Below are positions 1-64,000 of a DNA stretch of 64,000 nt, in pieces; positions within the stretch are counted from its first letter, which is position 1, and every line of letters begins with the position of its first letter. The notes beneath the pieces were generated by a model. That model ran no database searches. It was given only the letters and a program-made list of their open reading frames with translations, and had not been told where the DNA came from. The stretch is from a virus. The position numbers were made by a program, and so were the translations under genes. The DNA is taken from the IMG/VR virus record IMGVR_UViG_3300010396_000037. One strand, 5' to 3'.

Positions 1-1428
1 CCATTAAAGAAAGACGTGGGCGAGAAGAACCAATCTATTGTAGGTGGTTATGTCAAAAACCCAAATCCTGGTATGTATCATTGGGTTGTAACCTTTGACG
101 CGTCATCCCTGTACCCTTCTTTGATTCGACAATTGAATATCAGTCCAGAGACACTTCAGGGTGTAATGTATTCTGTCGACAGGTCTGACTTAGATGGTAG
201 TGGTTGGGAAGAAGCGAGGGCGTTGGCTCAAGAAAACAATTGGACGATTGCTTCTAATGGCGCAGCTTTTGATGTTGAAAGAAGTGGATGTCTACCAGAA
301 TTGATGTACATCTATTATCAGAAAAAGAATGATGCGTCAAAACTTCAAATTGAAGCAGAAAAAGAGTTACAGCTGAAACCTGGTGATAAGGAATTAGAAC
401 TTCGCATTCAGAATCTGAAGTCAAAGATATTCGCAACCAAGGTGCTACTCAATTCTTGTTTCGGTGCAACATCTAATCCTTACTTCCAGTTCTCTGACGA
501 TAGAATCGCGGAAGCAATTACAACTTCAGGTCAGACGTTGATTCAGACCGCTGCAAAAAGAGTCAATGCACAATTTTGCAAGATCATGAAAAGCAATCGT
601 GATTACATTATTGCTTCTGATACAGACTCAATTATTGTGGATTGTTCTTCAATTGTTGAAGCTGCCAAATGGAATGGTTCTTTGAATCCAACTGCGTCTG
701 TTGAAGAAACAACCAAGTTCCTCAATAGATTGTGCGAAGCTAAACTGAACCCATTGCTTGATGAAATCATGGATGAGATAGTTAGCAAGACTCATGCTCG
801 TGAAAAAGCAGTGTTCATGGTGCGTGAAGCAATTTGCGACACAGTAGTTTGGGTGGCTGCTAAGAATTACATGATGCGCATTTGGAACAACAAAGGCGTC
901 ACATACAAGAATCCTAAATACAAGATCATGGGTCTTGAAGCTGTTCGTTCTACCACTCCAACTGCTTGTAGAAAAGCTTTGAAGCATTCAATTGAATTGA
1001 TACTAGATGAAAATCAACAGGGATTGTTAGATTACATAGAGGAATTCAAGAAAGTATTTTGGAACTCTGATTATTCTGAAGTCAGTAAGAACATTAGCGT
1101 GAGATTTGGTTCACCTGTTGTTACTCAACAGATCAGAGCAGCAACAGTGTATAACAATGCCATCAAAGAAAGAAATTTGGAAAATCTCTATTCTTTGATA
1201 TCACATGGTAGTAAAATACGCCTCTTGCATCTAAAGAAACCAAATCCATTGGGGTCTGATATTATTGGATTCCCAGAAGGCAAGCTTCCAAAGGAATTTG
1301 GAATTGACAAGTATATTGACAAAGAACAAATGTTTGAAAAGACATTCATGGTTCCGCTTGAAAAGATGGTTAAAGCAGGTGGAATGAGTATTAAGCAAGA
1401 AGATTCATTGTCTGCATTTTTTGTTTGA
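1..1428 (+). CDS. 43: Family B DNA polymerase (gp43), C-terminal part, truncated by the window edge
   Basis: Motifs FDASSLYPS, KVLLNSCFG, SDTDS, KIMGLEAVRSTTP. The frame is open back to base 1. Ends SLSAFFV, a clamp-binding-like peptide. Confidence 0.95.
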   Translation, partial: PLKKDVGEKNQSIVGGYVKNPNPGMYHWVVTFDASSLYPSLIRQLNISPETLQGVMYSVDRSDLDGSGWEEARALAQENNWTIASNGAAFDVERSGCLPELMYIYYQKKNDASKLQIEAEKELQLKPGDKELELRIQNLKSKIFATKVLLNSCFGATSNPYFQFSDDRIAEAITTSGQTLIQTAAKRVNAQFCKIMKSNRDYIIASDTDSIIVDCSSIVEAAKWNGSLNPTASVEETTKFLNRLCEAKLNPLLDEIMDEIVSKTHAREKAVFMVREAICDTVVWVAAKNYMMRIWNNKGVTYKNPKYKIMGLEAVRSTTPTACRKALKHSIELILDENQQGLLDYIEEFKKVFWNSDYSEVSKNISVRFGSPVVTQQIRAATVYNNAIKERNLENLYSLISHGSKIRLLHLKKPNPLGSDIIGFPEGKLPKEFGIDKYIDKEQMFEKTFMVPLEKMVKAGGMSIKQEDSLSAFFV

Positions 1429-1437
1429 GGATTAGAT

Positions 1438-2484
1438 ATGGCAAATGTTGAATTACTGAAAAGATTAAAAGCAGCATCAACTATTGATGAAACATCAATG
1501 CTGGAAGATTCAGTGGTGTTTCAGAAAAAGGATTTGGTTCAGACTCCTGTTCCAATGTTGAATGTTGCATTATCAGGCATGCTGGATGGCGGATTTGCTT
1601 CTGGCTTGACGGTATTTGCGGGTGAGAGCAAAAGGTTCAAGACTATGTATGTCTTGATTTGTGCTGCTGCTTATCTGAAGAAATATCCTGATTCTGTTCT
1701 TTTGTTTTATGATTCTGAATTTGGTACTCCACAATCATATTTCAGTTCACTTGGTATTCCTCTGGATAGAGTGATTCATACACCTATTACAACTGTTGAA
1801 CAATTGCGTTCAGATATAGCCAATCAGTTGAATGCTATCAAGAAAGGAGACAGAATTTTCATTGCAGTTGATTCTGTAGGAAATCTTGCGTCTGCAAAAG
1901 AAGTCAATGATGCCTTAGACGAGAAGTCCGTAGCAGATATGACACGCGCCAAACAATTGAAGTCTCTCTTTCGTATTATCACTCCACAGTTGACATTGAA
2001 AGATGTTCCATGTTTTGTTGTTAATCATACTTACAAAACCATGGAGCTTTATTCCAAAGATGTTGTATCTGGCGGAACAGGTGTTTATTATAGCTCTGAT
2101 AACATCTTTATTATTGGTCGACAACAAGAAAAAGAAAAAGATAAATTGTCTGGTTTTAATTTCATTATTAATGTAGAGAAGTCACGTTTTGTAAAGGAAA
2201 AGAGTAAAATACCGATTAGTGTTTCTTTTGAGCATGGTATGCAAAAGAATTCTGGATTGCTTGAATTGGCTCTTGAGTTGAATTATGTAACTTCGCCAAA
2301 ATTGGGACAATATGCTTTCGTGAATCGCAAGACTGGTGAAGTAGAAGATAAGACATTCAAAAAGACCGAAACCACTAAACCAGAATTTTCCAAACGTTTG
2401 TTGGATGATGTTGATTTTCAAGAAGCTGTTAAGGATAAGTTTCAGATTGCTAGGACAGCTCTGTTTAAGAATGATGAGGAATAA
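1438..2484 (+). CDS. uvsX: RecA-like recombinase UvsX
   Basis: AGESKRFKT P-loop, FYDSEFG, DSVGNLAS, DMTRAK, VVSGGTG; lies between gp43 and gp41. Confidence 0.95.
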   Translation: MANVELLKRLKAASTIDETSMLEDSVVFQKKDLVQTPVPMLNVALSGMLDGGFASGLTVFAGESKRFKTMYVLICAAAYLKKYPDSVLLFYDSEFGTPQSYFSSLGIPLDRVIHTPITTVEQLRSDIANQLNAIKKGDRIFIAVDSVGNLASAKEVNDALDEKSVADMTRAKQLKSLFRIITPQLTLKDVPCFVVNHTYKTMELYSKDVVSGGTGVYYSSDNIFIIGRQQEKEKDKLSGFNFIINVEKSRFVKEKSKIPISVSFEHGMQKNSGLLELALELNYVTSPKLGQYAFVNRKTGEVEDKTFKKTETTKPEFSKRLLDDVDFQEAVKDKFQIARTALFKNDEE

Positions 2485-2486
2485 GA

Positions 2487-3902
2487 ATGCCACAACCAAT
2501 CGAAGTTGAAATTTTAAACGGTTTGGTGTTTGATTCGGAGTTTGCTAAGCTTGCTTTGCCGCACTTTGAAGATGAATATTTTTCTGATGATGGTACAAGA
2601 ACAGTTTTGAGCCTTGCTCGTGATTATATTGGTAAGTACGGAAGTCAACCAACGATTGATGCTTTAGCAATTGATCTGCAATCTGTAAAAGAGTTGACAC
2701 AGGACCAGTTTGAAGGTGCTAAGAATGTTATTCAAGAATTGAAACCGAGTGAAACTGACTACAAATGGCTGGTAGATAAAGCTGAAGGATTCTGCCAAGA
2801 TCGTGCTTTGTATCTTGGTATCATGCAAGCCATTCACATTGTTGATGGTAAGGAAACCAAGCATGGTATCTCTAAAGGAGCAATTCCTGACTTACTGCAA
2901 AAGGCATTGGCTGTCAATTTTGATCGTTCCATAGGTCATGATTACTTTTCTCAAGCTGATGCTCGTTTTGCATTCTATCATAATGATGAAGAACACATAC
3001 CATTTGATCTGGAGATGCTCAACCGCATCACCAAAGGTGGTTTGTACCGCAAGACTTTAAATGTTTTCACCGCTGCACCAGGAGTTGGTAAAACTCTGAC
3101 AATGTGCCATATGGCTGCATCATATGTTGCATCTGGTTTGAAAGTTCTATACATCACAATGGAAATGTCTGAAGAAAGGATTGCTCAGAGAATTGACGCG
3201 AACTTACTTGATGTATCCTTGAATGAGATAGAAAATATTTCTAGAGCGGATTTTGATTCCAGAGTGCAAAGAGCACGTTCCAGAATGACGGGTGATATAG
3301 TCATCAAAGAATTCCCGACTGGTGGTGGAAACGTCAATCATTTCAGACATTTACTTTCTGAATTGGACCAGAAGAAGAGATTCAAACCGGATGTTATCTT
3401 CGTTGACTATATGAATATTTGTTCATCAGCCCGTTACCGTAATGGCGATGGAGCAAATAGTTATTCTGTCGTGAAAGCTATTGCTGAAGAGTTGAGAGGC
3501 ATGGCGGTTGAATTCAATGTTCCCGTTGTTACAGCAACACAGTTTAACCGTGAAGGAGCGGGTTCGTCTGATCCTGAAATGACGAATACATCAGACAGCT
3601 TCGGAACACCCATGACGGCTGACTTGCAATTGGCAATCTACTCTACTCCAGACCTGGATGAACAGGGTAAGTTGGTTATCAAGCAATTGAAGAATCGCTA
3701 CAATGATAAGACAGAATACAAGAAGTTTCTGTTAAGAGTGGATAAGAGCAAAATGCGTTTGATGGATGATGATGTGCTGGAAGGATACTCAACTTCTTTG
3801 TCTGATAAGGAAAAGAAGAACATTGAAGAAATGTCTAATGCTCGCAAACCAACACATGATGAAAAATCATTTGGTGGGTTTGATTTTGGAGAGGATGAAT
3901 AA
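2487..3902 (+). CDS. 41: Replicative DnaB-like helicase gp41
   Basis: APGVGKT Walker A, YITMEMSEERIAQRIDANL, VDYMNI, AEELRG, TATQFNR, KQLKNRY. Confidence 0.95.
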   Translation: MPQPIEVEILNGLVFDSEFAKLALPHFEDEYFSDDGTRTVLSLARDYIGKYGSQPTIDALAIDLQSVKELTQDQFEGAKNVIQELKPSETDYKWLVDKAEGFCQDRALYLGIMQAIHIVDGKETKHGISKGAIPDLLQKALAVNFDRSIGHDYFSQADARFAFYHNDEEHIPFDLEMLNRITKGGLYRKTLNVFTAAPGVGKTLTMCHMAASYVASGLKVLYITMEMSEERIAQRIDANLLDVSLNEIENISRADFDSRVQRARSRMTGDIVIKEFPTGGGNVNHFRHLLSELDQKKRFKPDVIFVDYMNICSSARYRNGDGANSYSVVKAIAEELRGMAVEFNVPVVTATQFNREGAGSSDPEMTNTSDSFGTPMTADLQLAIYSTPDLDEQGKLVIKQLKNRYNDKTEYKKFLLRVDKSKMRLMDDDVLEGYSTSLSDKEKKNIEEMSNARKPTHDEKSFGGFDFGEDE

Positions 3903-3903
3903 T

Positions 3904-5085
3904 ATGCGCGTATGTGTACTCTATTGGCCTATCAGTGGTGTGGGTGGTATCTCAACTTTCATGAAGCATATGAAAGCAGTCGCAGATGATCGTGGAGATA
4001 CATTCCATGTTCTCTGTTCGCCAAATCAGAAAGGTAAAGAAGTTGGGTTATTGCCAGAAGCAACTGAAGTGGCTGGTGGTTCATCTAACATCTTGATTGA
4101 TGGATATGTGCCGCATCATCCATCTAACTTCGAGAAGTCCGCTGATTTCATCGCCAAGAATTATGACGTGGTTCTAACAGCCCATTTATGTCCAAGACCT
4201 AACAAGTCTTATGGTGAAGAACCCGTTTTCTTAAATCTTCTGAATGAATTGCATGCAAAAAATGTTAGAATGATTGGATTCATTCATGATGGGTATTGGG
4301 ACACTTACAAGGAGTTCGGCATTCCAACTCTTGAGTTAATGCAGAAAACAATTATTGCGCAGCCAACTTATGCCAAACCAATTCTAACAGAAAAACACTA
4401 TCCAATTGAACCAACTTATCTGGCCATTCATCCACGAATTCTAGAAGCCAATAAACTTGAAGGCGATCAAAGAAATCGTAAGCGCGTTGTCTGGTTGCCA
4501 CAATGGAAGCGCATCAAAGGTACACACCTGATGCTACAAGGACTTCCTGAGGCAGAACAGATAGGATATGATGTACATCTTTATGGATGCGGCATTGATT
4601 ATTACAACGCATGTTTGGAAGATAGCTGGAAGAAGATGATTGGTAAAGATCTATTCCGTCCAGATTGTTCTGGCCAAGGAACAGCAACTTATTTCGGTAC
4701 AAGACCATACAACGAAGTTTCTGTTGCTTTACAACAAGCAACTTTCTCACTAGATTTCCAAGGTCACAGTGCAAAATATAAGACTGCATATGAAACTGGT
4801 TCTTACAATTATACTCATCTTGAAAGTCTATATTGGGGATGCGTACCTGTTGTGCATAAAAATTTCTTGAAGAATGACATACCAGATGATTTGGTTCTTG
4901 CTCTTGACCACCCTGAAATGTGGGCAAACGCCATCAAGAAGTATTGTAGCTTTAATTACCCAACCGAAAAAGCCAGGGAGTATGTATTGGAACATCATTC
5001 TGCTACAAGGCATTATGACCAGACATTTTCAATGGAATGTAAAGAGATTAAGGAAGAAGGTGGTCTTTCGGCATTCTTTGTATGA
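3904..5085 (+). CDS. GT-B fold glycosyltransferase, putative DNA-modifying
   Basis: N-terminal beta strand plus GVGGISTF; KRIKG and YTHLESLYWGCVPVV (GT4-like nucleotide-sugar-binding segment). The start at 3904 follows GAGGA. Ends GLSAFFV. Confidence 0.75.
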   Translation: MRVCVLYWPISGVGGISTFMKHMKAVADDRGDTFHVLCSPNQKGKEVGLLPEATEVAGGSSNILIDGYVPHHPSNFEKSADFIAKNYDVVLTAHLCPRPNKSYGEEPVFLNLLNELHAKNVRMIGFIHDGYWDTYKEFGIPTLELMQKTIIAQPTYAKPILTEKHYPIEPTYLAIHPRILEANKLEGDQRNRKRVVWLPQWKRIKGTHLMLQGLPEAEQIGYDVHLYGCGIDYYNACLEDSWKKMIGKDLFRPDCSGQGTATYFGTRPYNEVSVALQQATFSLDFQGHSAKYKTAYETGSYNYTHLESLYWGCVPVVHKNFLKNDIPDDLVLALDHPEMWANAIKKYCSFNYPTEKAREYVLEHHSATRHYDQTFSMECKEIKEEGGLSAFFV

Positions 5086-5462
5086 ATCGTTGGACTTACA
5101 ATGGTTTTGACTATGATGAATCTAAAGGAGCATTCGGATTCATCTATTTGATTACAAATCTTGAAACAGGCAAAATGTACGTCGGTAAGAAAAGTTTCAA
5201 GAGATGGGATGGAGAAGAGAGCGATTGGAGAACATATCATGGCTCATGTAAGAGTCTGAATGAAGACCTGCGTGAAAAGAACTCTTTGAAGAGAGAGATT
5301 CTCTACATTTGTGAAACTGAAGAAGAAATGGATAAACTGGAAATTGAAGAGCAATTAAAGCGTGATGTTGTGAATGATCCTAGATATTACAATCGCAGAG
5401 TTGGGGATAGATTTCTAGGCATGAAACGTGTGAATGGTAGGCTACAGAAGAAAACAGCATGA
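5082..5462 (+). CDS. Small GIY-YIG (Seg-like) nuclease, catalytic domain only
   Basis: FGFIYLITN..GKMYVGKK, YHGS, REIL, E..Q, YYN. Confidence 0.75.
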   Translation: MNRWTYNGFDYDESKGAFGFIYLITNLETGKMYVGKKSFKRWDGEESDWRTYHGSCKSLNEDLREKNSLKREILYICETEEEMDKLEIEEQLKRDVVNDPRYYNRRVGDRFLGMKRVNGRLQKKTA

Positions 5463-5524
5463 AACGTGTGGTAGATAACACTAAACCAGTGAAGATTGTT
5501 ATAGAGCCTCATGCAGACAATTAG
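5459..5524 (+). pseudogene. Orphaned original N-terminus of the PIG-L deacetylase (MKRVVDNTKPVKIVIEPHADN*)
   Basis: Translated by hand. The ATG overlaps the upstream stop (ATGA), and the ORF encodes a canonical IVIEPHAD motif before stopping at the start of the endonuclease cassette. Confidence 0.7.
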
Positions 5525-5563
5525 AGAAAGTATAAATATCTTCAATTGAATAGAGGATATTTT

Positions 5564-6322
5564 ATGAAGGAGTGGATATATAAAGGCGAAGAATTAGCAC
5601 AAGTTCCTGGCAATGCATTTGGATTTATCTATTGCATAACTAATGTTAATTCTGGGCAGAAATATATAGGCCGAAAACAATTTGTCACCCAAAAAGGAGT
5701 AGAAACAAATTGGAAAACTTATTTTGGGTCTAGTATGCATTTGTCTAAAGATGTAGAAAAATTAGGCAAAAAATGTTTTCTTAGGGAAATTATTAGCGTT
5801 CACTCATCTAATTCAGAATTGTGTGAAGCGGAAGTGACGGAACAAGAGAATAGAAATGTTCTGTATGAAATTTTACCCAATGGCGAAAGAGCATATTACA
5901 ACAGATGTATAAAAGGCAAAGAATTTTATATCAATATGTTGGAGAAATGGCAAGACCCAGAGTACAGGAAGCATCAAGAAGAAATGCATAAAGAAACATG
6001 GAAAAATCCAGACTATAGGAAGAGGATGTCTGATGCTCATAAAGGACAAGTCCAATGGAATTTAGGATTAAAAGGAACGCAACCTGTTACAGAAGAATTA
6101 AGAGCAAAGAGAAGAAAGTTATCCAGACAACTGTGGAATGATCCAGTTTATAGAGAAAATTGTTTGAATGCCTGTAAATCAGAGGATCGAAGAAAGAAGT
6201 TGTCTGATGCCCATAAGGGTAAAAAATGGATAACTAATGGCAGCAGAAGCGTTCTGTTTAGAGGAGAAAATCTCCCAGAAGGTTACAGATATGGCAGGAA
6301 ATATTCCCCAAATAGTTTGTGA
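5564..6322 (+). mobile_element. Free-standing GIY-YIG homing endonuclease with NUMOD3-like DNA-binding repeats
   Basis: FGFIYCITN..GQKYIGRK, YFGS; repeats RKRMSDAHKG and RKKLSDAHKG; KWITNG tail; AT-rich; own TATAAATA promoter at 5531 and GAGGA RBS. Confidence 0.85.
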
Positions 6323-6857
6323 AACCCATGCCGATGATGCCTTTTTGAGTATGGGGCAGCATTTAGAAGATTGGCATAAACAAAGGATTCCTACAGCTAT
6401 TGTTACAGTTTTCAGTGGTACTAGAAAGAGAGCTGTAGATGCACAGAAATACGCAGATGCTGTAGGAGCAAAATGGGAAGGTTGGGGGTTTGTAGAAGGG
6501 GAACCATTACCCAATGATCTTTCTATGTATTTGCAAAATTCAAAAATATCTTTATTTCCTTTCTCGGAAAGTGTTGAATGGTATATAAATCTTGCTCTAA
6601 CACACCCGGAACATAAGAGGGTAAGAGAGTTGCTGGAACCTGCGGCAGCTGGAATGTATGTTGATCAGCCTTATGCTATCACACAAAAGAATGCTCCTAT
6701 TGTAACAGAACTCATGAAAGGAAGAACAGTTCTGAGTTACAAACATCCTGGGAAGCGTAAGTATCGCCACATTCCTCTGTTCAAAGACCAATCAAAGTTC
6801 TTTTATTTCAACAATGAAGAGAAACTTCTTCAGACCTTTGAAATGATCGTCCAATAA
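6291..6857 (+). CDS. PIG-L/LmbE-family de-N-acetylase
   Basis: HADDAFLSMG (HxDD), VTVFSG, R..D...ADAVGA, THPEH (HxxH), Y.DQPYA. The ATG at 6291 lies inside the endonuclease 3' end. Confidence 0.75.
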   Translation: MAGNIPQIVCETHADDAFLSMGQHLEDWHKQRIPTAIVTVFSGTRKRAVDAQKYADAVGAKWEGWGFVEGEPLPNDLSMYLQNSKISLFPFSESVEWYINLALTHPEHKRVRELLEPAAAGMYVDQPYAITQKNAPIVTELMKGRTVLSYKHPGKRKYRHIPLFKDQSKFFYFNNEEKLLQTFEMIVQ

Positions 6858-6885
6858 ATAAAATAGTTATTTACATAGAGACAGA

Positions 6886-7440
6886 ATGATGAAGACTTTC
6901 ACTGAATTCTTGGTAGAATCTTCCTTCACCCACGATAGGAAAGAATATGAAAGTCATCCTTTCCTGAAATCTAAAGGACTAACCAGATTGCGCAATGGCG
7001 CAAAAATTGTCGACAGTGATGATGGATCAATCTATCATGATCATTCTTCTAAAAATCCTCATGTAGTATATGCGTTCAAACAAGATGGCGAACATCATGT
7101 GCATGTTTATCCTGGAGATCCTAGATCAACAGAACCCACACATGCTGGAGTCGGCAAAACTCCAACCGAAGCAATGAATAATTTGAAACCTTTCAAACAG
7201 TATGCCAAGAAATATTTAGATGAGTCTGTTCTGAAGGAATTCCATCCAACGCCTGCTGGAAAGGAAGTTCCTGGGGCCGAGAGTGATCAAGGCGCTGAGA
7301 AATATGTCAAACAAGTGAATGGCAAGTGGGCACTGGTTTCACGTCATACTGGTCGTCCATTGAAATATTTTGATAGCAAACCTTCTCGTGAAGAGGCTGG
7401 CAAAGCTCTCCGCACGGTTGAATACTTCAAACACTCTTAA
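6886..7440 (+). CDS. Putative internal head protein with a T4 IP-like capsid-targeting N-terminus
   Basis: MKTFTEFLVE resembles the T4 internal-protein leader MKTYQEFIAE; internal LDE/LKE sites; His-rich; AATAAATA upstream. Confidence 0.6.
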   Translation: MMKTFTEFLVESSFTHDRKEYESHPFLKSKGLTRLRNGAKIVDSDDGSIYHDHSSKNPHVVYAFKQDGEHHVHVYPGDPRSTEPTHAGVGKTPTEAMNNLKPFKQYAKKYLDESVLKEFHPTPAGKEVPGAESDQGAEKYVKQVNGKWALVSRHTGRPLKYFDSKPSREEAGKALRTVEYFKHS

Positions 7441-7489
7441 TTTTGAATCAAACTGGCTTACACTAAACTTTTCCTAGTTGGAGGAGTTT

Positions 7490-7711
7490 ATGAGTCTGCC
7501 CAAAATTGAATTATGGAATCAGTCTCCAACTGAATTCAGTTATACAACTGAAAATAATGTAAGATATATGATAATCCCACTCCAACATACTGGAAAGCGG
7601 AGTTTAAGGATTTTTGATCCGCATGTATTGGGATGGAAATCTTTTGGACCATATGATACTACTAAGCAAGCTTATCAGGCAGCTTGCGAGTATGACAACA
7701 CACATGCCTGA
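7490..7711 (+). CDS. Hypothetical protein
   Basis: ORF with GGAGG RBS, downstream of a TTTTGA-N12-TACACT promoter. Confidence 0.55.
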   Translation: MSLPKIELWNQSPTEFSYTTENNVRYMIIPLQHTGKRSLRIFDPHVLGWKSFGPYDTTKQAYQAACEYDNTHA

Positions 7712-7733
7712 AACACACACATAGGAGAAACAA

Positions 7734-8009
7734 ATGAATAGTAAATCACAAACGCCGTATGAACTTAGAGCAGAACTTCTGAAGCGCGCCATTGACTTGG
7801 TCACTTATCAGACAGATGCAAATTATCAATATGCATTGGAGAATTTCAATAATGTTGCTCGTCTCATTGAATATTCCAATCAATTGAAGGATGAAGGATT
7901 TGTTGAAGCCAAGAAGCAGTTAGAAATGGCTAAAGATGGTTACAAGAGCATTATGTCTGCAGCGTTGGAAATGGCCGAATCCATGAATGCGTTCGTTTCC
8001 AAGAACTAA
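7734..8009 (+). CDS. Hypothetical protein (TPYELRAELLK family, common in T4-like phages)
   Basis: ORF with AGGAG RBS; recognisable N-terminal motif. Confidence 0.55.
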   Translation: MNSKSQTPYELRAELLKRAIDLVTYQTDANYQYALENFNNVARLIEYSNQLKDEGFVEAKKQLEMAKDGYKSIMSAALEMAESMNAFVSKN

Positions 8010-8560
8010 TGAACATAGCTGGAATTGATTGGAGTATGACTTCACCCGCTATCTGCATTGCAGATAGCGGTTATCCTTTTTGTTATGAGGATTGTAGATT
8101 TCATTTTTTCAGCAAGAAGGCTGATGATACAATCCAGCTTTTGCCTTATGATCCAATCCCAGCTTGGGACTCGCAGGAAGAAAGATTTCATTGGTATTCT
8201 AATTGGGCTCTAGATATTCTTTGGTTCTACAGAGTCAAGAAAGTAGTGATAGAAGGATATGCGTTTGGTTCTTCATCTGGTCTTGTCTTCAATATCGGGG
8301 AATCAACAGGTGCTTTGAAACAGATGATGTGGAAGAAGGGAATAGAATTTGAGACTGTTCCACCAACTGTTGTAAAGAAATTTGCGACAGGCAAAGGAAA
8401 CGCCAACAAGGACAAATTAAGAGAGCAGTTTGAAACAGAAAGTGGTTACACGCAGCTCAAAGCAGTGTTACATGAAACTGAAAAGCAGAACAATCCGTCA
8501 TCAGATATAGTGGATTCATATTTCATTTGTAAATATCTGTGGACACAGGTAAATTCTTGA
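8009..8560 (+). CDS. RuvC-like Holliday junction resolvase
   Basis: GIDWS, VIEGYAF, GE.TG.LK, PT.VKKFATGKGNA.K, DIVDS. Confidence 0.8.
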   Translation: MNIAGIDWSMTSPAICIADSGYPFCYEDCRFHFFSKKADDTIQLLPYDPIPAWDSQEERFHWYSNWALDILWFYRVKKVVIEGYAFGSSSGLVFNIGESTGALKQMMWKKGIEFETVPPTVVKKFATGKGNANKDKLREQFETESGYTQLKAVLHETEKQNNPSSDIVDSYFICKYLWTQVNS

Positions 8561-8664
8561 TTTTGTGGGTTTCTAATTCAATAAAATTAATGACTTAGGG
8601 ACGCTGTAAACTCTAACCCACACTACCCTACATTTCGTTCCTAAATCAACTGAATTTGACGTTT

Positions 8665-8925
8665 ATGACAGTCTATGTAGACAATATGCAGGCACAGTTC
8701 AAAAGAATGACAATGTGTCATATGTTGGCTGATACTACAGAAGAACTGTTAGAAATGGCTGATAAGATTGGAGTTGCTAGGAAGTGGTTACAGAAAGCTG
8801 GCACTTTGCATGAGCATTTTGATATTTGTATATCTAAGCGTAAACTAGCTGTTCAAGCAGGAGCCAGAGAAATAACATTGAGGCAGACTGGCGAACTGAT
8901 TCATAAAAAACGTGAACAGTTGTGA
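8665..8925 (+). CDS. DUF4031-family protein
   Basis: VYVD, CHMLADT.EEL..MA..IG...W.Q, HFDI..SKR.LAV.AGA. Confidence 0.75.
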   Translation: MTVYVDNMQAQFKRMTMCHMLADTTEELLEMADKIGVARKWLQKAGTLHEHFDICISKRKLAVQAGAREITLRQTGELIHKKREQL

Positions 8926-8968
8926 TTTAACAATCGTTAAGGTTAGAGTGATGAAAATGAGTTATACT
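8926..8968 (+). promoter_or_regulatory. Early-type promoter TTAAC-N4-GTTAA-N21/22-TAnnnT (also at about 50302, 56157, 58723, 59856, 61044, 61572)
   Basis: Seven intergenic copies with a fixed spacing to a -10 hexamer, each upstream of an RBS and ORF. Confidence 0.8.
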
Positions 8969-8999
8969 AAGTCGTTCCCCACTTTGAGAGGCTATCATA

Positions 9000-10049
9000 A
9001 TGGCTAACCGTGCTGCGGTTATGGATAGGCTGTATGGTTCTGAACCTCTTGTCATCAATGCGCAAGGCATTGAACTGATCAAGCTGATGAACTGGTACAA
9101 TATGAATGCTGAACCAGAAGATCGTCGCAAGTGGATCGTTGACTATGCTAAGAACAGACTGCACTACAGTGATACTGATTTGTCTTTGTTGTCAGGAGCT
9201 GCTTTGCAGATGGTTCAAACCATTCCATATTGCGCTCGCGCTATATTGAAAGGTAGCACATTTCATGATCAATTGAATGTGGTCAATTTGATTGACAATA
9301 CTTGTAAGGAAGTGGTTCAGAAAGCTCGCGCCAGTTACAATGAAAACCATTCTCAACGTGAGCAAAATAGAATCCGTTCTGAAATGGTCAGGAAAGTTAT
9401 TGTCTCAAACGCCTACTGGAACATTTTCGATCAGTTGGAAAATGGCAAGGGTGATGTTAAGCTGACTGCGCTGTCAGAACTGACGATACCTGAAATGGAG
9501 CGCATCAAAACTCACATTGAGTCTTCTTTGAATGAATACAAAGAAGCCAAGAATGATCCAGAAGGTTATGAGTGCATCAATTTTAGGGCCATGATCAAAC
9601 GTCTTGAAAAGACGCTCGATGATATCAATCAACAGACCAGCACTGTAAAGGCTCGCAAGAAAGTCACAGTGATCAGGAAGCATAAGCCTATCAGTGCGGC
9701 AAAGCAAGTCTCCAAGTTGCGGTATGCCAAGGAGATAGATGGCTTCAAGTCTGTGAATCCGGAAGCCATACTGACTGCCAGCTTGTTGTTTGTTTATGAT
9801 GAAAAGACCAGGAAACTGGTTAAGTTTCAGAATCCTGACGGCACGAAACTGGCGATCGCCAGCAGCAAGGTTAAGGCCCACACTATTACAGCCAGGACAG
9901 TTCGCAAGCCTTCGCTCGTGCTTACAGAGATGCGTAAAGGCACTATCAAGACAGCTGAAAGAGTGTATGAAACACTTACCACCAAAGAACAAGTTCACAG
10001 TGGGCGTCTGACTGACAAATGCTTAATTTTGCGGGTCAATGCGGTATAA
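9000..10049 (+). CDS. Conserved hypothetical T4-like phage protein, early promoter
   Basis: Long ORF with LMNWYN N-terminal motif and basic C-terminus (RTVRKP...GRL..CLILR); palindrome-box promoter upstream. Confidence 0.6.
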   Translation: MANRAAVMDRLYGSEPLVINAQGIELIKLMNWYNMNAEPEDRRKWIVDYAKNRLHYSDTDLSLLSGAALQMVQTIPYCARAILKGSTFHDQLNVVNLIDNTCKEVVQKARASYNENHSQREQNRIRSEMVRKVIVSNAYWNIFDQLENGKGDVKLTALSELTIPEMERIKTHIESSLNEYKEAKNDPEGYECINFRAMIKRLEKTLDDINQQTSTVKARKKVTVIRKHKPISAAKQVSKLRYAKEIDGFKSVNPEAILTASLLFVYDEKTRKLVKFQNPDGTKLAIASSKVKAHTITARTVRKPSLVLTEMRKGTIKTAERVYETLTTKEQVHSGRLTDKCLILRVNAV

Positions 10050-10397
10050 TCATGATATTGTGATCGGGAACATTAACATGAAAATTAGAAACCAGTACAT
10101 TTGTTTGATCATTGGATGGTTGTTTTATTTCTTTGGTCTGGTGTTTCATACTTTTTGGCTTGGCACCGTATGCTATGGATTGGCTTGTTTCTTCTTTATC
10201 ACATCAATCGTGAGTGCTTTCTACGAGTAGAGGTATTAAATGAAAGTTTGGTATAAGGACTGGCACTACTGGGCAGGTGCGTTGTCTATCTGGCTTGGAT
10301 TTTTTGCAGACAGACCTCACTTGAACATTATTAGTTATAGCTTCGTGATTGGTTACATATTCACACTCTTGGGCATTGGCCTTTTGTACAGAGAACA

Positions 10398-11318
10398 ATG
10401 ATACTTGTAGACTTCTCCCAGATAGCTTATGCGGCGATACACGCAACTACGAAATCAGGCAGAGTTGATGAAAGTTTCTTACGTCATCTTGTCCTGAATT
10501 CTGTACTGCACATCCAGCGTAAGCATTCGCATAAGTATGGTAAGGAGATCGTTCTTGCCTGCGACAACCGTCATTGCTGGCGTGTTGACAGTTTCCCCCC
10601 ATACAAATGGGAACGCCGTAACAACGAGACGAAGGACGAACTTGACTGGGATTCTATACACGCATCATTAAACAATATTCAACAGGAAATCAGAAACCAT
10701 TTTAGATATTCTGTTGTGAATGTTGATGGCGCTGAAGGCGATGATGTGATAGGTGTATTGGCTAATCATGCTTGGGTTCAAGAACGAGAAATCGGTCCTG
10801 CAGAATTTGGTGGATTGATATTGGAAAGCGATCGACCAAGACTGGAAAGTTATCCAACTCTAATTGTCTCTTCTGATAAGGATTATGGCCAATTAGGGTA
10901 CATAGCTGATCAGTATGACCCCAAGAAGAAAGTGTTCATCACTTCTCCTGATCCAGATGGAGCACTGCGTTACTTAGTATTGAAAGGGGATTCATGTGAT
11001 GGTATCCCCAACATATTGAGTGATGATGATGTGTTCATGGACAAGAATAAGAAACAGAAGCCTGTTGGTCAAAAGAAATTGATGGAATGGGCTGCACTCA
11101 CGGATCAACAGTTGAAAGATTCTAATCCTGCTATTGCAAAGAATTGGGAACGCAACAACACGTTAATCAATTTGAGAAATAAAACACCAACAGATATTGC
11201 TTCCAAGATCGTGTATGAATATCAACAACAGATTGGCAAGAATTCTAATGGCCTGATGGATTACTTCTTTAAGAATCACTTACACAAATTGATGCAAGAC
11301 ATTCAGGAGTTTCAATGA
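10398..11318 (+). CDS. rnh: T4-type RNase H / 5'-3' flap exonuclease
   Basis: LVDFSQI, CWR....P.YK..R, AEGDDVIG, SSDKDYGQL, LKGD..DGIPNI. Confidence 0.9.
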   Translation: MILVDFSQIAYAAIHATTKSGRVDESFLRHLVLNSVLHIQRKHSHKYGKEIVLACDNRHCWRVDSFPPYKWERRNNETKDELDWDSIHASLNNIQQEIRNHFRYSVVNVDGAEGDDVIGVLANHAWVQEREIGPAEFGGLILESDRPRLESYPTLIVSSDKDYGQLGYIADQYDPKKKVFITSPDPDGALRYLVLKGDSCDGIPNILSDDDVFMDKNKKQKPVGQKKLMEWAALTDQQLKDSNPAIAKNWERNNTLINLRNKTPTDIASKIVYEYQQQIGKNSNGLMDYFFKNHLHKLMQDIQEFQ

Positions 11319-11761
11319 TTAGAAAAGCAATGGGCTCTATTATCAAACAAGTTTGTGGCTTGAAGAATGACGCTGAAAAGATTTCATTTCTAAGACAGAA
11401 TTGTAGTGCACCCCAATTCAAGACAGTCTTGTGGCTATGGACTACAGACAAAGTTCATTTTAATCTCCCTGAAGGCAAACCCCCCTATGACCACAAGAAT
11501 GATGGTTATGATGAAGGAGCCGAAGAAGAAATTTTGTACATGGAGGCACGTAAACTAATAAACGTGACTGACCATGGTGTGATGAAACACCAGCACAAAT
11601 TTAAGCGTGAACAGTGGTTTATTGATTTGATAAAGGATGTTCATCCGGATGATGCTGACTTGTTGTGTTGGGTCAAGGATAAGACATTTCCTGATGGTCT
11701 CAATAGAAATATCATTATGAAAGCGATTCCCTCCCTTAAGAGCATGGATAATTCATGTTGA
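11315..11761 (+). CDS. Conserved hypothetical protein found after rnh in T4-like phages
   Basis: LPEG.PPY, KRE..FI.L...VHP.DA.LL..VKDK. Confidence 0.6.
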   Translation: MIRKAMGSIIKQVCGLKNDAEKISFLRQNCSAPQFKTVLWLWTTDKVHFNLPEGKPPYDHKNDGYDEGAEEEILYMEARKLINVTDHGVMKHQHKFKREQWFIDLIKDVHPDDADLLCWVKDKTFPDGLNRNIIMKAIPSLKSMDNSC

Positions 11762-12612
11762 AAATAATTACTGATGTTGATGGTGTGTTGTTAGACTGGT
11801 TTAATGGATTTGAAAAGTGGATCACTGAAGTCAAGGGCGTGAAGCCCACTCATGATGCCACACCGTCAATGTATAAATTGACGGATAAATATCCGTTCAC
11901 AAGTAAGGAAATAGTTAAACTGATTGAAGAGTTTAATAGCAGTCCTTATTTCGGTGAATTGAAGCCAATTGATGGCTCTGTAGAGTTTCTCAAAAAGCTT
12001 CTTGAAGATAATACCAAAGAAGTAGCTTGGCTTTCTGCTGGTTCAGTTGCAGGTCAAGAAGAATTATGTTTTGATATGCGCGCTAATAACCTAAAGGAAT
12101 GCTTTGGAACTGATATTACAGGCACCCTTTTAGTCATGGACACACCCAAAGACGCTTACCTAGAAAAATACAAAGAAGAAATGGGTGATAGTCTGGTTTT
12201 CATAGAAGATTCTTTGAGTCATGCTGAAACTGCGATTAAACTTGGTATCAGAACCATTCTGCTTGGAACCACTTACAATAACACCAAGAACAAATCAAAG
12301 CTGTTGTACAGAGCTGAAAGCTGGGAAAACATTTACAATATTATTGATAAAATTGAGAAGGAAATAGAGTATATGAACACGCATGTATCTCGTACTGGAC
12401 AAACTGCAAAACACTGGAAATATTTGAAAGAAAAGAAAGCAACCAATCCAACATACAAACATGTGAGTGCTGAAGTTTCAATGATTCCAAATCCATTGGG
12501 TGAAATGTTGCCGCCTATTCCAATGGTGTCTAGGCCAGGGAACACTTACAACATTGGGCGCAACAAGGCAAAACGTGAAAAGAAAGCGATGAGGAGAATC
12601 CAGAATGGATAA
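11755..12612 (+). CDS. HAD-family nucleotidase/phosphatase (T4 gp30.2-like) with a basic C-terminal extension
   Basis: TDVDGVLLDW (HAD motif I), FNSS, FIEDS (motif IV). Confidence 0.7.
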   Translation: MLKIITDVDGVLLDWFNGFEKWITEVKGVKPTHDATPSMYKLTDKYPFTSKEIVKLIEEFNSSPYFGELKPIDGSVEFLKKLLEDNTKEVAWLSAGSVAGQEELCFDMRANNLKECFGTDITGTLLVMDTPKDAYLEKYKEEMGDSLVFIEDSLSHAETAIKLGIRTILLGTTYNNTKNKSKLLYRAESWENIYNIIDKIEKEIEYMNTHVSRTGQTAKHWKYLKEKKATNPTYKHVSAEVSMIPNPLGEMLPPIPMVSRPGNTYNIGRNKAKREKKAMRRIQNG

Positions 12613-12913
12613 TTATGCGGCTAAAAGTGAAGTACAGGAAGATATTTCAGCAGAAGCTGATAAGCATCAAGTGTTGAATAAACAACTTGATGAAGCTATT
12701 AGTTATCTGGAAAGTTCTCTTGATAGAGTTCTTATTCCAGAGAAGGAAAAGGCAATACTGGGCGATTCAAGTGTAAGCTACGCTATCAATGCAGCTCCAG
12801 CTCCTTCGCAACCAAGGAGTAAATTGAGTGTCTGGATGAGTCGCAGAAATGATGTATTAGAGCGTGCCATTGAAAGGATCAATAATCTGCGCACAAGATT
12901 GGATATAATTTGA
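12605..12913 (+). CDS. Hypothetical coiled-coil protein
   Basis: ORF with GAGGAG RBS, translationally coupled to its neighbours. Confidence 0.5.
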   Translation: MDNYAAKSEVQEDISAEADKHQVLNKQLDEAISYLESSLDRVLIPEKEKAILGDSSVSYAINAAPAPSQPRSKLSVWMSRRNDVLERAIERINNLRTRLDII

Positions 12914-13956
12914 TGCGAACAGTTTTTAATACAAACAAGAAATCCAGGAAGCCATCACTTTTCTTTGGTGATGGTTTGTCTGTTGCTAGATTCGATGAAC
13001 AGAATTTTGAAATCTTTGAAAAGTTGACCAAACGGCAGCTGGGTTATTTCTGGAAGCCAGATGAAGTAGATGTTTCTAAGGATATCAAGGACTTCCGTGC
13101 GTTGAATGAAGCTGAACAACATATTTTCACTTCAAACATCAAACGTCAGGTGATGCTGGATTCTATCCAAGGTCGAAGTCCTGCATTGGTCTTGTTACCT
13201 ATCTGTTCATCTACAGAACTCGAGAATTGGATTCTAACTTGGTCTTTCATGGAGACCATTCATTCTCGTTCTTATTCCTACATCATACAGAATGTATATT
13301 CTGATCCTAGTATTGTACTAGATGATGTGAGTTCTAATCAATATATCAAAGAATGTGCGAATGAAATCAGTTATTACTATGACAGATTGGTAGCAGTGCC
13401 AGCCAAAGAAGAGTTGATTATGCTGCTATATGCAATTGCGGCATTAGAAGGCGTGCGATTCTATGTTTCTTTTGCTTGTTCTTGGGCATTTACAGAACAA
13501 AAAAAATCAATGGAAGGGAATGCTAAACTGATCAAGCTGATTGCTCGCGATGAGAATTTGCATCTTGGAGCAGTACAACATATGATTAAGATACTTCAGA
13601 CCGATCCTTCTTACAAGAAAGCATTTGAAGAAACTCGCCAAGTGGGTATTGATATCTTTGAATCTGTCGCGAAACAAGAAAAAGATTGGACGGATTATTT
13701 GTTCAGGCATGGCGCCATGATAGGTCTGAATACAGACATGTTGAAGAGTTATGTAGATTGGTTGGTGTCCAAGCGTCTATTATCCTTGGGTCTGCCTTCC
13801 TCTTATGTAGGAACCAATCCTCTACCTTGGACCAACAAATGGATCAGTGGTAAGGAAGTCCAGTCCGCTCCCCAGGAGACCACACTGGTCAATTACATAG
13901 CAGGTGACATTAAACAAGACGTGAATGAGAAGACTTTCTCAGGATTTTCACTGTGA
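12913..13956 (+). CDS. nrdB: Ribonucleotide reductase class Ia beta subunit
   Basis: FWKPDEV, LDSIQGR, ETIHSRSY, EGVRFYVSFACS, IARDENLH, APQET. Confidence 0.95.
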   Translation: MRTVFNTNKKSRKPSLFFGDGLSVARFDEQNFEIFEKLTKRQLGYFWKPDEVDVSKDIKDFRALNEAEQHIFTSNIKRQVMLDSIQGRSPALVLLPICSSTELENWILTWSFMETIHSRSYSYIIQNVYSDPSIVLDDVSSNQYIKECANEISYYYDRLVAVPAKEELIMLLYAIAALEGVRFYVSFACSWAFTEQKKSMEGNAKLIKLIARDENLHLGAVQHMIKILQTDPSYKKAFEETRQVGIDIFESVAKQEKDWTDYLFRHGAMIGLNTDMLKSYVDWLVSKRLLSLGLPSSYVGTNPLPWTNKWISGKEVQSAPQETTLVNYIAGDIKQDVNEKTFSGFSL

Positions 13957-13992
13957 GCAATTTGTTGCGGTTAACAAATGAAAGAATAAATC

Positions 13993-15315
13993 ATGAATGA
14001 CTTTGCAAAAATATTTCACACGCCAAAATATGGCCAAGTCCTAATGTTGTTGAAAGCAGATGAGGAAGGCAAGCCTAGATTATGTTTCTTTATGAAGCCT
14101 AATGGACTTGACGTTTGTAACATTGCTCTTGGATTTGATGAATGGGATGATGCAGAAAAAGCATTCGAAGAAGCAAACGATGATATTGCTAGTCAATTGG
14201 CTGAAGCATTGTTCTTATCCATACATTCCCGATAAGACGGATATAAGGAAGGAACAATGAATGATGTCATAGCTATTCATAGAGCTTGGTATCGAGTTGA
14301 TCCAGCTTACCGAAATGAAAAAAGCTATAGAGTCATGGTATTGAAACCAGAAACAACAGTGTCCGAAATCATTAATTGGTACGAAACTGGAATAAATGTT
14401 ATTGGCAAAGGTGACTTAATTATTTGCGAAGCTCAATTGGAGAAGGGAGAATGAATTATGTCAAAAGAGATCAAGTCGTTCAGGATGTTCTGACAGAACT
14501 TGAAAAAGCGGTGCAGAAATATCCTTCATGGCCAACTGATGCTATGCATGCGATTGGTCCATTCAATGAAGAAGCTGGAGAACTGAATCAAGCTCTTTTG
14601 CAGAGAGTATATGAACCCTGGAAAAATGCTGATTGTGATCAAGTTAGAAAGGAAGCGATTCAAGCAGCTGCCATGGCAATTCGCTTCCTGATGAGTGTAG
14701 AAGTGTACAGCTATAATCAATCTGTACAACATAGCCAGTGAGTATATAATTATGTTTGATAGGATATTATTTTCGATTGCGATGTTGTGTTCAATATCTG
14801 TAATTCTTATTGACGCAATTGTTCCTGGTCAATATAATGGTGGTGAAATGTTGTGGGCTGGAGTAGCAACATTGTGGTGTATCAGTTGGTATATTAATCA
14901 TGAACAAAAATGAACGACAGTCTTTGATGGAATTACTTGAGCGTTTGAAACATATTGAGGGAGCACGAGACGGAGATGAAGCATGTTTAAGATGTGCTCG
15001 TCGTCATCTTGCAGAAGTTCTTGGATTGGATCTTACCCACTATCGCCTAATGTATGAAGAGATTCCTGTTACACGTAAGATGTTCTACAAGCATTACAAG
15101 AAAGTAGAATGACGAAGTGGCCATACACGCAAGTAGACCATGATGGCTTCAAATGTGGAGTTTGTGGAAAAGTAGTTGTAACAGACTGCATGATAATAGA
15201 CCAATATGGACACCAGGTGTATTTCCCTGCATCCTTATATTGGAATTTTGAAAAGTCAGAAGTTTACTGTGGATCTGAACATTCCTTAGAAGGTCACAAG
15301 AAATCAGCTAGATGA
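13993..15315 (+). CDS. Run of small hypothetical genes, including a MazG-like helical protein at 14451-14741
   Basis: Closely packed ORFs; EEAGEL..A and KEAIQ.AAMAIRF in 14451-14741. Confidence 0.5.
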
Positions 15316-15486
15316 TTTCTTCTTTGAGAATATACTCTTAGCACGCTTGATTAGGTCCCACCACTTCCCAAGCAAGAAGTCTCTTGCTACAAGACTATAA
15401 TGACGAACTAAACCGCCTGCAACGAAACAGGCGATATAGGGGACCCAAGACCAATGTACAGTTGGTAGGAAAGAAAGGATTGACAT
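15304..15486 (-). CDS. Small membrane protein after the tail tube gene
   Basis: 60 aa, one hydrophobic segment, basic C-terminus, coupled to the gp19 stop. Confidence 0.45.
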   Translation of the reverse strand: MSILSFLPTVHWSWVPYIACFVAGGLVRHYSLVARDFLLGKWWDLIKRAKSIFSKKKSSS

Positions 15487-16019
15487 TATTCAATCTCACC
15501 CACGATGGTGAATTCATCAAGAACGAATGTAACAGGGAAGATTTCAATTTGACTACCAGCTTGCCAAGACAACTGAATTCCGCCCACTTGTACAGGAAAT
15601 AGTCCCTCAAAGTTATAAGTCTTGATGACTTGACCTGTTTGTGAATACTGCAGAACTTGTCCACGGCTCTTGTATGCTGCAGGTGCTGATGTACCTGTAG
15701 CACGAATGTTAGTTACAGGTGTATTAATCTTTCCAACCCATGCTTCAAAACCAGCACGTACCAAGAAGTCTTCATCGTTTATTACTTCAACTTGCCATTG
15801 CTGATATTGACGAACACCAGCAACGTTTATCGTACGACCAAAATAAGGTACAGGTATGGAAGTGACGGATGAATCTGGTATCGAAGCAGCCATGATCATA
15901 AATGGCTGTTTGATTTGACCACGCCCATCCAATGGGTTAAAGATGTTGACTTGGAACAGACTAGGGCGAGCGCCACCATATTGGAGTTGGCTCTGGATGT
16001 CTGAAATTGCAAATGCCAT
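15486..16019 (-). CDS. 19: Tail tube protein gp19
   Basis: GGARPSLF.V, VPYFGR.I..AG.R, W...V.NDEDF..R..FE.W, F.G.FP. Confidence 0.9.
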   Translation of the reverse strand: MAFAISDIQSQLQYGGARPSLFQVNIFNPLDGRGQIKQPFMIMAASIPDSSVTSIPVPYFGRTINVAGVRQYQQWQVEVINDEDFLVRAGFEAWVGKINTPVTNIRATGTSAPAAYKSRGQVLQYSQTGQVIKTYNFEGLFPVQVGGIQLSWQAGSQIEIFPVTFVLDEFTIVGEIE

Positions 16020-16034
16020 GTTAGTTATTCCTTA

Positions 16035-18059
16035 TCAAGAAGAAATTGGACCAGTTGTTTGTTGTTCTGAGAAGCTGACTGATCCATTAACTGCTGTAAA
16101 TGTCAAATTGATGAAGTTGATTGAGAAGTTTGGCTGCACATAAATGCTACCAACGAACTCATTACTATCAACAACCTGTTGTGTATTGTTGGTTGAATCG
16201 CAGATGACCTGGAACCAAGTCAAACCACGACGACCCTGAACATCACGCAAGTACGGGTTGACCATATTTACGAACTGGGCTTGTGTGATTGTATCATTGA
16301 ATTCAAACAATTCATATTTAGCAGCAATAGCAATCGCCTTTTCAATCACAACAAACAGTGAACGCACGTTGATGCGACTGAATGCGCTTGGCTTAGACAA
16401 CAAGGTCTTATCACCAAACAATACAGTACCCTGTCCAGGGAATGTCACAACTGGGTTGATTGAAGACTGATACAACAAGTCTCTATCAGTCTGTTGTGGA
16501 CTGTAAGCCAACTTGATGCAATTCTTGATGTTGCCACGGTTGTAACCGGCTGGAGACCACCATGGGTCTGGAAGGGAAGCATACAAACCAGCGATATCAG
16601 CATTCAATGGAACATAGATGTACTGAGAGTTGTATGGGTCATACATGTACTTGTAACCAGAATCCAAGAAAGCATAGCTGCTAGATGGAAGTTGATTACG
16701 ATAAGACACAAGACCAGCAGCTTGACCAGCAGTCACACCAACAACAGTAGAACGTGGTGGGCTCACGAATGCGATACAATCCTTGCGTCCTTCAGCCAAT
16801 TGACTGATCAAGAAAACAGGAATAGTTGAATTTAGAGTTGGACCCTGAATAATTGCATTGATGGTGTATGTATCAGCATTCTGGTACAAAGCCCATGCGT
16901 TTTGCAATGAACCTGTTGAGATGGTGCCTTCTCCAGCAGAACCAACACCACCAGCAAATGTAACTTCAAGAGGAGTGTAATTGGTAGAAGCTGTGATAGA
17001 TGAAGCGTTACCAGATGGCGCACCAGCACGATCACCAGTCCACCATGCATAAGCACTTTGTGTGTTGATCACTGAAGCATAGTAGTTGCTTCCGCCAGAC
17101 TCTGCCTGAGAATCTTTCGCACGTGACAAACCTTGGTACACTTCCAATACGGAACCAGGGATGCCTGTAAATGCACCACCAGCGTCAACAAACACTACGT
17201 GCAATTCATCACCAGCGCCACCCAACTTAGATACATAATCAGATGTACCAGGAGCGGTTGTTACGAGGTTGTAGAATTCCCAGTAGCGAGTCACAGTGGC
17301 TGAAGTTGCGTTAGCAGTCAAGAACAGAGTGTTTGCCAATGAGATAACAGCAGTGGCCACACCATTGGCAGTCGTTACAGGTGTACCAACAGAAGAAATC
17401 TGAACATACTGCGTACCAATGGAGGTGTTGCCTAGAGCCAACCAGTCACCTGCATTCAAACTTCCAACAATTGTGGTAGCATCTCCCAATGAAGCGGTGT
17501 TAGCTGTATTGCCAGATGGGTTTGAGTTAGTAACAGTCAAAACACCACTGTTAGCACCAGGCTGGAAAGTGAATTGCGCAGTGTTATTAGCATTGGAAGG
17601 AGCAGGAGAAGAACTGGTGTAAGCATTTGCAGAGTCGCAAACAGAGACTTGCAAACTGTTACCTAGTGATCCAGGATACTTCGCCATGTACAAACTATTC
17701 GTAGGAAGTGAGGTCAGAGCTTCATATGCGTCGCTGTTGTTGACCTGAATTGGGGTAGCAGTGCCTGTATTTGCAAGTGAGTTTACAGCATTTGCGTCTA
17801 CAGCACGACAAACATACAATGAAGAACTGTAAGACAAGAAGTTGTAAGCACTGAACCAAGATTCAATGTTGTAATCATTGATTGGTTTACCAAAAGTTTG
17901 GATCAACTGCGATACAGAACCAATCAGAGTTGGTTGCATAGCAGGACCCCATACGAACGGAGCAGCAGTCGCTCCCACTGTTGTAGGAACAGCAGGAATC
18001 GTAAGAGTTTGGTCTTGTTCCTGTACAGTTACACCAGGAGAGATAGAAAACATCGCCAT
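16035..18059 (-). CDS. 18: Tail sheath protein gp18
   Basis: SPGV.V.E.D, F.WGP, PWWSPAGYNRG, LFGDKT, SAFSRINVR, LFEFND. Confidence 0.95.
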   Translation of the reverse strand: MAMFSISPGVTVQEQDQTLTIPAVPTTVGATAAPFVWGPAMQPTLIGSVSQLIQTFGKPINDYNIESWFSAYNFLSYSSSLYVCRAVDANAVNSLANTGTATPIQVNNSDAYEALTSLPTNSLYMAKYPGSLGNSLQVSVCDSANAYTSSSPAPSNANNTAQFTFQPGANSGVLTVTNSNPSGNTANTASLGDATTIVGSLNAGDWLALGNTSIGTQYVQISSVGTPVTTANGVATAVISLANTLFLTANATSATVTRYWEFYNLVTTAPGTSDYVSKLGGAGDELHVVFVDAGGAFTGIPGSVLEVYQGLSRAKDSQAESGGSNYYASVINTQSAYAWWTGDRAGAPSGNASSITASTNYTPLEVTFAGGVGSAGEGTISTGSLQNAWALYQNADTYTINAIIQGPTLNSTIPVFLISQLAEGRKDCIAFVSPPRSTVVGVTAGQAAGLVSYRNQLPSSSYAFLDSGYKYMYDPYNSQYIYVPLNADIAGLYASLPDPWWSPAGYNRGNIKNCIKLAYSPQQTDRDLLYQSSINPVVTFPGQGTVLFGDKTLLSKPSAFSRINVRSLFVVIEKAIAIAAKYELFEFNDTITQAQFVNMVNPYLRDVQGRRGLTWFQVICDSTNNTQQVVDSNEFVGSIYVQPNFSINFINLTFTAVNGSVSFSEQQTTGPISS

Positions 18060-18126
18060 GTTGTTGGCTCCTACAGAAAATTAGTGATATTTCATCAGAA
18101 TGTATTTAGTTTTTGGACAGCCTGTG

Positions 18127-19809
18127 TTACCAATTGCCTACTTGATATTCAGCTTGTTCAATCACATCAGAGAGGGCAGGAGTAAAATCAAAAGGTTTTT
18201 CTTCCTCAATTTCACCTTCATCAATGATTCCAAACAACAACTGGTCTTCTTCATGTTTTTCACGTTTCTGTTCCTGAATCTTCTTCCATGCTGAATCTGC
18301 AGGTTCTGTAATATCTAAGAATGCAATCTGTGTAGTCGCCCAACAGAATAGAACAAGGCACATCACGAGATCATCATGCCTACCTTCCTGCGCCTCAAAA
18401 CTCTTGCCAGCCTTGATGAAGGATATCAATTCATTTACCAGTTCTTCGCTGTTTAGAATGATCTGATCATTTTCAAGAATGCTCTTCAACGCGAAACATC
18501 CAATACGTTTTACAGGTGTTGTTGTTCTTATTCCATGTTTTGGATTGTTACCACCATTCAGCATTATTCCAGCTCTACCTGCTGAACCTGTTTGCATGAT
18601 GTTTTCGCATTCTAGATCATAAAGCAATATGCTGATGACTTGCGCGCCAATGTCATTCTCTTCTGCTAGAATATATGCGTCATTGTACACCTTAGCTGCA
18701 TGCGCAATGTAGTTGGGATAAGTTTCTGCTTTAATGGTATTTTCTCTAAATTGTGCTACCACTTCATAAGGCGCAGAAGTTACATCAATTACAAGGAATG
18801 CAGAATAATCTCCTCCTACTCCACGAGCAGTGTCAGCTACAACCATGTAGATATGATTATCAATTGGTTCCTTGTAGATAGCAATATCTTCAGATTTTCT
18901 GAGAGAATCAATATGTGGTAGTCGTGCAAGAACGATTGGATCAATCAGAGTATCAGTACTGCCGATAAATTCTGTATCATATTCTTGCCTAAATTGTTCT
19001 TTAGACGTGTTCTTGATGGTTTCTTCTTTCCACTTTTCATCACGACCAGGAGTTTCAGACCAATGTATATCTATGGGCTTGTAAGCGTTCTTTTTAGTAA
19101 TCGCGCCTTTCCATAGATTGAAGAACAACTCCATTCCATTTGGAGTGCTGATGATAATAACCTTGGTCTTTGTACCAGAAGTAATAACAGGATAAGTAGA
19201 AGTAAAGAACTTGGTCTGAATGTTATAAGGCACGTGAGCGAACTCATCTAATACGACGCAGTTCAAGCTCTTTGAACGCAAACCACCTGCTGTGGTTGCT
19301 GATGCGAAAACAGATGAATTGTTCTCAAGAGCAATGGAACGCAGATTCCAAGTCACTACACCCTGTTGAATCCATTTTGGTAAATTTTCATATGCTAAAC
19401 GAACACGACCCAGAAGTTCTTGGGCGTTCTCCATTTTGTTAGCCATCAAACCTATAGCATAAGATGGTTGAAAGATTATGCTCCAGATGATGAATCCACT
19501 GACGGATGTGGATTTACCGCACTGACGTGGAGCTTTTACAATTGAGAATCTTCCTCTAATAAATTGTTTGATCATCTTCTTCTGATATTTCCAAGGTTTG
19601 AATGGAACCAAACCTTCATCTAAGTTGATGATCTTAATGTAATTTTCTATGAAATAGATAGGGTCTTCAGAACATTTGACATATTCCTCCATCTGTGAGG
19701 GAGTCAAACGCACTGGGATACCAGCAGGTCTTAGACGAGGATTACCATCAAAACTGCTGCGTTCTAGATCTATATGTTCAGCTAAAACTAATTCTTCACT
19801 CTGATTCAT
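18127..19809 (-). CDS. 17: Terminase large subunit gp17
   Basis: PRQCGKST, YENLPKW.Q.GV..WN, LDEFAHV, STPNG, HDDLVM. Confidence 0.95.
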   Translation of the reverse strand: MNQSEELVLAEHIDLERSSFDGNPRLRPAGIPVRLTPSQMEEYVKCSEDPIYFIENYIKIINLDEGLVPFKPWKYQKKMIKQFIRGRFSIVKAPRQCGKSTSVSGFIIWSIIFQPSYAIGLMANKMENAQELLGRVRLAYENLPKWIQQGVVTWNLRSIALENNSSVFASATTAGGLRSKSLNCVVLDEFAHVPYNIQTKFFTSTYPVITSGTKTKVIIISTPNGMELFFNLWKGAITKKNAYKPIDIHWSETPGRDEKWKEETIKNTSKEQFRQEYDTEFIGSTDTLIDPIVLARLPHIDSLRKSEDIAIYKEPIDNHIYMVVADTARGVGGDYSAFLVIDVTSAPYEVVAQFRENTIKAETYPNYIAHAAKVYNDAYILAEENDIGAQVISILLYDLECENIMQTGSAGRAGIMLNGGNNPKHGIRTTTPVKRIGCFALKSILENDQIILNSEELVNELISFIKAGKSFEAQEGRHDDLVMCLVLFCWATTQIAFLDITEPADSAWKKIQEQKREKHEEDQLLFGIIDEGEIEEEKPFDFTPALSDVIEQAEYQVGNW

Positions 19810-20293
19810 GATCTAGTTTTTCTTGCATCTTGCGTTTCTGGTACACCATGTCTAACAGTTCTGCAGGAGAACTCACAATGATTGTATTATTATTGATGGT
19901 GTTAGCTGATTCTTTTGCAGCTTCCTTAGAGGGAGTTAATGCTCTCCTAGATTCATGTAATGCTAATAATCCTTGGTTGGCTTCTGCCACTTCCTTAATG
20001 ATCTTGCTTACAATTTCATAAGCATGAGGTTGTTGTGAACCTGTAGCAACAGCCATTATTCCCTGTAATGCCTCTGTTCCTTGTTCAATGATATTAATCA
20101 GAGTCTGCCTAGATCTTTCAAAATCTTCCTCAGCTTGTTTCTCTTGTTCTGTCAATTCAATCTTTTCTGGAATCTGTTGTGTCACTATGGGTGGCATGGG
20201 ATGCGCATTATCCACAACAAGTGGAGACATATCCAATGCTTGCGACAATGATTTTAAGATCGTAGTGTTGTTTGACATATCAGTTTGTATCAT
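19796..20293 (-). CDS. 16: Terminase small subunit gp16
   Basis: DFE.SR..L, PHAYE, NNNTIIVSS.AEL; adjacent to gp17. Confidence 0.85.
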   Translation of the reverse strand: MIQTDMSNNTTILKSLSQALDMSPLVVDNAHPMPPIVTQQIPEKIELTEQEKQAEEDFERSRQTLINIIEQGTEALQGIMAVATGSQQPHAYEIVSKIIKEVAEANQGLLALHESRRALTPSKEAAKESANTINNNTIIVSSPAELLDMVYQKRKMQEKLDHESE

Positions 20294-21134
20294 CTATGAT
20301 TTGTACGCAATAAGACCAATCATCATCAAAATTGATCAATAATGGACTGATAGAGGCTGCTGCGTTTGTGGTGGGTGACCCATTGGCCAACATTCCTGGG
20401 GAAGTGTTAGCTTCTGTAGACCAGGTGGGAATAGATGTATTGTTACCAATATATGCATCTGCCTTAGATACTTTAATAATCTTTCTTGTATGCGGTGGTC
20501 CAATGAAATAAGCTTTCATAGTGAACATCAAAGACCAAACCATAATGCGTCTAGAATTATTGTCTCCATCCTTGTAACTGTCATAGAGACTAGCATTATT
20601 AAACACAATAGGCATATTAAATTCAATTCCTAATTCATCAACCAGTCTGACACGGTTGACCCATTCTGGTGTAAAGAATGGCAGGATTTGTTCAAGTATC
20701 TGTGAATTATCATCAGTGGTGTTCGTCATTATATCCAATCGCCATTGTATATCCATTGGAATTGGAACGAATACAAAAGAAGCATTGGAGGGATCGCCAT
20801 GCGCTGTATTTGCGGCTATAACATTGTTCGCCAAAGAATAAGGGGCAACCATTTTTTTGGTTGAACTTAATTTTCTGTCAGCAGCATAATTCATACTGAC
20901 CATTTCAGCCGCCATTCGAGGCAAACTGATTCCCACTGGTTTGTTTAGATCAGGATTACCATCAAGACGACCTAACCATTTTTGGCGTGGACCATATGCG
21001 ATTGGAATTTTGATAGTTTCTTGAACTTCACCATTACCATCAAATTTCTGAACATAGATGTCCGTGAACAAGCTCATGAACGCTGCAGCGCATCTTCTGA
21101 AAGATTGACGATAGAAAGGAGGATTAGATAGCAT
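20280..21134 (-). CDS. 15: Tail sheath stabiliser/completion protein gp15
   Basis: IPIAYGP.QKWL.RL, LPRM, QILEQILPFF.P. Confidence 0.9.
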   Translation of the reverse strand: MLSNPPFYRQSFRRCAAAFMSLFTDIYVQKFDGNGEVQETIKIPIAYGPRQKWLGRLDGNPDLNKPVGISLPRMAAEMVSMNYAADRKLSSTKKMVAPYSLANNVIAANTAHGDPSNASFVFVPIPMDIQWRLDIMTNTTDDNSQILEQILPFFTPEWVNRVRLVDELGIEFNMPIVFNNASLYDSYKDGDNNSRRIMVWSLMFTMKAYFIGPPHTRKIIKVSKADAYIGNNTSIPTWSTEANTSPGMLANGSPTTNAAASISPLLINFDDDWSYCVQIIDDTN

Positions 21135-21139
21135 AATGA

Positions 21140-21913
21140 TTAGACCTGATTATCACCGAAAGGATCATCATTTGAGAAGTCTATAAAAGTGTTTGCTTCC
21201 TGATTTATGTCTTCACTATGGTCTTCAGTTGAACCCGAGTTAGGATCAATTCCTGGTCCATCAAACTTGATTGCAAACTGGTCATCAGCAGACACTAACA
21301 TATCACCACCTGTTGCATCAGACAAGGTGTTGTTGGTCTGTTGTGATAATCCATATTTGGCGAATATAGCATCAATTTCTGGAACTCCTGTATTATACAA
21401 TTCATTATTTGGAGAATACAACTCGCTTTGTAGATCAAATGCTTGAAGTTTTCCAAATTGATAGAAGGGAACTTCATGTTCAACGAACCTTATAGAATAC
21501 ATCTTTTGGTTCATTGGTAAATAGATTATATCACCTTCACGTGGTCTGAGGATAGGTTCTCCAGACCATGTTTGTCCTGTAAATTGAAATAGAGGATCCT
21601 TGTCAAATACATTTTTCTTGAATTCATTTCTAGATATCGTAAATGTAATCTGATCACGGAGCTCCAAACCGAACTGTGTTAGGAAGTCTCCTTGGCCACC
21701 AAAGCCTTCAACATTCTTAAGATACACAGTTACAGGATAAGCATTATAAAACTTGGACAACTTATCATCAGGCATGATGGTGTCAGTGTTAAGTTGCATT
21801 CTAGGAATGTAGAACACTTCAACGCCATGTATCTGTATAACTTCATCCACAAGGTCATTGGCGAGTTGTTGTTCGCCTTGGGTTGAATAGTTGCGGAAGA
21901 ATTGAGTCGTCAT
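21140..21913 (-). CDS. 14: Neck protein gp14
   Basis: L.DE.IQIHG.EV.YIPR, FGLE..D, RPREGD.IY.P, FVEHE.PFYQ.GK, DPFG. Confidence 0.9.
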   Translation of the reverse strand: MTTQFFRNYSTQGEQQLANDLVDEVIQIHGVEVFYIPRMQLNTDTIMPDDKLSKFYNAYPVTVYLKNVEGFGGQGDFLTQFGLELRDQITFTISRNEFKKNVFDKDPLFQFTGQTWSGEPILRPREGDIIYLPMNQKMYSIRFVEHEVPFYQFGKLQAFDLQSELYSPNNELYNTGVPEIDAIFAKYGLSQQTNNTLSDATGGDMLVSADDQFAIKFDGPGIDPNSGSTEDHSEDINQEANTFIDFSNDDPFGDNQV

Positions 21914-22206
21914 GTAGTGATATCATGTTTCAAAGCATTGGTGCAATGGTCTTTCTGAATTGCGTCTAATATCTTGCATAGCACGCAACCCCACTTCTTG
22001 CCAGCTATCTGCGCCTTCGCTGCCCGAGCGCTGATTGTCTCATCAACTCTACCATTTGCACTGACATTTGATGCCTCGTCAATCATCAATGCTATATTTA
22101 GAGCCTTTTCAGGATTCAGGAAGGTGAACAAGAAATAAAGTATTGCGATATAGACCAATCCTAATGCAAGAATTGGCGAAAGAACAATGAGTGCTAGTCT
22201 TTTCAT
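21910..22206 (-). CDS. Small membrane protein inserted between gp13 and gp14
   Basis: N-terminal TM; NG..DETISARA and CVLCKILD..QKDHC motifs, which recur in phage proteins. Confidence 0.55.
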   Translation of the reverse strand: MKRLALIVLSPILALGLVYIAILYFLFTFLNPEKALNIALMIDEASNVSANGRVDETISARAAKAQIAGKKWGCVLCKILDAIQKDHCTNALKHDITT

Positions 22207-22970
22207 CCCACAAATCCTTCTATTGGCCAACCATATTTGCCTGTCATCTCTTCTTCCATTCTTTCTTTCTGAATCATATATCTCTGTAATATTTGTTGGC
22301 CATTAAACATTACACCACCAGGCATTTGAATACCAGTGAATTTGCTAAGATTGGTTCCCCATTGAATACCAAGTAACGCTTCAGCATACTCCTGGAGCCA
22401 ACGATCACCCCAGATGGTTGGGAATTGATTTGGGTCTAATGCTTGGTAGCATTTAACGATAACATATGTTCCAACTTGAATATATGTCGTGTCCATGTCT
22501 AGATACAGATTGCCTTCATGGCGATTCCAACGGATAGGCTTCTGACCAACAAGCAATTCTTCTAACAGTTGGATATGTTGAAACGCCATGAAATATGGAA
22601 CGATTGATTGAGACGTCAGAGTATAAAGGTCATTCAAAGCGATCTGATACTGAATGTTGAAGAAATTACCTGTTGAATAAATCGCACCTAGAGGGAACAC
22701 TTCAACTGCACCGATAACATTTTGTGGCATAGGAAATACAACGCCACCATTAGCAGACATCATCTCTGGAGTGATCCGTTGTTTGTAATATACCAATTGG
22801 CTGCCATCAAAATGGTAGTCTGCGAAATATTCTAGAGCAGTGTCAATTCTGTCTTCAATCTGCGTTTCTTCAACGTTGATTTGAATAACAGGTGCACCCA
22901 ATTTACGAAGAATGTATTCTTTGAATTGTTGGCGGTTGGCAGGTACCATTGTATCACCTATAGATAGCAC
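22203..22970 (-). CDS. 13: Neck protein gp13
   Basis: YILRKLGAPVIQINV, DYHFDG, QWG.NLSKF.G.QMPGGV.FNG. Confidence 0.9.
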   Translation of the reverse strand: MLSIGDTMVPANRQQFKEYILRKLGAPVIQINVEETQIEDRIDTALEYFADYHFDGSQLVYYKQRITPEMMSANGGVVFPMPQNVIGAVEVFPLGAIYSTGNFFNIQYQIALNDLYTLTSQSIVPYFMAFQHIQLLEELLVGQKPIRWNRHEGNLYLDMDTTYIQVGTYVIVKCYQALDPNQFPTIWGDRWLQEYAEALLGIQWGTNLSKFTGIQMPGGVMFNGQQILQRYMIQKERMEEEMTGKYGWPIEGFVG

Positions 22971-22973
22971 TTC

Positions 22974-22993
22974 TATTTAGTGTGACCTAAATA
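22974..22993. promoter_or_regulatory. Back-to-back late promoters TATTTAG-N6-CTAAATA. (C/A/T)TAAATA also at 5532, 6854, 18103(-), 24339, 25223, 26691, 28289, 31579, 35535, 36719, 41793, 47449, 48984
   Basis: T4 gp55-type late -10 element located just upstream of structural genes. Confidence 0.8.
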
Positions 22994-22999
22994 TTCTGC

Positions 23000-23827
23000 A
23001 TGCGAACTCTACATGCAGAAATTCTTTTTCATCCAACAGAAAAGCCTTTAATCAAGCTCTATCATGATTTAAATGAGGAGTTAGAAGGTTTAGATGGTCC
23101 ACATGTTTATAAAGTCCTGAGTAAGTTTAAGCCATCATCCTTGGATCATGAAACAATTCAGAGGGAATTACATCATCATCTCTTTAAACATGGTTATATG
23201 TCGGACTCTCCAAGGCATCCACTTGTCAGAAGTCCTGAAGAAAATAAACACGCATTAGAATGGGATAGAATTACAAAAAATCGTGAAGCACGACATGCAG
23301 GTTGGCACTCTGACCAAGCATCTGAAATGAATCATAAGAATCAGAAGACGAATGTATTTGGAGTTTGGAGCACTAGTCATCCTACACAGATTCGTAACAG
23401 ATATACCAAGGGATCAACAACTCCAAGGAAAGGTGGTGTTGATAAGGATGCACAAGGTGGTGAAATTAAGGATGCTCAGAAACCAGGTCATGTTGTACTG
23501 ATTGATGATGCCAGAGCACAACACAAAGCTGGCACTTCTCCTGATCGCTGGTTCTCAAGGATCCCTAACATCAGAAAGATACCTAAGTCCGGACTACAAA
23601 TAGATTCTAAACGCTTTGGAAACAACATTGATAAGTATATTGACGCTAAAAAGAAACATGTCTTCCGTTATGATCCAGCAACAGTCGCTAGAAATTGGTT
23701 AAAGACCAACAAGAAACATCCTAATTATAAGCGTGCCAAAGAATATGTCAAGAGTCAATTTGGATTGAGAAGAGAAAGTTTCATACTAGATGATGTAATG
23801 CATGTATTATTCGAGGAAAGAATATGA
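23000..23827 (+). CDS. His/Lys-rich late protein, probable virion-internal
   Basis: Directly follows a CTAAATA late promoter; LNE and RRE-S type sites; basic, His-rich. Confidence 0.45.
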   Translation: MRTLHAEILFHPTEKPLIKLYHDLNEELEGLDGPHVYKVLSKFKPSSLDHETIQRELHHHLFKHGYMSDSPRHPLVRSPEENKHALEWDRITKNREARHAGWHSDQASEMNHKNQKTNVFGVWSTSHPTQIRNRYTKGSTTPRKGGVDKDAQGGEIKDAQKPGHVVLIDDARAQHKAGTSPDRWFSRIPNIRKIPKSGLQIDSKRFGNNIDKYIDAKKKHVFRYDPATVARNWLKTNKKHPNYKRAKEYVKSQFGLRRESFILDDVMHVLFEERI

Positions 23828-24342
23828 GCGTTGGCGATTTACATACGAAATATGATGTTAATCACAAAGAGTTTGATTTAGCTATCAAAATGCTTGATGA
23901 TAAGGACGTGGTATTCAATGTCCAATATGATATTCCTTATCTGGCAGGAACAAGCATAGATGGTAAAACAATTTACAGAGACAGACAAACTCCATCTAGT
24001 TATCAATCTTCTTCTGGACACACAGTTGATACAGATAAATATTTTAAAGTGCATGAAAGAGTTGAAAAGGCATTCTTAGATCAAGGATTCCCGTATATAT
24101 TAGCCCATCAAATTGCAGAACAGATAGAAAGAGCTGCTGTGATCAATGATGGATATGATTATGATGAATATGATAGAATTACAGAAACATGGGTTGGAAA
24201 AGTTGGAGATAGAGCAATCTATAATGTTCCTTATGATTTATGCTTGATACCCTATCGAGATTGCGATGATTGGAAAACACTCAATAAAATGCATGGGTTG
24301 CCTGATACAGGAATAGAAACTGTAGCAAAGAAAATCCGCTAA
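23824..24342 (+). CDS. Hypothetical protein with HE..E and H..AE..E putative metal ligands
   Basis: DIPYLAG.S.DG, VHERVEK, AHQIAEQIE. Confidence 0.45.
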   Translation: MSVGDLHTKYDVNHKEFDLAIKMLDDKDVVFNVQYDIPYLAGTSIDGKTIYRDRQTPSSYQSSSGHTVDTDKYFKVHERVEKAFLDQGFPYILAHQIAEQIERAAVINDGYDYDEYDRITETWVGKVGDRAIYNVPYDLCLIPYRDCDDWKTLNKMHGLPDTGIETVAKKIR

Positions 24343-24370
24343 ATACATTTGTTACCAGAGGTCAAACGCT

Positions 24371-24691
24371 ATGTCCATTAAAACTGAAATTGAAGCTGAA
24401 AAGACAAAATTGCTCACAGAATTGAAGAGCATCGAAGATAAAGCCAAGGCTGATCTCGCTGCACTGAAAGACAAGATTGATTTGGTTCCAGAATTGGAAT
24501 CAGAAATCAAGACTGTAGAAACGAAAATTAAAGCTGAAGTACAGAAGGTTGAGAAGTGGTTTGTATCTCACTTCAAGTCACAAGCTCAAACAGCTCCTGT
24601 TGCAGTCGTTGAACCATCTACCAACACCACAACTGTTCAGACTGAATCTACTGTGACTGTTCAGCCCGCTGCTAATACTGTAGGAGAGTAA
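24371..24691 (+). CDS. Late coiled-coil hypothetical protein
   Basis: CTAAATA plus GAGG upstream. Confidence 0.5.
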   Translation: MSIKTEIEAEKTKLLTELKSIEDKAKADLAALKDKIDLVPELESEIKTVETKIKAEVQKVEKWFVSHFKSQAQTAPVAVVEPSTNTTTVQTESTVTVQPAANTVGE

Positions 24692-24692
24692 C

Positions 24693-25148
24693 ATGCCTCT
24701 TTGGAAAAAGAATTCGCAGACAGCGAACAACAAACCAAAATTCTTGAATCCTAACACTGCTTCATTTTATCCTGCGTCTAGATGCGAAGGTGTAACTGTT
24801 TCAGATGCTCATGCAGCTAATGGAACATTGACTTCTGGATGGGTACAATTTCATCCTATCAAAGCAGGAAATATAGTTTCTATCTCTGTTACTGCTGGTG
24901 GAACAGGATATGCTTCTGGAGCGAATGTAACAATCACTTCAGCAGATGGTAATGGCACAGGAGCTACAGCTACTGCAACTGTTACTGCTAACGTGGTAAC
25001 TGCCATAACTGTAACTGCTAATGGCTCTGGTTACACTGTTCCTCCTATCGTAACTGTTGCGGGTGGAACAGGTGCAGAGTTTATTGCTAGAACAAATGCA
25101 AAGTTCCGTGCAGAACCATTGGTGCCAATGTCTTCAATGAATTCTTAA
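24693..25148 (+). CDS. Putative virion structural protein (Gly/Thr-rich beta repeats)
   Basis: VTAGGTGY and ANGSGYT..P.VT repeats typical of T4-like structural proteins. Confidence 0.55.
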   Translation: MPLWKKNSQTANNKPKFLNPNTASFYPASRCEGVTVSDAHAANGTLTSGWVQFHPIKAGNIVSISVTAGGTGYASGANVTITSADGNGTGATATATVTANVVTAITVTANGSGYTVPPIVTVAGGTGAEFIARTNAKFRAEPLVPMSSMNS

Positions 25149-25186
25149 TAGATTGTTTGCGAAACGAGGCTCGCGTTATGAGCTAC

Positions 25187-25214
25187 AAGACCAGCTGAAA
25201 GGCTGGTCTTTTTT
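25187..25214 (+). terminator. Rho-independent terminator
   Basis: AAGACCAGC-loop-GCTGGTCTT followed by a T run. Confidence 0.85.
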
Positions 25215-25256
25215 ATTGGCGCCTAAATATTCTAGAATAACAAAACCTTATTTCTA

Positions 25257-25754
25257 ATGATTACTCTTCCTGCCTCTCTCCAAGCAGTACATACGCAAAT
25301 TTTGATTCCTGCACTGCATGAATTACCCAGCAAGATGACTTCATTGCCAGCCATTACACAGTTATTGGCAACAGGTGGACAAGAATCTGGTTACATGTCA
25401 AGACTACAATTGGGGAATGGTCCAGCTCATGGATTATGGCAGTATGAATTCAATGGCGTTTCTGCTGTTTTAAAAAATCCCAAGTCTCATGGTTATCTTG
25501 TAGGATATTTGCAATCACAGACTTCTATTCCAGTATCAGCTGTAAGCATCTATGAAACTATTGATACAGATGATATTACAGCTTGCGTTATCGCTCGCTT
25601 GATGTATTGGACTGACCCAACTCCACTTCCTAAATTTAATGATGAAGAAACAGCATGGCAATATTATGTAAGGAACTGGAGACCAGGCAAACCTGATCGC
25701 ACTCGTTGGACCTATTGGTATGGTAAGACTGTTCAATATCTGAAAGGAGCCTGA
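25257..25754 (+). CDS. Putative endolysin (lysozyme-like fold)
   Basis: QES..., GPAHGLWQYE, ARL.YWTDP.PLP, AW.YY.RNWRPGKP; late promoter upstream. Confidence 0.65.
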   Translation: MITLPASLQAVHTQILIPALHELPSKMTSLPAITQLLATGGQESGYMSRLQLGNGPAHGLWQYEFNGVSAVLKNPKSHGYLVGYLQSQTSIPVSAVSIYETIDTDDITACVIARLMYWTDPTPLPKFNDEETAWQYYVRNWRPGKPDRTRWTYWYGKTVQYLKGA

Positions 25755-25755
25755 A

Positions 25756-26694
25756 ATGAGTGATCTCCTTAAACGTATATTTGAACTGTTGCACAGAGAA
25801 CACGAACAAGAATCCAAGAAACAATATAGACATAATTTCTTACATAATGATCCAGAACAAATCAAGAGGTCTAGATTTGCTCTATATGATGGTGATATTG
25901 AGATGCATAAGCCGGATCTGAAAGAAGATGTTAGTTTTGCAAAACCAGAATTGGGTAGTGATTTTATACATGCTAGGATAGACAAGAAAGATCTGTCTAA
26001 AAGCAACCTTTCACCTAAATTGGTTGAACATTACAAGAATCACCAAGCTTCTTTAACAGGTGTTCAGAAAGCTGCGATTGAAGACTACAAGAAGAACCAG
26101 ATGGGTCCATCTCCTATTCATTCCTTGTTGAATGATAATCTTAGGAAAGGTCATCCGCATGATTCTGACTATTTCAAAGCATTAGACCATCATCTTTCAT
26201 CTGCGCTGAAACCCATACCTGCTCCACATGTTGTGTATAGAGGCATTGGCGATGTTCCTTTAACTCGCCAAATCAGAAACATGAAGCCAGGTGACACATT
26301 TACAGACAAAGGATATGGCAGTGCCAGTCTATCTCCCAAAAAAGCACAGAGCTTTTCAATGGGAACCTATGCTGATAGAGCGCATGATAATTTTGAACAT
26401 CTGCCAGTAATTCAGAGACAACATCCTAAGGATGCACACTATTACAATACCATCATGAAGATTCATCTTCCTGCTGGCACCAAAGCACATTATCTTGATA
26501 TTAACCATCATGATGTTAATGATAAATCAATAATGAGGAACCGTGCTGGTGTTAAAGAATATGGAGATGAGAGAGAAGTATTGCTTCATAAAGGAATGAA
26601 ATATCAAGTTATGGGGCATAGCATTCAGAAAGATGCATTCGGTCCTGCAGAGCATTTACACCTTGTACATGTTCGTGCGGTTCCTACTGATTAA
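25756..26694 (+). CDS. VIP2/Alt-like ADP-ribosyltransferase
   Basis: LNDNLRKG, VVYRG, DKGYGSASL, EREVLL (R-S-ExE). Confidence 0.8.
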   Translation: MSDLLKRIFELLHREHEQESKKQYRHNFLHNDPEQIKRSRFALYDGDIEMHKPDLKEDVSFAKPELGSDFIHARIDKKDLSKSNLSPKLVEHYKNHQASLTGVQKAAIEDYKKNQMGPSPIHSLLNDNLRKGHPHDSDYFKALDHHLSSALKPIPAPHVVYRGIGDVPLTRQIRNMKPGDTFTDKGYGSASLSPKKAQSFSMGTYADRAHDNFEHLPVIQRQHPKDAHYYNTIMKIHLPAGTKAHYLDINHHDVNDKSIMRNRAGVKEYGDEREVLLHKGMKYQVMGHSIQKDAFGPAEHLHLVHVRAVPTD

Positions 26695-26721
26695 ATACGT
26701 TATCACAAATGAGATTTTAAC

Positions 26722-28296
26722 ATGGCGAAGATTTTTGGTTGGTCCATAAAAAGAAACGACACTCAGGATGATGACAGCAAACAGCAATTTGCTCCACCTA
26801 CGACGGATGATGGTGCTGTTCAACTTGTAGACTCCGGAATCAGAAACACCTTCTTAGACATTGATGGCGCGGTAAAAACAGAAGCAGAACTGATCACACG
26901 CTATCGTGAATTATCTCTACAACCTGAGATCAACTCTGCAATTGATGATATTATCAACGAATGCGTAGCTTATGATGAAAAAGCTGATTTGGTTGCGTTG
27001 AATCTGGACATGTTGCCTGTTCAATACAATGATCGCATCAAGGAATTGATTTCAAATGAATTTGAAACAATCTTAAAGCTTTATGATTTTAACAACTCTG
27101 CATATGAAATCATTAGACGTTGGTATGTTGATGGAAGAATGTATTATTATGCTTTGATTGATAAGAAGCATCCTGAAGCTGGTATTCAAGAATTGCGTTA
27201 CATTGACCCTCGCCAGATGCGTAAGGTTCGAGTGGTTAAGCAGGAAGTGTCTAAGGATGGATCCCAGCAGACACTCGTAAAGAAAGTGACTGAATATTTC
27301 TTGTACAGTGAGAAAGGTTTCGCAGTGAAACCCATGTCATCTACTGGATATCAGAGCAATAAAGCAATCAAGATCAGCAAAGATGCCATAGTGCATGCAA
27401 CAAGTGGCTTGATGGACCCAACCAATACGACCGTGTTGAGTTATCTGCATAAAGCCAGCAAACCTTTGAACCAATTGCGTGCTATTGAAGATGCTTCTGT
27501 AATCAATCGTCTCGTCCGCGCTCCTATGCGTCGCATATTTACTGTTGAAGTTGGATCATTACCCAAGGCCAAGGGTGAACAGTATCTAAAAGACCAGATG
27601 ACGAAGTATAAGAACAAGTTGACTTATGATTCATCAACAGGCGCGATTAAGGATAATCGCCATTTCATGACAATGCTTGAAGATTTCTGGTTCCCAAGTC
27701 GTCAGGGCAACCAAACAACCAAAGTTGATACTCTCCAAGGCGCAAGTGATTGGCATGATCTTGATGATTTGACTTACTTCCGTGAACAATTGTTGAGTGC
27801 GTTGAATGTTCCTGTAAGTCGTCTTCAACCAGGAGCTCCATTCAATATAGGCCGTGCTTCAGAAATTACACGTGATGAATTGAAATTCTCCAAATTCATC
27901 GCTCGCCTGCGTCTGCGTTTTGCTATCATCTTCAAGAGTGCATTGACCAAGCAATTGATCTTGAAAAAGATATTGACTGAAGAAGAATGCAAAGAAGTTA
28001 TGTCTCTTGTTGCATTTGACTTCAAACGCGATAACTTCTTCTCTGAATTGAAAGATGCTGAAATCCTTCAAAACCGTGTAGGAACACTACAGCTTGTTCA
28101 GCCATTCGTTGGCATATACTACTCAATGCAATGGGTTAAGAAGAACGTGTTACATCAGGATGAAGAAGAAATTAAACAACAAGCCAGGGAAATGGCTTCA
28201 GAGCCACCACCTATGCAGTTAGATCAGATGATGGGTGCCCCTCCGCAACAAGTGCCCGATCAGTCCCAGCAACAAAACCAACCTACAGCTAAATAA
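26722..28296 (+). CDS. 20: Portal protein gp20
   Basis: RRWYVDGR, GIQELRYIDPR, NQLR.IEDA.VI.R..RAP.RRIF, MLEDFW.P.R, EITRDELKF.KFI.RLR. Confidence 0.95.
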   Translation: MAKIFGWSIKRNDTQDDDSKQQFAPPTTDDGAVQLVDSGIRNTFLDIDGAVKTEAELITRYRELSLQPEINSAIDDIINECVAYDEKADLVALNLDMLPVQYNDRIKELISNEFETILKLYDFNNSAYEIIRRWYVDGRMYYYALIDKKHPEAGIQELRYIDPRQMRKVRVVKQEVSKDGSQQTLVKKVTEYFLYSEKGFAVKPMSSTGYQSNKAIKISKDAIVHATSGLMDPTNTTVLSYLHKASKPLNQLRAIEDASVINRLVRAPMRRIFTVEVGSLPKAKGEQYLKDQMTKYKNKLTYDSSTGAIKDNRHFMTMLEDFWFPSRQGNQTTKVDTLQGASDWHDLDDLTYFREQLLSALNVPVSRLQPGAPFNIGRASEITRDELKFSKFIARLRLRFAIIFKSALTKQLILKKILTEEECKEVMSLVAFDFKRDNFFSELKDAEILQNRVGTLQLVQPFVGIYYSMQWVKKNVLHQDEEEIKQQAREMASEPPPMQLDQMMGAPPQQVPDQSQQQNQPTAK

Positions 28297-28322
28297 AGTT
28301 GAATCAAATTAGGACGTTTCAC

Positions 28323-28739
28323 ATGACAGACGAAGAATTATTGGAGCTTGAAAGTCTTCTTGAAAGCCCCGAACTTATTGATGATCTAACAGAATCTGAT
28401 TTCCATCAGTTGGCAGGTGTTTATCATCGTGGCCAAATGACAAAGATCACAAAGAAGATTCTTGAAGATTTGAACGCCCAGCATGATTTATCTGAAAAGG
28501 CAATCAAGTCTCATAAAGATTATCCATTGTATCGTCATCATGCTGATGAAGCTGTTCGTCACCATGAAGCATGTACAACTGAAGACGTGAATGAAGAAAT
28601 TGTAGAAATGCCGGATGCAAAAGAAAGATTCACAAGACAAATGAGTCCACGTCTAGATGATGTGTTGCGTTCCGCATCGAAAGCATTGGCTGGAAAACTA
28701 TTAGCACCTGAGGAGCGTCTCCATGGCACGTTTGACTGA
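28323..28739 (+). CDS. Putative prohead core/internal protein
   Basis: Position after gp20 (gp67 slot); many LLE/LTE/LSE/VNE sites. Confidence 0.5.
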   Translation: MTDEELLELESLLESPELIDDLTESDFHQLAGVYHRGQMTKITKKILEDLNAQHDLSEKAIKSHKDYPLYRHHADEAVRHHEACTTEDVNEEIVEMPDAKERFTRQMSPRLDDVLRSASKALAGKLLAPEERLHGTFD

Positions 28740-30984
28740 TAAGAAGAACAATATAACTGAAGCATTGGTTAGCAAGAAACCAGCAACTGCTGCTAAGGCT
28801 TTCAATGAAGCGATGGAGCAGAGGATTGATGAGCTCAGCAAGGACACGCTGATGAGGTATATTCCGACGGCTGCGCGTAGGTCACAGGACCTTGCAACAC
28901 GCAACGCCAAAATCAGTGATGCGGTTGACACACTTCCGAGTGGGGCGGTTACGCGTTCACGATCCGCGGAAGATGCAACACGCAACCTGCGGGATGCACT
29001 TCACCGTGACTATCGAGTAATCGATGACAAGATTGACAACCGGATGCATGGAATCCGTACAGCTGCACGCAAGCTCGGCGGCACAGCACGTGTACCGGCA
29101 ACCGACAAGCTGACCAAGGAAGATGTCGAAGAGCAGCGTCTGGACGAGCTGTCGAAAAATACGCTCAAGAATTACGCGAAGAAAGCGTCGTCCACACTGT
29201 TCGGGCTTGGTGCAGCGTCGGCTCTCGACCGTCGAGACGCAGATGCCCTGAGTAAGGAGGGTGACAAGTGGGGATATACCGCCGCGACCGCTGACAAACG
29301 ATTGGAGTTATTTCGCCGATCACGTCATCGCGCGGATCGATCCGTCAAGGATAGACAGAAGGCCGTCAATCGTGTTGCAGGTATTACACGCGCAACCGAT
29401 CGCCTGACCAAGGAAGAAGAACAGATTGGTGAATCTACAGATCATAGAGAACTAGCAATTAAAGGATTCGTGCACCCAGATCATGCCAAGCATTGCAAAG
29501 TTGGGACATATTGTGATTTTTATAGTAAAAGAAATGGGGATAAACTCTATGGCAAGGTGATAAAAAACGATGGCAAAGAAATACACTTTGATATAAAGGG
29601 AGCTCATCATCGTTTTAAGATTGGAGGGGGATTAACTGAAGTAGAAGCCCCTGCAAACTTTTGGAATGCAGGCATGTCAAAGATGAATCCAATTCAAGTA
29701 TCACAGAAACAGCCTGCTGAACCCGGCCAATTCAAAGCCACTCTTGGCAAGACTCCAACTCGTTTGGCTGACCGTGATTCCTCTTTAGAAGGTGCTCCAA
29801 AGGCTGCTCGTGAAGCAACCAATGATGCTGCTACATCCCGCGCCCCAAAAGAGATTGAATTGACAGGTGATTGGCAAGCCGATCTTCCAGATCATCAGTT
29901 TGACCCAAAACTTGATTCTGAAGCTGAATATTATCCTCTATTCAGCCAATTCAAAGCTATGGGTGCAATTCCATCTGGTCCAGCAATGGCTTGGGAAGAA
30001 ACTGAAATCAATGAGTCTACAGCTTTTGATAAATCTTATCAAAAGCATCCAGTGTTTAAGAATAATTTTGGGTCTGTTACGCATGCAGCTGTTTATGGCA
30101 AGGGGGAAAGATTTCATTCCTATAAAAAGGGAGACACGGAGCATAGCTTGAGAATATTGCATCATCCAGAGAACAACGATTATTCTGCTGAACTGAATTC
30201 AACAGCGCATGGATATCGCCGTGCTGGTTGGGCAACGGGTAAAACTTCTCATGAAGCTCTTGATGCAGCTCATAAAAAATACAAAGAAAATATGAAAATG
30301 CCTGAATACATGAAGGAAGACGAGTTATCTGAAATCTCAAAGGAAACTGTCGGCAAGTACATTCATGGCGTTTCCAACAGTTTGTATCAGCTTGGTCAAA
30401 AGCGCAAAGAGCAGGAAATTCAGCGCAGAGATATGAATGACGCACATAACACCTTGTCTAAACTTCATGGTGGCGTCAGCATGGATATGATCAATAATAA
30501 TGAAAAAGACAATAAGAAGATGAATGATATTGAAAATCATAACAGACGCAAAGAATATAATCGCATCAAGGGTCTGGAGAAAGCAGTTGGTAAATTAACA
30601 GGTACAGCGAAAATTCCTGCCGGTGAAAAGCAGCATCCAATTGAGATGATGAAAAGGATCTCAGAAGCGGAAGATAAAAAAAAAGTTGATTTTGTAACTG
30701 AAGAAACTCTGGATGAGGGTCTCTTTGATCCGGCCAAGCATGAGTTACTAGGCCTGTGGGATGAACATGCTCGCCGTGCCGATGCCCACGGATCAGGCTC
30801 TCGCAATGAAATCTTAAAGCGCATTGAAGATCACGTCGCTAAGAAACATGGTCAAGAAGGTCTGAAGAAAATGCGTCTTCATACAGACTTAACAAACGCA
30901 TTGAAGCGTTCTGTAACAGGTGATAAAGGTCATCTGCAAGCATTGCTTGGAAATATGAGAGCGAAATGCGCTCTTGAGGGATAA
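28723..30984 (+). CDS. Modular internal-head polyprotein 1 (753 aa)
   Basis: Three copies of the (I/L)(D/S)E(L/I)SK.T...Y domain plus other modules, separated by acidic (L/I)xE linkers. Confidence 0.6.
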   Translation: MARLTDKKNNITEALVSKKPATAAKAFNEAMEQRIDELSKDTLMRYIPTAARRSQDLATRNAKISDAVDTLPSGAVTRSRSAEDATRNLRDALHRDYRVIDDKIDNRMHGIRTAARKLGGTARVPATDKLTKEDVEEQRLDELSKNTLKNYAKKASSTLFGLGAASALDRRDADALSKEGDKWGYTAATADKRLELFRRSRHRADRSVKDRQKAVNRVAGITRATDRLTKEEEQIGESTDHRELAIKGFVHPDHAKHCKVGTYCDFYSKRNGDKLYGKVIKNDGKEIHFDIKGAHHRFKIGGGLTEVEAPANFWNAGMSKMNPIQVSQKQPAEPGQFKATLGKTPTRLADRDSSLEGAPKAAREATNDAATSRAPKEIELTGDWQADLPDHQFDPKLDSEAEYYPLFSQFKAMGAIPSGPAMAWEETEINESTAFDKSYQKHPVFKNNFGSVTHAAVYGKGERFHSYKKGDTEHSLRILHHPENNDYSAELNSTAHGYRRAGWATGKTSHEALDAAHKKYKENMKMPEYMKEDELSEISKETVGKYIHGVSNSLYQLGQKRKEQEIQRRDMNDAHNTLSKLHGGVSMDMINNNEKDNKKMNDIENHNRRKEYNRIKGLEKAVGKLTGTAKIPAGEKQHPIEMMKRISEAEDKKKVDFVTEETLDEGLFDPAKHELLGLWDEHARRADAHGSGSRNEILKRIEDHVAKKHGQEGLKKMRLHTDLTNALKRSVTGDKGHLQALLGNMRAKCALEG

Positions 30985-30987
30985 GTA

Positions 30988-31554
30988 ATGGCTCTTGTAA
31001 AAACAAAAGAAGGTGAAGACGCAATGAAGGGATATGACTATTCTCGTCATAGCTCTCCAGACAGAAATTATGTACCAGGATATGGCATAAAAAGTCCGCC
31101 ATCTGCTCCTTCTACTATTCCAGACTCTAACGCCAAGTCTTCATCCAAAAGAGACTCATTATCTACCATGTGGCATATCTATGCCAAGAATCATAGTGCC
31201 AATCCTTACACAGAATATCACAAAGCGCATAATGCTAATATCTTCAATCATGTTAAAGAGCATTATGGGATTGAAGTTGCTAAGGCAATGCATGGACATG
31301 CGGAAGCACTTCGCCAAGGTGGTATCTATGCTATCCGCAAGAAATACAACATCATGGAAGACCTTAAGAACAAGGACAAAGTGTTGTCATCTAAGAAACT
31401 TGCTCGCAGATTGATCACAAACTTCAGAGAAAAACAACTCCGCAATCGTAAGAGATTGAAGAAAGTATCACGTGTGTATGCCGATCAATTAAAAGAAGAC
31501 ACATCAAATTCACGTCAATTATTAGAACGTGTGTTTAAGTGTGTTGTCAGATAA
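30988..31554 (+). CDS. Basic prohead-core-like protein (possibly gp68-like)
   Basis: Position in the head cluster; Arg/Lys-rich C-terminus; LKE site. Confidence 0.4.
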   Translation: MALVKTKEGEDAMKGYDYSRHSSPDRNYVPGYGIKSPPSAPSTIPDSNAKSSSKRDSLSTMWHIYAKNHSANPYTEYHKAHNANIFNHVKEHYGIEVAKAMHGHAEALRQGGIYAIRKKYNIMEDLKNKDKVLSSKKLARRLITNFREKQLRNRKRLKKVSRVYADQLKEDTSNSRQLLERVFKCVVR

Positions 31555-31610
31555 ATGATCTAGAACACTAACCCATAACTAAATACATTTGAATTCAAGG
31601 ACTTACGATA

Positions 31611-31961
31611 ATGATTCAGAGCAACCAATTGAAAGGAAGAGTAGTGATTCTTGCTAACACCAGCGAGACACATACTGTTGCCTCATTAGCAAACACTTAT
31701 GAAACTATCCGTGGTGCGAAATTAACACGTGTGTTCTTCAGTGGTAATGTTAGCATCGGAAATAGTAGTGCAACTCTTCTGACGCTTTCCGGAGTAGATC
31801 ATTGGTTGTTAGATGAGAGTGGTGCATCCATTCCTTTTGCTAACACAGATTCTATTGTTTTGACAGTAGCTGCTGGTTCATCAGCTGTTGTGGTAATTGA
31901 TAAGAATGTTACAATCAATGCAAATGCTGCAAGTGCAACTGGCTACATTGCAAACCCATAA
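31611..31961 (+). CDS. Late beta-rich hypothetical (structural) protein
   Basis: CTAAATA promoter at 31579; head cluster. Confidence 0.5.
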   Translation: MIQSNQLKGRVVILANTSETHTVASLANTYETIRGAKLTRVFFSGNVSIGNSSATLLTLSGVDHWLLDESGASIPFANTDSIVLTVAAGSSAVVVIDKNVTINANAASATGYIANP

Positions 31962-31975
31962 GACTAGGAATAGAA

Positions 31976-34726
31976 ATGTCAGATTTTGAACTTATCAATA
32001 AAGTTGCATACAAAATCTATCCTACTCACTTGAAGGAACAAGATGGTGGTTCTTTTTCATGGTTATCAGTGCTTCCGGCCGATGCGAAGAAAAGATTGAT
32101 AGACAGTCAGAGTCATGTTGAAAAGAATAACGCTGGAACGCGTTCTTTGACCCATAAGTTGAAAGATGGTGGTGTTCTTGAATTCAATTTAACCAAACAT
32201 GGGAAGTCTCACATTGCTGTTGCCAAATATCAGAACAAGGGAAAGATCTTTTCTGCTATTCATTCGCATGATGACCCAAGAGAAGCATTAACAACTGCTT
32301 ATAATTCCGTTGGTCGCAGAATTGTGAAGGAAGAAGTTGAACCATTACTCATTGAAAAGATGGCAAAGCGTGTTGAAAAGAAAACAGACAAGATCAGTGA
32401 CAAGAAAGAAAAAATTGACACCAACCCAACTGATCCTGAAAGCATCAAGGAAAGTTTGAATAAAGCACATAAGTGGGCATTGAAAGATCAAACAAGAGAA
32501 GAAGGTGACAGCGTTTATAAAGTGCAGTCGCCAAAATATAGCACCCATGCTATTGTGTATGCAAAAGACAGAAAAGATGCGCATACTAAAGCTATGATGC
32601 TGCACGGATCTGCATATGAAACGCAAAATGTAAAAATTAGAAAGTTGGATGAGGGGCAAGATTCTACATATGCAACACAGGCAGGATGGAGTCCTGATCT
32701 CGTATTCCATGATAAGAAGCTTCCAGAAGTGGGTGGGGATCTAACAGCCAAAGAACATTTGCATATGCACCATGTTCATTCAAGTGCTCGTTTGCGTGCA
32801 ATTGGTAATTATCAGGGAGCAGCTGATCCTGATGCCAAGTTACATTATAAGACTCTAGCAGATGAGCATGATAGACTTGCGAAGAAACATGCACATATCT
32901 ACAACACTATGGCTAAGCATTTCTACAATGAGTTGCGCAACCATCCTGACCCAGCTGTTCGCACCAGGATGGAGAAATTCAAAGGCGATGGTGCTATCTT
33001 GAAAGAAGAACAATTGGATGAGCTCTCCCAGAAAACTCTTGGTCGCTATGTTCAGTCAGCAATGCATGATAGAGCATGGAAAGCCCATGAAATCGGTTAC
33101 ATCAATGGGGTTGCTACGACTGTTGGTACAACAGCAGCTGAACGCGAAGATCGTGATGAACTGAACAAGAAGAACCTGAAGCGCCAAAATGGAATTTACA
33201 AAGCATTGAAGAAGATTGCTCCAGAGGCAATGAAAGAAGAATTTGATCCAAGAAAAGATGGTCGTTATGGTGTTAATAAAGAATACATGGGCAAGCCACA
33301 AAAGCGTCATGTCCTAAGATTTGGCGGTGAATATCTTGGTGACTTTGATACAGATAAAGAAGCTTATGAAGCTGCCAAAGAACATCATAAGAAGATGAAT
33401 GAAAGCGAGTACGACACAGACACCAAAACTGGTATTCTAGCTAATCTTGATTATCATCATGGACGTGAAATCTATCATCGCCAGGCAGCTGAAAAAGCGC
33501 ACAGAACAGCAGCTAAACATGCTCTTGGTAGTGAAAACAATTTGCTTTACAAGTCTGTGGCTCGTGGTAATGAAACCATTGCCAACCATCATGCCAAAAT
33601 GATTAAAGATCTTCATAACAGGTTTGCGCAAGTAAATGAAGATCAATTGAATGAATTGTCTCCTAAGACGCTTGGAAACTATATTGGATATGCTTCTATT
33701 GATGGGCGTGCTAACAGTTATATGGCAGGTTCTCATCATGCTATCGCCAGAGTGGCATCTAATGGCAAGCCGGATGAACATTACATGAAACAAGGTGATA
33801 AAGAGCAAGCTAAAAGCAAGAAGAGACATAATGGTATCGTTCTAGCATCTTCTAAACTTGTTCGTAAAGCGTCTGTGAATGAAGATGAATTGAATGAAAT
33901 TTCAAAAAAGACTTTGGGGTCTTATATTAGCAAAGCTTCTAAAGAGGCTGCTAGATATGCCGCTGGTCAAACAGATGCTCATCACACTGCAATTGCGTAT
34001 CTTAGAGTAAAAAAACCAGCTTCAGATGTTGAACGAACGCGTTCATATGAAACAGCATTGAAAGCTGCAAAAGAACGGAGATTAAAAGGTATTGATAAAG
34101 CAGTTGGCAAGCTTTCTGAAGGACTGGATCATGAACATCCAGATATGAAAGCTTATTATGCTGCGGCAAAAGCAACTGATGAAGCGCATCTAAAATCAAT
34201 CCGCTATCGCATGCATAATGATATCAAGCAATCTGAGCACAAGACTAAATATGACGAATTGAACAATGAATTCCACCGTTTGAAAGATCTAGAACATGCT
34301 GCTCATGAAAAGGTGAGTGGAAAGTTGTTGGCGCATCATCTTGCTCCAGGACTTGTAAAAGAAGAAAAACTGAATGAAGTAGAAGACCATTTTGCTAAAA
34401 TACCTAAAGGACTAGAGTGGGAACTTCACCATGAACGTGGCTTCAGAGGGTCCGTTAGAAGCTATAGATCTAAAGATGGTGAATGGGAAGTAAGACCATA
34501 TCACACGACGGATTATAAGATGGAAGGCAGGTTGCGCAGTGTTGGTGGAACAATGCACAAATTCTATGCTGAAATCCGCCACAAAGATGATCCAATCCCT
34601 CGCATCAAGTCTTTTGGTAGTGTCAAAGGCGAGAACGCTTCTAAAGTAAATGAGAAAGCGGAAAAGATGCATGCTGCTCTGTTGAAAAAGATTCCAAATG
34701 CCGACAAATACCATACGAATTATTAA
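31976..34726 (+). CDS. Modular internal-head polyprotein 2 (916 aa)
   Basis: Three copies of L(D/N)E(L/I)S.KTLG.Y plus His-rich modules between LKE/LDE/MNE/LSE/LNE linkers; directly upstream of gp21. Confidence 0.6.
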   Translation: MSDFELINKVAYKIYPTHLKEQDGGSFSWLSVLPADAKKRLIDSQSHVEKNNAGTRSLTHKLKDGGVLEFNLTKHGKSHIAVAKYQNKGKIFSAIHSHDDPREALTTAYNSVGRRIVKEEVEPLLIEKMAKRVEKKTDKISDKKEKIDTNPTDPESIKESLNKAHKWALKDQTREEGDSVYKVQSPKYSTHAIVYAKDRKDAHTKAMMLHGSAYETQNVKIRKLDEGQDSTYATQAGWSPDLVFHDKKLPEVGGDLTAKEHLHMHHVHSSARLRAIGNYQGAADPDAKLHYKTLADEHDRLAKKHAHIYNTMAKHFYNELRNHPDPAVRTRMEKFKGDGAILKEEQLDELSQKTLGRYVQSAMHDRAWKAHEIGYINGVATTVGTTAAEREDRDELNKKNLKRQNGIYKALKKIAPEAMKEEFDPRKDGRYGVNKEYMGKPQKRHVLRFGGEYLGDFDTDKEAYEAAKEHHKKMNESEYDTDTKTGILANLDYHHGREIYHRQAAEKAHRTAAKHALGSENNLLYKSVARGNETIANHHAKMIKDLHNRFAQVNEDQLNELSPKTLGNYIGYASIDGRANSYMAGSHHAIARVASNGKPDEHYMKQGDKEQAKSKKRHNGIVLASSKLVRKASVNEDELNEISKKTLGSYISKASKEAARYAAGQTDAHHTAIAYLRVKKPASDVERTRSYETALKAAKERRLKGIDKAVGKLSEGLDHEHPDMKAYYAAAKATDEAHLKSIRYRMHNDIKQSEHKTKYDELNNEFHRLKDLEHAAHEKVSGKLLAHHLAPGLVKEEKLNEVEDHFAKIPKGLEWELHHERGFRGSVRSYRSKDGEWEVRPYHTTDYKMEGRLRSVGGTMHKFYAEIRHKDDPIPRIKSFGSVKGENASKVNEKAEKMHAALLKKIPNADKYHTNY

Positions 34727-34735
34727 GGTAGGAAC

Positions 34736-35395
34736 ATGAAACTCTTAGTTGAAGAAATTGAAAATTCAGAAGTTCTTGTTGAAGAAGTGAATGGTGTTAA
34801 GAACCATTACATCAAAGGTATATTTTTGCAAGCCGGAATCAAGAACAAGAATGGTCGCATTTATCCTCCTGAAATCATGGAGAATGAAGTCAATCGTTAT
34901 GTTAAGGATTGCGTGAACAAGAACACTGCTTATGGTGAGTTGGGTCACCCAGCAAATCCGCAGATCAATCTTGAGCGTGTTTCTCATTTGATCAAAGAAC
35001 TTCATCGCGATGGAAACAACTTCATTGGTAAGGCTCAATTAATCAATGAGGGAATGGGTAAGATTGCAATTGGTCTTCTTCAAGCAGGCGCTAACCTTGG
35101 TGTATCAAGTCGCGCGCTTGGTTCTGTTCAGCAAAAGAACGGCATCATGGAAGTTCAGAAAGACTTCCGTTTGATGACTGCTGCTGACATCGTATCCAAT
35201 CCATCTGCTCCTGATGCCTTCGTTCAAGGCTTGATGGAATCAGCTGAATGGGTTTGGGATAATGGTGTGTTGGTCGAGAAACAACTTGTTGCAGCAAAGA
35301 ATGAGATCAATACCGCAGTTGCTACTCAAGACTCACGCAAGGTCAATGAAGCGTTCTTGAGAGTTTGGAATCAGTTCTTGGGAGAGCAAAAATAA
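34736..35395 (+). CDS. 21: Prohead protease gp21
   Basis: YIKGIFLQA..KNKNGRIYP, GELGHP, GVSSRALGS, DIVSNPSAPDAFV. Confidence 0.95.
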   Translation: MKLLVEEIENSEVLVEEVNGVKNHYIKGIFLQAGIKNKNGRIYPPEIMENEVNRYVKDCVNKNTAYGELGHPANPQINLERVSHLIKELHRDGNNFIGKAQLINEGMGKIAIGLLQAGANLGVSSRALGSVQQKNGIMEVQKDFRLMTAADIVSNPSAPDAFVQGLMESAEWVWDNGVLVEKQLVAAKNEINTAVATQDSRKVNEAFLRVWNQFLGEQK

Positions 35396-35538
35396 TGGGC
35401 ATTCTAGGAACAGTTCTAGTTGTTTTGGGTATAGCGGTCGCTGGTTTAATCGGTTGGGGTGTCTTGATGGTCTTCGCTAGAGGTATGAGCGATGTTCCTT
35501 TGGATGCTCATAAGTCCACCGAAGATACAGAAAACTAA
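35395..35538 (+). CDS. 47-aa membrane protein between gp21 and gp22
   Basis: Translated by hand: MGILGTVLVVLGIAVAGLIGWGVLMVFARG...; TAATG coupling to the gp21 stop. Confidence 0.5.
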   Translation: MGILGTVLVVLGIAVAGLIGWGVLMVFARGMSDVPLDAHKSTEDTEN

Positions 35539-35597
35539 ATACATATTTGAATTCATTGGTGAAATGCAATCACCAAACCCCAATTGGAGTTTTTAAC

Positions 35598-36698
35598 ATG
35601 GCAGACAAGAAAACAAAGAAGACAGTTGCTGAAGAATTTCGTTCATCTTTTGGCGTAAACGCAACTGTTCCAGAACCAGTCGCTGTTGGTAATGCTCACG
35701 CAGGTCGTGCAGCTGACCAAACAACTGATCCATCTGGTGGTGAACCAACAGCATTCGCTGGTCAACCAGGTTCTGAGCAACCAACTCGTAATGAAATGTT
35801 GGCCCATCTTTTCGATAATCTAGCAGGAACTGATCCAGTTCAATTGCAAGGCTTGTACGCTGAGTATTGCAAACTTGGTGGTTTTGGCGCGGATACTCAT
35901 TCAGGTCGTGCGGCTGACCAAGCGACTTCAGAAGCTATTCCTACTTCCTATGGTAATGTAAAGGAAGATGTAGAGCTTGTGCTGAAGAACACCAATCTTG
36001 ATGAAACAGTGATTGCACGTGCTGCTACATTGTTTGAAGCAGCTGTTAAGAATCGCGTGTTGACTCTTCAGGTTGAATCTGAAAAAGCATTTGAAGAGAA
36101 ACTTGCAGCAGCTATTGCTGAAAAGATTGCAGAACTCGATGAAACTAATTCTACTTACATGGATTATGTTGCAGCTGAATGGGCAAAAGAGAATGAAGTT
36201 GCCATTGAACATAACATCCGCACAGAGTTGGCAGAAAGTCTTCTTAGTGGCTTGAAGGATTTGTTCGAGAAGCATTACATCAACATCCCTGAAGACAAAA
36301 TTGATGTTGTTGAGAAACTTGCAGAAGAAGTTGAGACTCTTCAATCCCAATTGGATGAAGCTAAGGCTCAATTGATTGAACAGCAAGCTGAAGTTGATGC
36401 TGAGAACGCACAGCGTAAGCAGGTTGTTGAAGAAGTTTCTAAGGACTTGACAGAAACCCAGAAAGATCGTTTGTCAATGCTTTCAGAATCCATCGACTTC
36501 ACTTCCATTGAAGAATTCAAAACCATCCTTGAGACAGTTGCTGAAGACTTCATTAAGACTTCAGTGAAGGCAACAGACGCCACAGAAACTTTGGATGAAC
36601 AAGTAACTCTGTTGACTGAAGAACAGGTTGATGATACTGATGCTGATCCACAAATTGCTCGCTTGGCGAAAGATGTTGGTCGCCTAGGCAAAGCGTGA
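35598..36698 (+). CDS. 22: Prohead core scaffold gp22
   Basis: A.TLFEAAV, YMDYV..EW..EN..AIE, GLK.LF..HYI.IPEDK.DVV. Confidence 0.9.
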   Translation: MADKKTKKTVAEEFRSSFGVNATVPEPVAVGNAHAGRAADQTTDPSGGEPTAFAGQPGSEQPTRNEMLAHLFDNLAGTDPVQLQGLYAEYCKLGGFGADTHSGRAADQATSEAIPTSYGNVKEDVELVLKNTNLDETVIARAATLFEAAVKNRVLTLQVESEKAFEEKLAAAIAEKIAELDETNSTYMDYVAAEWAKENEVAIEHNIRTELAESLLSGLKDLFEKHYINIPEDKIDVVEKLAEEVETLQSQLDEAKAQLIEQQAEVDAENAQRKQVVEEVSKDLTETQKDRLSMLSESIDFTSIEEFKTILETVAEDFIKTSVKATDATETLDEQVTLLTEEQVDDTDADPQIARLAKDVGRLGKA

Positions 36699-36779
36699 TT
36701 GGTAGAAAAAGTAGAAATATAAATAAAGCCCGTAAACAACAATAACTTAGCAAGTTGCAAAACCAGGAGAGATTCTAAC

Positions 36780-38081
36780 ATGTTTACAACTGATACCCTT
36801 TTGAATAAGTGGAAACCAATTCTGGAGCATGCAGAACTCCCAGAAATTAAAGACAAGCATCGTCGTGAAGTAACTTGCCAAGTGCTTGAGAATACATGGG
36901 CAACGATGCAGGACAGCAATTCCTTCGCTGCTCCACAGCGTTTGGATGAGTTGGATGCTCCATCAACCAACATCAGTGGCGGCATTCAGGTTTATGATCC
37001 TGTGTTGATCACTTTGATCCGTCGCGCATTGCCTAACCTTATCGCTTATGATATTGCTGGTGTCCAGCCTTTGACTGGTCCTACTGGTTTGATCTTTGCG
37101 TTGGTTCCAAGCTACACCAACCAGACTGGTACAAATGCGTTCTACAATGAACCAAATACCCAGTTCTCTACTGTTGTTGCTGGTAACAGCACAATGGGCC
37201 AGGCTCATACTGGTACACTTCCATCCAGCAATACTTCTTTGTACAACTATGCACAGGCCATGGCTACTGCACAGGCTGAAGCATTGGGTACAACTGGTAA
37301 TACAGACTTTGCACAGATGGCTGTGTCCGTTGCTAAGGTTTCAGCAACTGCTGGTTCACGCGCATTGAAAGCTGAATACACAATGGAAATGGCGCAGGAC
37401 TTGAAGGCAATTCATGGTCTTGATGCTGAGACTGAATTGGCTAACATCCTTGCTGTTGAGTTGTTGGCTGAAATCAACCGTGAAATCATCCGTACCGTTA
37501 ACATCTCTGCTTTGCAGGGTGCTGCTACTTGTGTAACTCCAGGCACCTTCGACATGGACGTTGACTCAAACGGTCGTTGGTCAGTTGAAAAGTTCAAAGG
37601 TTTGCATTACCAGTTGGAACGTGAATGCAACGCGATCGCTAAGGCAACTCGTCGTGGCCGTGGTAACATCGTAATCTGCTCAAGTGACGTTGCTTCCGCT
37701 TTGCAGATGGCTGGTGTTCTAAGCTACACTCCCGCTTTGGCTGGTAATGATTTGCAGGTAGATGATACCGGACCTACATTCGTAGGATTGTTGAACAACC
37801 ACATCCGTGTTTACATTGACCCATATACAACTGGTGACTATGTAACCACTGGATATAAGGGTGTCAACACAATGGATGCAGGTTTGTTCTACTGCCCATA
37901 TGTACCTTTGCAGATGGTGCGTGGTGTGAATGAGTCAAGCTTGCAACCAAAGATTGGCTTCAAGACCCGTTATGCGGTTGTTGCAAACCCATTCGCTCCT
38001 GGTGCTCCAGTTGGTACAGGTGCGTTGAGTCCTTTGAGCAACGTGTTCTATCGCTCATTCGCTGTTGCAAATATCATGTAA
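36780..38081 (+). CDS. 23: Major capsid protein gp23
   Basis: DPVLI.LIRRA.PNLIAYDI.GVQP..GPTGLIFA, SRALKAEY..E.AQDLKAIHGLDAE.EL, DAGLFYCPYVPLQ, QPKIGFKTRY. Confidence 0.97.
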   Translation: MFTTDTLLNKWKPILEHAELPEIKDKHRREVTCQVLENTWATMQDSNSFAAPQRLDELDAPSTNISGGIQVYDPVLITLIRRALPNLIAYDIAGVQPLTGPTGLIFALVPSYTNQTGTNAFYNEPNTQFSTVVAGNSTMGQAHTGTLPSSNTSLYNYAQAMATAQAEALGTTGNTDFAQMAVSVAKVSATAGSRALKAEYTMEMAQDLKAIHGLDAETELANILAVELLAEINREIIRTVNISALQGAATCVTPGTFDMDVDSNGRWSVEKFKGLHYQLERECNAIAKATRRGRGNIVICSSDVASALQMAGVLSYTPALAGNDLQVDDTGPTFVGLLNNHIRVYIDPYTTGDYVTTGYKGVNTMDAGLFYCPYVPLQMVRGVNESSLQPKIGFKTRYAVVANPFAPGAPVGTGALSPLSNVFYRSFAVANIM

Positions 38082-38103
38082 TTGACTTTTGCTTAGTCAG
38101 AAC

Positions 38104-38133
38104 AATCCCCGGAGAAATCCGGGGATTTTTTTT
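38104..38133 (+). terminator. Rho-independent terminator after gp23
   Basis: AATCCCCGGA-GAAA-TCCGGGGATT followed by a T run. Confidence 0.9.
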
Positions 38134-38184
38134 GTATAGAGCTGCGCTAGCATAACGTCCTGATCAATTATGAAGGATGTTATC

Positions 38185-38619
38185 ATGAGCTTTTTCTATG
38201 ATGCCAAGAATGAGGAAGTGTGTTTCGGACGTATTGCCTCCGTGGTTGGAATTGTCATTGTTTTGCTGGTTGCTCTTATGATGGGTGGTTGCCCTCAATA
38301 CAATGTTTGGCAGCAACGCTTACAGGGTGAAGCGGCATTAGCACGCGCAAGCCAAGACCGACAGATCGCTGTGCAAGAAGCTAATGCGAAGAAGGAAGCT
38401 GCGGTATCACTTGCGGCAGCTGAAGTTGAACGTGCTAAGGGTGTAGCGCAGGCTAACAAGATCATTGGCGATAGCTTGAAGAACAACGAAGATTATCTCC
38501 GCTATCTGTTTGTGAATAACCTTGCAGAAACCAAAGATCAGATCATTTATGTTCCCACAGAAGCACAACTTCCTATTCTTGAAGCCAACCGACATACCCC
38601 CAATTCCGCGGAGCAGTAA
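38185..38619 (+). CDS. Membrane-anchored coiled-coil protein (SPFH-like tail)
   Basis: TM segment, then P.YNVWQQ...GEA.LA.A, A.GVA.AN.IIG.SL, IYVPTEA.LPILEA. Confidence 0.6.
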   Translation: MSFFYDAKNEEVCFGRIASVVGIVIVLLVALMMGGCPQYNVWQQRLQGEAALARASQDRQIAVQEANAKKEAAVSLAAAEVERAKGVAQANKIIGDSLKNNEDYLRYLFVNNLAETKDQIIYVPTEAQLPILEANRHTPNSAEQ

Positions 38620-38622
38620 AAC

Positions 38623-41139
38623 ATGATCCGCAAAGAAGACTATCATCCAACTTATCAGCAAATTGTCATGGCTGAGGTGATTGACGCACATAGATCTGGG
38701 TTGAAAGAAGAGGGCATGTTGTTAAAGTTGAAACAGATGGGGCCAGATTTCTATCATGAGTTTGCAACATTGAATCTGTCTTTTGGTCGTGCGTCTGGTC
38801 ACACAACATTCATCCAACAGAATGCTAGACCTAATGATATCATCATAGTATATAATGAATTCATGAGGGAATGTTTCATTCGAAATGGTCAGTTATCTTT
38901 TGACAGAAATCATATTGTTACTGTCAATGAATTAGACAGAAAAGCAAGAGGCATCAAATTTGATAAGCCAATTATATGGATAGATGGTCAACGTGTTTAT
39001 CATACTGTTCTTGAATCAAAGAACATAGCAGATTACATTGGCTTTATTGAGAGAGTCTGCCCTGTTGAAATTATTGTTCTTGGCGAATGACTCCTGATTT
39101 TACCAATGGTTGTTTTGAGTTTCTGGCAGGTGCAATGATTTTGAATCATTGTCGGGTACTTTATAAGAGCAAGGCAGTGGTTGGAGTTTCTAAATTCTCC
39201 ACCTTGTTCTTTGTCTGTTGGGGATTTTGGAACATGTTTTATTATCCTCATCTCAATCAGTATTGGAGTTTCAGTGGCGGTCTATTCGTCGTGTTGACCA
39301 ATTTATTGTATGTATCTATGATGATGTATTATTCAAGGAGACCAGTATGAAAACTATTCGGTGCCCACGTGCGACAGGTCAGAAATGGTTGGAGGACTTG
39401 CGTTCTGGGAGATATGAACAAGGTGGTCGTCAACTAGCTTCTGGTTGTGGGCAATACTGCTGTTTGGGTGTTTTACAAATGGGTGCATCTGGGTGTGTAG
39501 AAAATGATGTATTTGGCCAAGCGGGTCAGTTGCCAAGTAAAGAATGGTTGGTTGACAATGGAATCACATTCTTGAGTTATGGCGGTGGTGAAAGCCGCAC
39601 TCCATTTCTGCCCAAATTTGGAACAACTGCTGATGATGCCAATGACAGTGGGCACGACTTCTTTGAAATCGCAGATGCGATTGAAGACACCATTGAATAC
39701 ACGGATTGATATGAAAATATACAGAGTGTTTCCTGACTATTCCTCAATCGTAACAGGCGTGTGGAATCAAATAGGAGAAGAACCTTACATCATTGACTAT
39801 CCAACTCTTTTAGAGTGGGGAGCTTCACCAAAGACCATTTCTATATTGAAAGAAATGTGTTATGTATTCGATTTGGTAGATGAAAATCCTTCAGATGCGG
39901 AATTGGATTTCATCAGCTGGTGTATAGAAGAAGCAACCAGAAGATTGAATGATGAAACGGATTACAAATTTGAGACGATATCATGAAAATAGAGATCGTT
40001 AGATTCGACAATGGCCGATATGGTGTGCGTCGTAAAAAGTGGGCGTGGTTGTTTTTGGAATTCGAGTTTGAATTCTTAAAAACTAACTGTGAATGGGACA
40101 TGTGCAGATACCCAAGTGTATCAGCAGCTTTTGATACTGCCGAGGAAGCAAAGAAAGCATTACAATCACGCATAGAACAAGAGAAGAGATTGGAACATCT
40201 TGGCAAAGATTTTGGTGAGGTGACTGATGCTTAAAGAAATTGCTACTAAAGGTTATGGATACTATCTGACCCTCAAGATATTGAAATTGCTGTTTTATCC
40301 ATTGCATCTCTTGTTGTGGATTGCATGGATGATCATTTTGTCCATGTTTTATATTTTCATTAAGATGATTATCCTTTCATTTGAAATTTGGGAATCAACA
40401 TCATCTGAATTCAAAATCATCTTTATTAATGGTAAGCATCTGAAAAATTTTAGTCGCAAATCCTACAATAGAATCTATGGTCCAGGAGCACAACCGCTGT
40501 CCCCAGTTGAGGTGCATCATGGATAAGAACAAAATTATAGCATTATTTACATTCTTGGGTTTTGTTACTCTTATATGTCTGCCCAAAATAGCATTCATAG
40601 TTTTTGCAACTCTTGCGATCATCATATGTCTTTTGGGTATCTACATGTGTATATATTTTGCAATCAAGGAATTCAATGAAGATCGTACAGTTTAAAAATG
40701 GCAAGTATGCTGTCAGGAAGGGATGGTTAGACCATAGATTCCTGCTCGCAAACAGGAATGATTTGTATTTCACGTTCGTGATGCTTCCTTCAGAAGACTC
40801 AGAAGTAACCGTGAACAGTGTAGAGGAAGCTGAAGCTGCCATTAAAAGATACTATGAAAGAGCACGTGCGCTAAGAGATAATGGTAAGCCAGTAAAAAAG
40901 ACTAAGACTTCTTCTCATGATCCATGGTGGAAAAAAAGAACAGACAGCACAGGTATAGAATGATGGCCAATCAACTTATCACAAGTCTTCAAGCAGAATA
41001 TGTAAATTTGCTTCGGGAAATTGAGAAGTTGAGGAAGGAATATGAAGTGAAGGCCGCGACGTTAGAGAGGATTGGTTTCTTGTTGAATCAAGAAGACAAG
41101 CTGCGAGCAATCAGAGAGCGTAAGCTTAACAATCATTAA
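38623..41139 (+). CDS. Run of small hypothetical and membrane genes (38623-39090, 39087-39350, 39347-39709, 39711-39986, 39983-40234, 40227-40526, 40519-40695, 40676-40963, ~40960-41139)
   Basis: Tightly coupled ORFs with ATGA overlaps; several hydrophobic. Confidence 0.5.
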
Positions 41140-41278
41140 AATTTGATTCTATCAGAAATCACCTGAAAATTATTCAATAAACTCAATAACTTACAACCAA
41201 CTATTTTTGATGATTTTCCTGAAGCTACAAACCCTTGACTCATGCTTAAATCAGCGAAAAATCAAAGATTCTATAATG

Positions 41279-41298
41279 ATCCCGACTTGCGTCGGGAT
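41279..41298. terminator. Hairpin between convergent units
   Basis: ATCCCGAC-TTGC-GTCGGGAT. Confidence 0.6.
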
Positions 41299-41774
41299 TT
41301 AATTTATAGGTATGGGCCAGTAGATTCTTTTGTCTAAATCATCTGAAGCCATGCTTTCAGCATAGAGCAACTCTTTGTGTCTCCATGTTCTTAGACGTTT
41401 CCATGCTATGGTTAGATGACGTCTTTCATCATCCTTCATACGATGTTCAGGCACATGTTGTGACACTCGAGATAGGGAGCCATCTTCATAATTCCATTCA
41501 AGGTTGCAAATAACGCCAATAGATGTGGGGTCCTTCGCTATCCAATGATGAAATTTGGTGGCTTTCAATCAATCTTCTCCCAACGGAAACCTAGAAAGAC
41601 TTTCTGTAACCAGCGATTGAATCGGTTAGGCTCTTTATCTTGTACAATATTTATAGCAAACCCATCGACAATCCACACTCTGTAGGTGTATTTTGGGTTT
41701 CTGCACACTCTGACAAAAGCTTCTGAATCCTCAATAGGGAGTGCCCATGGATCTTCTTGTTTGTTCATTTTCAA
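41299..41774 (-). CDS. Two small hypothetical genes (41299-41568, 41565-41774)
   Basis: Coupled minus-strand ORFs ending at the hairpin. Confidence 0.45.
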
Positions 41775-41823
41775 CCTTTTCTACCAGAATCCCTAAATAG
41801 TATGACCGCAAGGAATTCAAATA

Positions 41824-42108
41824 ATGGCTCCTAGAAAATTCTTTCTGAAAGAAGATGACGTGGCTGTAAACAATGTTGGCTCTGGCCATATTGCTGGGGC
41901 ATACAGTGATCCGCCCATGTTTCCTGCAGCACGCAAGAAATACATTCAACAAAATGACGCGAAGAGTCTTTCGCATGGTATGGAAGATGCCTACCGTGTT
42001 GACGCCATTAAACATTCTCCTAAACACCATATGGAACATGCCAAACAGCTTTTAGACAGAATTAACGCGACATTGTTTCATGGAATATCTAGACACCCAG
42101 AGAAATAA
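41824..42108 (+). CDS. Small late protein, probable internal head protein
   Basis: CTAAATA at 41793; N-terminal KFFLKE; NNVGSG.IAG motif. Confidence 0.5.
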   Translation: MAPRKFFLKEDDVAVNNVGSGHIAGAYSDPPMFPAARKKYIQQNDAKSLSHGMEDAYRVDAIKHSPKHHMEHAKQLLDRINATLFHGISRHPEK

Positions 42109-42109
42109 T

Positions 42110-42532
42110 ATGAAACTTCCATTTGGCATTGCATCATTCTTTTCAACGTTTTGGGTTAAGTTTGCTCTCATTTTAGCGATAATTGCAGGATTGTTATTTG
42201 GTGGCTACAAAGTCGGTTACATGGTGCGTGATAGGACTGCTCTCCAAGAACAGCAGAAGATAGCTCAAAAAGCAGTTGTTGATGCAAACAACTACAAAAA
42301 ACAAATTCAAGATCTACTAACAAAACAACATGGCCTATCATCAGAACTAGACCAAGCTTTGACGGAAAATCAAAAAGTGGTGACACAATATGTTACGAAA
42401 ACTCTCATTAAAACTATTCATGATAGTCCTGATGACTACAAGTGCCCTGTTCCTGCTTCAGGGATGTCAGTCCTCGCCAATCAGGCTACAGAACTCAACA
42501 ATATCCGCAGAGGATCTAGTAAAGTCCACTGA
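42110..42532 (+). CDS. Inner-membrane spanin (Rz-like)
   Basis: N-terminal TM, coiled coil, C-terminal Cys; overlaps a lipoprotein gene. Confidence 0.7.
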   Translation: MKLPFGIASFFSTFWVKFALILAIIAGLLFGGYKVGYMVRDRTALQEQQKIAQKAVVDANNYKKQIQDLLTKQHGLSSELDQALTENQKVVTQYVTKTLIKTIHDSPDDYKCPVPASGMSVLANQATELNNIRRGSSKVH

Positions 42533-42749
42533 TCCACGTTTATTGGATAGATGTCCAGAGTTGCCAGTACCAGCTTCATCAGTGACTCCTACCTCAGAAT
42601 TGTTGCCTATGTATGGTTCTTTGCAAGGACAGTATAATTCCTGTGCTATAAAGGATGATTGCTTAATTGCCGTGATAACAGGGGAAACAATTTGTTTCCA
42701 ACCAGGAAAAGAAAATGGTCAAAGTGGTAACAGCTCAACAAAAAACTAG
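42420..42749 (+). CDS. Outer-membrane lipoprotein spanin (Rz1-like)
   Basis: Signal peptide with lipobox LLQGC; LL..CPELP and YNSC; overlaps the i-spanin 3' end in another frame. Confidence 0.7.
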   Translation: MIVLMTTSALFLLQGCQSSPIRLQNSTISAEDLVKSTDPRLLDRCPELPVPASSVTPTSELLPMYGSLQGQYNSCAIKDDCLIAVITGETICFQPGKENGQSGNSSTKN

Positions 42750-43380
42750 GAAAAAAGTTGTGAAAAAAGAAGACATAGCTGTTATATCTCTATCCAACCG
42801 CATGACCGGAATTGAAGTCACCACAGCGACGATAGCTGACGATGTTAAGCATCACCAAGAATCTATTGATAAGTTATCTGAAATCTCGGCTGGTATCAAA
42901 GAGATGCTGGCTGCTCAAGAGAACCGCATTCAAACACAAGAAAATTCAAGCACACTTCTTTATGATCTGGCTGAAAAGCGTCGTGAAGAATATTTGGCTA
43001 ATGCTGAAAAGGTAAATACCAAATTTGAAACTCTTGCTAAAGAGTTACATGGGGTCTTGGAAAAAGTGTCTGAAGAACGTCGCACAGATACAGCTTCTTT
43101 GGTCGAGAGCTTTCGTAGGGAGCTTTCACAGAACAGCAAAGAATTAGAAACATCTGTTGGTCGTGTAGAAAAAGAAGTGCAGAAGTTTGTGATGGAAGAA
43201 AGAGAAAATTCTAGACTTAGAAAGGAAGAAGCCAATAGCACTCACAAAGACTTAGATAAAAGAATAAAGGTACTTGAGCGTTCTAAATGGATTGGTATGG
43301 GCATCTTGCTTGTGATAGTTACACTGTTCAAATTCATCAACCTGTCTAGCATCATGTTGTTGTTGCAGCATATTCATTGA
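42715..43380 (+). CDS. Coiled-coil protein with C-terminal TM (holin candidate)
   Basis: RIKVLERSKW followed by a hydrophobic helix; next to the spanins. Confidence 0.4.
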   Translation: MVKVVTAQQKTRKKVVKKEDIAVISLSNRMTGIEVTTATIADDVKHHQESIDKLSEISAGIKEMLAAQENRIQTQENSSTLLYDLAEKRREEYLANAEKVNTKFETLAKELHGVLEKVSEERRTDTASLVESFRRELSQNSKELETSVGRVEKEVQKFVMEERENSRLRKEEANSTHKDLDKRIKVLERSKWIGMGILLVIVTLFKFINLSSIMLLLQHIH

Positions 43381-43404
43381 TTTTGAAAGCCTTCGGGCTA
43401 CAAT
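43381..43404 (+). promoter_or_regulatory. Middle-type promoter TTTTG(A)-N11/12-TAnnnT (also at 7441, 38130, 51684, 62932)
   Basis: Five intergenic copies with conserved short spacing. Confidence 0.6.
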
Positions 43405-43410
43405 AGTCAA

Positions 43411-44430
43411 ATGATATGGCTTGAATGCAAATATGCTAACCTTCTGGGTTCTCATCTTGCTCTGTTCAAACAGAGGAAGCATAATCCCTATCTAGCTACT
43501 TTCCGCTGTCCAATTTGTGGAGATAGTCAACATAACAAACTGAAGACCAGAGGCTACATCTTTCAGCATTCACAACATTTGTTTGTGTATTGCCATAATT
43601 GTAACTATTCTGCTTCTTTCCGCAAATTCCTGAAACACCAGAACACGTATCTCTATGATGAGTTTGCATTAGAGTTATTCAAAGAGAACGCACATGGTCA
43701 GCCTATCACTGAAGTAGAGGAAGTCTTTGCTACACCTGTCCCAGTTAAATCAAGAACAGTCGACAAGATGGGTCTATTTGATCTTGTTGTTCCTTCCATT
43801 ACATCTCCATCTCTAACACATTATCTGAAACAAAGGAAAATCCCTGAAAACAAATGGAAACATATCTTTTACACGGATGACTTCCCTCTGTTAGTTAAGA
43901 AAGTGTTTCCTGAGAAGTATATTTCAGAAACAAAACATCATCGCCTTGTGATACCATTCTATGATCCTTCTGGTAAGGAAGTGGTTGGTATTTGCGCTAG
44001 AACTTTACCAGATGCTGATCCAATGACGCACAAACGCTACTATTCAATCAGTCATCCTGGTTATCCAAAATTATGGAAACCAAATGATCTAGACTTGACA
44101 AAGACTGTGTATGTTACAGAAGGAGTCATGGATGGTTTCTTTCTGGACAATGCTGTATCAATGCTCGGTTCCAATATTGATACAGGCGTGTTAAGATCAA
44201 TGTTCAATGATTTTGTTATGATCTTTGATTGCGAACCCCGGAACAAGCAGATCGTTGAACAGATGGAAAGAAAAGTTAAAGAAGGTTGTAAGATAGTAGT
44301 TTGGAACAACAGAACAAAAGGTAAAGATCTAAACGAGATGGCGTTGAACAATTATTTTCCAGACTTGAAGAGTAGAACATTTTCTGGATTAGAAGCGCTA
44401 TTAAATATCACCGCATGGAAAAAGGTTTAA
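43411..44430 (+). CDS. 61: DNA primase gp61
   Basis: FRCPICGDS, YCHNC zinc finger; VYVTEG..D..FL.N; D.EPRN; KDLNEM. Confidence 0.95.
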   Translation: MIWLECKYANLLGSHLALFKQRKHNPYLATFRCPICGDSQHNKLKTRGYIFQHSQHLFVYCHNCNYSASFRKFLKHQNTYLYDEFALELFKENAHGQPITEVEEVFATPVPVKSRTVDKMGLFDLVVPSITSPSLTHYLKQRKIPENKWKHIFYTDDFPLLVKKVFPEKYISETKHHRLVIPFYDPSGKEVVGICARTLPDADPMTHKRYYSISHPGYPKLWKPNDLDLTKTVYVTEGVMDGFFLDNAVSMLGSNIDTGVLRSMFNDFVMIFDCEPRNKQIVEQMERKVKEGCKIVVWNNRTKGKDLNEMALNNYFPDLKSRTFSGLEALLNITAWKKV

Positions 44431-44445
44431 CAAAGAAGGTCAATA

Positions 44446-46701
44446 ATGCTTGTTACTAAAAGAAATGGCGAAACTGAAACACTTGATTTGGAGAAAATGC
44501 ATAGAGTTGTGATAGAAGCATGCGAAGGAATTTCAGGAGTATCACCATCAGAAGTTGAAATTGCTTCTAATTTGAAGCTCTACAATAAGATCAAAACAGC
44601 AGACATTCAGGAAACATTGATAAAGTCAGCTGCGAACCTCATAAGCGAAGATGCACCCAACTATCAATATGTTGCTGGCAGACTAGTAAGTTATCATATC
44701 AGAAAGGAAGTATTCAATGGCGACCCTATCCCTGATATTTTGACGCACGTGAAGAAAGTTGTTGATCTTGGTTTTTATGATAAACAACTCTTAACCATGT
44801 ATGATGAAAATGAATGGTCACAAATGAATAAGTGGATTGATCATGGGAAAGATGATAAATTCACGTATGCTGCAATGGAAGTATGGAGAAGCAAATACTT
44901 AGTCAGAAACAGAATCAAGAATCAAATATTGGAGACTCCGCAGTTTGCTTACAAGTTGATTGCAGCGTTTTTCTTCCACAGGTATCCCAAAGAAACAAGG
45001 ATGCAATGGGTTAAACGCTTCTATGATGGATTGTCAAATTTCGTCATAGCACTTCCAACTCCTATTCTTGCAGGTGTTAGGACCACCAATCGCCAATTTT
45101 CATCCTGCACATTGATTGACGCAGATGATTCATTGGATTCTATCTTTGCTGTGGCGCAAGCTGTTGGGTTGTATGTGGCTAATCGTGCTGGTATTGGCAT
45201 CAATGGTGGGCGGATCAGAGCAATTGGTTCTAAGATCAGGAATGGTGAAGCCTACTCAACAGGTGTTATTCCATTCTATAGAGTTTGGGAGTCAGCCATA
45301 CGTTCTTGCCATCAAGGTGGACTGCGTTCAGGTAGTGGTACATTATATGCGCCATTCTGGCATTATGAGATTGAAGATATTCTTGTCTTGAAGAACAACA
45401 AAGGAACGGATGATAACAGACTGCGGCATGTTGATTGGACCATTCAATTCAACAAATTGGCATATGAGAGACTGATCAATGGATCATTCATCACATTGTT
45501 TGATCCGAATGATGTTCCTGATCTTTACGAGGCATTCTTCCGTGATGAGAATGAATTCAAACAGCTTTATGAAGCTGCTGAGCGAAAGACGTCTATCCGC
45601 AAGAAGAAAATTCCCGCACTAGAATTGTTTTCCAAATTCGTTCAGGAACGCAAAGGTACTGGTCGTGTGTATCTCATGAATGTTGATCATGCTAACAAGC
45701 ATGGTGCTTTCAAACCAGAGGTTGCTCCAGTCAAGATGAGCAATCTGTGTACTGAAATTTTACTACCAACCAAGCCCCTTCATAAGATAGATGATCCTGA
45801 AGCTGAGATTGCATTGTGTATTCTTGGTTCCGTGAATTTGGCTGCTATTAAATGCCCTGAAGACTTCAAAGAGCCTTGTGAGTTATTGGTTAGGGCATTG
45901 GATGAGTTGATTGACTTCCAAACCTATCCGGTCAAAGCTGCTGAAAGATCAGCAACCAAACGTCGTACACTTGGAATTGGTATCAACAACTTGGCTTACT
46001 GGTTGGCCAAAAATGATTTGACTTACCAAGGTATCACGACTGAAGGATTGATGAAAGTTGATGAATTGATGGAAGCATTCAACTACCATCTTGTAAAGAC
46101 TTCCGCTGATCTCGCACTTGAGAAAGGCCCATGTGAGTTCTGGAAAGATACGAAATATTCAAAGGGATTGGTTGCGCTTGATACTTATAAAAAGGACGTC
46201 GACACCTTGGTTAGACGCAATCCTAACTACAACTGGGATGAATTGAGGGAACAACTCAAGAAAACAGGTATCAGAAATTCCACTTTAGCTGCTATTATGC
46301 CGAGTGAGACAAACAGTCTGTTGATCAATGCTACCAATGGCGTTGAACCACCACGTGCTTTGGTTTCAATCAAACAGTCCAAAGATGGTGTTGTTTCTCA
46401 AGTTGTTCCTGAAATTTACCGTCTGAAGAACAAATATGACTTGCTCTGGGAACAGAAGTCTCCAGAGGGATATCTCAAGATCATGGCTGTATTGGAAAAA
46501 TGGATTGATCAAGCTATTTCAGTGAATACCAGCTATAATCCAATATACTATCCAAACAACGAAATCCCCATGTCGGAGATGTTGAATCATATCTTGTTCT
46601 GTTACAAGATGGGCATACCCACCCTGTACTATTGTAACACATATGATGGTGCTGGTGAGGTTGAAATTTCACAAACGGAGTGCGAATCATGCAAACTATG
46701 A
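44446..46701 (+). CDS. nrdA: Ribonucleotide reductase class Ia alpha subunit
   Basis: ATP cone VTKRNG; PTPILAGVRT..RQFSSC; SNLCTEI; TNGVEPP; C-terminal CESCKL. Confidence 0.95.
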   Translation: MLVTKRNGETETLDLEKMHRVVIEACEGISGVSPSEVEIASNLKLYNKIKTADIQETLIKSAANLISEDAPNYQYVAGRLVSYHIRKEVFNGDPIPDILTHVKKVVDLGFYDKQLLTMYDENEWSQMNKWIDHGKDDKFTYAAMEVWRSKYLVRNRIKNQILETPQFAYKLIAAFFFHRYPKETRMQWVKRFYDGLSNFVIALPTPILAGVRTTNRQFSSCTLIDADDSLDSIFAVAQAVGLYVANRAGIGINGGRIRAIGSKIRNGEAYSTGVIPFYRVWESAIRSCHQGGLRSGSGTLYAPFWHYEIEDILVLKNNKGTDDNRLRHVDWTIQFNKLAYERLINGSFITLFDPNDVPDLYEAFFRDENEFKQLYEAAERKTSIRKKKIPALELFSKFVQERKGTGRVYLMNVDHANKHGAFKPEVAPVKMSNLCTEILLPTKPLHKIDDPEAEIALCILGSVNLAAIKCPEDFKEPCELLVRALDELIDFQTYPVKAAERSATKRRTLGIGINNLAYWLAKNDLTYQGITTEGLMKVDELMEAFNYHLVKTSADLALEKGPCEFWKDTKYSKGLVALDTYKKDVDTLVRRNPNYNWDELREQLKKTGIRNSTLAAIMPSETNSLLINATNGVEPPRALVSIKQSKDGVVSQVVPEIYRLKNKYDLLWEQKSPEGYLKIMAVLEKWIDQAISVNTSYNPIYYPNNEIPMSEMLNHILFCYKMGIPTLYYCNTYDGAGEVEISQTECESCKL

Positions 46702-47456
46702 AGAAGTTGACTGATAAGCAAATTATTGAATTTGCTATGAAATTTTGTGATGAAGGTTGCCGTTCCATTGTGGAATGTGGCTGTGTAGCAGAAGTCAGAC
46801 CTCGTGCCAAAGCACTTTATCAGTATAATTCAAAGGATGTGGATAAGTTCATGATCAAAGACGTGAAGTCCGCTCTTCTGTATTTGCGTTCAAGAGCTCC
46901 TGATCTGCTTCCTTTCGTCATGACTGAAAAGGAAGGATGGATTTGGTTCGATCCAAGGAAATAAAATGCCAACATATCAATTTGAAAATATACAAACAGG
47001 TGAAGTTCAAGAATTTCACATGAAGATCAGTGAGTTAGATGAATTTAAAGCTAACAATCTTCAACTGAAACAAGTCCATCTGACTCCTTTCGAGATAGGT
47101 GACACCATACGTATGGGTATCAAGAAGCCTGATCAAAGTTTCCGAGAACTTTTGAAACACATTCACGGTAAAGTTGGTGGAAATCATCGCTATCATCATA
47201 ATTAAGGTGAATCATGACGCCATATACAGAAGCGAAATGGGTTGAGTGGATAGAGCCCGTCAACCAGAAAAGCGATCCCGTGTATTGCAGAGTACGCCCA
47301 GAAGTGGCAATCCAATGTTCTAAAGAAGCAGCTGCCAAGTCTGGGCATGTTTTCTATACCAATGATCAGGACGCTTTCGAGGATTTTGTTGTAGTACATT
47401 GGGGTTACATTGTGCCAAAACCAGCGCCACTGGAAACTGATCAAGAAACTAAATAA
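46698..47456 (+). CDS. Three small genes; 46966-47205 is FmdB-like (MPTY.F.N..TGE)
   Basis: Coupled ORFs; motif typical of T4-like phages upstream of phoH. Confidence 0.5.
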
Positions 47457-47633
47457 ACCCATATCTATCAAACAAAGGAGAACAGCCATGGGGAATGAAG
47501 ATGGCTCTACTATTCATATTTCTGTTCTTACTTTTCATCATCTTGGCAATCAAGATTGATAGAAACGCGCAAGCCAAAGCTCGCAAAAAGAAGAAAATAA
47601 TTCCCACTTGTCCACCCAATAGGCCCATTATTA

Positions 47634-48320
47634 ATGAGCAAGCCAAAAAAGAAGAGTGCAGCACAAAAGAACAATCTCTTTGGTCTGGAAGTAAAAACAA
47701 TAACGCTCAAAACACAAAATCAACGGGAAGCAGCTATTCACTGGGAACAAGGCAATCATGTGTTGATGACAGGATTTGCGGGAACAGGTAAAACTTTCCT
47801 TGCTCTGTCTTTTGCTCTGCACGCTTTGGAACGTAAAGAGCAGAACAAGATTGTAATTGTAAGATCAGCTGTACAGACTCGTGATATAGGTTTCATGCCT
47901 GGCAACTTATCTGAAAAAGCAGCTCTGTACCAGACTCCCTACCAAGACATTGTGAATGATCTTTGTCGTAGGGATGATGCCTATGGCATTTTGGCAGGAC
48001 ATGGTTCCATTGAATTTCTGACGACCAGTTTTGTTCGTGGACTGACTATCGACAATGCTGTAGTGATAGTAGATGAAATACAAAACATGACGGAGAAAGA
48101 ATTTGAATCTGTGATTACACGTGTTGGCGAAAATTCTAGACTAATATTTTGCGGGGATGATAGGCAATCAGACTTATCAAACCTGATTGCGTCAGGTTAC
48201 AACGATTCAGTCAAGATCCTTTCTCAAATGAACGAGATAGGTCATGTATCATTTAATGCGCAAGATATTGTGCGTTCTGATTTCGTGAAACAATACTTGT
48301 TGTTGAAATATGCTTCTTGA
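47634..48320 (+). CDS. phoH: PhoH-family ATPase
   Basis: G.AGTGKTFLA, IVRSAV..RDIGF.PG, RG.T, VDEIQN, TRVG, GD..QSDL, DIVRS. Confidence 0.92.
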   Translation: MSKPKKKSAAQKNNLFGLEVKTITLKTQNQREAAIHWEQGNHVLMTGFAGTGKTFLALSFALHALERKEQNKIVIVRSAVQTRDIGFMPGNLSEKAALYQTPYQDIVNDLCRRDDAYGILAGHGSIEFLTTSFVRGLTIDNAVVIVDEIQNMTEKEFESVITRVGENSRLIFCGDDRQSDLSNLIASGYNDSVKILSQMNEIGHVSFNAQDIVRSDFVKQYLLLKYAS

Positions 48321-48978
48321 ATTAGAACCACCGCAGGATCAGATCACCCGCATAGATGACGCCATTTATCCTTGCAGAGTCTATGGGCGTGCAGGAAGGA
48401 TCTACCCATCTGTAACTTCAGTTCTGTCTGTTCTAGATGATATGAATTGGTATGAGGATTGGGTTGGAAGAGTCGGACAACAAAAAGCAGATGCTATCAC
48501 GAGAGTTGCTGGAGATAGAGGATCCGCAGTTCACATGGCATGCCAGGAGTTCATTTGCGGATGGAATTACACACGTTTGATGCCGGATGATCAATACAGA
48601 TTCAATCTGATCAAACAAGAGCTCATGGAGTTGCAGAGAATTCGAGCAGTAGAGCACAAACTGGTATGTGAGGAATACCAGGTTGCTGGCACAGCTGATC
48701 TCATCGCATACCATGATGGTGCTCTAACCGTGATTGATTATAAGACTTCTAACAGGGAGAAACAAGAAGAGGCGTTCAAGAGTTTCTGGTTTCAGACTGC
48801 TTTTTATGCAACTGCTTGGAACGAGACTCATCCTGAAGAACCTGTTGAAAAGCTTGGGATTATTCCAATTAATGATATAGATATGTTCTGTAAGCCAAGA
48901 TTCTTACCACTTTCCAGCATACAAGGCAATGATCTACGCCGAATCCGTTCTGAATTCAGGACTCAATTTAACATGTGA
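48310..48978 (+). CDS. PD-(D/E)XK exonuclease (Cas4-like)
   Basis: YPSVTSVL, RGSAVH, AGTADLI, IDYKTS, Q.A.YA. Confidence 0.8.
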   Translation: MLLELEPPQDQITRIDDAIYPCRVYGRAGRIYPSVTSVLSVLDDMNWYEDWVGRVGQQKADAITRVAGDRGSAVHMACQEFICGWNYTRLMPDDQYRFNLIKQELMELQRIRAVEHKLVCEEYQVAGTADLIAYHDGALTVIDYKTSNREKQEEAFKSFWFQTAFYATAWNETHPEEPVEKLGIIPINDIDMFCKPRFLPLSSIQGNDLRRIRSEFRTQFNM

Positions 48979-49016
48979 TCTCCCTAAATATAGGCTGACA
49001 GTCTGGGAGTCAGTCC

Positions 49017-49532
49017 ATGCGCTTAGCAGTTTATGGGGGTTCTACATGGCAGAAGAAACACTCCAAAAGCTTTGCTCGTTGGTATGCCCGCAACTACATA
49101 CCTAAACACATTCATTCTAAGCTTAGTGTAAGTGTGTGTTTGTATGACTCACAGAAGTCCTGGGAAAGCATAGCTTCTGATAAGAAAGACTTAGGATACT
49201 GTGAGTACATAGAAGAAGATAGATTGTTGGGAAGTGAACATTGCAAGATCACTTTATATTCTCCACGCAACCTATTATACTACAAATTCCTGATTCGCCT
49301 AGCGCATGAATTTGTTCATGTAAAACAATATGTTACGCATGAATTGAAAGATTGTTCAAACGGCACGAACTTCAAGAAGCAGAAATTTCAAGAAGATTCT
49401 ATTCTGTACTGGAATCAACCATGGGAAGTTGAAGCCATGGGTTTTGAATACGGTTTAGTTAAGCTATACACCGAACAAGCCAAAATTAAGCAAGAGGTAT
49501 TTACAACCAAAGTAAAACGCATCATCTGCTAA
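49017..49532 (+). CDS. HExxH metallopeptidase-like protein
   Basis: LAHEFVHVKQY and YW.QPWE.EA. Confidence 0.65.
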   Translation: MRLAVYGGSTWQKKHSKSFARWYARNYIPKHIHSKLSVSVCLYDSQKSWESIASDKKDLGYCEYIEEDRLLGSEHCKITLYSPRNLLYYKFLIRLAHEFVHVKQYVTHELKDCSNGTNFKKQKFQEDSILYWNQPWEVEAMGFEYGLVKLYTEQAKIKQEVFTTKVKRIIC

Positions 49533-49545
49533 AGGAACCACTATC

Positions 49546-50094
49546 ATGAAAGCCCATCTATGTATTTTATTCTACATCCTTGGCTGCATTCTCCTGGCGG
49601 CTACTATGACAGCACCTCCTGTCAAGACGCAAGTTTATTCTATCGCAATTCCCAGTATAAAGCCACAATTCGTCAGTGCTCAACTCAACAATTCGGATGA
49701 GATCAATTGTTTAGCACAAGCTATCTATCACGAAGGACGTGGGGAGAGTGCCAAAACTCAAGTTATGATTGCTGAAGTAACCATGAACAGAGCAAAGAAC
49801 GCTTCAACCATGTTTCCTTACTCTATTTGTGGGGTGATACATCAGCGTCGATCAAAAGATGTTTGCCAATACAGTTGGATGTGTGATAAGCATCCAATCA
49901 AAGAAGAAGTCGCTTGGGTTCGGTCCAGAGTATTGGCGCAGTGGTTGTACAAACATTATTATCTAAGGAAAGACATTCCTGACTTGACACAAGGGTCATT
50001 GTATTTTACTACCATTAGAACTCACAGAAATTGGATGGAGTCTATGGATAGGAAAGTTGAATCTGATCACATGAAGTTTCTAGCAGATAATTAG
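49546..50094 (+). CDS. SleB-like cell wall hydrolase
   Basis: CLAQAIYHEGRGE, V.MNR, FP.SICGV..Q, CQYSW.CD; N-terminal signal/TM. Confidence 0.85.
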   Translation: MKAHLCILFYILGCILLAATMTAPPVKTQVYSIAIPSIKPQFVSAQLNNSDEINCLAQAIYHEGRGESAKTQVMIAEVTMNRAKNASTMFPYSICGVIHQRRSKDVCQYSWMCDKHPIKEEVAWVRSRVLAQWLYKHYYLRKDIPDLTQGSLYFTTIRTHRNWMESMDRKVESDHMKFLADN

Positions 50095-50381
50095 GCGTAT
50101 CTATATGATTATGAATAAATTTAAGTTTAAATGGATGGCGATATCCACGCTGTTGTTACTTTTTTCAATAGCAATTGCTATTTACAGTGTAATGACTATT
50201 CAGCAACCTGCTCCAATTGTTACGATGTTGGCAGGTTTCAATGTTGGATTTAGTCTTTTGTTCTGTCATCAAACGTTCACCGATAATTGATTCGTTGCCA
50301 TTTAGACTAGATTAAGTTCTCTTGTAGAAACCAAGGTATAATTACCTCTGGTTGGAATTGTTCTATCTACTGGAGCAAACC

Positions 50382-50834
50382 ATGAAGCTAAGTCAACCGT
50401 TCGGCAAGAACAAGTTCTGTGGGCCGACAGCACTTTCTGTGCTCTCAGGTAAGTCGACTGATGAGTGTGCACTACTAGCCTCTGATAATGGCAGACCTCT
50501 GAAAGCAATGCTCGTCAAGCAGATGGTGGTATCACTGAACAAGCTCGGTATCAAGTTCAAGTGGCAACGCACCCATGATACTAAGTATTATACCAAATTC
50601 AACCGCAGACATCCTTATCCAACATTGAAGATGTGGATGGACACTTGCAGAAAGCCATCTGAAATGGATGAAGTTTTCTTGGTCACTCTGACTAGCCATT
50701 TCATCATAGTTAAGGGAGATCAAGTGATCTGCTCTCAAACAGATAGGCAATGGGTGCCTTTTTCTAAGTATCATAAAAAGGCATCACACGTGCACAATTT
50801 CTTCAAAATCCTCAGTGAAGCGGAATCAATCTAA
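50382..50834 (+). CDS. Early hypothetical protein, papain/C39-like motif
   Basis: FCGPTALSVLSG ... SHFIIV; palindrome-box promoter upstream. Confidence 0.45.
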   Translation: MKLSQPFGKNKFCGPTALSVLSGKSTDECALLASDNGRPLKAMLVKQMVVSLNKLGIKFKWQRTHDTKYYTKFNRRHPYPTLKMWMDTCRKPSEMDEVFLVTLTSHFIIVKGDQVICSQTDRQWVPFSKYHKKASHVHNFFKILSEAESI

Positions 50835-51682
50835 TGTTAACTCCTTGGAAATATAAATCTGGTGTCGAGTTGACTTTTCAACGTTCTTTCGAGGAAGTTT
50901 CATCTTTTCAAAGATGGTCAGAAAGACAATATTTTGGTAGAAGAAATTGTTTACACGCGGATTGTCTTCGTATGAGTCGTGCCGTGCCCAAAGAATTGGT
51001 TTGGAGTGTCACGACTGATCCTGACTGTGTTGAAGTGCCAACCAGGATTTTAGTTTCCTGGAGTGATGCTGAACAAGTTATCAATACTATCTTGGAACAT
51101 GCAAAGAAAAAGAAACTGATTGCTAAAAACAAAGGACTATCTACTGGTGGGGGTGGACATGTACATGTTTCTGGCATGAATGACTTAACCAAGTGTGCTG
51201 TTGTAAGGGATATGCAAAACAGGCCATATGTTCCGTGGTTTTTTGCTGATCCAGATACAACTTCTCAATGCAATTCTGTACATTCAGAGGGTTTTGGATT
51301 GCTATCAGCAGGTTGGAAAACAATTCGTAACGATCCACGTGATTATATTTGGAATGGTAAATTCACACATGTACATATTCATACTCAGGGAACTCTTGAA
51401 TTTCGATTTTTTGATTGTTTTATGGAATATGAACGGTATGAAGAGAGTCTTGCATTTGCGCAGGCTTACGTTAAATGGATTGCTGATAGTTTGATAAGAA
51501 ACAAGAGGTTTAATGTCTTGATCAAAAACAGGAGTGGATTGCTCGCACACTATAATGATTATGTGCGTTGTTTGGAAGAATTTCAAAAACTGATTGAAAC
51601 AATCGGTTTACCATGGGCTCGCTACAAAAGATATATTGATAATCTTGATCAGAGATTTGAAGACATAAATTTGTTGCGGTAA
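50834..51682 (+). CDS. Putative amidoligase (COOH-NH2 ligase fold)
   Basis: GVEL.F, D...VEV.T, GGGHVHVS, TLEFRFF. Confidence 0.6.
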   Translation: MLTPWKYKSGVELTFQRSFEEVSSFQRWSERQYFGRRNCLHADCLRMSRAVPKELVWSVTTDPDCVEVPTRILVSWSDAEQVINTILEHAKKKKLIAKNKGLSTGGGGHVHVSGMNDLTKCAVVRDMQNRPYVPWFFADPDTTSQCNSVHSEGFGLLSAGWKTIRNDPRDYIWNGKFTHVHIHTQGTLEFRFFDCFMEYERYEESLAFAQAYVKWIADSLIRNKRFNVLIKNRSGLLAHYNDYVRCLEEFQKLIETIGLPWARYKRYIDNLDQRFEDINLLR

Positions 51683-51735
51683 TTTTTGAGTGGTATGGTA
51701 TATAATAGCGTGGGTGTTTTTATGAGGAATGGTGA

Positions 51736-52032
51736 ATGAACAAATTGCTGAAGGCGGTTGAGACTTATAAGAGAATGGAAAAAAAAGAAGGAACTGTTCC
51801 ATATCGTGAATTTCGATCACTCGTCATTGAGGAAATGAGAAAAGATCTTGAAATCCCCAACGCCAAATATGGCACCATGGGATGTTATTATGGATGGGCA
51901 AGGAATATTGCAACGAAGCGAAAAGTCAATTTCTATCACAGGTTGGAATCAACCGTGAACAAAACATCTGAACAACGTCATCAAGAACATGAACAGGAGA
52001 CTGCTATCAACGCAGCATTTGCATCATGGTGA
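51736..52032 (+). CDS. Hypothetical protein
   Basis: ORF after a TTTTGA-N11-TATAAT promoter. Confidence 0.5.
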   Translation: MNKLLKAVETYKRMEKKEGTVPYREFRSLVIEEMRKDLEIPNAKYGTMGCYYGWARNIATKRKVNFYHRLESTVNKTSEQRHQEHEQETAINAAFASW

Positions 52033-52148
52033 GGCTTCTATTCCAATTAGGTATCATCTTCTTCACAATGACCTGCTTTATCATCATGTTCTTTTTTGCG
52101 CTTGGATTCCTCATTCAAATGATGGGGACATGAGATGAAGGATAACTA

Positions 52149-53288
52149 ATGTTAACTCTACAAACAATGAAAGAACAGTTCAAAGACGTGAAGTCTGTTA
52201 GATTCATGGAGGATACTGTGCGTGGCGTTACCATTGTCTGTTATATGGTGGATGATCCAGAGTTGTGGAAGCACCCTCTTGGTTTGGAATGCCGTGGATC
52301 AGTATTTGATACCAAGACGGGAAAGTGCCTGTGTCGTCCATTTGAGAAGTTCTTCAATTTCCATGAAATGAGGACGGATTACCAACAGGAAATAATTAAG
52401 CAGATCAATCACAATAGCAGTCAATGTGCGTTCACCAAGAAACGTGATGGCAGTATGATCACGCCTGTTATGTTACCAAATGGTGAACTGGATTTCAAGA
52501 CCAAGAAGTCTTTTGAGTCTGATGTTGCCATATTGGCTAAGGATTACATCAAGACGCTTCCTAACATCTTGGAATGGTGTAAGATTGTTTGCACATCAGG
52601 ATACACGCCAATTTTTGAATTCACGCATCCTGATAGTCAGATTGTGATTGGTTATGGAGACCAACCAACATTGACTCTGTTAGCTGTCCGTCACATCAAC
52701 TCTGGTCATTACACTCCAAATTTTTGGAATATGCCTGGTCCAATGGATGTTGATAGAAATGTGTTTGTATGTAATTTAGACCTAGAAAGAGCACAACGTC
52801 AAACAGAAGGTGAAGAAGGTTGGGTATTGGAATGGACTGATCCAGTATCTTTGAATTCTACACGCGTAAAATTTAAGACACAATGGTACATTGATCGTCA
52901 TCGTTTGCTTGATTTGCGTGAACGTGATGTTGCTGATGCAGTCATTGAAGACAAGATTGATGACTTGCGTGAAAGCATGATTGCGGCTGGTGCTGATTTG
53001 GAAACACTGTATGCAGTCCAACAGCGAGTTGTTGGTGAATTGGTATACTTGATGGATATTTCTGTGAAGCTTCTGGATGAAGCAAAGAGCAATGATGAAA
53101 GCAAGAAAGGTGTAGCTCTGTTTGCCATACAACATGGAAAAGAATTTATGCCAGTCATAATGGCTTTGCATGAAGGAAATGAATCCAAGGCTGAAAGGAA
53201 CAACAAGAAACTTTGGGAGAAGCATTTTAGGGATGGATACAAATTAAGATCTATCGTTAACAACAAATTTGGAGAACAAGATGAGTGA
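52149..53288 (+). CDS. rnlA: RNA ligase 1 (T4 RnlA-like)
   Basis: ECRG.VF, RPFEKFFN, KRDGSMI, TPIFEF, EGWV, KFKT.WY. Confidence 0.88.
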   Translation: MLTLQTMKEQFKDVKSVRFMEDTVRGVTIVCYMVDDPELWKHPLGLECRGSVFDTKTGKCLCRPFEKFFNFHEMRTDYQQEIIKQINHNSSQCAFTKKRDGSMITPVMLPNGELDFKTKKSFESDVAILAKDYIKTLPNILEWCKIVCTSGYTPIFEFTHPDSQIVIGYGDQPTLTLLAVRHINSGHYTPNFWNMPGPMDVDRNVFVCNLDLERAQRQTEGEEGWVLEWTDPVSLNSTRVKFKTQWYIDRHRLLDLRERDVADAVIEDKIDDLRESMIAAGADLETLYAVQQRVVGELVYLMDISVKLLDEAKSNDESKKGVALFAIQHGKEFMPVIMALHEGNESKAERNNKKLWEKHFRDGYKLRSIVNNKFGEQDE

Positions 53289-53574
53289 AAACAAAATAGA
53301 AGAGTTTAAGAAGAATCCATTTCAATATGGTTCCCAAGAAACCAGGGATGCAATTCTACAGCATCTTGCTGTTTTCTTTCTAGGATTCAATGATTTATGG
53401 ATGTTGTTACATGATAGGAAGTTATCTAAAGAAGAAATTGTTGATGCTGCTGATAGTATGGAAGTGTTGAGGATGACGACTAATGCACTCATAGAGGAAT
53501 GTATTGACTCAGACCTAGAATTATCCGGTCTGGTAAAACAACTTGCTATCCAGCAGAGAAACGAATTGAACTGA
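53281..53574 (+). CDS. Hypothetical protein
   Basis: ORF with GGAG RBS between rnlA and pseT. Confidence 0.5.
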   Translation: MSENKIEEFKKNPFQYGSQETRDAILQHLAVFFLGFNDLWMLLHDRKLSKEEIVDAADSMEVLRMTTNALIEECIDSDLELSGLVKQLAIQQRNELN

Positions 53575-53585
53575 AAGGAAATATC

Positions 53586-54569
53586 ATGGCCGTTGTAAAA
53601 TTGCCAGTGGAACATGTTTCCGCTGAATGGATGGGCAAAGAAGAAGAAACTTTGTTTGATGTGAACGAACACCACGTGATTTTCACGGTTGGCGTGAGTG
53701 CCAGTGGAAAGACGACCTGGTCTGAACAATTTGCTAAAAGTCACCCAAATTGGGTTGTCATTAGTCGTGATTATGCTCGCGCGGACCTTTTATCTCCTGG
53801 TAAGTTTAGTTGGACAGCATGGAAGAAGCGTGGTTCTCGTGGTGAGAAGGAAGTCAATTTTTTAGTTGAGTCGGCCATAGATATGGCTATCCGTCGTGGG
53901 ATAGACGTGATCATTGCTGACACCAATCTGTCTCCTAACAATTTCAATTCATTGGCTGCAAAATTTCGTGATCATGGCTATGTTGTTCATTTCAAGTTCT
54001 TTCCAATAGACTGGAAGACTGCTGTGGAACGCGACAACGCGCGTCTGAATGGCGTGGGTGTGTCCGTGATCTCTGCACAGTTCGAGAAACTGCATAAGTT
54101 GGAGCGTCAAAAATCAAAATTGCATTCACGTGGTGGATATCAAGCCATTCTGTGTGATATTGATGGAACGTTAGCGCATATGGTATCACGCGGTCCTTAT
54201 GATTACAGCGATGAAGCGATCGCTACGGATGCCATTGATGAAGATGTTCGTGAAATTCTAGCGAGCATGGCCCACCGTGGTTTCAAGATCATTATCGTTA
54301 GTGGGCGTGATGGAGTATGTAGGGAAGCTACTCATAAGTGGCTGACCAAGTATTTGACTGAACAAATTGGAATTCAATTCAGTCATTACCAACGCGCGGA
54401 AGGCGACAAGCGTCCTGATGACCAGATCAAAGAAGAACTGCTTCATAAGATCATTGAAGATGGTTTTGACCCGATAATGGTGTTTGATGACCGTCCGAGA
54501 GTCTGCCGTATGTGGCGTCGTCTGGGATTGAAAGTGTTTCAGGTCGGCAATCCATACATCGAGTTCTAA
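53586..54569 (+). CDS. pseT: Polynucleotide 5'-kinase/3'-phosphatase
   Basis: GVSASGKTT, SRD..R, DTNL; CDIDGTLA, VSGR, FDDRP.V. Confidence 0.92.
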   Translation: MAVVKLPVEHVSAEWMGKEEETLFDVNEHHVIFTVGVSASGKTTWSEQFAKSHPNWVVISRDYARADLLSPGKFSWTAWKKRGSRGEKEVNFLVESAIDMAIRRGIDVIIADTNLSPNNFNSLAAKFRDHGYVVHFKFFPIDWKTAVERDNARLNGVGVSVISAQFEKLHKLERQKSKLHSRGGYQAILCDIDGTLAHMVSRGPYDYSDEAIATDAIDEDVREILASMAHRGFKIIIVSGRDGVCREATHKWLTKYLTEQIGIQFSHYQRAEGDKRPDDQIKEELLHKIIEDGFDPIMVFDDRPRVCRMWRRLGLKVFQVGNPYIEF

Positions 54570-54570
54570 T

Positions 54571-55310
54571 ATGACTGTTCAAAGTACATTTATTACAACA
54601 GACAATGTTCAAGACTGGCGTTTGATTGAACATGTAGATGAAGGTAGTATAATTATTCACCCTTTGATAGCTTGGAAATTGCGTGGGATTGATGCTCCCG
54701 CAATCCCTATCACTGCAGCTGGTGGTCCAAGAATTATAACCAATGAGACAGTTTGGTTTCTTTTCAACATCAAAACTAAAACTTTCTATGGAATGGACGA
54801 ATCTGGATGCTGGTACAAGCATCAGTTGCCAGATATTACAGTAGCCAGCGTCACAGCTATCCAAAAACATGCTTTAAGTGTTTGTAAATCAACAAATCCA
54901 ATTTTTGAATAATCATGAGTTATAAACATCAGAAGAGAGCCAGAAAGGAAACCATCTTGGCTGAACGCAATGTTAGACGTGCGGTTCGATTGTCTAGGAT
55001 AGCGAAACCTTACAAGCGGCCAGCTTTCACTCCTATGTCTGTTGATTCCGTCGTGATTCAACGTCTTGAAAAATGGAATACAATCTCAAAACAAGAGCGT
55101 GAGGAATATCCAAGTTTGAATTTAGAAACGTCACTGAAGCAAGAAGTGATTGTAGAACATGATGATGAATATTTGCGACGTGAAGAAGCAGCCAGGAAGA
55201 TATCAGAAGAAAGGAAGAAGATGGTAGCTCCTCTTTACAACAAAGGTGGCTATCAGTACATAGGTGACGCTCCAAAAGAAATCATCCAGAACCTTGGAAG
55301 GAAAGTATGA
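54571..55310 (+). CDS. Two hypothetical genes (54571-54912, 54915-55310)
   Basis: ORFs; the second has the APLYNKG.YQY motif conserved in T4-like phages. Confidence 0.5.
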
Positions 55311-55395
55311 CATGAAAATCAAACTAGCAATTTTGTTGTTCGCCATAGTATCCTTGTCCGCTTGTACAAACCAACCTGTAATTCAGGAGTAAAGA

Positions 55396-56112
55396 ATGTT
55401 CAAAACGATTGAAGAGTGCCAAGTAGAACTCATTGCACATACCAAGTCAGATAGAGTCAAACGTGATCCAGTTAATCTACAAAACTATGTGGAGTCAGAC
55501 ATGGATCATTTCCCTGCGCAAGCAGCGAGAGTCAGCTTTAACAACGATCAGACTGTATATGATGTGCAGAAGGATCAGAAACTTATTAATTATCTTGCAG
55601 CGCATGAACACTTAACTCCTTTTGAATACCAACATGCTACATTGATGATTGAATGCCCACTGTTTATTCGCAGCCAGATTCATCGCCATCGAACATTCAG
55701 CTACAATGAAATCAGTCGTCGTTACACCAGTGATGATCTTGACTTCTGGATTCCAACAGATTGGCACAAGCAGGCTATCAAAGACAAGCAAGGAAGCGAT
55801 GGTAACCTTCTAGAAGATGATCAAGATGCATTCCTGGACAGTGTTTATAAACAACAGTGCCTGACTGCTCTCGGTATCTACAACATTCTGATTGAGAATG
55901 AAGTTGCGCGTGAACAGGCACGTGCAGTTCTACCGCAGAGTCTGATGACTCGGTTCTACATGGCCGGCAATTTGAGGAATTGGGCGCACTTCTTGCAATT
56001 ACGTTTAGACTCTCACGCACAAGCTGAAATTCAAGTCATCGCGCATAAGTGCCATGTAATCTTGAACGAATTGTGGCCAACATCTTTGTCAGCTCTTATG
56101 AAGAAGAAATGA
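55396..56112 (+). CDS. thyX: Flavin-dependent thymidylate synthase
   Basis: AARVSF, H.TPFE, QIHRHRTFSYNEISRRY, REQARAVLP, LR..SHAQ.EI. Confidence 0.93.
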   Translation: MFKTIEECQVELIAHTKSDRVKRDPVNLQNYVESDMDHFPAQAARVSFNNDQTVYDVQKDQKLINYLAAHEHLTPFEYQHATLMIECPLFIRSQIHRHRTFSYNEISRRYTSDDLDFWIPTDWHKQAIKDKQGSDGNLLEDDQDAFLDSVYKQQCLTALGIYNILIENEVAREQARAVLPQSLMTRFYMAGNLRNWAHFLQLRLDSHAQAEIQVIAHKCHVILNELWPTSLSALMKKK

Positions 56113-56219
56113 ATATAAACATCAAGACTTGATCTGAAATATGACATCATTGTAATTTAACATCTATTAAGTTTGAACATCATCTAAACGGTATAATAAT
56201 TGAATGCAAGGAGACAACT

Positions 56220-56510
56220 ATGAATAGTGTCAATGACTTGGCTTGGGAAGCTGCTGCCAATGTCTGGAAGAAAGCTGATGCAGCTCTAGCCGCAGCCAAG
56301 AAGGCTGAAGATGATGCTCGACAAACTCTAATCGCCATGGCACCCGCTGGACATAAGGGAGCTGGAATTGAATTGGTTCGAGTTATCTCTGAAGGGAGTG
56401 TTTCCTACAAAGCTGTTCTTGATGAGTTGTTGCCTGACTTGGATGTTAGCAAGTGGCGTGGTGAGCCATCAACTTCTTACCGTATACTCAAGGATAAGAA
56501 AGACCAATGA
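56220..56510 (+). CDS. Early hypothetical protein
   Basis: Palindrome-box promoter and AGGAG RBS. Confidence 0.55.
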   Translation: MNSVNDLAWEAAANVWKKADAALAAAKKAEDDARQTLIAMAPAGHKGAGIELVRVISEGSVSYKAVLDELLPDLDVSKWRGEPSTSYRILKDKKDQ

Positions 56511-57271
56511 AATTTCGCCTCTGGTCTGACGTGCATTGTGATTTCGGTCCTCCTGAAGTTATTCACACTCTCAAGGATGACAAAGAAACAGTGCTGATAA
56601 TTGCTGGTGACTGGGCCACGCGTGGACAGCCTCACACGGAAATTCTAGAAGAACTATGCAAGCGTTTTAAATTCGTCTTGTTCGTAGCTGGCAATCATGA
56701 CTACTGGGGTTCAACCATTGATGAAGTGGATGAATTTTGGAAGAAATTCCAAAACAAGCATAAGAATTTTCGTTACTTGAATCCTGGAATCATATATATT
56801 GATGATGTAGCAGTCATTGGTGCAACTCTCTGGACAGACTGCGAGCATGGTGATCTGGGCAAACTCGAATTGATGCGGCAGTACATGTCGCCTGATTTTT
56901 CCTTCATCCATGACTTTAAGCAAAGACCTTACACGTGGATTGCCAAAAACGCTGATCACAAGTACTTCATCCGGGAACAATTGTACCAAAACTACAATGA
57001 TGACAAAGTTCTGGTTGTAACGCATCATGCACCACACGCACATTGCGACCCGGCTCATCCATTCAATCCTGGGTTCTGTTGTTCAAATATGGATGATCTG
57101 ATTGATCCTAGATTTGTGCATACATGGGTTTTTGGTCATACACACGTGCCAGTTGATTTTGAACTGAATGGCGTTAGAATGATTTCTAATCCACGTGGCT
57201 ACAAGGGATGTGAGTTACTGGCTAAAGTTTGGGATGAAAATGCATTAGATGCTATGATTTTCGAGATTTGA
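56507..57271 (+). CDS. Calcineurin-like metallophosphoesterase
   Basis: SDVH, AGD, GNHDYW, THHAP, FGHTH, NPRGY. Confidence 0.88.
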   Translation: MKFRLWSDVHCDFGPPEVIHTLKDDKETVLIIAGDWATRGQPHTEILEELCKRFKFVLFVAGNHDYWGSTIDEVDEFWKKFQNKHKNFRYLNPGIIYIDDVAVIGATLWTDCEHGDLGKLELMRQYMSPDFSFIHDFKQRPYTWIAKNADHKYFIREQLYQNYNDDKVLVVTHHAPHAHCDPAHPFNPGFCCSNMDDLIDPRFVHTWVFGHTHVPVDFELNGVRMISNPRGYKGCELLAKVWDENALDAMIFEI

Positions 57272-57283
57272 TGGAGTAGTGAT

Positions 57284-57682
57284 ATGTGCTTAACTATCAA
57301 TACATTTACCCATGAAAAGACTCTTGTTGTTGATCATCGCTATCGTGTTGTTACTAAATGTTTTCCTAAAGTAATAGAAGAAGACATGACCGTCTTTAAG
57401 TGTGTGCATACAGATGGCAAAGCGGAATATCAGAAGTTCTGGTATGATCCTAACACACTCTACAAGAAAAGAAAGTTACGACCAACCAAGGAAGCCGTGT
57501 ATGGCGCAGGTTTTCACGCCTACACGTCATCGCCAGTGAGGGTTTACAAGAACCGCATGGTGATAATGGCAACTATTCCAAAAGGCTCTACTGTTTTCTT
57601 TGGAGTTGATGGGGATGTTGTAACCAATGCACTTAAAACTTTAGAATTTCCAAAGAGATATAAGGGTCATGACAGAACGTAA
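57284..57682 (+). CDS. Hypothetical protein
   Basis: MCL start, GFHAY, IPKGS motifs that recur in phage proteins. Confidence 0.5.
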   Translation: MCLTINTFTHEKTLVVDHRYRVVTKCFPKVIEEDMTVFKCVHTDGKAEYQKFWYDPNTLYKKRKLRPTKEAVYGAGFHAYTSSPVRVYKNRMVIMATIPKGSTVFFGVDGDVVTNALKTLEFPKRYKGHDRT

Positions 57683-58706
57683 ACTTGTAACCATTCGTAC
57701 AATCAGCGAATTGAAACCCATACCCAAGGCCGACACTATAGAGTGCGCCAAGGTTGATGGCTGGAAAGTGGTTGTAAAGAAAGGTGAATTTCAAGTTGGA
57801 GACAAATGTGTCTTCATTGAAATCGACAGCGTTGTGCCTGATACGTCACCTTTCAAGTTCTTGATTGATAAACAAGGTAAGACTTTCTATAATGGTAAGT
57901 TTGGCGCTCGTGTTAAGACCATTCGTTTGCGCGGACAATTGTCACAGGGTCTGGCGCTGCCAATCAATTCATTTCATTTGGTTGATTTGGGTGGTGATAT
58001 AACTGCTAACCTGGATATCTGGAAATATGATCCGCCACCACCTGCTGAATTGGCAGGTAAGGTTGCAGGCAATTGGCCATCTTGGTTGCAGAAAACAGAC
58101 CAAGAAAGGATTCAAAACATTGACCCATCTGAATTGACTGGAACTTATGCAGTTGAGGAGAAAATGGATGGTACATCTATGTCAGTGTGGATTGATGAAC
58201 ACGGAGTTCTAGGTGTTGGTACCAAGAGCATGTCTCTGAAAATAGATGACGCAGTAAATGACGGCAATACGTATGTCCGCATGGCGCATGATAGCGGCAT
58301 GTTGAAGTGGCTATCAACTCATGTTTTGCCTCAGGATGCTCCATTTGCTATTCAGGGTGAATTGTGTGGACCAGGGGTTCAAGGTAATCCTTACAAATTA
58401 GACCGAGCAGCTTTCTTTGCTTTCGACATTTTTGCACCACGCAAGGGAGGCAAATTGCCAGAAGGTGAACGTGATAATATTATTGAAGCAATGCAACTGG
58501 ATGGAGTCAGAATCGACACGGTGCCATTCATTTGTTACTGCGATCTGGACGAAATTACAGGAAACAAGATAGAGTTTCTATTGGCAGAAGCTGATGATAA
58601 AAGTCTTGTTTCTGATGTTTCGCGTGAAGGAATAGTGTTGAAGGACGTGGCTGACGGGAATAAATCTTTCAAATGTATTAGCAACAAATACCTTGAAAAT
58701 CAATAA
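57669..58706 (+). CDS. RNA ligase, DRB0094 (Rnl5) family
   Basis: RKLVTIR.I..L.PI..AD.IE, RLRGQLSQGL, KTDQERIQN, EKMDGTS, QGELCGPG.QGN, REGIV.K, FK.ISN.YL. Confidence 0.88.
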   Translation: MTERKLVTIRTISELKPIPKADTIECAKVDGWKVVVKKGEFQVGDKCVFIEIDSVVPDTSPFKFLIDKQGKTFYNGKFGARVKTIRLRGQLSQGLALPINSFHLVDLGGDITANLDIWKYDPPPPAELAGKVAGNWPSWLQKTDQERIQNIDPSELTGTYAVEEKMDGTSMSVWIDEHGVLGVGTKSMSLKIDDAVNDGNTYVRMAHDSGMLKWLSTHVLPQDAPFAIQGELCGPGVQGNPYKLDRAAFFAFDIFAPRKGGKLPEGERDNIIEAMQLDGVRIDTVPFICYCDLDEITGNKIEFLLAEADDKSLVSDVSREGIVLKDVADGNKSFKCISNKYLENQ

Positions 58707-58801
58707 AGTAAAATTTACTTATTTAACAACGGTTAACGCTACTAATCAAAAACTCATATAGTATTTTTTCTGCAGGGGAATTACCTGTAAGGAGAAGTAC
58801 C

Positions 58802-59776
58802 ATGAATGTCACTGTTGAAAGTCTGCAAAAGGAAATCCCGGAAAAGAAACTCGTGGGTAATGTAGCCTATGTTCTACAGGCACCATGGGATCAGCCGGAT
58901 TTTGCCAAAGAAACATCTTTGGAGAAAAGGATCAAGTCAGCTGGCCTGGATTGGAGAGCGGAGTCCTCAACCCTGCACTACTTTAATAGTAAAGGAACTG
59001 CATTGGTCCCGGGACGTATGGCATTGTTCCGGTCCGACAATGGAAAGTTTCTTGGAGCAGTTGGAGAGAATTACAAAGTCGTGCAACCCAAAGAAGTCAT
59101 TGAGTTTTATGAGAACTTGATTGCCAACTTTGGGTTTGAAATGGAAGCGGCTGGTTCTTTCTCTGAAGGCAAAAGGATTTGGGCTCTGGCCAATACCAAG
59201 AACGTCATGACATTGGATGGGGATGAAAGCAAGATGTATCTTTTGCTCGCTACCTCCTTCGACGGAAGCATGGCAACTCATGTTCGACTGACTAGCATTC
59301 GAGTCGCGAGTGAAAGCAGTCTGAATGTTGCGGTGGATGAAAAGATCCTCGCCAGAGATGTGATCAAAGTCATGCACAGCCAATCCTTTGATGCTGAAAA
59401 GGTCAAGCACCAACTCGCTATCGAGAAGCGGTGGGCCAAATTTCAGAAAACAGCGAAGAAGATGGTTGAGCATAAGATATCAGAAGACAAAGCGATAGAG
59501 TATCTGTCGAATGTCTATGATATCCATGAAGGTGTCAAGGGCGTGAGGCGGACTCGGTTCCTAAATGCAATGGAATTCAGTCTGAATGAAGCTCCTGGCG
59601 CCAACCTCGCAACCGCAAAAGGAACTCTATGGGGAGCAGTCAATGCGGTTAGCTTCGACATAGATCACAGGAAGCGTAGGAATGAAAACACGCGCGCGGA
59701 ACTCGCCATGATTGGGTATGGTAACGCGACCAAGGAAAAGGCATGGAAGTTGGCTGAACGGCTCCTGGCGGCATAG
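58802..59776 (+). CDS. DUF932 (LGT_TIGR03299-like) protein, divergent copy
   Basis: YKVVQP.EV..FY, ME.AG....GKRIWALA, YLLLATSFDGSM.T, GTLWG.VNAV. Confidence 0.8.
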   Translation: MNVTVESLQKEIPEKKLVGNVAYVLQAPWDQPDFAKETSLEKRIKSAGLDWRAESSTLHYFNSKGTALVPGRMALFRSDNGKFLGAVGENYKVVQPKEVIEFYENLIANFGFEMEAAGSFSEGKRIWALANTKNVMTLDGDESKMYLLLATSFDGSMATHVRLTSIRVASESSLNVAVDEKILARDVIKVMHSQSFDAEKVKHQLAIEKRWAKFQKTAKKMVEHKISEDKAIEYLSNVYDIHEGVKGVRRTRFLNAMEFSLNEAPGANLATAKGTLWGAVNAVSFDIDHRKRRNENTRAELAMIGYGNATKEKAWKLAERLLAA

Positions 59777-59798
59777 TAATATGCAACCATGGGGAAGC

Positions 59799-59839
59799 AA
59801 AGAGGCCAGCTGCCCTCCCCTGCACTGGCCTCTTTTTTT
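59799..59839 (+). terminator. Rho-independent terminator
   Basis: AAAGAGGCCAG...CTGGCCTCTTT followed by a T run. Confidence 0.75.
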
Positions 59840-59932
59840 GCGTCTAAAATGCTGTTTAACATCGGTTAAGTTTTCTTCAGGAAGTGGGCGTATAATATTC
59901 CTTGTTGGATCAAGTCCTACTGGAGACCTGAA

Positions 59933-61558
59933 ATGAACATGACCGAATTTGAATCAACTTTCCCCCATCTGTCTGCCGATGATTACATGAAAGGGTCTCT
60001 GTCCTATTTCATTGGCAAGACGATCCGTTATATCATTCCTGATGACCCATCGGAATATAAGAAATTCCTGAGAGCCAATGGCACCAATGCACTTGATGCC
60101 TACAAGATTATTGGTCTTCAGCGCAACTTCAAAGGCGAGATATGTGTCCGCGCTGTTAACACCAGCTTTGATGATCAATTTGGGCGCTGCATCAGCTTCA
60201 ATGAATTTATTCTCGTTGATTGTTAAGGAGAACTGTCATGAGCTACATGATCACCAAGTCAGGTCGCACCAAGGAAATTCCTGAGCGCATGTTGCGGGAA
60301 ACTGAAGAATATCCCATGCAGATGACTCGGGACAAACTGGTTGGTTTGGATTCAAATGGCCGCATTGTGGTTGACATGTTTGATGCTCGCCATTCTGACC
60401 GCAAAGACGCTTACCTGTTTGGCTTGACTCTCTGCTGCAATGCCAGCGACAAGGGCACAGAATTTGGAGTTGTCTGCCGCGGATGCCATGGCACCACTGA
60501 TACTGGCAACTACATCTGGCGTGATGTGGATGGAAGTTTCCCTGGGTTGGATCCAATCGAATCCATTGTTGAAGGAAAGTCCCCACGTTCAACTGTAAAG
60601 GAGAGCTGAAATGAAAGCCAGCGAGCTCATTGAACGTCTGCAATACTTGATAGCTGATCATGGAGACCAAGAAGTTAAGCATGGTGCTAATAGCAATCAG
60701 GACGTGGACGATGTAGTGTTCTACAAGGGAGATACATGGGGCTCGGGAAGCGACAGCAGCTTCGACATCAAGTCATTTGAGTAAAGGAGAACTGAAATGC
60801 CTTTCACGCATGAGGATTATCCGGAACCGATTGCCTATCGTGGCGGTTGTAAAGTCTCCTGGAGGACCTATGATGATCCAGAAGCAGCCAGCGTAGCACA
60901 GGAAGTCGCAAGGTTTCTCGCTCATCGTCTGGAAACAGAAGGTTATGAGTGGGGTTACTGCTCACCAGGTGAGTTGAAAGACAATGGTGATGGCACCTAC
61001 ACTGTTTGTTGTCCTTAGTGAAATTTCTGAAGTCAAACGTCATTTAACATCCGTTAAGCTAACTCTAAGTCAGACGCGTTATAATAGTTGAGTTGGAGCA
61101 GTCCTACTGGAGAGTTAAAATGAAAAACAAACTTCTCGGTTTCACCTATCGCTGGCGCACTCCAACCATGGCATCATGGAGATATGTATGGTGCGATAAC
61201 ATGGAAGAAGCCAAAAGCATAGTGCGTGGTGAGTTGGGTGAATATGCAGATGGTTTCCGTATGCCGCGTGGCACGATATTCGAACGTGTTTGCGCCGGGC
61301 CACTGGTCAAGGAGAGCTGAAATGAATATCGAAGTCACCGAAGAACTTTTGAACACGGCCAACCGCGCTTATGTTGGACGTGATCATCATTGCCGCTGCG
61401 GTTGTGCTGGTGTCTATCATCAAGTTGGCACACATGGCTTCAAACTGGCTTTGAGTCGTGCAAAAAAACTCTTGAAAGAAGAGAGCTATGATGACGCCAA
61501 CGAACACTTTGTGAATTTCATTTCTGGTGATGACCGTGCCATCACTTTATATTTCTGA
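59933..61558 (+). CDS. Array of six small early genes (59933-60226, 60238-60609, 60611-60784, 60797-61018, 61120-61320, 61322-61558)
   Basis: Each is preceded by a near-identical AAGGAGA(A/G)CTG or CTACTGGAGA leader; two palindrome-box promoters. Confidence 0.65.
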
Positions 61559-61586
61559 AGTCAAACGTCATTTAACATCCGTTAAG
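61023..61586 (+). repeat. 36-bp perfect direct repeat (61023-61058 and 61551-61586) containing the early promoter box
   Basis: ATTTCTGAAGTCAAACGTCATTTAACATCCGTTAAG occurs twice. Confidence 0.9.
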
Positions 61587-61654
61587 TAAACTTCAAGTCA
61601 ATTGAATTATACTAGTCCTGCTGAAACGCAAAACCCTCAAACTAGGAGATTGAA

Positions 61655-62617
61655 ATGAGTGCTGAAATCGACATGAGTAATGGTAAGGCCAATGTTGCTT
61701 ACATCAATGAGACTCCTTGGCATGGTCTGGGTCAGTCTCTGACTCCGGGTGCTGCTCTGGAAATCTGGGCTGAACAGGCTGGTCAGAACTGGGAAGCCAA
61801 GCGTGCGGCTCTGCGTTACACGGCTGGCAAGGACACGGTCAGTATCCCGAACCGCAAGGCTCTGTATCGTTCTGACACGCATGCTTTCCTGGGTATGGTG
61901 GCCGATGGCTACAAGATCGTGCAGCCGAAGGAAGTCCTGGAGTTCTACCGTGACCTGATCAGTGACTTCGGTTTCGAGATGGAGACGGCTGGTTGCTTGT
62001 TCGGTGGCAAGCGCGTCTGGGCTTTGGCCAACTGCAAGAAGGCTGTTGCTCTAAAGGGTAATGATGACGTCAACTTGTATCTGCTGCTTGCCACGTCCTT
62101 TGATGGCTCCATGAGCACGCAGGCTCGTCTGACCGGTGTTCGCGTGGTCTGCAACAACACGCTTGAACTGGCGACTGCTTCTAATGGTGTGGGTAACAAT
62201 GTGGTACGCGTGTATCACACGGCCAGCTTCAATTCGGATGCGGTCAAGAAACAGCTGGACATCGACAATCGCTGGCAGAACTTCTGCGACACGGCAAGCA
62301 AAATGCAAAATCGTGAAGTCAGCAAGGCTGAAGTGATTGACTTCCTGACCAAGTTGTACAAGATCAATCCCAACAGTTCTGAACTGATCAAGAACCGTTT
62401 CTTGGCCCGTATGGAGCACTCGCTGTTCAATGCTCCGGGTGCCCAGAAGACTGGCTCGGCTGGTACCCTCTGGGGTGTCTTGAATGCGGTGACCTATGAT
62501 GTTGATCACAAGGCCACGCGCGTCGCTGACTACCGGATGGCCAATGGCATGATGGGTGCGGGTAGCTTGCTGAAGCAGCAGGCTTGGAAGGAAGCTGAAA
62601 TGGCTCTGGCTGCATGA
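61655..62617 (+). CDS. DUF932 (LGT_TIGR03299-like) protein, canonical copy
   Basis: ETPWHGLG, YKIVQP, GGKRVWALA, LATSFDGS, RVVCNNTL, GTLWG.LNAVT. Confidence 0.85.
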   Translation: MSAEIDMSNGKANVAYINETPWHGLGQSLTPGAALEIWAEQAGQNWEAKRAALRYTAGKDTVSIPNRKALYRSDTHAFLGMVADGYKIVQPKEVLEFYRDLISDFGFEMETAGCLFGGKRVWALANCKKAVALKGNDDVNLYLLLATSFDGSMSTQARLTGVRVVCNNTLELATASNGVGNNVVRVYHTASFNSDAVKKQLDIDNRWQNFCDTASKMQNREVSKAEVIDFLTKLYKINPNSSELIKNRFLARMEHSLFNAPGAQKTGSAGTLWGVLNAVTYDVDHKATRVADYRMANGMMGAGSLLKQQAWKEAEMALAA

Positions 62618-62633
62618 TGCGGCCGTGAGTGGG

Positions 62634-62669
62634 AGTGACCCGGTTCCAGTAGGCCGGGTCACTTCTTTC
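62634..62669 (+). terminator. Rho-independent terminator
   Basis: AGTGACCCGG...CCGGGTCACT followed by TCTTTCT. Confidence 0.7.
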
Positions 62670-62690
62670 TATCCTCAGTAGGAGAACATC

Positions 62691-63561
62691 ATGGAACAGA
62701 AATATTTGAAAACCGCATATGACGCCCATTTGAAAATTGAAAATTTGAAGAACCAGGTAGCCTTGGTGAAGCGAGACAATTTTCATGTAGGCATCAACAA
62801 TACATACTGTGATACTTCAATTCTGAAGGCAGTCAAGAAGACAATTCTGACGGAATTACAATTGCGAATTGAACAACAAGAGCACATTCTGCGTGATCTT
62901 GGTGTTGAGTTGGACAGTGATACTAACTGATTTTTGAACCTGGTTCAACTAGAATTATTGCATGGAGAATGAAATGACCAACCAGACTGACTCCGAGAAA
63001 CTGGCGCAGGCGTTGCGTGAAGCAATGCGTTGGAATTGGCTGGATGATGATGCGCGTCCCTCTGAGACTGCCGATATTTGTGACGCCGCTCTCGCCGCCC
63101 ACGAACGTGCACAACAAGCTAGCGACGTCAAGGTTCCAACCGAAATCGAATGGCTGCGCGATGAACTTGCAGCAGCCAAAGAAGAACTGATGTTTCTGCG
63201 GAAAGCACAACCGGCGAGCGAGTTCGCGTCTGATGAGGATGCTTACGAAAGCAATGTCGCAGAAGGAATCTGGACTGCCGGTATCAATGTGCTGCAGTCG
63301 AAAAGGTGGGATGCCAAGATTGAGTGCCACGGCGAATCAAAGGAAGCTGCCGAACAACTGCGCGATTTCGTGCTGGCAACGTTGCAAGCACAACCGGCGA
63401 GCGTGGTGGATGTTCTCTACACGCGCGAGGAAGTTGACGAAGCGATGGGAATCCTTCGACGCTTCCGTAGTCCCATCCACGACGATTGCCTGAATCAGAT
63501 GGAGGCGGTGCTTATTGCAGCCGCGCCGCAGCCAGCGAATGGAGAGAAAGATGTCGACTAA
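62691..63561 (+). CDS. Two hypothetical genes (62691-62930; ~62962-63561, GC-rich and mosaic)
   Basis: ORFs; the second has AQPAS repeats and an AAAPQP ending typical of temperate-phage accessory genes. Confidence 0.5.
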
Positions 63562-63781
63562 GCTCTCAAAATTGAAACCGTGTCCTTGGTGCGGCCACTA
63601 CCCGGCGCTGGAGAAGGAAGTTATCCACTATCCAAACAGCAAGAACAACCTGTGGGCTGTGGTTTGCCGAACTGAGAACTGCCCTGCCTCGAATATAGTT
63701 CAGGACGGGGAAATGGGCGGCTTCATCTATTCCTGGCCGATGGATAAAGCAATTGCAATCTGGAACCGGAGAGTTCGATGA
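63551..63781 (+). CDS. Lar-like (restriction alleviation family) zinc-ribbon protein
   Basis: LKPCPWCG ... VVC...NC ... AI..WNRR. Confidence 0.6.
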   Translation: MSTKLSKLKPCPWCGHYPALEKEVIHYPNSKNNLWAVVCRTENCPASNIVQDGEMGGFIYSWPMDKAIAIWNRRVR

Positions 63782-64000
63782 CCACTGAACGCGAGATGAC
63801 GCTGGAACAGGTGCGGGATTCGATACGCTCAAGTGACGTGGACTTGGACATTTATCCATCGCACAAGATTCGACTTGAATGGGCCAACGCCATCGACGCC
63901 TACCTTTCCCGTGCTGCGGATCCGGTGTATCAACTCAAGCATGGCGGTCTTTGGATGGATGCAACCGAGGACGAATATCGAATTGGATTTGATAATTTCA

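Follow-up and report, generated by a model that had tools for sequence, protein, structure and literature searches.

A conserved glycosyltransferase and PIG-L de-N-acetylase pair predicted to place an amino sugar on phage DNA

Glycosylated hydroxymethyl-pyrimidines in DNA are a classic counter-defence of phages. Recent work has widened the range of such modifications to many sugars, and N-acetylhexosamine on DNA bases has been demonstrated for 5-hydroxymethylcytosine (5hmC) in the literature on 5mYOX-glycosyltransferase pathways (Burke 2021; Pyle 2024; PNAS 2026). The authors of these studies read the lack of a C5-methyltransferase as a sign that thymine is oxidised to 5-hydroxymethyluracil (5hmU) (Burke 2021; Pyle 2024; T-dioxygenases, PNAS 2026). 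In the papers searched on phage 5mYOX-glycosyltransferase hypermodification we found no mention of a deacetylase or of PIG-L. Pairs of a GT-B (GT4-like) glycosyltransferase and a PIG-L/LmbE zinc amidase with an HxDD...H triad are known from MshA/MshB, BshA/BshB, PIG-A/PIG-L, tGtfA-Orf2*/Dbv21 and BtrM/BtrD (aminoglycoside), and a pair of this kind is encoded by the T4-like soil phage described here, directly behind its replication genes. As the pair is shared by many unrelated phages, where it lies beside hydroxymethyl-uracil enzymes, it most likely puts a positively charged amino sugar on DNA, a modification that has not been described yet.

The analysed stretch, called the window here, comprises 64,000 nucleotides of the IMG/VR record IMGVR_UViG_3300010396_000037, and the replication genes, the pair, the endonuclease genes between them and ThyX all lie on its plus strand. 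It opens with the C-terminal 475 aa of a gp43-type family B DNA polymerase (1..1428; Pfam DNA_pol_B, E 7e-20), the full gene of which (836 aa) is visible in L001/L020. The UvsX recombinase (1438..2484; T4_UVSX_C E 8e-10, RecA E 8e-7) and a gp41-type DnaB replicative helicase (2487..3902; DnaB_C E 3e-23) follow and complete the replication context. The glycosyltransferase (3904..5085, 393 aa) has its ATG one base past the helicase stop, and its homologues align from that methionine. A SegE-type GIY-YIG homing endonuclease of 126 aa (5082..5462; SegE_GIY-YIG E 2e-23) and a second one of 252 aa which also carries NUMOD3 (5564..6322, start 5546/5564; SegE_GIY-YIG E 8e-28) come next. The first is present in the related locus L002 and missing from distant relatives, and the second is missing at the corresponding place in L002. 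Because relatives have one or none of them, both are insertions outside the pathway and not parts of the system. The short metal-dependent de-N-acetylase of the PIG-L/LmbE family (188 aa) is best started at 6291 and not at 6237, giving 6291..6857, as it is called with 188 aa in three public assemblies. Scanning positions 1-9000 for promoters and terminators gave neither an enrichment nor any signal dividing the genes. The sequence-only reading had placed both genes directly after polymerase, UvsX and helicase, separated only by the two GIY-YIG genes, and this is borne out by the ORF positions and the matches.

From its single sequence the glycosyltransferase matched nothing in Pfam or PHROGs, and the PIG-L protein reached 18.3 bits against PF02585 with a cut-off of 28.2. 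As both scans stayed below cut-off, the family assignment needed homologue profiles and predicted folds. The glycosyltransferase is predicted to have a GT-B fold of the GT4-like clan, with two Rossmann-like domains, the C-terminal half holding the nucleotide-sugar site, and it belongs to a small phage family related to the T4 DNA alpha-glucosyltransferase (AGT). AGT is the closest solved relative by fold as well as by the extended family profile A4 (123 sequences, exhaustive search), which ranked it first over its full length with E 1.6e-15; the strict family profiles fall short of AGT (hhalign probability 15%; A3 without a match in the PDB), and the identity to AGT is only 14-15%. BshA and MshA are also strong fold matches, and together with PimA they trail AGT by only about 3 Z units in the fold comparison, so that the acceptor is not fixable from the fold alone. 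The GT-B assignment made earlier from the letters is confirmed by the profiles and by the model, with AGT on top, and we predict the enzyme to be an N-acetylhexosaminyltransferase for hydroxymethyl bases in DNA.

For the PIG-L protein 82 homologues were collected, many of which have a precomputed PF02585 match, among them most of those at 35-70% identity. The residues E11, H13, D15, D16 and H108 are invariant, H13, D15, D16 and H108 (in HPEH the second histidine) across a set of 29 diverse members, and the motifs quoted before (...ETHADDAFLS... and ...THPEH...) are indeed found in the translation. The metal-binding His-x-Asp-Asp...His triad and the catalytic aspartate are present and align with the motifs of Dbv21/Orf2*. 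Searching the PDB with the family profile gave Dbv21 with E 1.4e-9 and also Orf2* and BshB, and the AF2 model (pLDDT 96) shows an LmbE-type Rossmann-like fold, for which Foldseek listed Dbv21/Orf2*, diacetylchitobiose deacetylase, BshB and MshB as best matches, the top 30 being nearly all PIG-L enzymes with TM values up to 0.69. Profiles, invariant catalytic residues and fold thus agree with the proposed PIG-L/LmbE membership. The closest relatives are GlcNAc de-N-acetylases (Dbv21/Orf2*, BshB), and by analogy with pairs of the MshA/MshB type and from its gene context the enzyme is predicted to deacetylate an N-acetylhexosamine placed on DNA.

The two genes are tightly linked, as the earlier suggestion to look for co-occurrence in related phages had anticipated: in 13 of 13 distinct loci with this glycosyltransferase family, mostly from unrelated phages, a PIG-L gene lies just downstream on the same strand. 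Their neighbours in these relatives include a 5-hmdU DNA kinase (PF18723), a thymidylate-synthase-like (dUMP-hydroxymethylase-like) hydroxymethylase and an HD hydrolase. The kinase occurs in all five phage records that were tested whole and sits inside the cluster of the pair in 8 loci; the amino-acid:DNA transferase PF18724 gave no match in those five records in a search run without a positive control. PF12851 gave no match in the records of relatives, again without a positive control, and two of these relatives (G003, G004) show no PF00303 either, which counts against the pathway proposed below. The glycosyltransferase of the window is 43-48% identical to those of the kinase-bearing phages. 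Almost all pairs are found on phage contigs within DNA-hypermodification clusters, and 185,579 species genomes contained only 4 loci, in three of which this glycosyltransferase is again present or else a TET/JBP gene or glycosyltransferases of other kinds. Where this glycosyltransferase is missing, the PIG-L protein accompanies other glycosyltransferase types and sugar-nucleotide epimerases, and in L040 a TET/JBP gene immediately precedes the PIG-L homologue. Pairwise identities of the two proteins across 10 loci are moderately correlated (Pearson 0.69, Spearman 0.37). Among 50,697 deposited phage genomes neither the region (megablast) nor the two proteins (tblastn) found a match, and no cultured phage with either gene was detected.

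The gene for the acceptor base was expected outside of the window, which proved correct. We read the own genome of the phage as DNA from 4588 to 144684 of the 152197 positions of the record (92%) and part of the rest as a gene list only. The sole candidate found is a TET/JBP dioxygenase (L020:2198-3553; Tet_JBP E 5e-20, above cut-off) 11.3 kb before the window start. It is not adjacent to the pair but 13.8 kb upstream of it, and this distance counts against the pathway proposed below, as does the absence from this genome of the 5-hmdU kinase of most relatives. Using the profiles of the relatives against the record from 4588 to 144684 and precomputed Pfam lists, neither this kinase nor the TS-like hydroxymethylase nor the HD hydrolase was found, and the kinase is also absent from the gene list covering part of the remaining genome. 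The search of the rest of the genome for a dCMP or dUMP hydroxymethylase that the sequence-only reading had called for returned none in the 92% read. The same part of the genome shows no C5-methyltransferase motif IV, and no C5-methyltransferase appears in the precomputed Pfam lists. The window also encodes a flavin-dependent thymidylate synthase ThyX (55396..56112; Pfam Thy1 for L032:3742-4458, mapped to the window), so the phage makes dTMP and thus has thymine in its DNA. Taken together, the dioxygenase, ThyX and the missing C5-methyltransferase motif indicate that the acceptor is likely 5-hydroxymethyluracil formed within DNA that has already been replicated. Of the original proposal of a T-even-like acceptor the hydroxymethyl base is kept, and its synthesis after replication appears more likely than before it, given this genome content. 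Two further ORFs were considered. That at 9000-10049 was rejected as the missing hydroxymethylase as it does not resemble the TS-like proteins of the relatives and matched only an unknown PHROG, and a candidate glycosyltransferase of 288 aa (L020:5944-6810) has no Pfam match and does not significantly resemble the TET-associated glycosyltransferase of L026.

The C-terminus of the glycosyltransferase (5059..5085) reads ...EGGLSAFFV, and over the final six residues it matches the end of the phage's own polymerase (...EDSLSAFFV) exactly. The TET/JBP dioxygenase likewise ends in the clamp-type tail of the polymerase. The relative L002 has this tail too (...SGLSAFFV), and P0005 has ...SLTSFFA. In T4, gp43 ends with SLDFLFG and gp55 has SLDFLY, and neither AGT nor BGT carries such a tail. 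As both enzymes share this peptide with the polymerase, they are probably carried along by the sliding clamp as it follows the fork, a suggestion drawn from these termini. A complex prediction with the gp45 clamp and the C-terminal 64 residues of the glycosyltransferase scored 0.05 without controls and speaks neither for nor against binding.

We consider it probable that the pair forms a conserved module whose two steps hypermodify the DNA of the phage by adding an amino sugar, and that a TET/JBP dioxygenase supplies the acceptor. The dioxygenase, encoded outside of the window, would act on freshly replicated DNA and oxidise its thymine to 5-hydroxymethyluracil, and the glycosyltransferase would then move an N-acetylhexosamine onto the hydroxymethyl group, most simply GlcNAc from the UDP-GlcNAc of the host and with an alpha linkage if the reaction is a retaining one, as it is in the relatives of the enzyme. 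Removal of the acetyl group by the PIG-L enzyme would leave the base with a 2-amino sugar that can be protonated, and two further candidate glycosyltransferases in the genome may lengthen the glycan. The expected benefit would be a shield from restriction and other DNA-targeting defences plus partial neutralisation of charge. The folds and homologies, the conservation of catalytic residues, the linkage of the genes and the content of the genome were read directly, and from them we infer which sugar is donated and which base accepts it, as well as the deacetylation, the order of steps, the clamp tethering and the biological effect. Of the amino-sugar hypermodification first proposed for this locus, the families, the functional pairing and the role on DNA bases are supported by the AGT relative, the strict co-occurrence in hydroxymethyl-uracil clusters and the polymerase-type tail, and the amino sugar itself stays at the level of a prediction. 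In its full form the proposal is more tentative: uncultured, widespread phages might convert thymine into an alpha-linked 2-amino-2-deoxy-hexosyl-oxymethyl-uracil, with dioxygenase and glycosyltransferase of the T4-like lineage tethered to the clamp via a copied polymerase tail.

The same genes could be read differently with respect to how the sugar reaches the base and which base it is. The module might act via phosphate, making a sugar-phosphate or a displacement product on phosphorylated 5-hydroxymethyluracil from which the deacetylase then frees the amine. The kinase in all five whole records, none with its usual PF18724 partner, and inside the cluster in 8 loci would fit this route, and phosphate-linked sugars including N-acetylglucosamine have been proposed on thymidine derivatives of Carin-5, YerA41 and SP-15 (PMC12686479). 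However, the own genome has no kinase in the 92% read or among the genes listed for the rest, its glycosyltransferase is nevertheless close to the enzymes of the kinase-bearing phages at the identities given above, and the absence of PF18724 comes from the search without a positive control; we regard the phosphate route as unlikely. That the base is 5-hydroxymethylcytosine, which T-even phages use and which the described TET-methyltransferase clusters modify, appears very unlikely to us: AGT as nearest solved relative naturally works on 5hmC, and phage TET enzymes oxidising 5mC as well as 5hmC glycosyltransferases are known (PMC8256090; bioRxiv 10.1101/2023.12.21.572611), but this genome offers neither a dCMP hydroxymethylase or TS-like gene nor a C5-methyltransferase motif IV in the part read, and in relatives the module is accompanied by the 5-hmdU kinase, a uracil-specific marker.

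Other readings take the DNA or the amine out of the picture. With BshA/BshB and MshA/MshB as examples, the pair could make a small molecule or an envelope glycoconjugate, such as a GlcN-containing thiol or a cell-wall precursor, its position in the replication operon being incidental. Against this, AGT comes first by fold and by profile, the pair is nearly confined to phage contigs and their DNA-hypermodification clusters, the few loci in species genomes mostly (3/4) keep glycosyltransferase or TET/JBP company, the glycosyltransferase has the polymerase-type tail and no third enzyme, for example a cysteine ligase, lies nearby, all of which makes a role apart from DNA quite improbable. About equally improbable is a plain hexose on DNA with a PIG-L protein that is unrelated, regulatory or an amidase on another substrate. 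The model gives no donor specificity and AGT uses UDP-glucose, as this reading would have it, but PIG-L with invariant catalytic residues follows the glycosyltransferase in every one of the 13 loci and turns up with other glycosyltransferases and sugar-nucleotide epimerases when this one is missing. We therefore keep the amino-sugar module as the preferred reading.

If true, the dedicated deacetylase would extend DNA modification by a new chemical class, that of cationic amino sugars, and the PIG-L family by a new kind of substrate. Its product would be the first DNA base to bear an amino sugar, and no other PIG-L enzyme would so far be known to act on nucleic acid. Such a base should withstand glucosyl-specific type IV nucleases and should alter DNA charge and packaging, and its free amine could be used to label DNA. 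With its two genes the module is compact, and it recurs with either of two known 5hmU routes. How a post-replicative modification keeps pace with replication is an open question according to the T-dioxygenase paper (PNAS 2026), and the common polymerase-type tail suggests a way to do so. Clamp tethering, if true, keeps the modification close to the fork and would explain how a purely post-replicative hypermodification protects a lytic phage.

Compared to known systems, T4 AGT (CAZy GT72) has neither a paired deacetylase nor a polymerase-type tail, both of which the present glycosyltransferase has, and it uses UDP-glucose on 5hmC that is incorporated as a nucleotide, whereas here the acceptor is likely post-replicative 5hmU and the donor likely UDP-HexNAc. 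Pairs of the MshA/MshB type act on inositol, malate, phosphatidylinositol or antibiotic aglycones, in contrast to the DNA-hypermodification context found here, and their deacetylases have 230-300 aa, whereas the present one has about 188 aa and its own conserved C-terminal motifs DQPY and FKDQ.KFF. The phage 5mYOX (TET/JBP)-glycosyltransferase pathways and trypanosome base J likewise have a TET/JBP gene in the genome with glycosyltransferases and endonucleases nearby. In the 5mYOX pathways, however, the GT-B enzymes resemble T4 beta-GT and not alpha-GT as here, and the cluster is compact, whereas the present genes lie scattered across 14 kb in a replication region of the T4 type. Carin-5, YerA41 and SP-15 contain thymidine derivatives with glucose or N-acetylglucosamine, and the Carin-5 block beside the DNA polymerase gene encodes glycosyltransferases and a deacetylase annotated as polysaccharide deacetylase, not PIG-L (PMC12686479). 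The linker in these phages is a (di)hydroxypentyl phosphate, and cultured phages yielded no sequence related to the present pair. The kinase and amino-acid:DNA transferase clusters of ViI, M6, PhiW-14 and SP10 (Lee et al. 2018, 2021) share PF18723, the dUMP-hydroxymethylase-like TS and the HD hydrolase with the relatives of the pair, whereas kinase, TS-like enzyme and HD hydrolase were not found in the 92% of the present genome that was read. Their product again has a free amine on the methyl carbon of thymine, derived there from an amino acid or a polyamine and here, as we propose, from a sugar.

The window starts inside a T4-type replication module with all genes on the plus strand, in which the last 475 residues of a family B polymerase (1–1428) are followed by UvsX (1438–2484) and a DnaB-type gp41 helicase (2487–3902). 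The ATG of the GT-B glycosyltransferase (3904–5085, 393 codons) lies one base past the helicase stop and its own stop overlaps the start of a SegE-type GIY-YIG gene (5082–5462, 126 aa). A second SegE/NUMOD3 gene (5564–6322) is overlapped at its end by the PIG-L deacetylase (6291–6857, 188 codons; ETHADDAFLS and THPEH). The order described in the sequence-only reading, with only GIY-YIG genes between the two enzymes, could be confirmed, except that the deacetylase is better started at 6291. Walking the contig Ga0134128_10000055 (152,197 bp, JGI soil metagenome 3300010373) we found gp47, gp46, gp45, gp44, gp62 and RegA upstream of the window, and gp23 capsid protein is among the virion genes inside it; the phage is T4-like. 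Other public assemblies hold near-identical contigs and no close relative is present among 50,697 deposited phage genomes.

Several other genes were observed on this contig. Directly 3' of the deacetylase lies a 184-aa ORF (6886–7440) with no Pfam or PHROG match, which is missing here in the 94%-related locus L002. A 349-aa protein (9000–10049; 70% identity in L002) is encoded between a RuvC-like resolvase and RNase H, and its only match is PHROG 11903, a family without assigned function. A 285-aa HAD/NT5C-like putative 5'-deoxynucleotidase (11755–12612) stays under the Pfam cut-off, and a clearer NT5C gene adjoins the 5-hmdU kinase in the related phage record G003. The gene immediately 5' of gp43, just before the window start, encodes 194 aa (L020:11778–12362, L020 being a fetched stretch of the same contig); its product matches PF18909 (E 3e-24), the N-terminal domain of dATP/dGTP diphosphohydrolase, and might have a purine nucleotide clean-up or another role.

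As a single sequence the glycosyltransferase matched no Pfam or PHROG family, and a word-indexed search gave 12 homologues. Since only 171 clusters (E ≤ 1e-3) came up when 1.84 billion cluster representatives were searched exhaustively with a profile, the family is, judged by its sequences, small and distinct and not generic GT4; some members reach Glyco_transf_4 with the N-terminal and Exostosin GT47 with the C-terminal half. The GT-B assignment held up in an AlphaFold model (pLDDT 86), for which Foldseek ranked the T4 DNA alpha-glucosyltransferase AGT top (TM 0.69, E 2e-13). A strict family profile gave an hhalign probability of 15% against AGT, though the common YTHLE motif was aligned, and a 46-member profile found no match in the PDB. 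The profile from 123 full-length members of the exhaustive search placed AGT first over the full length (E 1.6e-15), followed by sucrose-phosphate synthase (8e-11) and BshA (1.6e-10). Model and profiles suggest a sister family of T4 AGT, with membership in GT72 itself not settled.

The deacetylase of the window scores 18.3 bits against a Pfam cut-off of 28.2, and at least 82 homologues of 170–200 aa exist, PF02585 being recorded in most. E11, H13, D15, D16 and H108 are invariant across 29 diverse members and, by comparison with MshB, correspond to the family's metal ligands and general base. Its profile matches Dbv21 (E 1.4e-9), Orf2* and BshB, and the model (pLDDT 96) matches these three as well as diacetylchitobiose deacetylase and MshB, in agreement with the PIG-L/LmbE call made earlier from HADD...HPEH. 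All five enzymes take the acetyl group off a GlcNAc glycoside, and the two best matches, Dbv21 and Orf2*, act on GlcNAc carried by a bulky aglycone.

Across IMG/VR, a species-genome collection and public assemblies, the glycosyltransferase family turned up at 13 distinct loci (the window, L002–L011, L029 and L038). The co-occurrence anticipated for relatives was seen in 13 of 13, the PIG-L gene lying downstream on the same strand, overlapping or abutting in most; the larger gaps are filled by a homing endonuclease plus a methyltransferase in L003 and by ORFs without annotation in L007 and L029. As the 94%-identical L002 has one seg gene (L002:11209–11589) where the window has two (5082–6322), the GIY-YIG genes are insertions into an ancestrally adjacent pair, a polymorphism that parallels segA adjoining beta-gt in T4. 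Apart from these two, virtually none of the genes at the distant loci recurs in the window, and the pair is therefore a module that has stayed intact in unrelated phages.

In eight loci (L003, L004, L005, L007, L009, L010, L011 and L029) the pair is contiguous with a 5-hmdU DNA kinase (PF18723, E 3e-35) and a thymidylate-synthase-family protein (PF00303, 330–400 aa), and in six of these also with an HD phosphohydrolase. Such genes are a hallmark of thymidine hypermodification via 5-hydroxymethyl-dU. The kinase is present in all five phage records searched whole (G001–G005), in two T4-like ones 30 kb away from the pair and adjoining gp32. The T4-like G003 and G004 (L006, L008, L015, L016, L044) carry, besides glycosyltransferase and PIG-L, a second GT4 gene directly after PIG-L, and the kinase beside gp32 with an NT5C-like nucleotidase, a dCMP deaminase following a few genes later. 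PF00303 and, in a search without positive control, PF12851 gave no match in them, the two domains that would account for 5-hydroxymethyluracil (5hmU).

PIG-L homologues without this glycosyltransferase have other partners. In L026 a TET-associated glycosyltransferase (PF20691) and an NAD-dependent sugar epimerase/dehydratase are encoded around PIG-L, together with kinase, TS-like and HD proteins. The 185,579 species genomes hold only four loci, all on MAG contigs: L038 again has glycosyltransferase and PIG-L, and in L039, where an epimerase is encoded close by, PIG-L is flanked by GT2 and GT4 genes. In L040 (8352–10564, Actinomycetes) the end of a 553-aa TET/JBP gene overlaps the PIG-L start by 4 bases, the closest dioxygenase–deacetylase linkage seen. 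Because of the partners in these and the pair loci, the PIG-L clade appears to be dedicated to DNA-base hypermodification clusters containing glycosyltransferases.

The sequence-only reading had looked to a dCMP/dUMP hydroxymethylase elsewhere in the genome for the acceptor base. Profiles built from the relatives' proteins found no kinase, TS-like or HD protein in positions 4588–144684 of the 152,197-bp contig; instead, a 451-aa Tet_JBP protein (L020:2198–3553, E 5e-20, above cut-off) with an intact HRD...H iron motif is encoded directly after gp46, 13.8 kb before the glycosyltransferase. No DNA methyltransferase is present in the precomputed Pfam lists for the contig, and none of the six frames of the contig DNA covered contains the catalytic C5-methyltransferase motif PCQxFS. 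The phage also encodes ThyX and, near dUTPase and gp32 about 1.8 kb beyond the end of the fetched stretch L032, an additional GT4-type glycosyltransferase (321 aa, Glycos_transf_1). Another candidate glycosyltransferase (L020:5944–6810, 288 aa) has a DSD motif and no Pfam match. Phage TET/JBP enzymes without a neighbouring C5-methyltransferase are T-dioxygenases, which make 5hmU post-replication and often adjoin glycosyltransferases and endonucleases (PMC13229309). The simplest reading of the acceptor is 5hmU, made on DNA in the window phage and at the nucleotide level in most relatives. Hydroxymethyl-uracil in DNA would then be common to all contexts of the module.

The C-termini of the polymerase (EDSLSAFFV, 1402–1428), the glycosyltransferase (EGGLSAFFV, 5059–5085) and the dioxygenase (TNLESFFA, L020:3527–3553) resemble the clamp-binding tails of T4 gp43 (SLDFLFG) and gp55 (SLDFLY); a gp33-like protein ends in DSLKKFLK. 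In T4 and RB69, peptides of this type bind the gp45 clamp, and the tails described here may do the same. The tail is kept in the two closest glycosyltransferase relatives and absent from non-T4-like ones and from T4's own glucosyltransferases.

We propose that the dioxygenase would turn T into 5hmU on new DNA, the AGT-like enzyme would add an N-acetylhexosamine from a host UDP-sugar and PIG-L would remove the acetyl group to give an amino sugar, a glycan perhaps extended by other glycosyltransferases. Step order and donor are suggested because, to our knowledge, every known GT4-plus-PIG-L pair follows the same rule. The mechanism leaves unexplained the kinase in most relatives, apparently without the amino-acid:DNA transferase that normally uses its product (PF18724, no match in G001–G005 in a search without positive control). 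In these relatives a phosphate might join the sugar to the base, a linkage that has been proposed for modifications of the Carin-5 type (PMC12686479). The lack of a kinase in positions 4588–144684 of the contig speaks for a glycosyltransferase that can act on the free hydroxymethyl group. Of the explanations available, the amino-sugar modification of DNA put forward in the sequence-only reading is the best, with its acceptor re-assigned to 5hmU. Since HexN-hmdU and hexosyl-hmdC are isomers, it is the base fragment that tells them apart.

Earlier work describes HexNAc on 5hmC, DNA glycosyltransferases of the GT-A and of a beta-GT-like GT-B type, T-dioxygenases (PMC13229309) and, within the Carin-5 gene block, a gene for a polysaccharide deacetylase (PMC12686479). 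In the accessible literature searched, neither PIG-L/LmbE enzymes nor sugars deacetylated on DNA were mentioned, a provisional result. The kind of system is known, and its new element would, provisionally, be the PIG-L deacetylase and the deacetylated sugar on DNA.

Follow-up and report, generated by a model that had tools for sequence, protein, structure and literature searches.

The question raised by this locus is why a glycosyltransferase (GT) encoded by a phage should end in the same peptide as the DNA polymerase of that phage. Both genes lie in a 64,000-nucleotide stretch of viral DNA (IMG/VR record IMGVR_UViG_3300010396_000037), hereafter called the window. A preliminary description, made from the sequence alone, had claimed that the two proteins share the C-terminal peptide LSAFFV written in different codons, and had inferred that the GT is loaded by the sliding clamp gp45, that it acts on nascent DNA at the replication fork and that its substrate is DNA. 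The features of the window that bear on these claims are as follows.

1 to 1428, plus strand: gp43, a T4-type family-B DNA polymerase, C-terminal 475 amino acids (Pfam PF00136, E 6.8e-20)
1405 to 1425, plus strand: polymerase C-terminal SLSAFFV, a putative sliding-clamp-binding motif whose position matches SLDFLFG of T4 gp43
1438 to 2484, plus strand: UvsX recombinase (Pfam PF21134 and PF00154; 49% identity to T4 UvsX)
2487 to 3902, plus strand: gp41-type replicative helicase (Pfam PF03796; 40% identity to T4 gp41)
3904 to 5085, plus strand: GT-B glycosyltransferase of 393 amino acids from a small unnamed phage family, likely a DNA (5-hydroxymethylpyrimidine) glycosyltransferase by its fold and neighbourhoods
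5050 to 5082, plus strand: flexible linker and tail of the GT, residues 383-393 (...KEEGGLSAFFV), with pLDDT below 50; LSAFFV occupies 5065-5082
5082 to 5462, plus strand: GIY-YIG SegE-like homing endonuclease (Pfam PF19835, E 2.3e-23), its start overlapping the GT stop (ATGA)
5546 to 6322, plus strand: second GIY-YIG SegE-like homing endonuclease, with NUMOD3 (Pfam PF19835, E 8.4e-28)
6291 to 6857, plus strand: PIG-L/LmbE-type de-N-acetylase of 188 amino acids, the conserved partner of the GT, by fold and invariant residues
55396 to 56112, plus strand: ThyX flavin-dependent thymidylate synthase (Pfam PF02511, E 4.8e-47)

The polymerase and the glycosyltransferase end in the same peptide

The polymerase reading frame, which runs off the start of the window, ends in IKQEDSLSAFFV, that is ...EDSLSAFFV before the stop codon, and the GT ends in IKEEGGLSAFFV, that is ...EGGLSAFFV. 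The first claim therefore held. The six shared residues are encoded by TTG TCT GCA TTT TTT GTT in the polymerase and by CTT TCG GCA TTC TTT GTA in the GT, so that 5 of 18 bases differ and every change is synonymous. The likeness reaches 9 of the final 12 residues (IK.E..LSAFFV). Given the amino-acid frequencies of the window itself, LSAFFV would end any one reading frame with a probability of about 4e-8, or 4e-6 across the 106 open reading frames.

Residues 386-897 of the 898 residues of T4 gp43 align by tblastn to window positions 31-1422, up to the very C-terminus, and SLSAFFV aligns position for position with the clamp-binding SLDFLFG of T4 gp43. In T4, the C-termini of gp43, gp33 and gp55 are interchangeable clamp-binding motifs (PMC2988020). 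At the GT, residues 383-393 have a pLDDT below 50 in the AlphaFold2 model, with a short 4-residue helix at 389-392, and the tail is accordingly predicted to be an appended, disordered segment. We consider it likely that LSAFFV is the sliding-clamp-binding motif of this phage lineage, of the form [S/N/G]-L-x-x-F-[F/L]-x, placed at the very end of the protein and preceded by a flexible linker, a reading that rests on comparison only and for which there are no binding data.

The glycosyltransferase resembles T4 alpha-glucosyltransferase

The likely start of the GT is position 3904 (MRVCVLYW...), two bases past the helicase stop. Because the reading frame has no match in Pfam-A at E <= 0.01, its label as a glycosyltransferase was originally an inference. 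The label held: the AlphaFold2 model (mean pLDDT 86.4) found T4 alpha-glucosyltransferase (AGT) by Foldseek (1y6f_B, E 2.1e-13, TM 0.69), and in a VIA-align comparison five T4 AGT entries, which include DNA complexes, scored Z 27.1-28.1 (best 28.1, rmsd 3.7, 347 amino acids aligned), ahead of a next-best GT4 at 25.2. The protein is thus predicted to be a GT-B enzyme whose nearest solved structure is T4 AGT. No sequence relation accompanies the fold, as a search of the PDB sequences with a profile of 19 members of the GT family returned no AGT chain at E <= 1. Residues E307, G312 and P315 vary little or not at all across homologues and sit at what we take to be the place of the GT-B nucleotide-sugar motif. 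As regards the retaining GT4 enzymes (PF00534/PF13439), which have an E-x7-E-type donor site, the folds of PimA, BshA and MshA are close to that of the GT, but neither Pfam model matches it. The family is small, with 189 representatives among 1.84e9 proteins, and a GenBank phage collection gave no match to the region by megablast or to the GT by tblastn.

Where a GT locus is long enough to tell, it almost always has a PIG-L-like gene immediately after the GT. In the window the second homing endonuclease is a mobile insert between the two, and two relatives (L001 and L002) have one such gene here. The de-N-acetylase scores 18.3 bits with Pfam PIG-L (PF02585), under the cut-off of 28.2, but E11, H13, D15 and D16 of its E-x-H-x-D-D motif and H108 are invariant in 11 homologues, and the top Foldseek matches of its AlphaFold2 model (pLDDT 86.8) are all LmbE/PIG-L GlcNAc deacetylases (E 2.5e-7, TM 0.65-0.70). 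Its own C-terminus, LLQTFEMIVQ, was considered as a possible tail and rejected, since it belongs to the folded domain and contains a Glu that is invariant across the aligned homologues.

The pairing raises the alternative that the GT does not glycosylate DNA bases at all, either tethered to the clamp with another substrate, or unrelated to the clamp and making with the PIG-L enzyme a small-molecule GlcN conjugate (as do BshA/BshB and MshA/MshB) or modifying a protein or glycan. In its favour, PimA, BshA and MshA are also strong structural matches (Z 23-25), a GT-B and PIG-L pair is the classic thiol-cofactor pathway, and no Pfam or sequence link joins the GT to AGT. Against it, AGT, with five entries, leads the structural ranking by about 3 Z units, the GT/PIG-L pair lies within 5-hydroxymethyl-deoxyuridine (5-hmdU) clusters of at least 8 PolA phages and beside HMUDK or TET/JBP genes in T4-like phages, and an enzyme acting on small molecules would have little use for a polymerase-type tail. 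We regard this alternative as unlikely. Support for DNA as the substrate, as first inferred, comes from the AGT-like fold and from these neighbourhoods, with the activity and the acceptor base remaining inferences.

Four genes of the phage carry the motif

Exact-protein look-ups provided DNA upstream of the window on a contig (L055) that shares 101 identical bases with the window start, giving 85 kb in total. It adds the following.

L055:10001-11356: TET/JBP dioxygenase P0017 (PF12851), about 12 kb upstream of the window
L055:15527-16207: gp45 sliding clamp (E 1.8e-15 to the T4 and RB69 gp45 structures, 1czd and 1b8h entries)

The gp44 and gp62 clamp loader genes are also on this contig (blastp). 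Among 403 six-frame open reading frames of the 85 kb, the pattern L..F[FL].?$ matched only gp43, the GT, gp33 (ending DSLKKFLK), the TET/JBP dioxygenase (ending TNLESFFA) and two shadow reading frames; the restriction of the motif to these four genes is a direct observation. Such a scan had been proposed with the expectation that gp33 and gp55 would be found, and the expectation was met by gp33 and failed for gp55, which ends KKRKEKKDEV without an L..F[FL] motif. In a complete 161.5-kb genome (G006), the strict motif is found only on the polymerase and TET.

The absence of the motif from gp55, a classical clamp ligand in T4, is an observation that counts against a tethering model.

ThyX, which ends TSLSALMKKK, was considered as a fifth clamp ligand and rejected: LWP.SL.ALM is family-wide, including in a record named bacterial, and since it is the conserved end of the ThyX fold and is not appended, SLSALM is not a clamp tail.

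The tail could conceivably serve to dock or target the proteins that share it to some partner that is not gp45. It might bind a different replisome protein, act as a degron through which a protease times turnover, or signal localisation, and its carriers would then be co-regulated and not tethered to the clamp. There are no binding data for gp45 and gp55 lacks the motif, both of which leave room for such a partner, and hydrophobic C-termini can serve as degrons. Against this, the polymerase tail is homologous in position to the gp43 motif of T4 and RB69, for which there is a solved structure with gp45 (PMC6212786), gp33, an obligate clamp ligand in T4, carries the motif as well, and tails on the GT occur only in phages that encode the clamp. 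We consider a partner other than gp45 very unlikely.

GT tails follow the polymerase and the clamp across phages

A comparison of the two tails across related phages had also been proposed, and a GT in relatives without a tail matching that of their polymerase would have refuted the clamp reading. In L002 the polymerase ends SLASFFV and the GT GLSAFFV, and in L001 the endings are SLTAFFV and SLTSFFA, so the tails match in both. The GT tail is retained in these two relatives (94% and 64% identity) with changes at x positions only. A second, distant GT clade (clade B), found in the T4-like phages G001 and G002, ends MDMFNMFV and resembles its own polymerase ending, SVMDWFA; here the tails are similar in type and not identical. 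The conservation and co-variation of the tails are therefore seen directly in the sequences.

Where the context is that of a gp45 and PolB phage, 6 of 6 GT homologues extend 22-44 amino acids past the invariant Tyr371 and carry an aromatic tail, whereas in PolA contexts 8 of 8 stop 6-12 amino acids after the invariant Tyr without a tail. The tail is thus missing only alongside PolA with no clamp gene, the latter being established within the fetched stretch only. Because the compared contexts come from related phages, these counts are not independent events. In a quick IQ-TREE search the two tailed clades are far apart and the clade of the window is nested among tail-less GTs of PolA phages, which supports at least two independent origins of the tail. 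Apart from the gp55 expectation, the checks that had been proposed and were run came out favourably overall.

These data also bear on whether the match has no function, being due to chance or to copying of the polymerase 3' end by recombination, perhaps aided by the adjacent homing endonucleases. GIY-YIG homing endonuclease genes do abut the GT stop, and such elements promote local gene conversion. However, the low chance probability, the exclusively synonymous codon differences, the retention of the tail in relatives with changes confined to x positions, and the independent gain of a different tail by the other GT clade all but exclude this explanation.

The neighbourhoods of the homologues, which are likewise observed, point to thymidine hypermodification. 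The tail-less homologues are found in the 5-hmdU clusters of the PolA phages, and GT homologues adjoin HMUDK (PF18723), thymidylate-synthase-like, dCMP or dCTP deaminase and Nmad5 genes. The PF00303 profile gave no match in G001 or G002, nor did the PF12851 profile, the second being a weak absence since its control matched nowhere.

Other DNA-modifying enzymes are tailed

The tail on the TET/JBP dioxygenase is widespread. The copy in another contig (L029; 86% identical) matches PF12851 at E 1.3e-21, and 98 of 120 TET/JBP homologues end in L..[FL]F.{0,2} before the stop codon, compared with 0.15% of internal 9-mers. In IMG/VR, 47 of 60 distinct copies match the strict tail motif; the scan with a single TET sequence gave no match there and an alignment query was needed. 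The TET tail tracks the polymerase tail in 12 other genomes, with pairs such as SSLEDLFN with SSLEDLFS, ASLEDLF with ATLEDLFG and GNLESFFT with ADLTQFFT. Clade-B phages also have tails of this kind on their 5-hmdU DNA kinase and on a second GT4, whereas the kinases of PolA phages have none.

In the present phage the TET/JBP and GT genes are about 15 kb apart inside the T4-type replication module and do not form one cassette. No C5-cytosine methyltransferase motif IV was found by regular expression in reading frames longer than 150 amino acids of the 64-kb window, and no ParB-family match was found among the genes called around TET. ThyX enables the phage to make dTMP, which carries the base that a thymine dioxygenase would act on. 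We infer that the target of the dioxygenase is most likely thymine, giving 5-hydroxymethyluracil, and not 5-methylcytosine, but the acceptor base is not established.

Comparison with known systems

T4 AGT (PF11440) is, like the present GT, a phage enzyme of GT-B fold, and we take the two to be alike in acting on hydroxymethylpyrimidine of DNA after replication, which for the present GT is an inference. They differ in having no detectable sequence relation, and in context, since members of the present family occur with a PIG-L deacetylase and in 5hmU or TET/JBP settings, whereas T4 AGT belongs with the dCMP hydroxymethylase pathway. Binding of T4 alpha-GT to gp45 has been demonstrated (Sommer 2004) and was confirmed by pull-down (PMC13216743). 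A 2026 study (PMC13216743) found that this interaction is not the main determinant of T4 glucosylation levels, and the functional weight of tethering may therefore be modest.

T4 AGT ends FKEQFDIITK. That it has no polymerase-like C-terminal motif is a further observation counting against a tethering model.

The motifs of T4 gp43, gp33, gp55 and DNA ligase ((S/T)LDFL(F/Y/L)) are, like LSAFFV, short hydrophobic-aromatic peptides with a flexible linker, and in T4 gp43 and gp33, as here, the motif is at the extreme C-terminus. The T4 motif is modular and transferable between proteins (PMC2988020, PMC6212786), and it was by similarity to the gp43 tail that T4 ligase was recognised to have a gp45-binding loop, which was then proven (PMC6212786). 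The present phage differs in register (L-x-x-F-F compared with L-D-F-L-F in T4), in the inclusion of DNA-modification enzymes among the carriers and in the lack of the motif on gp55.

Phage 5mYOX/TET and GT systems and kinetoplastid base J (JBP1/2 and JGT) combine a dioxygenase with a GT, as here. A ParB-independent T-dioxygenase clade is frequently accompanied by GTs (PMC13229309), and the absence of a methyltransferase from many 5mYOX contigs suggests that 5hmU is made (10.1101/2023.12.21.572611). Unlike the present case, the 5mYOX/TET papers describe no polymerase-type clamp-binding tail on either enzyme. The HMUDK clusters of PolA phages hold tail-less GT homologues and their PIG-L partner beside a thymidylate-synthase-like hydroxymethylase and a YfbR-like HD nucleotidase, and in place of this hydroxymethylase-kinase route the phage of the window has TET/JBP and ThyX. 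Two papers on thymidine hypermodification (PMC8989533, PMC5889632) do not mention glycosyltransferases. In eukaryotes DNMT1, which also modifies DNA, is brought to the clamp PCNA by a short linear motif, the PIP-box, so that modification is coupled to replication; the proteins and the chemistry are unrelated to those of the present case, and the parallel serves as an analogy only. The literature searched on gp45 or sliding clamps with DNA-modifying enzymes gave only the T4 alpha-GT work and a paper whose "clamp" is ParB, and in it we found no description of a clamp-tethered, polymerase-tailed DNA-modification pathway.

A proposed clamp-tethered pathway

In the model that we propose, gp45 trimers loaded onto phage DNA by gp44/62 would serve as a tool belt for four motif carriers: the DNA polymerase for processivity, gp33 for late transcription, the TET/JBP dioxygenase and the GT. 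The dioxygenase would hydroxylate a 5-methylpyrimidine of the newly made duplex, most likely converting thymine to 5-hydroxymethyluracil, the clamp-tethered GT would then place a sugar, probably an N-acetylhexosamine, on the hydroxymethyl group, and the adjoining PIG-L-type enzyme would de-acetylate the transferred sugar. The product would be a base-J-like amino-sugar hypermodification limited to clamp-loaded, replicated phage DNA. We think that such a pathway is likely, with gp45 binding, the acceptor base, the sugar and the timing all inferred. Of the original claims, clamp loading of the GT is supported by comparison without binding data, and the "at the fork" part has not been shown: action at the fork is not distinguished from action on clamps left behind on replicated DNA.

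A bolder reading, to which we lean by a small margin, is that gp45 works as a general assembly line on which T4-like phages hypermodify their DNA after replication, that TET/JBP enzymes (in hundreds of lineages), 5-hmdU kinases and at least two GT families each independently gained the polymerase-type tail of their own phage, and that the product here is an undescribed, glucosamine-type, base-J-like modification of thymine.

Implications

The idea of a DNA GT on the clamp already has a precedent in T4 alpha-GT and gp45. If the model is true, the DNA-modifying enzymes of this soil T4-like phage borrow the clamp handle of the polymerase to find new phage DNA, which would explain a high density of modification and the sparing of the host chromosome. 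A C-terminus that matches the polymerase tail of the same phage would become a search rule for DNA-tracking enzymes among unannotated proteins, and the cognate clamp and loader would be predicted to stimulate phage TET/5mYOX enzymes and DNA glycosyltransferases in vitro, which may be of use for these enzymes as tools. The pairing of the GT with a PIG-L deacetylase points to a likely new amino-sugar modification of thymine, and the gain of tails at least twice independently within one small GT family illustrates the modular evolution of linear motifs in viruses.

A C-terminal peptide common to the polymerase and the glycosyltransferase

The window opens within the polymerase gene, and the glycosyltransferase (GT) follows in the same replication gene block:

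window start (ORF runs off) to 1428, + strand, C-terminal 475 residues of a family-B DNA polymerase (PF00136)
1438-2484, uvsX, directly after the polymerase
2487-3902, gp41-type helicase, after uvsX
3904-5085, + strand, GT ORF, 393 residues from the likely start at 3904 (MRVCVLYW...)

The ORF stopping at 1428 ends in IKQEDSLSAFFV, and the ORF stopping at 5085, the next after the helicase, ends in IKEEGGLSAFFV. The preliminary description claimed one C-terminal peptide, LSAFFV, for both proteins; this is correct and not a matter of chance: with residues as frequent as they are in the window, LSAFFV has a probability of 4e-8 at a given C-terminus. The codons of the six common residues differ at 5 of 18 bases, and every change is synonymous.

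The C-termini of T4 gp43, gp55 and gp33 are interchangeable gp45-binding motifs (PMC2988020), and read SLDFLFG, SLDFLYEAND and TLDFLL, respectively. The window polymerase aligns with T4 gp43 up to the last residues, where SLSAFFV falls on SLDFLFG. It is likely that the LSAFFV tail is a clamp-binding motif, although gp45 binding is inferred and there are no binding data.

A different peptide, EK[ST]F[SG]GF, is common to the tail of the helicase (HDEKSFGGFDFGEDE; 3855-3899) and that of the RNR small subunit (NEKTFSGFSL; 13924-13953). The helicase of a close relative (L001) carries EKTFSGFDF, the 7-mer being identical to that of NrdB. The docking partner of R2 tails is normally R1. A helicase with an R2-like peptide could conceivably link the replisome to nucleotide synthesis, or could reflect chance.

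Fold and genomic neighborhood of the glycosyltransferase

The GT has no Pfam match, and a search of GenBank phages returned no relative. Its family is small, with 12 clusters among 5.8e9 proteins and 189 representatives (E <= 1e-3) among 1.84e9 proteins. An AlphaFold2 model built from the family alignment was confident (pLDDT 86.4, pTM 0.84). The fold is GT-B, and residues 383-393 are disordered. T4 alpha-glucosyltransferase-DNA complexes ranked top in Foldseek (1y6f_B, E 2.1e-13), and in VIA-align five AGT entries scored Z 27.1-28.1 (rmsd 3.7 over 347 aligned residues), ~3 Z units over the best GT4 enzymes, PimA, BshA and MshA. Its sequence does not make it a member of the AGT family. The AGT-like fold and the neighborhood context of 5-hmdU clusters together support DNA as the substrate; activity on DNA is inferred.

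That context begins with a ~185-aa gene found directly downstream of the GT in almost all loci that extend far enough. In the window, only two homing endonuclease genes intervene:

5082-5462, SegE-type GIY-YIG homing endonuclease gene
5546-6322, SegE-type GIY-YIG homing endonuclease gene
6291-6857, PIG-L-like gene

The PIG-L-like protein retains E-x-H-x-D-D plus the distal His and has the LmbE/PIG-L de-N-acetylase fold, and its top Foldseek matches are all GlcNAc deacetylases. In at least 8 distinct PolA phages, which have a PolA polymerase and no clamp gene in the fetched stretch, the GT and PIG-L-like pair directly adjoins a 5-hmdU DNA kinase (HMUDK; PF18723) and a thymidylate-synthase-like gene, and those loci with called genes also contain a YfbR-type HD nucleotidase, Nmad5, and a dCMP or dCTP deaminase. 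By gene content, these are thymidine-hypermodification clusters.

The start codon of the first homing endonuclease overlaps the GT stop codon (ATGA). In relatives the junction holds a single gene of this kind, plus a DUF4031 gene in L001, and because the inserts vary in this way the site is a hot spot for mobile elements. On a 2.1-kb metagenome contig (L047), a GT ending KLDMFSMFG, a tail of the second, distant clade (clade B), adjoins PIG-L-like and HMUDK genes; some phages therefore combine the kinase route with a tailed GT.

Genes that carry the tail

Upstream DNA of the same genome lies on JGI contig Ga0134128_10000055 (L055; 152 kb), which shares an identical 101-base overlap with the beginning of the window. 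The gene order is uvsW, gp55, gp47, gp46, TET/JBP, gp33, gp45, gp44, gp62, regA and then the polymerase, and includes:

L055:6408-6977, gp55 late sigma factor, 36% identity to T4 gp55
L055, TET/JBP dioxygenase, 451 aa (PF12851)
L055, gp33 (PF16805)
L055, gp45 sliding clamp (E 1.8e-15 against T4 and RB69 gp45 structures)

The tail had been expected on gp33 and gp55. This held for gp33, which ends DSLKKFLK, and failed for gp55, whose Lys/Glu-rich end (KKRKEKKDEV) lacks a hydrophobic clamp-binding motif; clamp coupling of late transcription in this phage may possibly rest on gp33 alone. The TET/JBP protein ends TNLESFFA. When all 403 six-frame ORFs of at least 50 aa across 85 kb were scanned with the pattern L..F[FL].?$, the genes that matched were those for gp33, TET/JBP, the polymerase and the GT; the two other matches were shadow ORFs lying within other genes.

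Just 5' of the polymerase, a PF18909 protein (dATP/dGTP diphosphohydrolase N-terminal) is encoded at L055:19581-20165, and likewise in a close relative (L002:4477-5037), raising the possibility of purine-pool editing as well. A peptide deformylase gene (L055:11353-11904) directly follows TET/JBP in this lineage. The window also contains an RNA-repair set (52149-54569 and 57669-58706) of a T4 Rnl1-type RNA ligase, a polynucleotide kinase-phosphatase and another RNA ligase, which has an OB domain.

Comparison of tails across phages

In the close relatives, GT and polymerase tails stay matched and differ at the x positions only. The tails in L002 (GT 94% identical) are SLASFFV on the polymerase and GLSAFFV on the GT; those in L001 (GT 64% identical) are SLTAFFV on the polymerase, SLTSFFA on the GT and NLENFFA on TET. 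Clade-B GTs (~33% identity) are encoded by the T4-like phages G001 (complete genome of 170 kb), G002 and L038, and their long extensions terminate in MDMFNMFV, FDMFNMFG and VDLFGGW. The polymerase tail is SVMDWFA in G001 and SVMDWFS in G002, so that the GT tails resemble those of their own polymerases in type only and are not identical. Past the invariant Tyr371, the GTs of gp45/PolB phages extend by 22-44 residues (6/6) and those of PolA phages by 6-12 (8/8), although the compared phages are related to each other and such counts overstate independence. A quick maximum-likelihood tree separates the two tailed clades widely and places the window's clade inside the tail-less PolA-phage GTs; the tail was therefore gained at least twice. 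GT homologues on two short contigs (L003:428-1621 and L004:1884-3089) have extensions of 31-33 aa ending KKDTLDDF and EEPTSGSIF; these are possibly further variants, the phage type not being established.

Other enzymes of G001 and G002 are also tailed. In their 5-hmdU DNA kinases a Lys-rich linker leads to the terminal VNLFDI or VNLFEGF; the ends of a second GT4 glycosyltransferase are SLFNDWS and TLFDNWS. No such aromatic tails were seen on the PolA-phage kinases. Tailed kinases and extra GT4 genes of this second group of T4-like phages are located at:

L053:1423-2490
L054:1375-2448
L015:11755-13026
L017:11786-13033

The TET/JBP family is large (>2400 proteins; at least 556 IMG/VR loci), and the pattern L..[FL]F.{0,2} at the stop is found in 98 of the 120 best homologues versus 0.15% of internal 9-mers. 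Among 60 distinct IMG/VR copies, 47 have a strict tail and 10 a loose one. The TET tail follows the polymerase tail in the twelve IMG/VR genomes where both are readable, with TET/polymerase pairs such as SSLEDLFN/SSLEDLFS, ASLEDLF/ATLEDLFG, SSLEAFF/SSLE[ND]FF and GNLESFFT/ADLTQFFT, and where the polymerase ends VSLF the TET motif is absent. In another complete genome (G006; 161.5 kb, 263 ORFs), the strict motif is confined to the polymerase and TET.

Discussion

We propose that gp45 loaded on phage DNA would serve as a platform not only for the polymerase and gp33 but also for the GT and the dioxygenase. The dioxygenase would most likely convert thymine in duplex DNA to 5hmU, which is preferred because ThyX is present in the window, no C5-methyltransferase motif was seen there (by regex only), and the GT family is otherwise tied to 5-hmdU genes. 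The GT would add a sugar to this hydroxymethyl group, after which de-acetylation of the sugar by the PIG-L enzyme would give an amino-sugar base by a base-J-like route. These chemical steps and gp45 binding are inferred, and the acceptor base and sugar are not established.

T4 alpha-GT, a phage DNA glucosyltransferase, associates with the gp45 clamp (Sommer 2004), as a later pull-down confirmed (PMC13216743), although this association is not the main determinant of T4 glucosylation levels (PMC13216743). Unlike the window GT, T4 alpha-GT has no polymerase-like tail. In the phage 5mYOX/TET and GT literature searched, gp45 is mentioned only as a neighboring gene and such tails are not described, and a search for 5mYOX/TET/GT together with the sliding clamp gave nothing beyond the T4 alpha-GT precedent. 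Given that clamp association is already known for T4 alpha-GT, the window GT would extend a known phenomenon, and the wider generalization, that clamp tails may be a feature of DNA-modifying enzymes, appears to be previously unreported.

Follow-up and report, generated by a model that had tools for sequence, protein, structure and literature searches.

Gene content and recurrence of the locus

The DNA analyzed here is a 64-kb window from the genome of a T4-like soil phage. At 5459–6857 it carries a 21-codon stub ORF, a homing endonuclease gene, and a complete deacetylase gene that overlaps the endonuclease gene (Table 1). Identical gene order is found on nine contigs from at least three samples (JGI 3300010373, SRR6185437, and SRR6185512), and the arrangement is therefore no assembly artefact; L010, the only one of the nine with readable DNA, is 100% identical to the window across 6210 nt. 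A chimera assembled from two phages co-occurring in the metagenome might be suspected, given that the same metagenome contains a related phage (L019) with a 64%-identical deacetylase, but the recurrence on nine contigs and the identity with L010 speak against it, as does the fact that the endonuclease gene and the divergent segment of the deacetylase gene match neither L019 nor any other sampled phage; we give this explanation almost no credence. Megablast of 3900–7500 and TBLASTN of the deacetylase against GenBank phages returned no match, and an NCBIfam search added no information. Partial matches in L055, L057, and L058 were set aside as degraded fragments in a high-GC, non-phage context.

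Table 1. Features of the endonuclease–deacetylase locus, in window coordinates
Feature	Position	Strand	Basis
126-aa protein, GIY-YIG domain alone (SegE type)	5082–5462	+	Pfam PF19835, 2.3e-23; native left flank
21-codon ORF, relic of native deacetylase 5′ end	5459–5524	+	Similarity to L001 gene start
Left junction, end of homology to endonuclease-free relatives	5517–5521	.	BLASTN against L001 stops at window 5517
TATAAATA box, candidate T4-type late promoter of endonuclease gene	5531–5538	+	Exact match
10-bp hairpin	5534–5562	+	−7.9 kcal/mol, z −1.9; 10 of 200 shuffles fold as well
Free-standing homing endonuclease gene, 252 aa, SegE-type GIY-YIG and two NUMOD3 repeats	5564–6322	+	Pfam, PHROGs
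Dual-coded overlap of endonuclease 3′ end and deacetylase start, 32 nt	6291–6322	+	Read from sequence
Probable foreign (co-converted) 5′ two-thirds of deacetylase, codons 1 to ~121	6291–6650	+	Divergence from L001/P0006
Putative right-hand crossover zone, start of conserved YVDQPYAITQKN block	6645–6655	.	Identity step; BLASTN homology resumes at 6655
Probable native 3′ third of deacetylase, codons ~122–188	6650–6857	+	Similarity to L001/P0006

The stub ends ...IVIEPHAD-N-stop, and in the sequence ATGA its ATG is fused to the TGA that closes the preceding gene, so that translational coupling is kept. The deacetylase ORF starts at 6291 and therefore overlaps the endonuclease gene in a different frame; it has GAAGG 8 nt upstream of its ATG and encodes a 188-aa PIG-L/LmbE protein (P0001) with a second copy of the motif, ...IVCETHADD, the HADD codons lying at 6327–6338. 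The positions of the stub, the 6291 start, and the 32-nt overlap given in a preliminary description of this DNA were confirmed on the sequence, as was the occurrence of the motif on both sides of the endonuclease gene, where six of the eight compared codons differ. A six-frame search with a regular expression for the strand followed by E[PT]HxD returned only two matches in the 64-kb window, both at this locus, and at most one in each of 58 other related loci, the sole other double match being in L010, a copy of the same phage. The motif duplication is not a product of chance.

The endonuclease gene and its leader

The catalytic domain of the endonuclease is complete (SegE_GIY-YIG, PF19835, 8.4e-28, profile positions 1–123 of 123) and is accompanied by NUMOD3 (PF07460, 25.8 bits against a cutoff of 20.4) in two stretches, encoded at 6017–6045 and 6191–6219; PHROGs homing endonuclease families also match. 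Its G+C content is 32–35% against 38–43% in the flanks. The gene is intact and sporadic; none of the relatives has it, including L001, L004, L006, L007, and L019 at this position, and the preliminary description was correct in treating it as an insertion. We detected no homolog above 30% identity among 5.8 billion proteins, endonucleases of GenBank phages reached at most 30% full-length identity, and neither a further endonuclease nor a further deacetylase paralog was present in the 64-kb window. The 126-aa GIY-YIG ORF upstream of the stub, which shares 36% identity with the corresponding domain of the inserted endonuclease, is not the mobile gene: it is conserved across all syntenic relatives, with 81–87% amino acid identity at the same position in L001, L004, L006, and L019.

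For I-TevI, segB, and mobE, a late promoter is paired with a hairpin masking the ribosome-binding site (PMC2988022), and the leader of the present gene resembles this arrangement. The preliminary description had assigned a promoter here; an exact TATAAATA is indeed in place, but the motif occurs three times in the window where chance alone would give 2.0, without enrichment, and its frequency therefore gives the assignment no support. One further copy stands before a gp23-like capsid gene at 36780. The 3′ arm of the hairpin holds the Shine-Dalgarno sequence of the endonuclease gene (GAGGA, 5553–5557) and its 5′ arm overlaps the TATAAATA box; the fold is only modestly better than those of shuffled sequences. 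The endonuclease gene may thus be under the control of a late promoter and a hairpin over its ribosome-binding site, in likeness to the T4 seg and mob genes. For an I-TevI-like operator, the 45-nt leader (5519–5563) was compared by local alignment with the intact L001 target region, and the score of 8 fell within the shuffle range (null mean 7.3, maximum 13). RNA structure at the deacetylase start (6255–6330) was likewise not better than that of shuffled sequences (z −1.2).

Endonuclease-free relatives retain an intact allele

L001 is a syntenic, endonuclease-free relative of about 83% nucleotide identity, in which genes for DNA polymerase, UvsX, helicase, glycosyltransferase, and the 126-aa GIY-YIG ORF are followed by an intact gene for a 195-aa deacetylase starting MKYVIDNTKPVKIVIEPHADDAFLSMG, coupled by ATGA to the 126-aa ORF. 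Eleven 195-aa alleles have an N terminus matching the stub, and an uninterrupted ...KIVIEPHADDAFLSMG... allele, as expected from the preliminary description, is present in relatives. In BLASTN alignments, window 1–5517 corresponds to L001 544–6059 at 83% identity, and homology resumes at window 6655, which corresponds to L001 6386; 1137 nt of the window therefore stand in place of 326 nt of L001. Identity of the flanks to L001 is 77–94% per 100 nt, up to the junction itself.

The stub agrees with the intact L001 gene start in 18 of 20 amino acids and 49 of 60 nucleotides (82%, against a flank identity of about 83%), and 8 of the 11 nucleotide differences, counted by eye on the alignment, are synonymous. 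Because the endonuclease-free L001 has an intact 195-aa gene with that start, the stub is a relic of the 5′ end of the native deacetylase gene: 20 native codons, followed by Asn and TAG from foreign DNA. The left junction lies in the region of the second Asp codon of HADD, where the window reads GAC AAT TAG and L001 reads GAT GAT GCT. The breakpoint relative to the intact allele consequently falls at the HAD|D codons or immediately behind them, in agreement with the insertion point originally proposed.

These boundaries also bear on whether a group I intron containing the endonuclease gene might be spliced out. Joining ~5518 to ~6336 would be in frame and would give MKRVVDNTKPVKIVIEPHAD/DAFLS..., and T4-like phages do have GIY-YIG-encoding group I introns (PMC2988022). 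However, an Rfam scan of 4500–7500 at E ≤ 1 found no intron or other RNA family; noncoding DNA is limited to 39 nt that precede the endonuclease ORF, the downstream side having none, and no room is left for a ribozyme core outside the ORF; inspection by eye found no 5′-exon-final uridine at positions that also give an intron-final guanosine; and splicing would leave a complete second N terminus with its own ATG and Shine-Dalgarno sequence unexplained. Nothing suggests splicing, as the preliminary description had held, and an intron is barely credible here.

The working deacetylase gene is probably a chimera

Two parts of the deacetylase gene differ sharply in their relation to the native allele. 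Codons 1–121 are evenly diverged from L001/P0006 (54% nucleotide identity, 203/379; 53% amino acid identity), whereas codons 122–188 are 91% identical in nucleotides (193/212) and 97% in amino acids (65/67), and identity per 30 nt to L001 leaps from 14/30 to 27/30 at ~6654. The N-terminal two-thirds evolve faster than the C-terminal third in all pairs of the family, and this explains part of the contrast, but not the 53% against 97% seen between P0001 and P0006: other pairs with 82–88% identity in the C-terminal part have 66–77% in the N-terminal part. Used alone as a query, residues 1–121 found no database protein above 58% identity over at least 100 residues, the one stronger match being partial (61% over 66 residues). 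The N-terminal part shares the rare residues T12 (3 of 64 homologs) and N100 (2 of 64) with P0013 and groups with it (SH-aLRT 82–84), and the C-terminal part groups with P0006 on near-zero branches. In the approximately unbiased (AU) test, a tree placing the N-terminal part with P0006 and P0007 was not rejected (p = 0.40), so the case for a mosaic rests on the divergence contrast and the retained stub, and we claim no significant tree conflict. On these comparisons the working gene is probably a chimera of 121 foreign and 67 native residues, and the tract from 6291 to ~6650 is likely to be a donor-derived co-conversion tract adjoining the endonuclease gene.

The extent of the divergent tract separates this reading from the one in the preliminary description, according to which the element supplied a short recoded N terminus. 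A substitute 5′ end overlapping the 3′ end of the endonuclease gene is present, but it comprises 121 codons (~360 nt) of what appears to be a different natural allele, at 54% nucleotide identity, and not a short recoded start. A discrete cassette (~5519–6335), inserted precisely in the HxDD codons with a short recoded N terminus and leaving the rest of the gene original, would account for the breakpoint at the HADD codons, for the 32-nt overlap with the new start, and for the identity of the 12 residues after HADD (AFLSMGQHLEDW) in the native and new copies. However, 9 of the 36 nucleotides in those 12 codons are already different, identity with the native type is only about 50% in residues 17–121, and the ~54% identity persists for 300 nt more and ends abruptly at ~6650; the position of this right-hand boundary contradicts the cassette, which we regard as unlikely. 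The even 54% divergence and the abrupt return to 91% at ~6650 indicate instead that the codon differences at the motif are ordinary allelic divergence, apparently brought in by co-conversion.

The same figures weigh on a duplication of the 5′ part of the gene in situ, at insertion of the endonuclease gene, with rapid divergence of the downstream copy. In its favor, the two copies lie in one orientation on either side of the endonuclease gene, and it is in the N-terminal region that the family evolves fast. Such a history would nevertheless require ~46% nucleotide divergence in codons 1–121 while codons 122–188 stand at 91% identity to L001 and the stub at 82%, and the two rare substitutions that the new copy has in common with the P0013 lineage are a further point against it; we judge a duplication very unlikely.

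Taken as a chimera, the deacetylase looks functional, in keeping with the earlier proposal that the gene had been kept working. The H13-A-D15-D16 motif after the N-terminal strand is invariant in 64 homologs; in the second His motif, H105-P-E-H108, H108 is invariant and H105 at least 90% conserved; and the chimera retains 42 of the 44 residues conserved at 90% or more. PF02585 matched P0001 alone at 18.5 bits, below the gathering cutoff of 28.2, although many homologs carry a precomputed PF02585 match and the family profile matches Dbv21 at 3e-9. An AlphaFold2 model of the chimera (pLDDT 97, pTM 0.92) has the LmbE-type Rossmann-like PIG-L fold, and its top Foldseek matches (3dfi, 2x9l, 6iiy, 4xm1, 6ull, and 1q7t, all with probability 1.00) include Dbv21, Orf2, BshB, and MshB. 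The deacetylase gene shares the replication operon with a glycosyltransferase gene, and relatives of the deacetylase gene occur in DNA-hypermodification clusters. Allele shuffling by the endonuclease may therefore affect a DNA-modification pathway.

Proposed course of events

The locus is best read as the probable footprint of homing in a T4-like phage. The homing gene, a free-standing one for a SegE-type GIY-YIG/NUMOD3 endonuclease, likely brought with it the 5′ two-thirds of the neighboring deacetylase gene from a foreign source. An endonuclease gene adjoining a deacetylase gene was not found in any of 49 loci from IMG/VR and JGI metagenome scans, and because neither a donor nor a close endonuclease relative was found, we infer the donor arrangement: an unsampled phage would have carried the endonuclease gene directly upstream of a divergent PIG-L allele, overlapping its start by 32 nt. 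In a recipient with the native 195-aa allele (MK..IDNTKPVKIVIEPHADD type), a double-strand break would have formed in or near the HADD codons. The right-hand end would then have been resected across ~320 nt of poorly matching sequence, finding homology only in the conserved YVDQPY block, and repair synthesis would have copied codons 1–121 of the donor deacetylase gene, the endonuclease gene, and the ~45-nt leader. The left end, having no homologous partner in the donor, would have been joined illegitimately with almost no resection. The outcome would be the 20-codon native stub, now ending two codons inside foreign DNA, and a chimera translated from its own ATG at 6291 within the 3′ end of the endonuclease gene, with no splicing. 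The foreign allele may plausibly be immune to cleavage.

An illegitimate junction may lie away from the cleavage site, and the end of the stub at HAD|D is the sole hint to the position of the cut. It is possible, though we hold it only tentatively, that the stub end marks the cleavage position and that the endonuclease targets the DNA for HADD of a phage DNA-modification enzyme, spreading between phages with unrelated upstream genes and necessarily bringing along a 5′ module that resists cleavage and has a start codon of its own within the endonuclease ORF. If so, the element would be the phage counterpart, in mirror image, of the "gene-end-carrying" mobile ORFs of fungal mitochondria. Cleavage at or near the HADD codons is a testable prediction.

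Relation to known mobile endonuclease genes

The mechanism proposed (break repair, co-conversion, and an illegitimate one-sided join) is already known, and the locus offers a clear natural example of it. In T4, the free-standing seg and mob endonucleases SegB, SegE, SegF, SegG, and MobE bring about co-conversion of flanking markers, and one-sided homing with illegitimate double-strand-break repair is documented (PMC2988022). The present gene resembles the T4 seg and mob genes in its SegE-type GIY-YIG domain with a NUMOD3 DNA-binding region, in its sporadic occurrence between conserved genes of the T4-like replication cluster, and in the probable introduction of a donor tract on the side of the target gene; the combination of one homologous and one illegitimate junction is shared with T4 intron homing under limited exon homology. 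It differs from the seg genes in that its product shares no more than 30% identity with any known Seg protein, in that the target, a PIG-L deacetylase gene, is no known seg target, and in the translatable 20-codon 5′ duplicate, of which none is described for natural T4-like genomes in the limited literature covered.

A parallel for the duplicated gene end is provided by mobile ORFs that carry a foreign gene terminus in Allomyces macrogynus atp6 and in Glomus atp6, atp9, cox2, and nad3 (PMC3630166). There, as here, an endonuclease ORF lies between duplicates of a host-gene end: the native duplicate, now displaced, is near that of a sister species, and the working one is divergent, horizontally acquired, and part of an expressed hybrid. 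The corresponding comparison in the phage gave 82% nucleotide identity to L001 for the stub and 54% for the working copy. The phage locus differs in that the 5′ end, not the 3′ end, appears to have been replaced; no foreign terminus is fused in frame to the core upstream of the endonuclease ORF, and the putative foreign piece lies downstream of the endonuclease gene, with its own start inside the endonuclease ORF. A phage here takes the place of the mitochondrion, and the foreign tract covers as many as 121 of 188 codons.

Aeromonas phage Aeh1 offers a third comparison: its nrdA with mobE constitutes a genes-in-pieces ribonucleotide reductase (PMC2988022). There mobE, too, is free-standing and intron-less and interrupts a conserved enzyme gene of such a T4-like phage, and a hairpin over its ribosome-binding site regulates it, but nrdA is split into two complementary polypeptides without duplication, whereas the present locus has a redundant upstream piece and a complete downstream gene.

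The locus is an unusually legible natural record of a homing endonuclease remodeling a phage gene: a resolution of a few bases is possible for the intact ancestral-type allele, the recipient relic, the probable foreign tract, and the two junctions, which together suggest that homing between diverged phages can yield a chimeric enzyme predicted to be functional. A 14-nt direct repeat at 5419–5432 and 5457–5470 is real but has no equivalent at the corresponding positions of L001; we treat it as incidental.

Anatomy of the Interrupted Deacetylase Locus

Every feature that the preliminary description had listed at this locus is present in the sequence, and the strand-plus-HxD motif occurs twice across the six frames of the 64-kb window, both times here, and at most once in each other related locus fetched. 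An exact 14-nt direct repeat, GCATGAAACGTGTG, lies at 5419–5432 and 5457–5470 (spacing 38 nt), the first copy close to where the 126-aa ORF ends and the second across the point where the stub begins. No repeat exists at the equivalent positions of the related contig L001, and this one is probably incidental.

Features of the interrupted deacetylase locus
Feature	Coordinates	Strand	Remarks
126-aa ORF	5082–5462	+	TGA overlaps ATG of the stub
21-codon stub ORF	5459–5524	+	reads MKRVVDNTKPVKIVIEPHADN-stop
39-nt spacer	between stub and endonuclease ORF		TATAAATA at 5531–5538; GAGGA at 5553–5557
Endonuclease ORF, 252 aa	5564–6322	+	last 32 nt shared with deacetylase ORF in a different frame
Deacetylase ORF, 188 aa	6291–6857	+	begins MAGNIPQIVCETHADDAFLSMG...

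The downstream ORF encodes a short deacetylase of the PIG-L/LmbE type. Alone, the 188-aa sequence scores 18.5 bits against a Pfam threshold of 28.2, which is below the cut-off. A profile built from 27 members of the family plus the 21-aa stub (28 rows) matches the GlcNAc deacetylases Dbv21 and Orf2 at 3e-9, and in a structure search with an AlphaFold2 model of the deacetylase (pLDDT 97), Dbv21 and Orf2 rank first, followed by BshB and MshB. We detected 82 homologs of 152–202 aa on metagenomic and phage contigs. The gene is uncoupled from the 126-aa ORF, and its translation would now have to start at 6291, where GAAGG is found 8 nt upstream, within the endonuclease ORF.

An Intact Allele in Related Phages

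The preliminary description had called for a search for an uninterrupted allele in related phages, and such an allele was found on the 135-kb contig L001, which is syntenic with the window at ~83% DNA identity and encodes a 195-aa deacetylase (P0006). The two share the gene order DNA polymerase, UvsX, helicase, a 393-aa glycosyltransferase-like gene, a 126-aa GIY-YIG-only ORF, deacetylase, and downstream genes, and L001 is without the endonuclease gene. Its deacetylase is coupled through ATGA to the 126-aa ORF and begins with MKYVIDNTKPVKIVIEPHADDAFLSMG, a type of N-terminus common to eleven 195-aa alleles. The stub matches the start of the L001 gene at 18 of 20 residues and 49 of 60 nt, a level equal to that of the flanks, and given this intact allele with the same N-terminus, the 21-codon ORF is the relic of the native deacetylase 5′ end. 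The nucleotide differences are mostly synonymous, indicating that the stub was under coding evolution for most of the time since the window and L001 phages split.

The 126-aa protein consists of a SegE-type GIY-YIG domain without a DNA-binding domain and shares 36% identity with the inserted endonuclease over the catalytic domain of the latter. Every syntenic relative (L001, L004, L006, and L019) has it in this position, with 81–87% amino acid identity, and it is thus not sporadic in the way of homing endonuclease genes; it may be a domesticated nuclease. A small DUF4031 gene differs in place among related phages: it separates the 126-aa ORF from the deacetylase in L004 (5748–6008) and L006, sits 1.8 kb downstream in the window (8656–8925), and is not called in L001. 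It is the second small gene of this neighborhood to be mobile or shuffled.

A Chimeric Working Gene

By BLASTN, window positions 1–5517 align with L001 544–6059, where the alignment ends, and homology begins again from window 6655, corresponding to L001 6386, so that 1137 nt of the window stand in place of 326 nt of L001. The flanks are 77–94% identical per 100 nt up to the left junction itself, which falls in the region of the second Asp codon of HADD (GAC AAT TAG in the window versus GAT GAT GCT in L001), in agreement with the breakpoint at the HxDD codons claimed in the preliminary description. The same description had inferred a short recoded replacement N-terminus, a reading contradicted by the position of the right boundary (~6654). 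That boundary is as sharp as the left: 30-nt bins match L001 at 10 of 30 positions in the first, gapped bin, 11–21 over 6306–6653, and 25–30 from 6654. Nucleotide identity is 54% in the 5′ part (203/379) and 91% in the 3′ part (193/212), and amino acid identity to P0006 is 53% for residues 1–121 and 97% for residues 122–188; other pairs with C-parts 82–88% identical have N-parts 66–77% identical. The working deacetylase gene is therefore chimeric: the 5′ two-thirds derive from a different allele, and the remaining third is native.

Duplication in situ followed by divergence is highly improbable, as it demands 46% divergence in one part of the gene with only 9–18% in the adjacent part and the stub. 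To a chimera of assembly we assign a negligible probability: the identical gene order is recorded on nine contigs from at least three samples, and L010, the one contig read of these nine, matches the window without a difference over 6210 nt (100% identity). Splicing across the insert, which the preliminary description had inferred to be a non-splicing element, is very unlikely, since an Rfam scan at E ≤ 1 yields no match, the noncoding space is too small for a ribozyme, and the model leaves unexplained why the N-terminus is present a second time, complete and with a start of its own.

Within the next gene (6886–7440), identity to L001 falls to 54–63% over ~200 nt (6949–7148), bordered by 79–90%, which marks a further patch of local replacement or hypervariability.

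The foreign segment, residues 1–121, has no database protein more than 58% identical over at least 100 residues, and one 66-residue partial match reaches 61%. It clusters with P0013, a homolog from another T4-like contig, L007 (SH-aLRT 82–84), with which it shares T12 and N100 in place of prolines at positions otherwise at least 90% conserved, and the native third clusters with P0006 on near-zero branches. Placement of the N-part with P0006 and a further homolog, P0007, was not rejected by the AU test (p = 0.40), and the case for a mosaic therefore rests on the step in divergence and on the survival of the stub rather than on tree topology. The donor phage is unsampled. A second related T4-like phage, L019 (Ga0134128_10000210), was found in the same metagenome, with a deacetylase 64% and a 126-aa GIY-YIG ORF 83% identical to those of the window phage; such co-occurring relatives are the setting in which homing happens.

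The Inserted Endonuclease and a Proposed History

The 252-aa ORF encodes a complete SegE-type GIY-YIG domain (8.4e-28) followed by NUMOD3 repeats, and its AT content is somewhat above that of its surroundings. No homolog above 30% identity was detected among 5.8 billion proteins, and identity to annotated phage homing endonucleases is at most 30% over the full length. A predicted 10-bp hairpin (5534–5543 paired with 5553–5562; −7.9 kcal/mol, with 10 of 200 shuffles folding equally well) covers the endonuclease Shine–Dalgarno sequence and with its 5′ arm overlaps the TATAAATA box. This resembles the layout of T4 I-TevI and segB and Aeh1 mobE, in which a hairpin buries the Shine–Dalgarno sequence beside a late box; in those systems, read-through transcripts are translationally silent and late transcripts initiating within the hairpin are translated (PMC2988022). 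By analogy, endonuclease expression may be under the same hairpin and late-promoter control. With 3 occurrences against 2.0 expected, the TATAAATA motif shows no enrichment in the window. One of the other copies (36718–36725) lies 54 nt upstream of a 433-aa gp23-like capsid gene (start 36780) whose N-terminus resembles T4 gp23 (LLNKWKP..LPEI). Despite the rarity of the motif in the window, this placement is consistent with late promoters of the T4 type in the phage.

In the simplest history, a free-standing endonuclease gene would have homed into the locus. It would have lain, in the donor, directly upstream of its own deacetylase allele and overlapped it. A break in or near the HADD codons of the recipient would have been followed by resection of the right end as far as the conserved YVDQPYAITQKN block, donor invasion there, and synthesis back through the 5′ part of the donor deacetylase, the endonuclease gene, and its leader. 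The left end, without a homologous partner, would have been joined illegitimately. The missing partner fits the variability, among relatives, of the gene upstream of the deacetylase: L001 has the 126-aa ORF there, L004 the DUF4031 gene, and L007 a TAGT glycosyltransferase. In T4, experiments have demonstrated homing that is one-sided and leaves illegitimate junctions of the microhomology type (PMC2988022). The position of the junction within the most conserved six codons of the 195-codon gene is suggestive, not proof, of a break at HADD.

The endonuclease gene resembles the T4 seg genes in being free-standing, of GIY-YIG type, and sporadic, with co-converted flanks. In fungal mitochondrial mobile ORFs (Allomyces atp6; Glomus atp6, atp9, cox2, and nad3), the native C-terminus has been displaced by a foreign one that comes with an endonuclease ORF, and the displaced native copy is nearly identical to that of a sister species (PMC3630166); the phage locus shares the duplicated gene end in mirror image, with the 5′ end replaced. 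Aeh1 mobE/nrdA differs in that its host gene is split and no part is duplicated. The locus is a well-preserved example of a known process in an uncultured T4-like phage, and the mechanism is not new.

Genomic Setting of the Deacetylase Family

Members of the deacetylase family consistently adjoin DNA-modification genes (window 3904–6857, L007 4189–5555, and L008 3905–9467). The window and L001 have a GT-B-like glycosyltransferase as the neighbor, and L007 has a TAGT-family glycosyltransferase; in L008, the neighbors are a 5-hmdU DNA kinase (HMUDK_hel), Nmad5, a thymidylate-synthase-like gene, and a YfbR-like gene. This setting suggests amino-sugar hypermodification of DNA, in which the PIG-L enzyme would de-N-acetylate DNA-linked GlcNAc.
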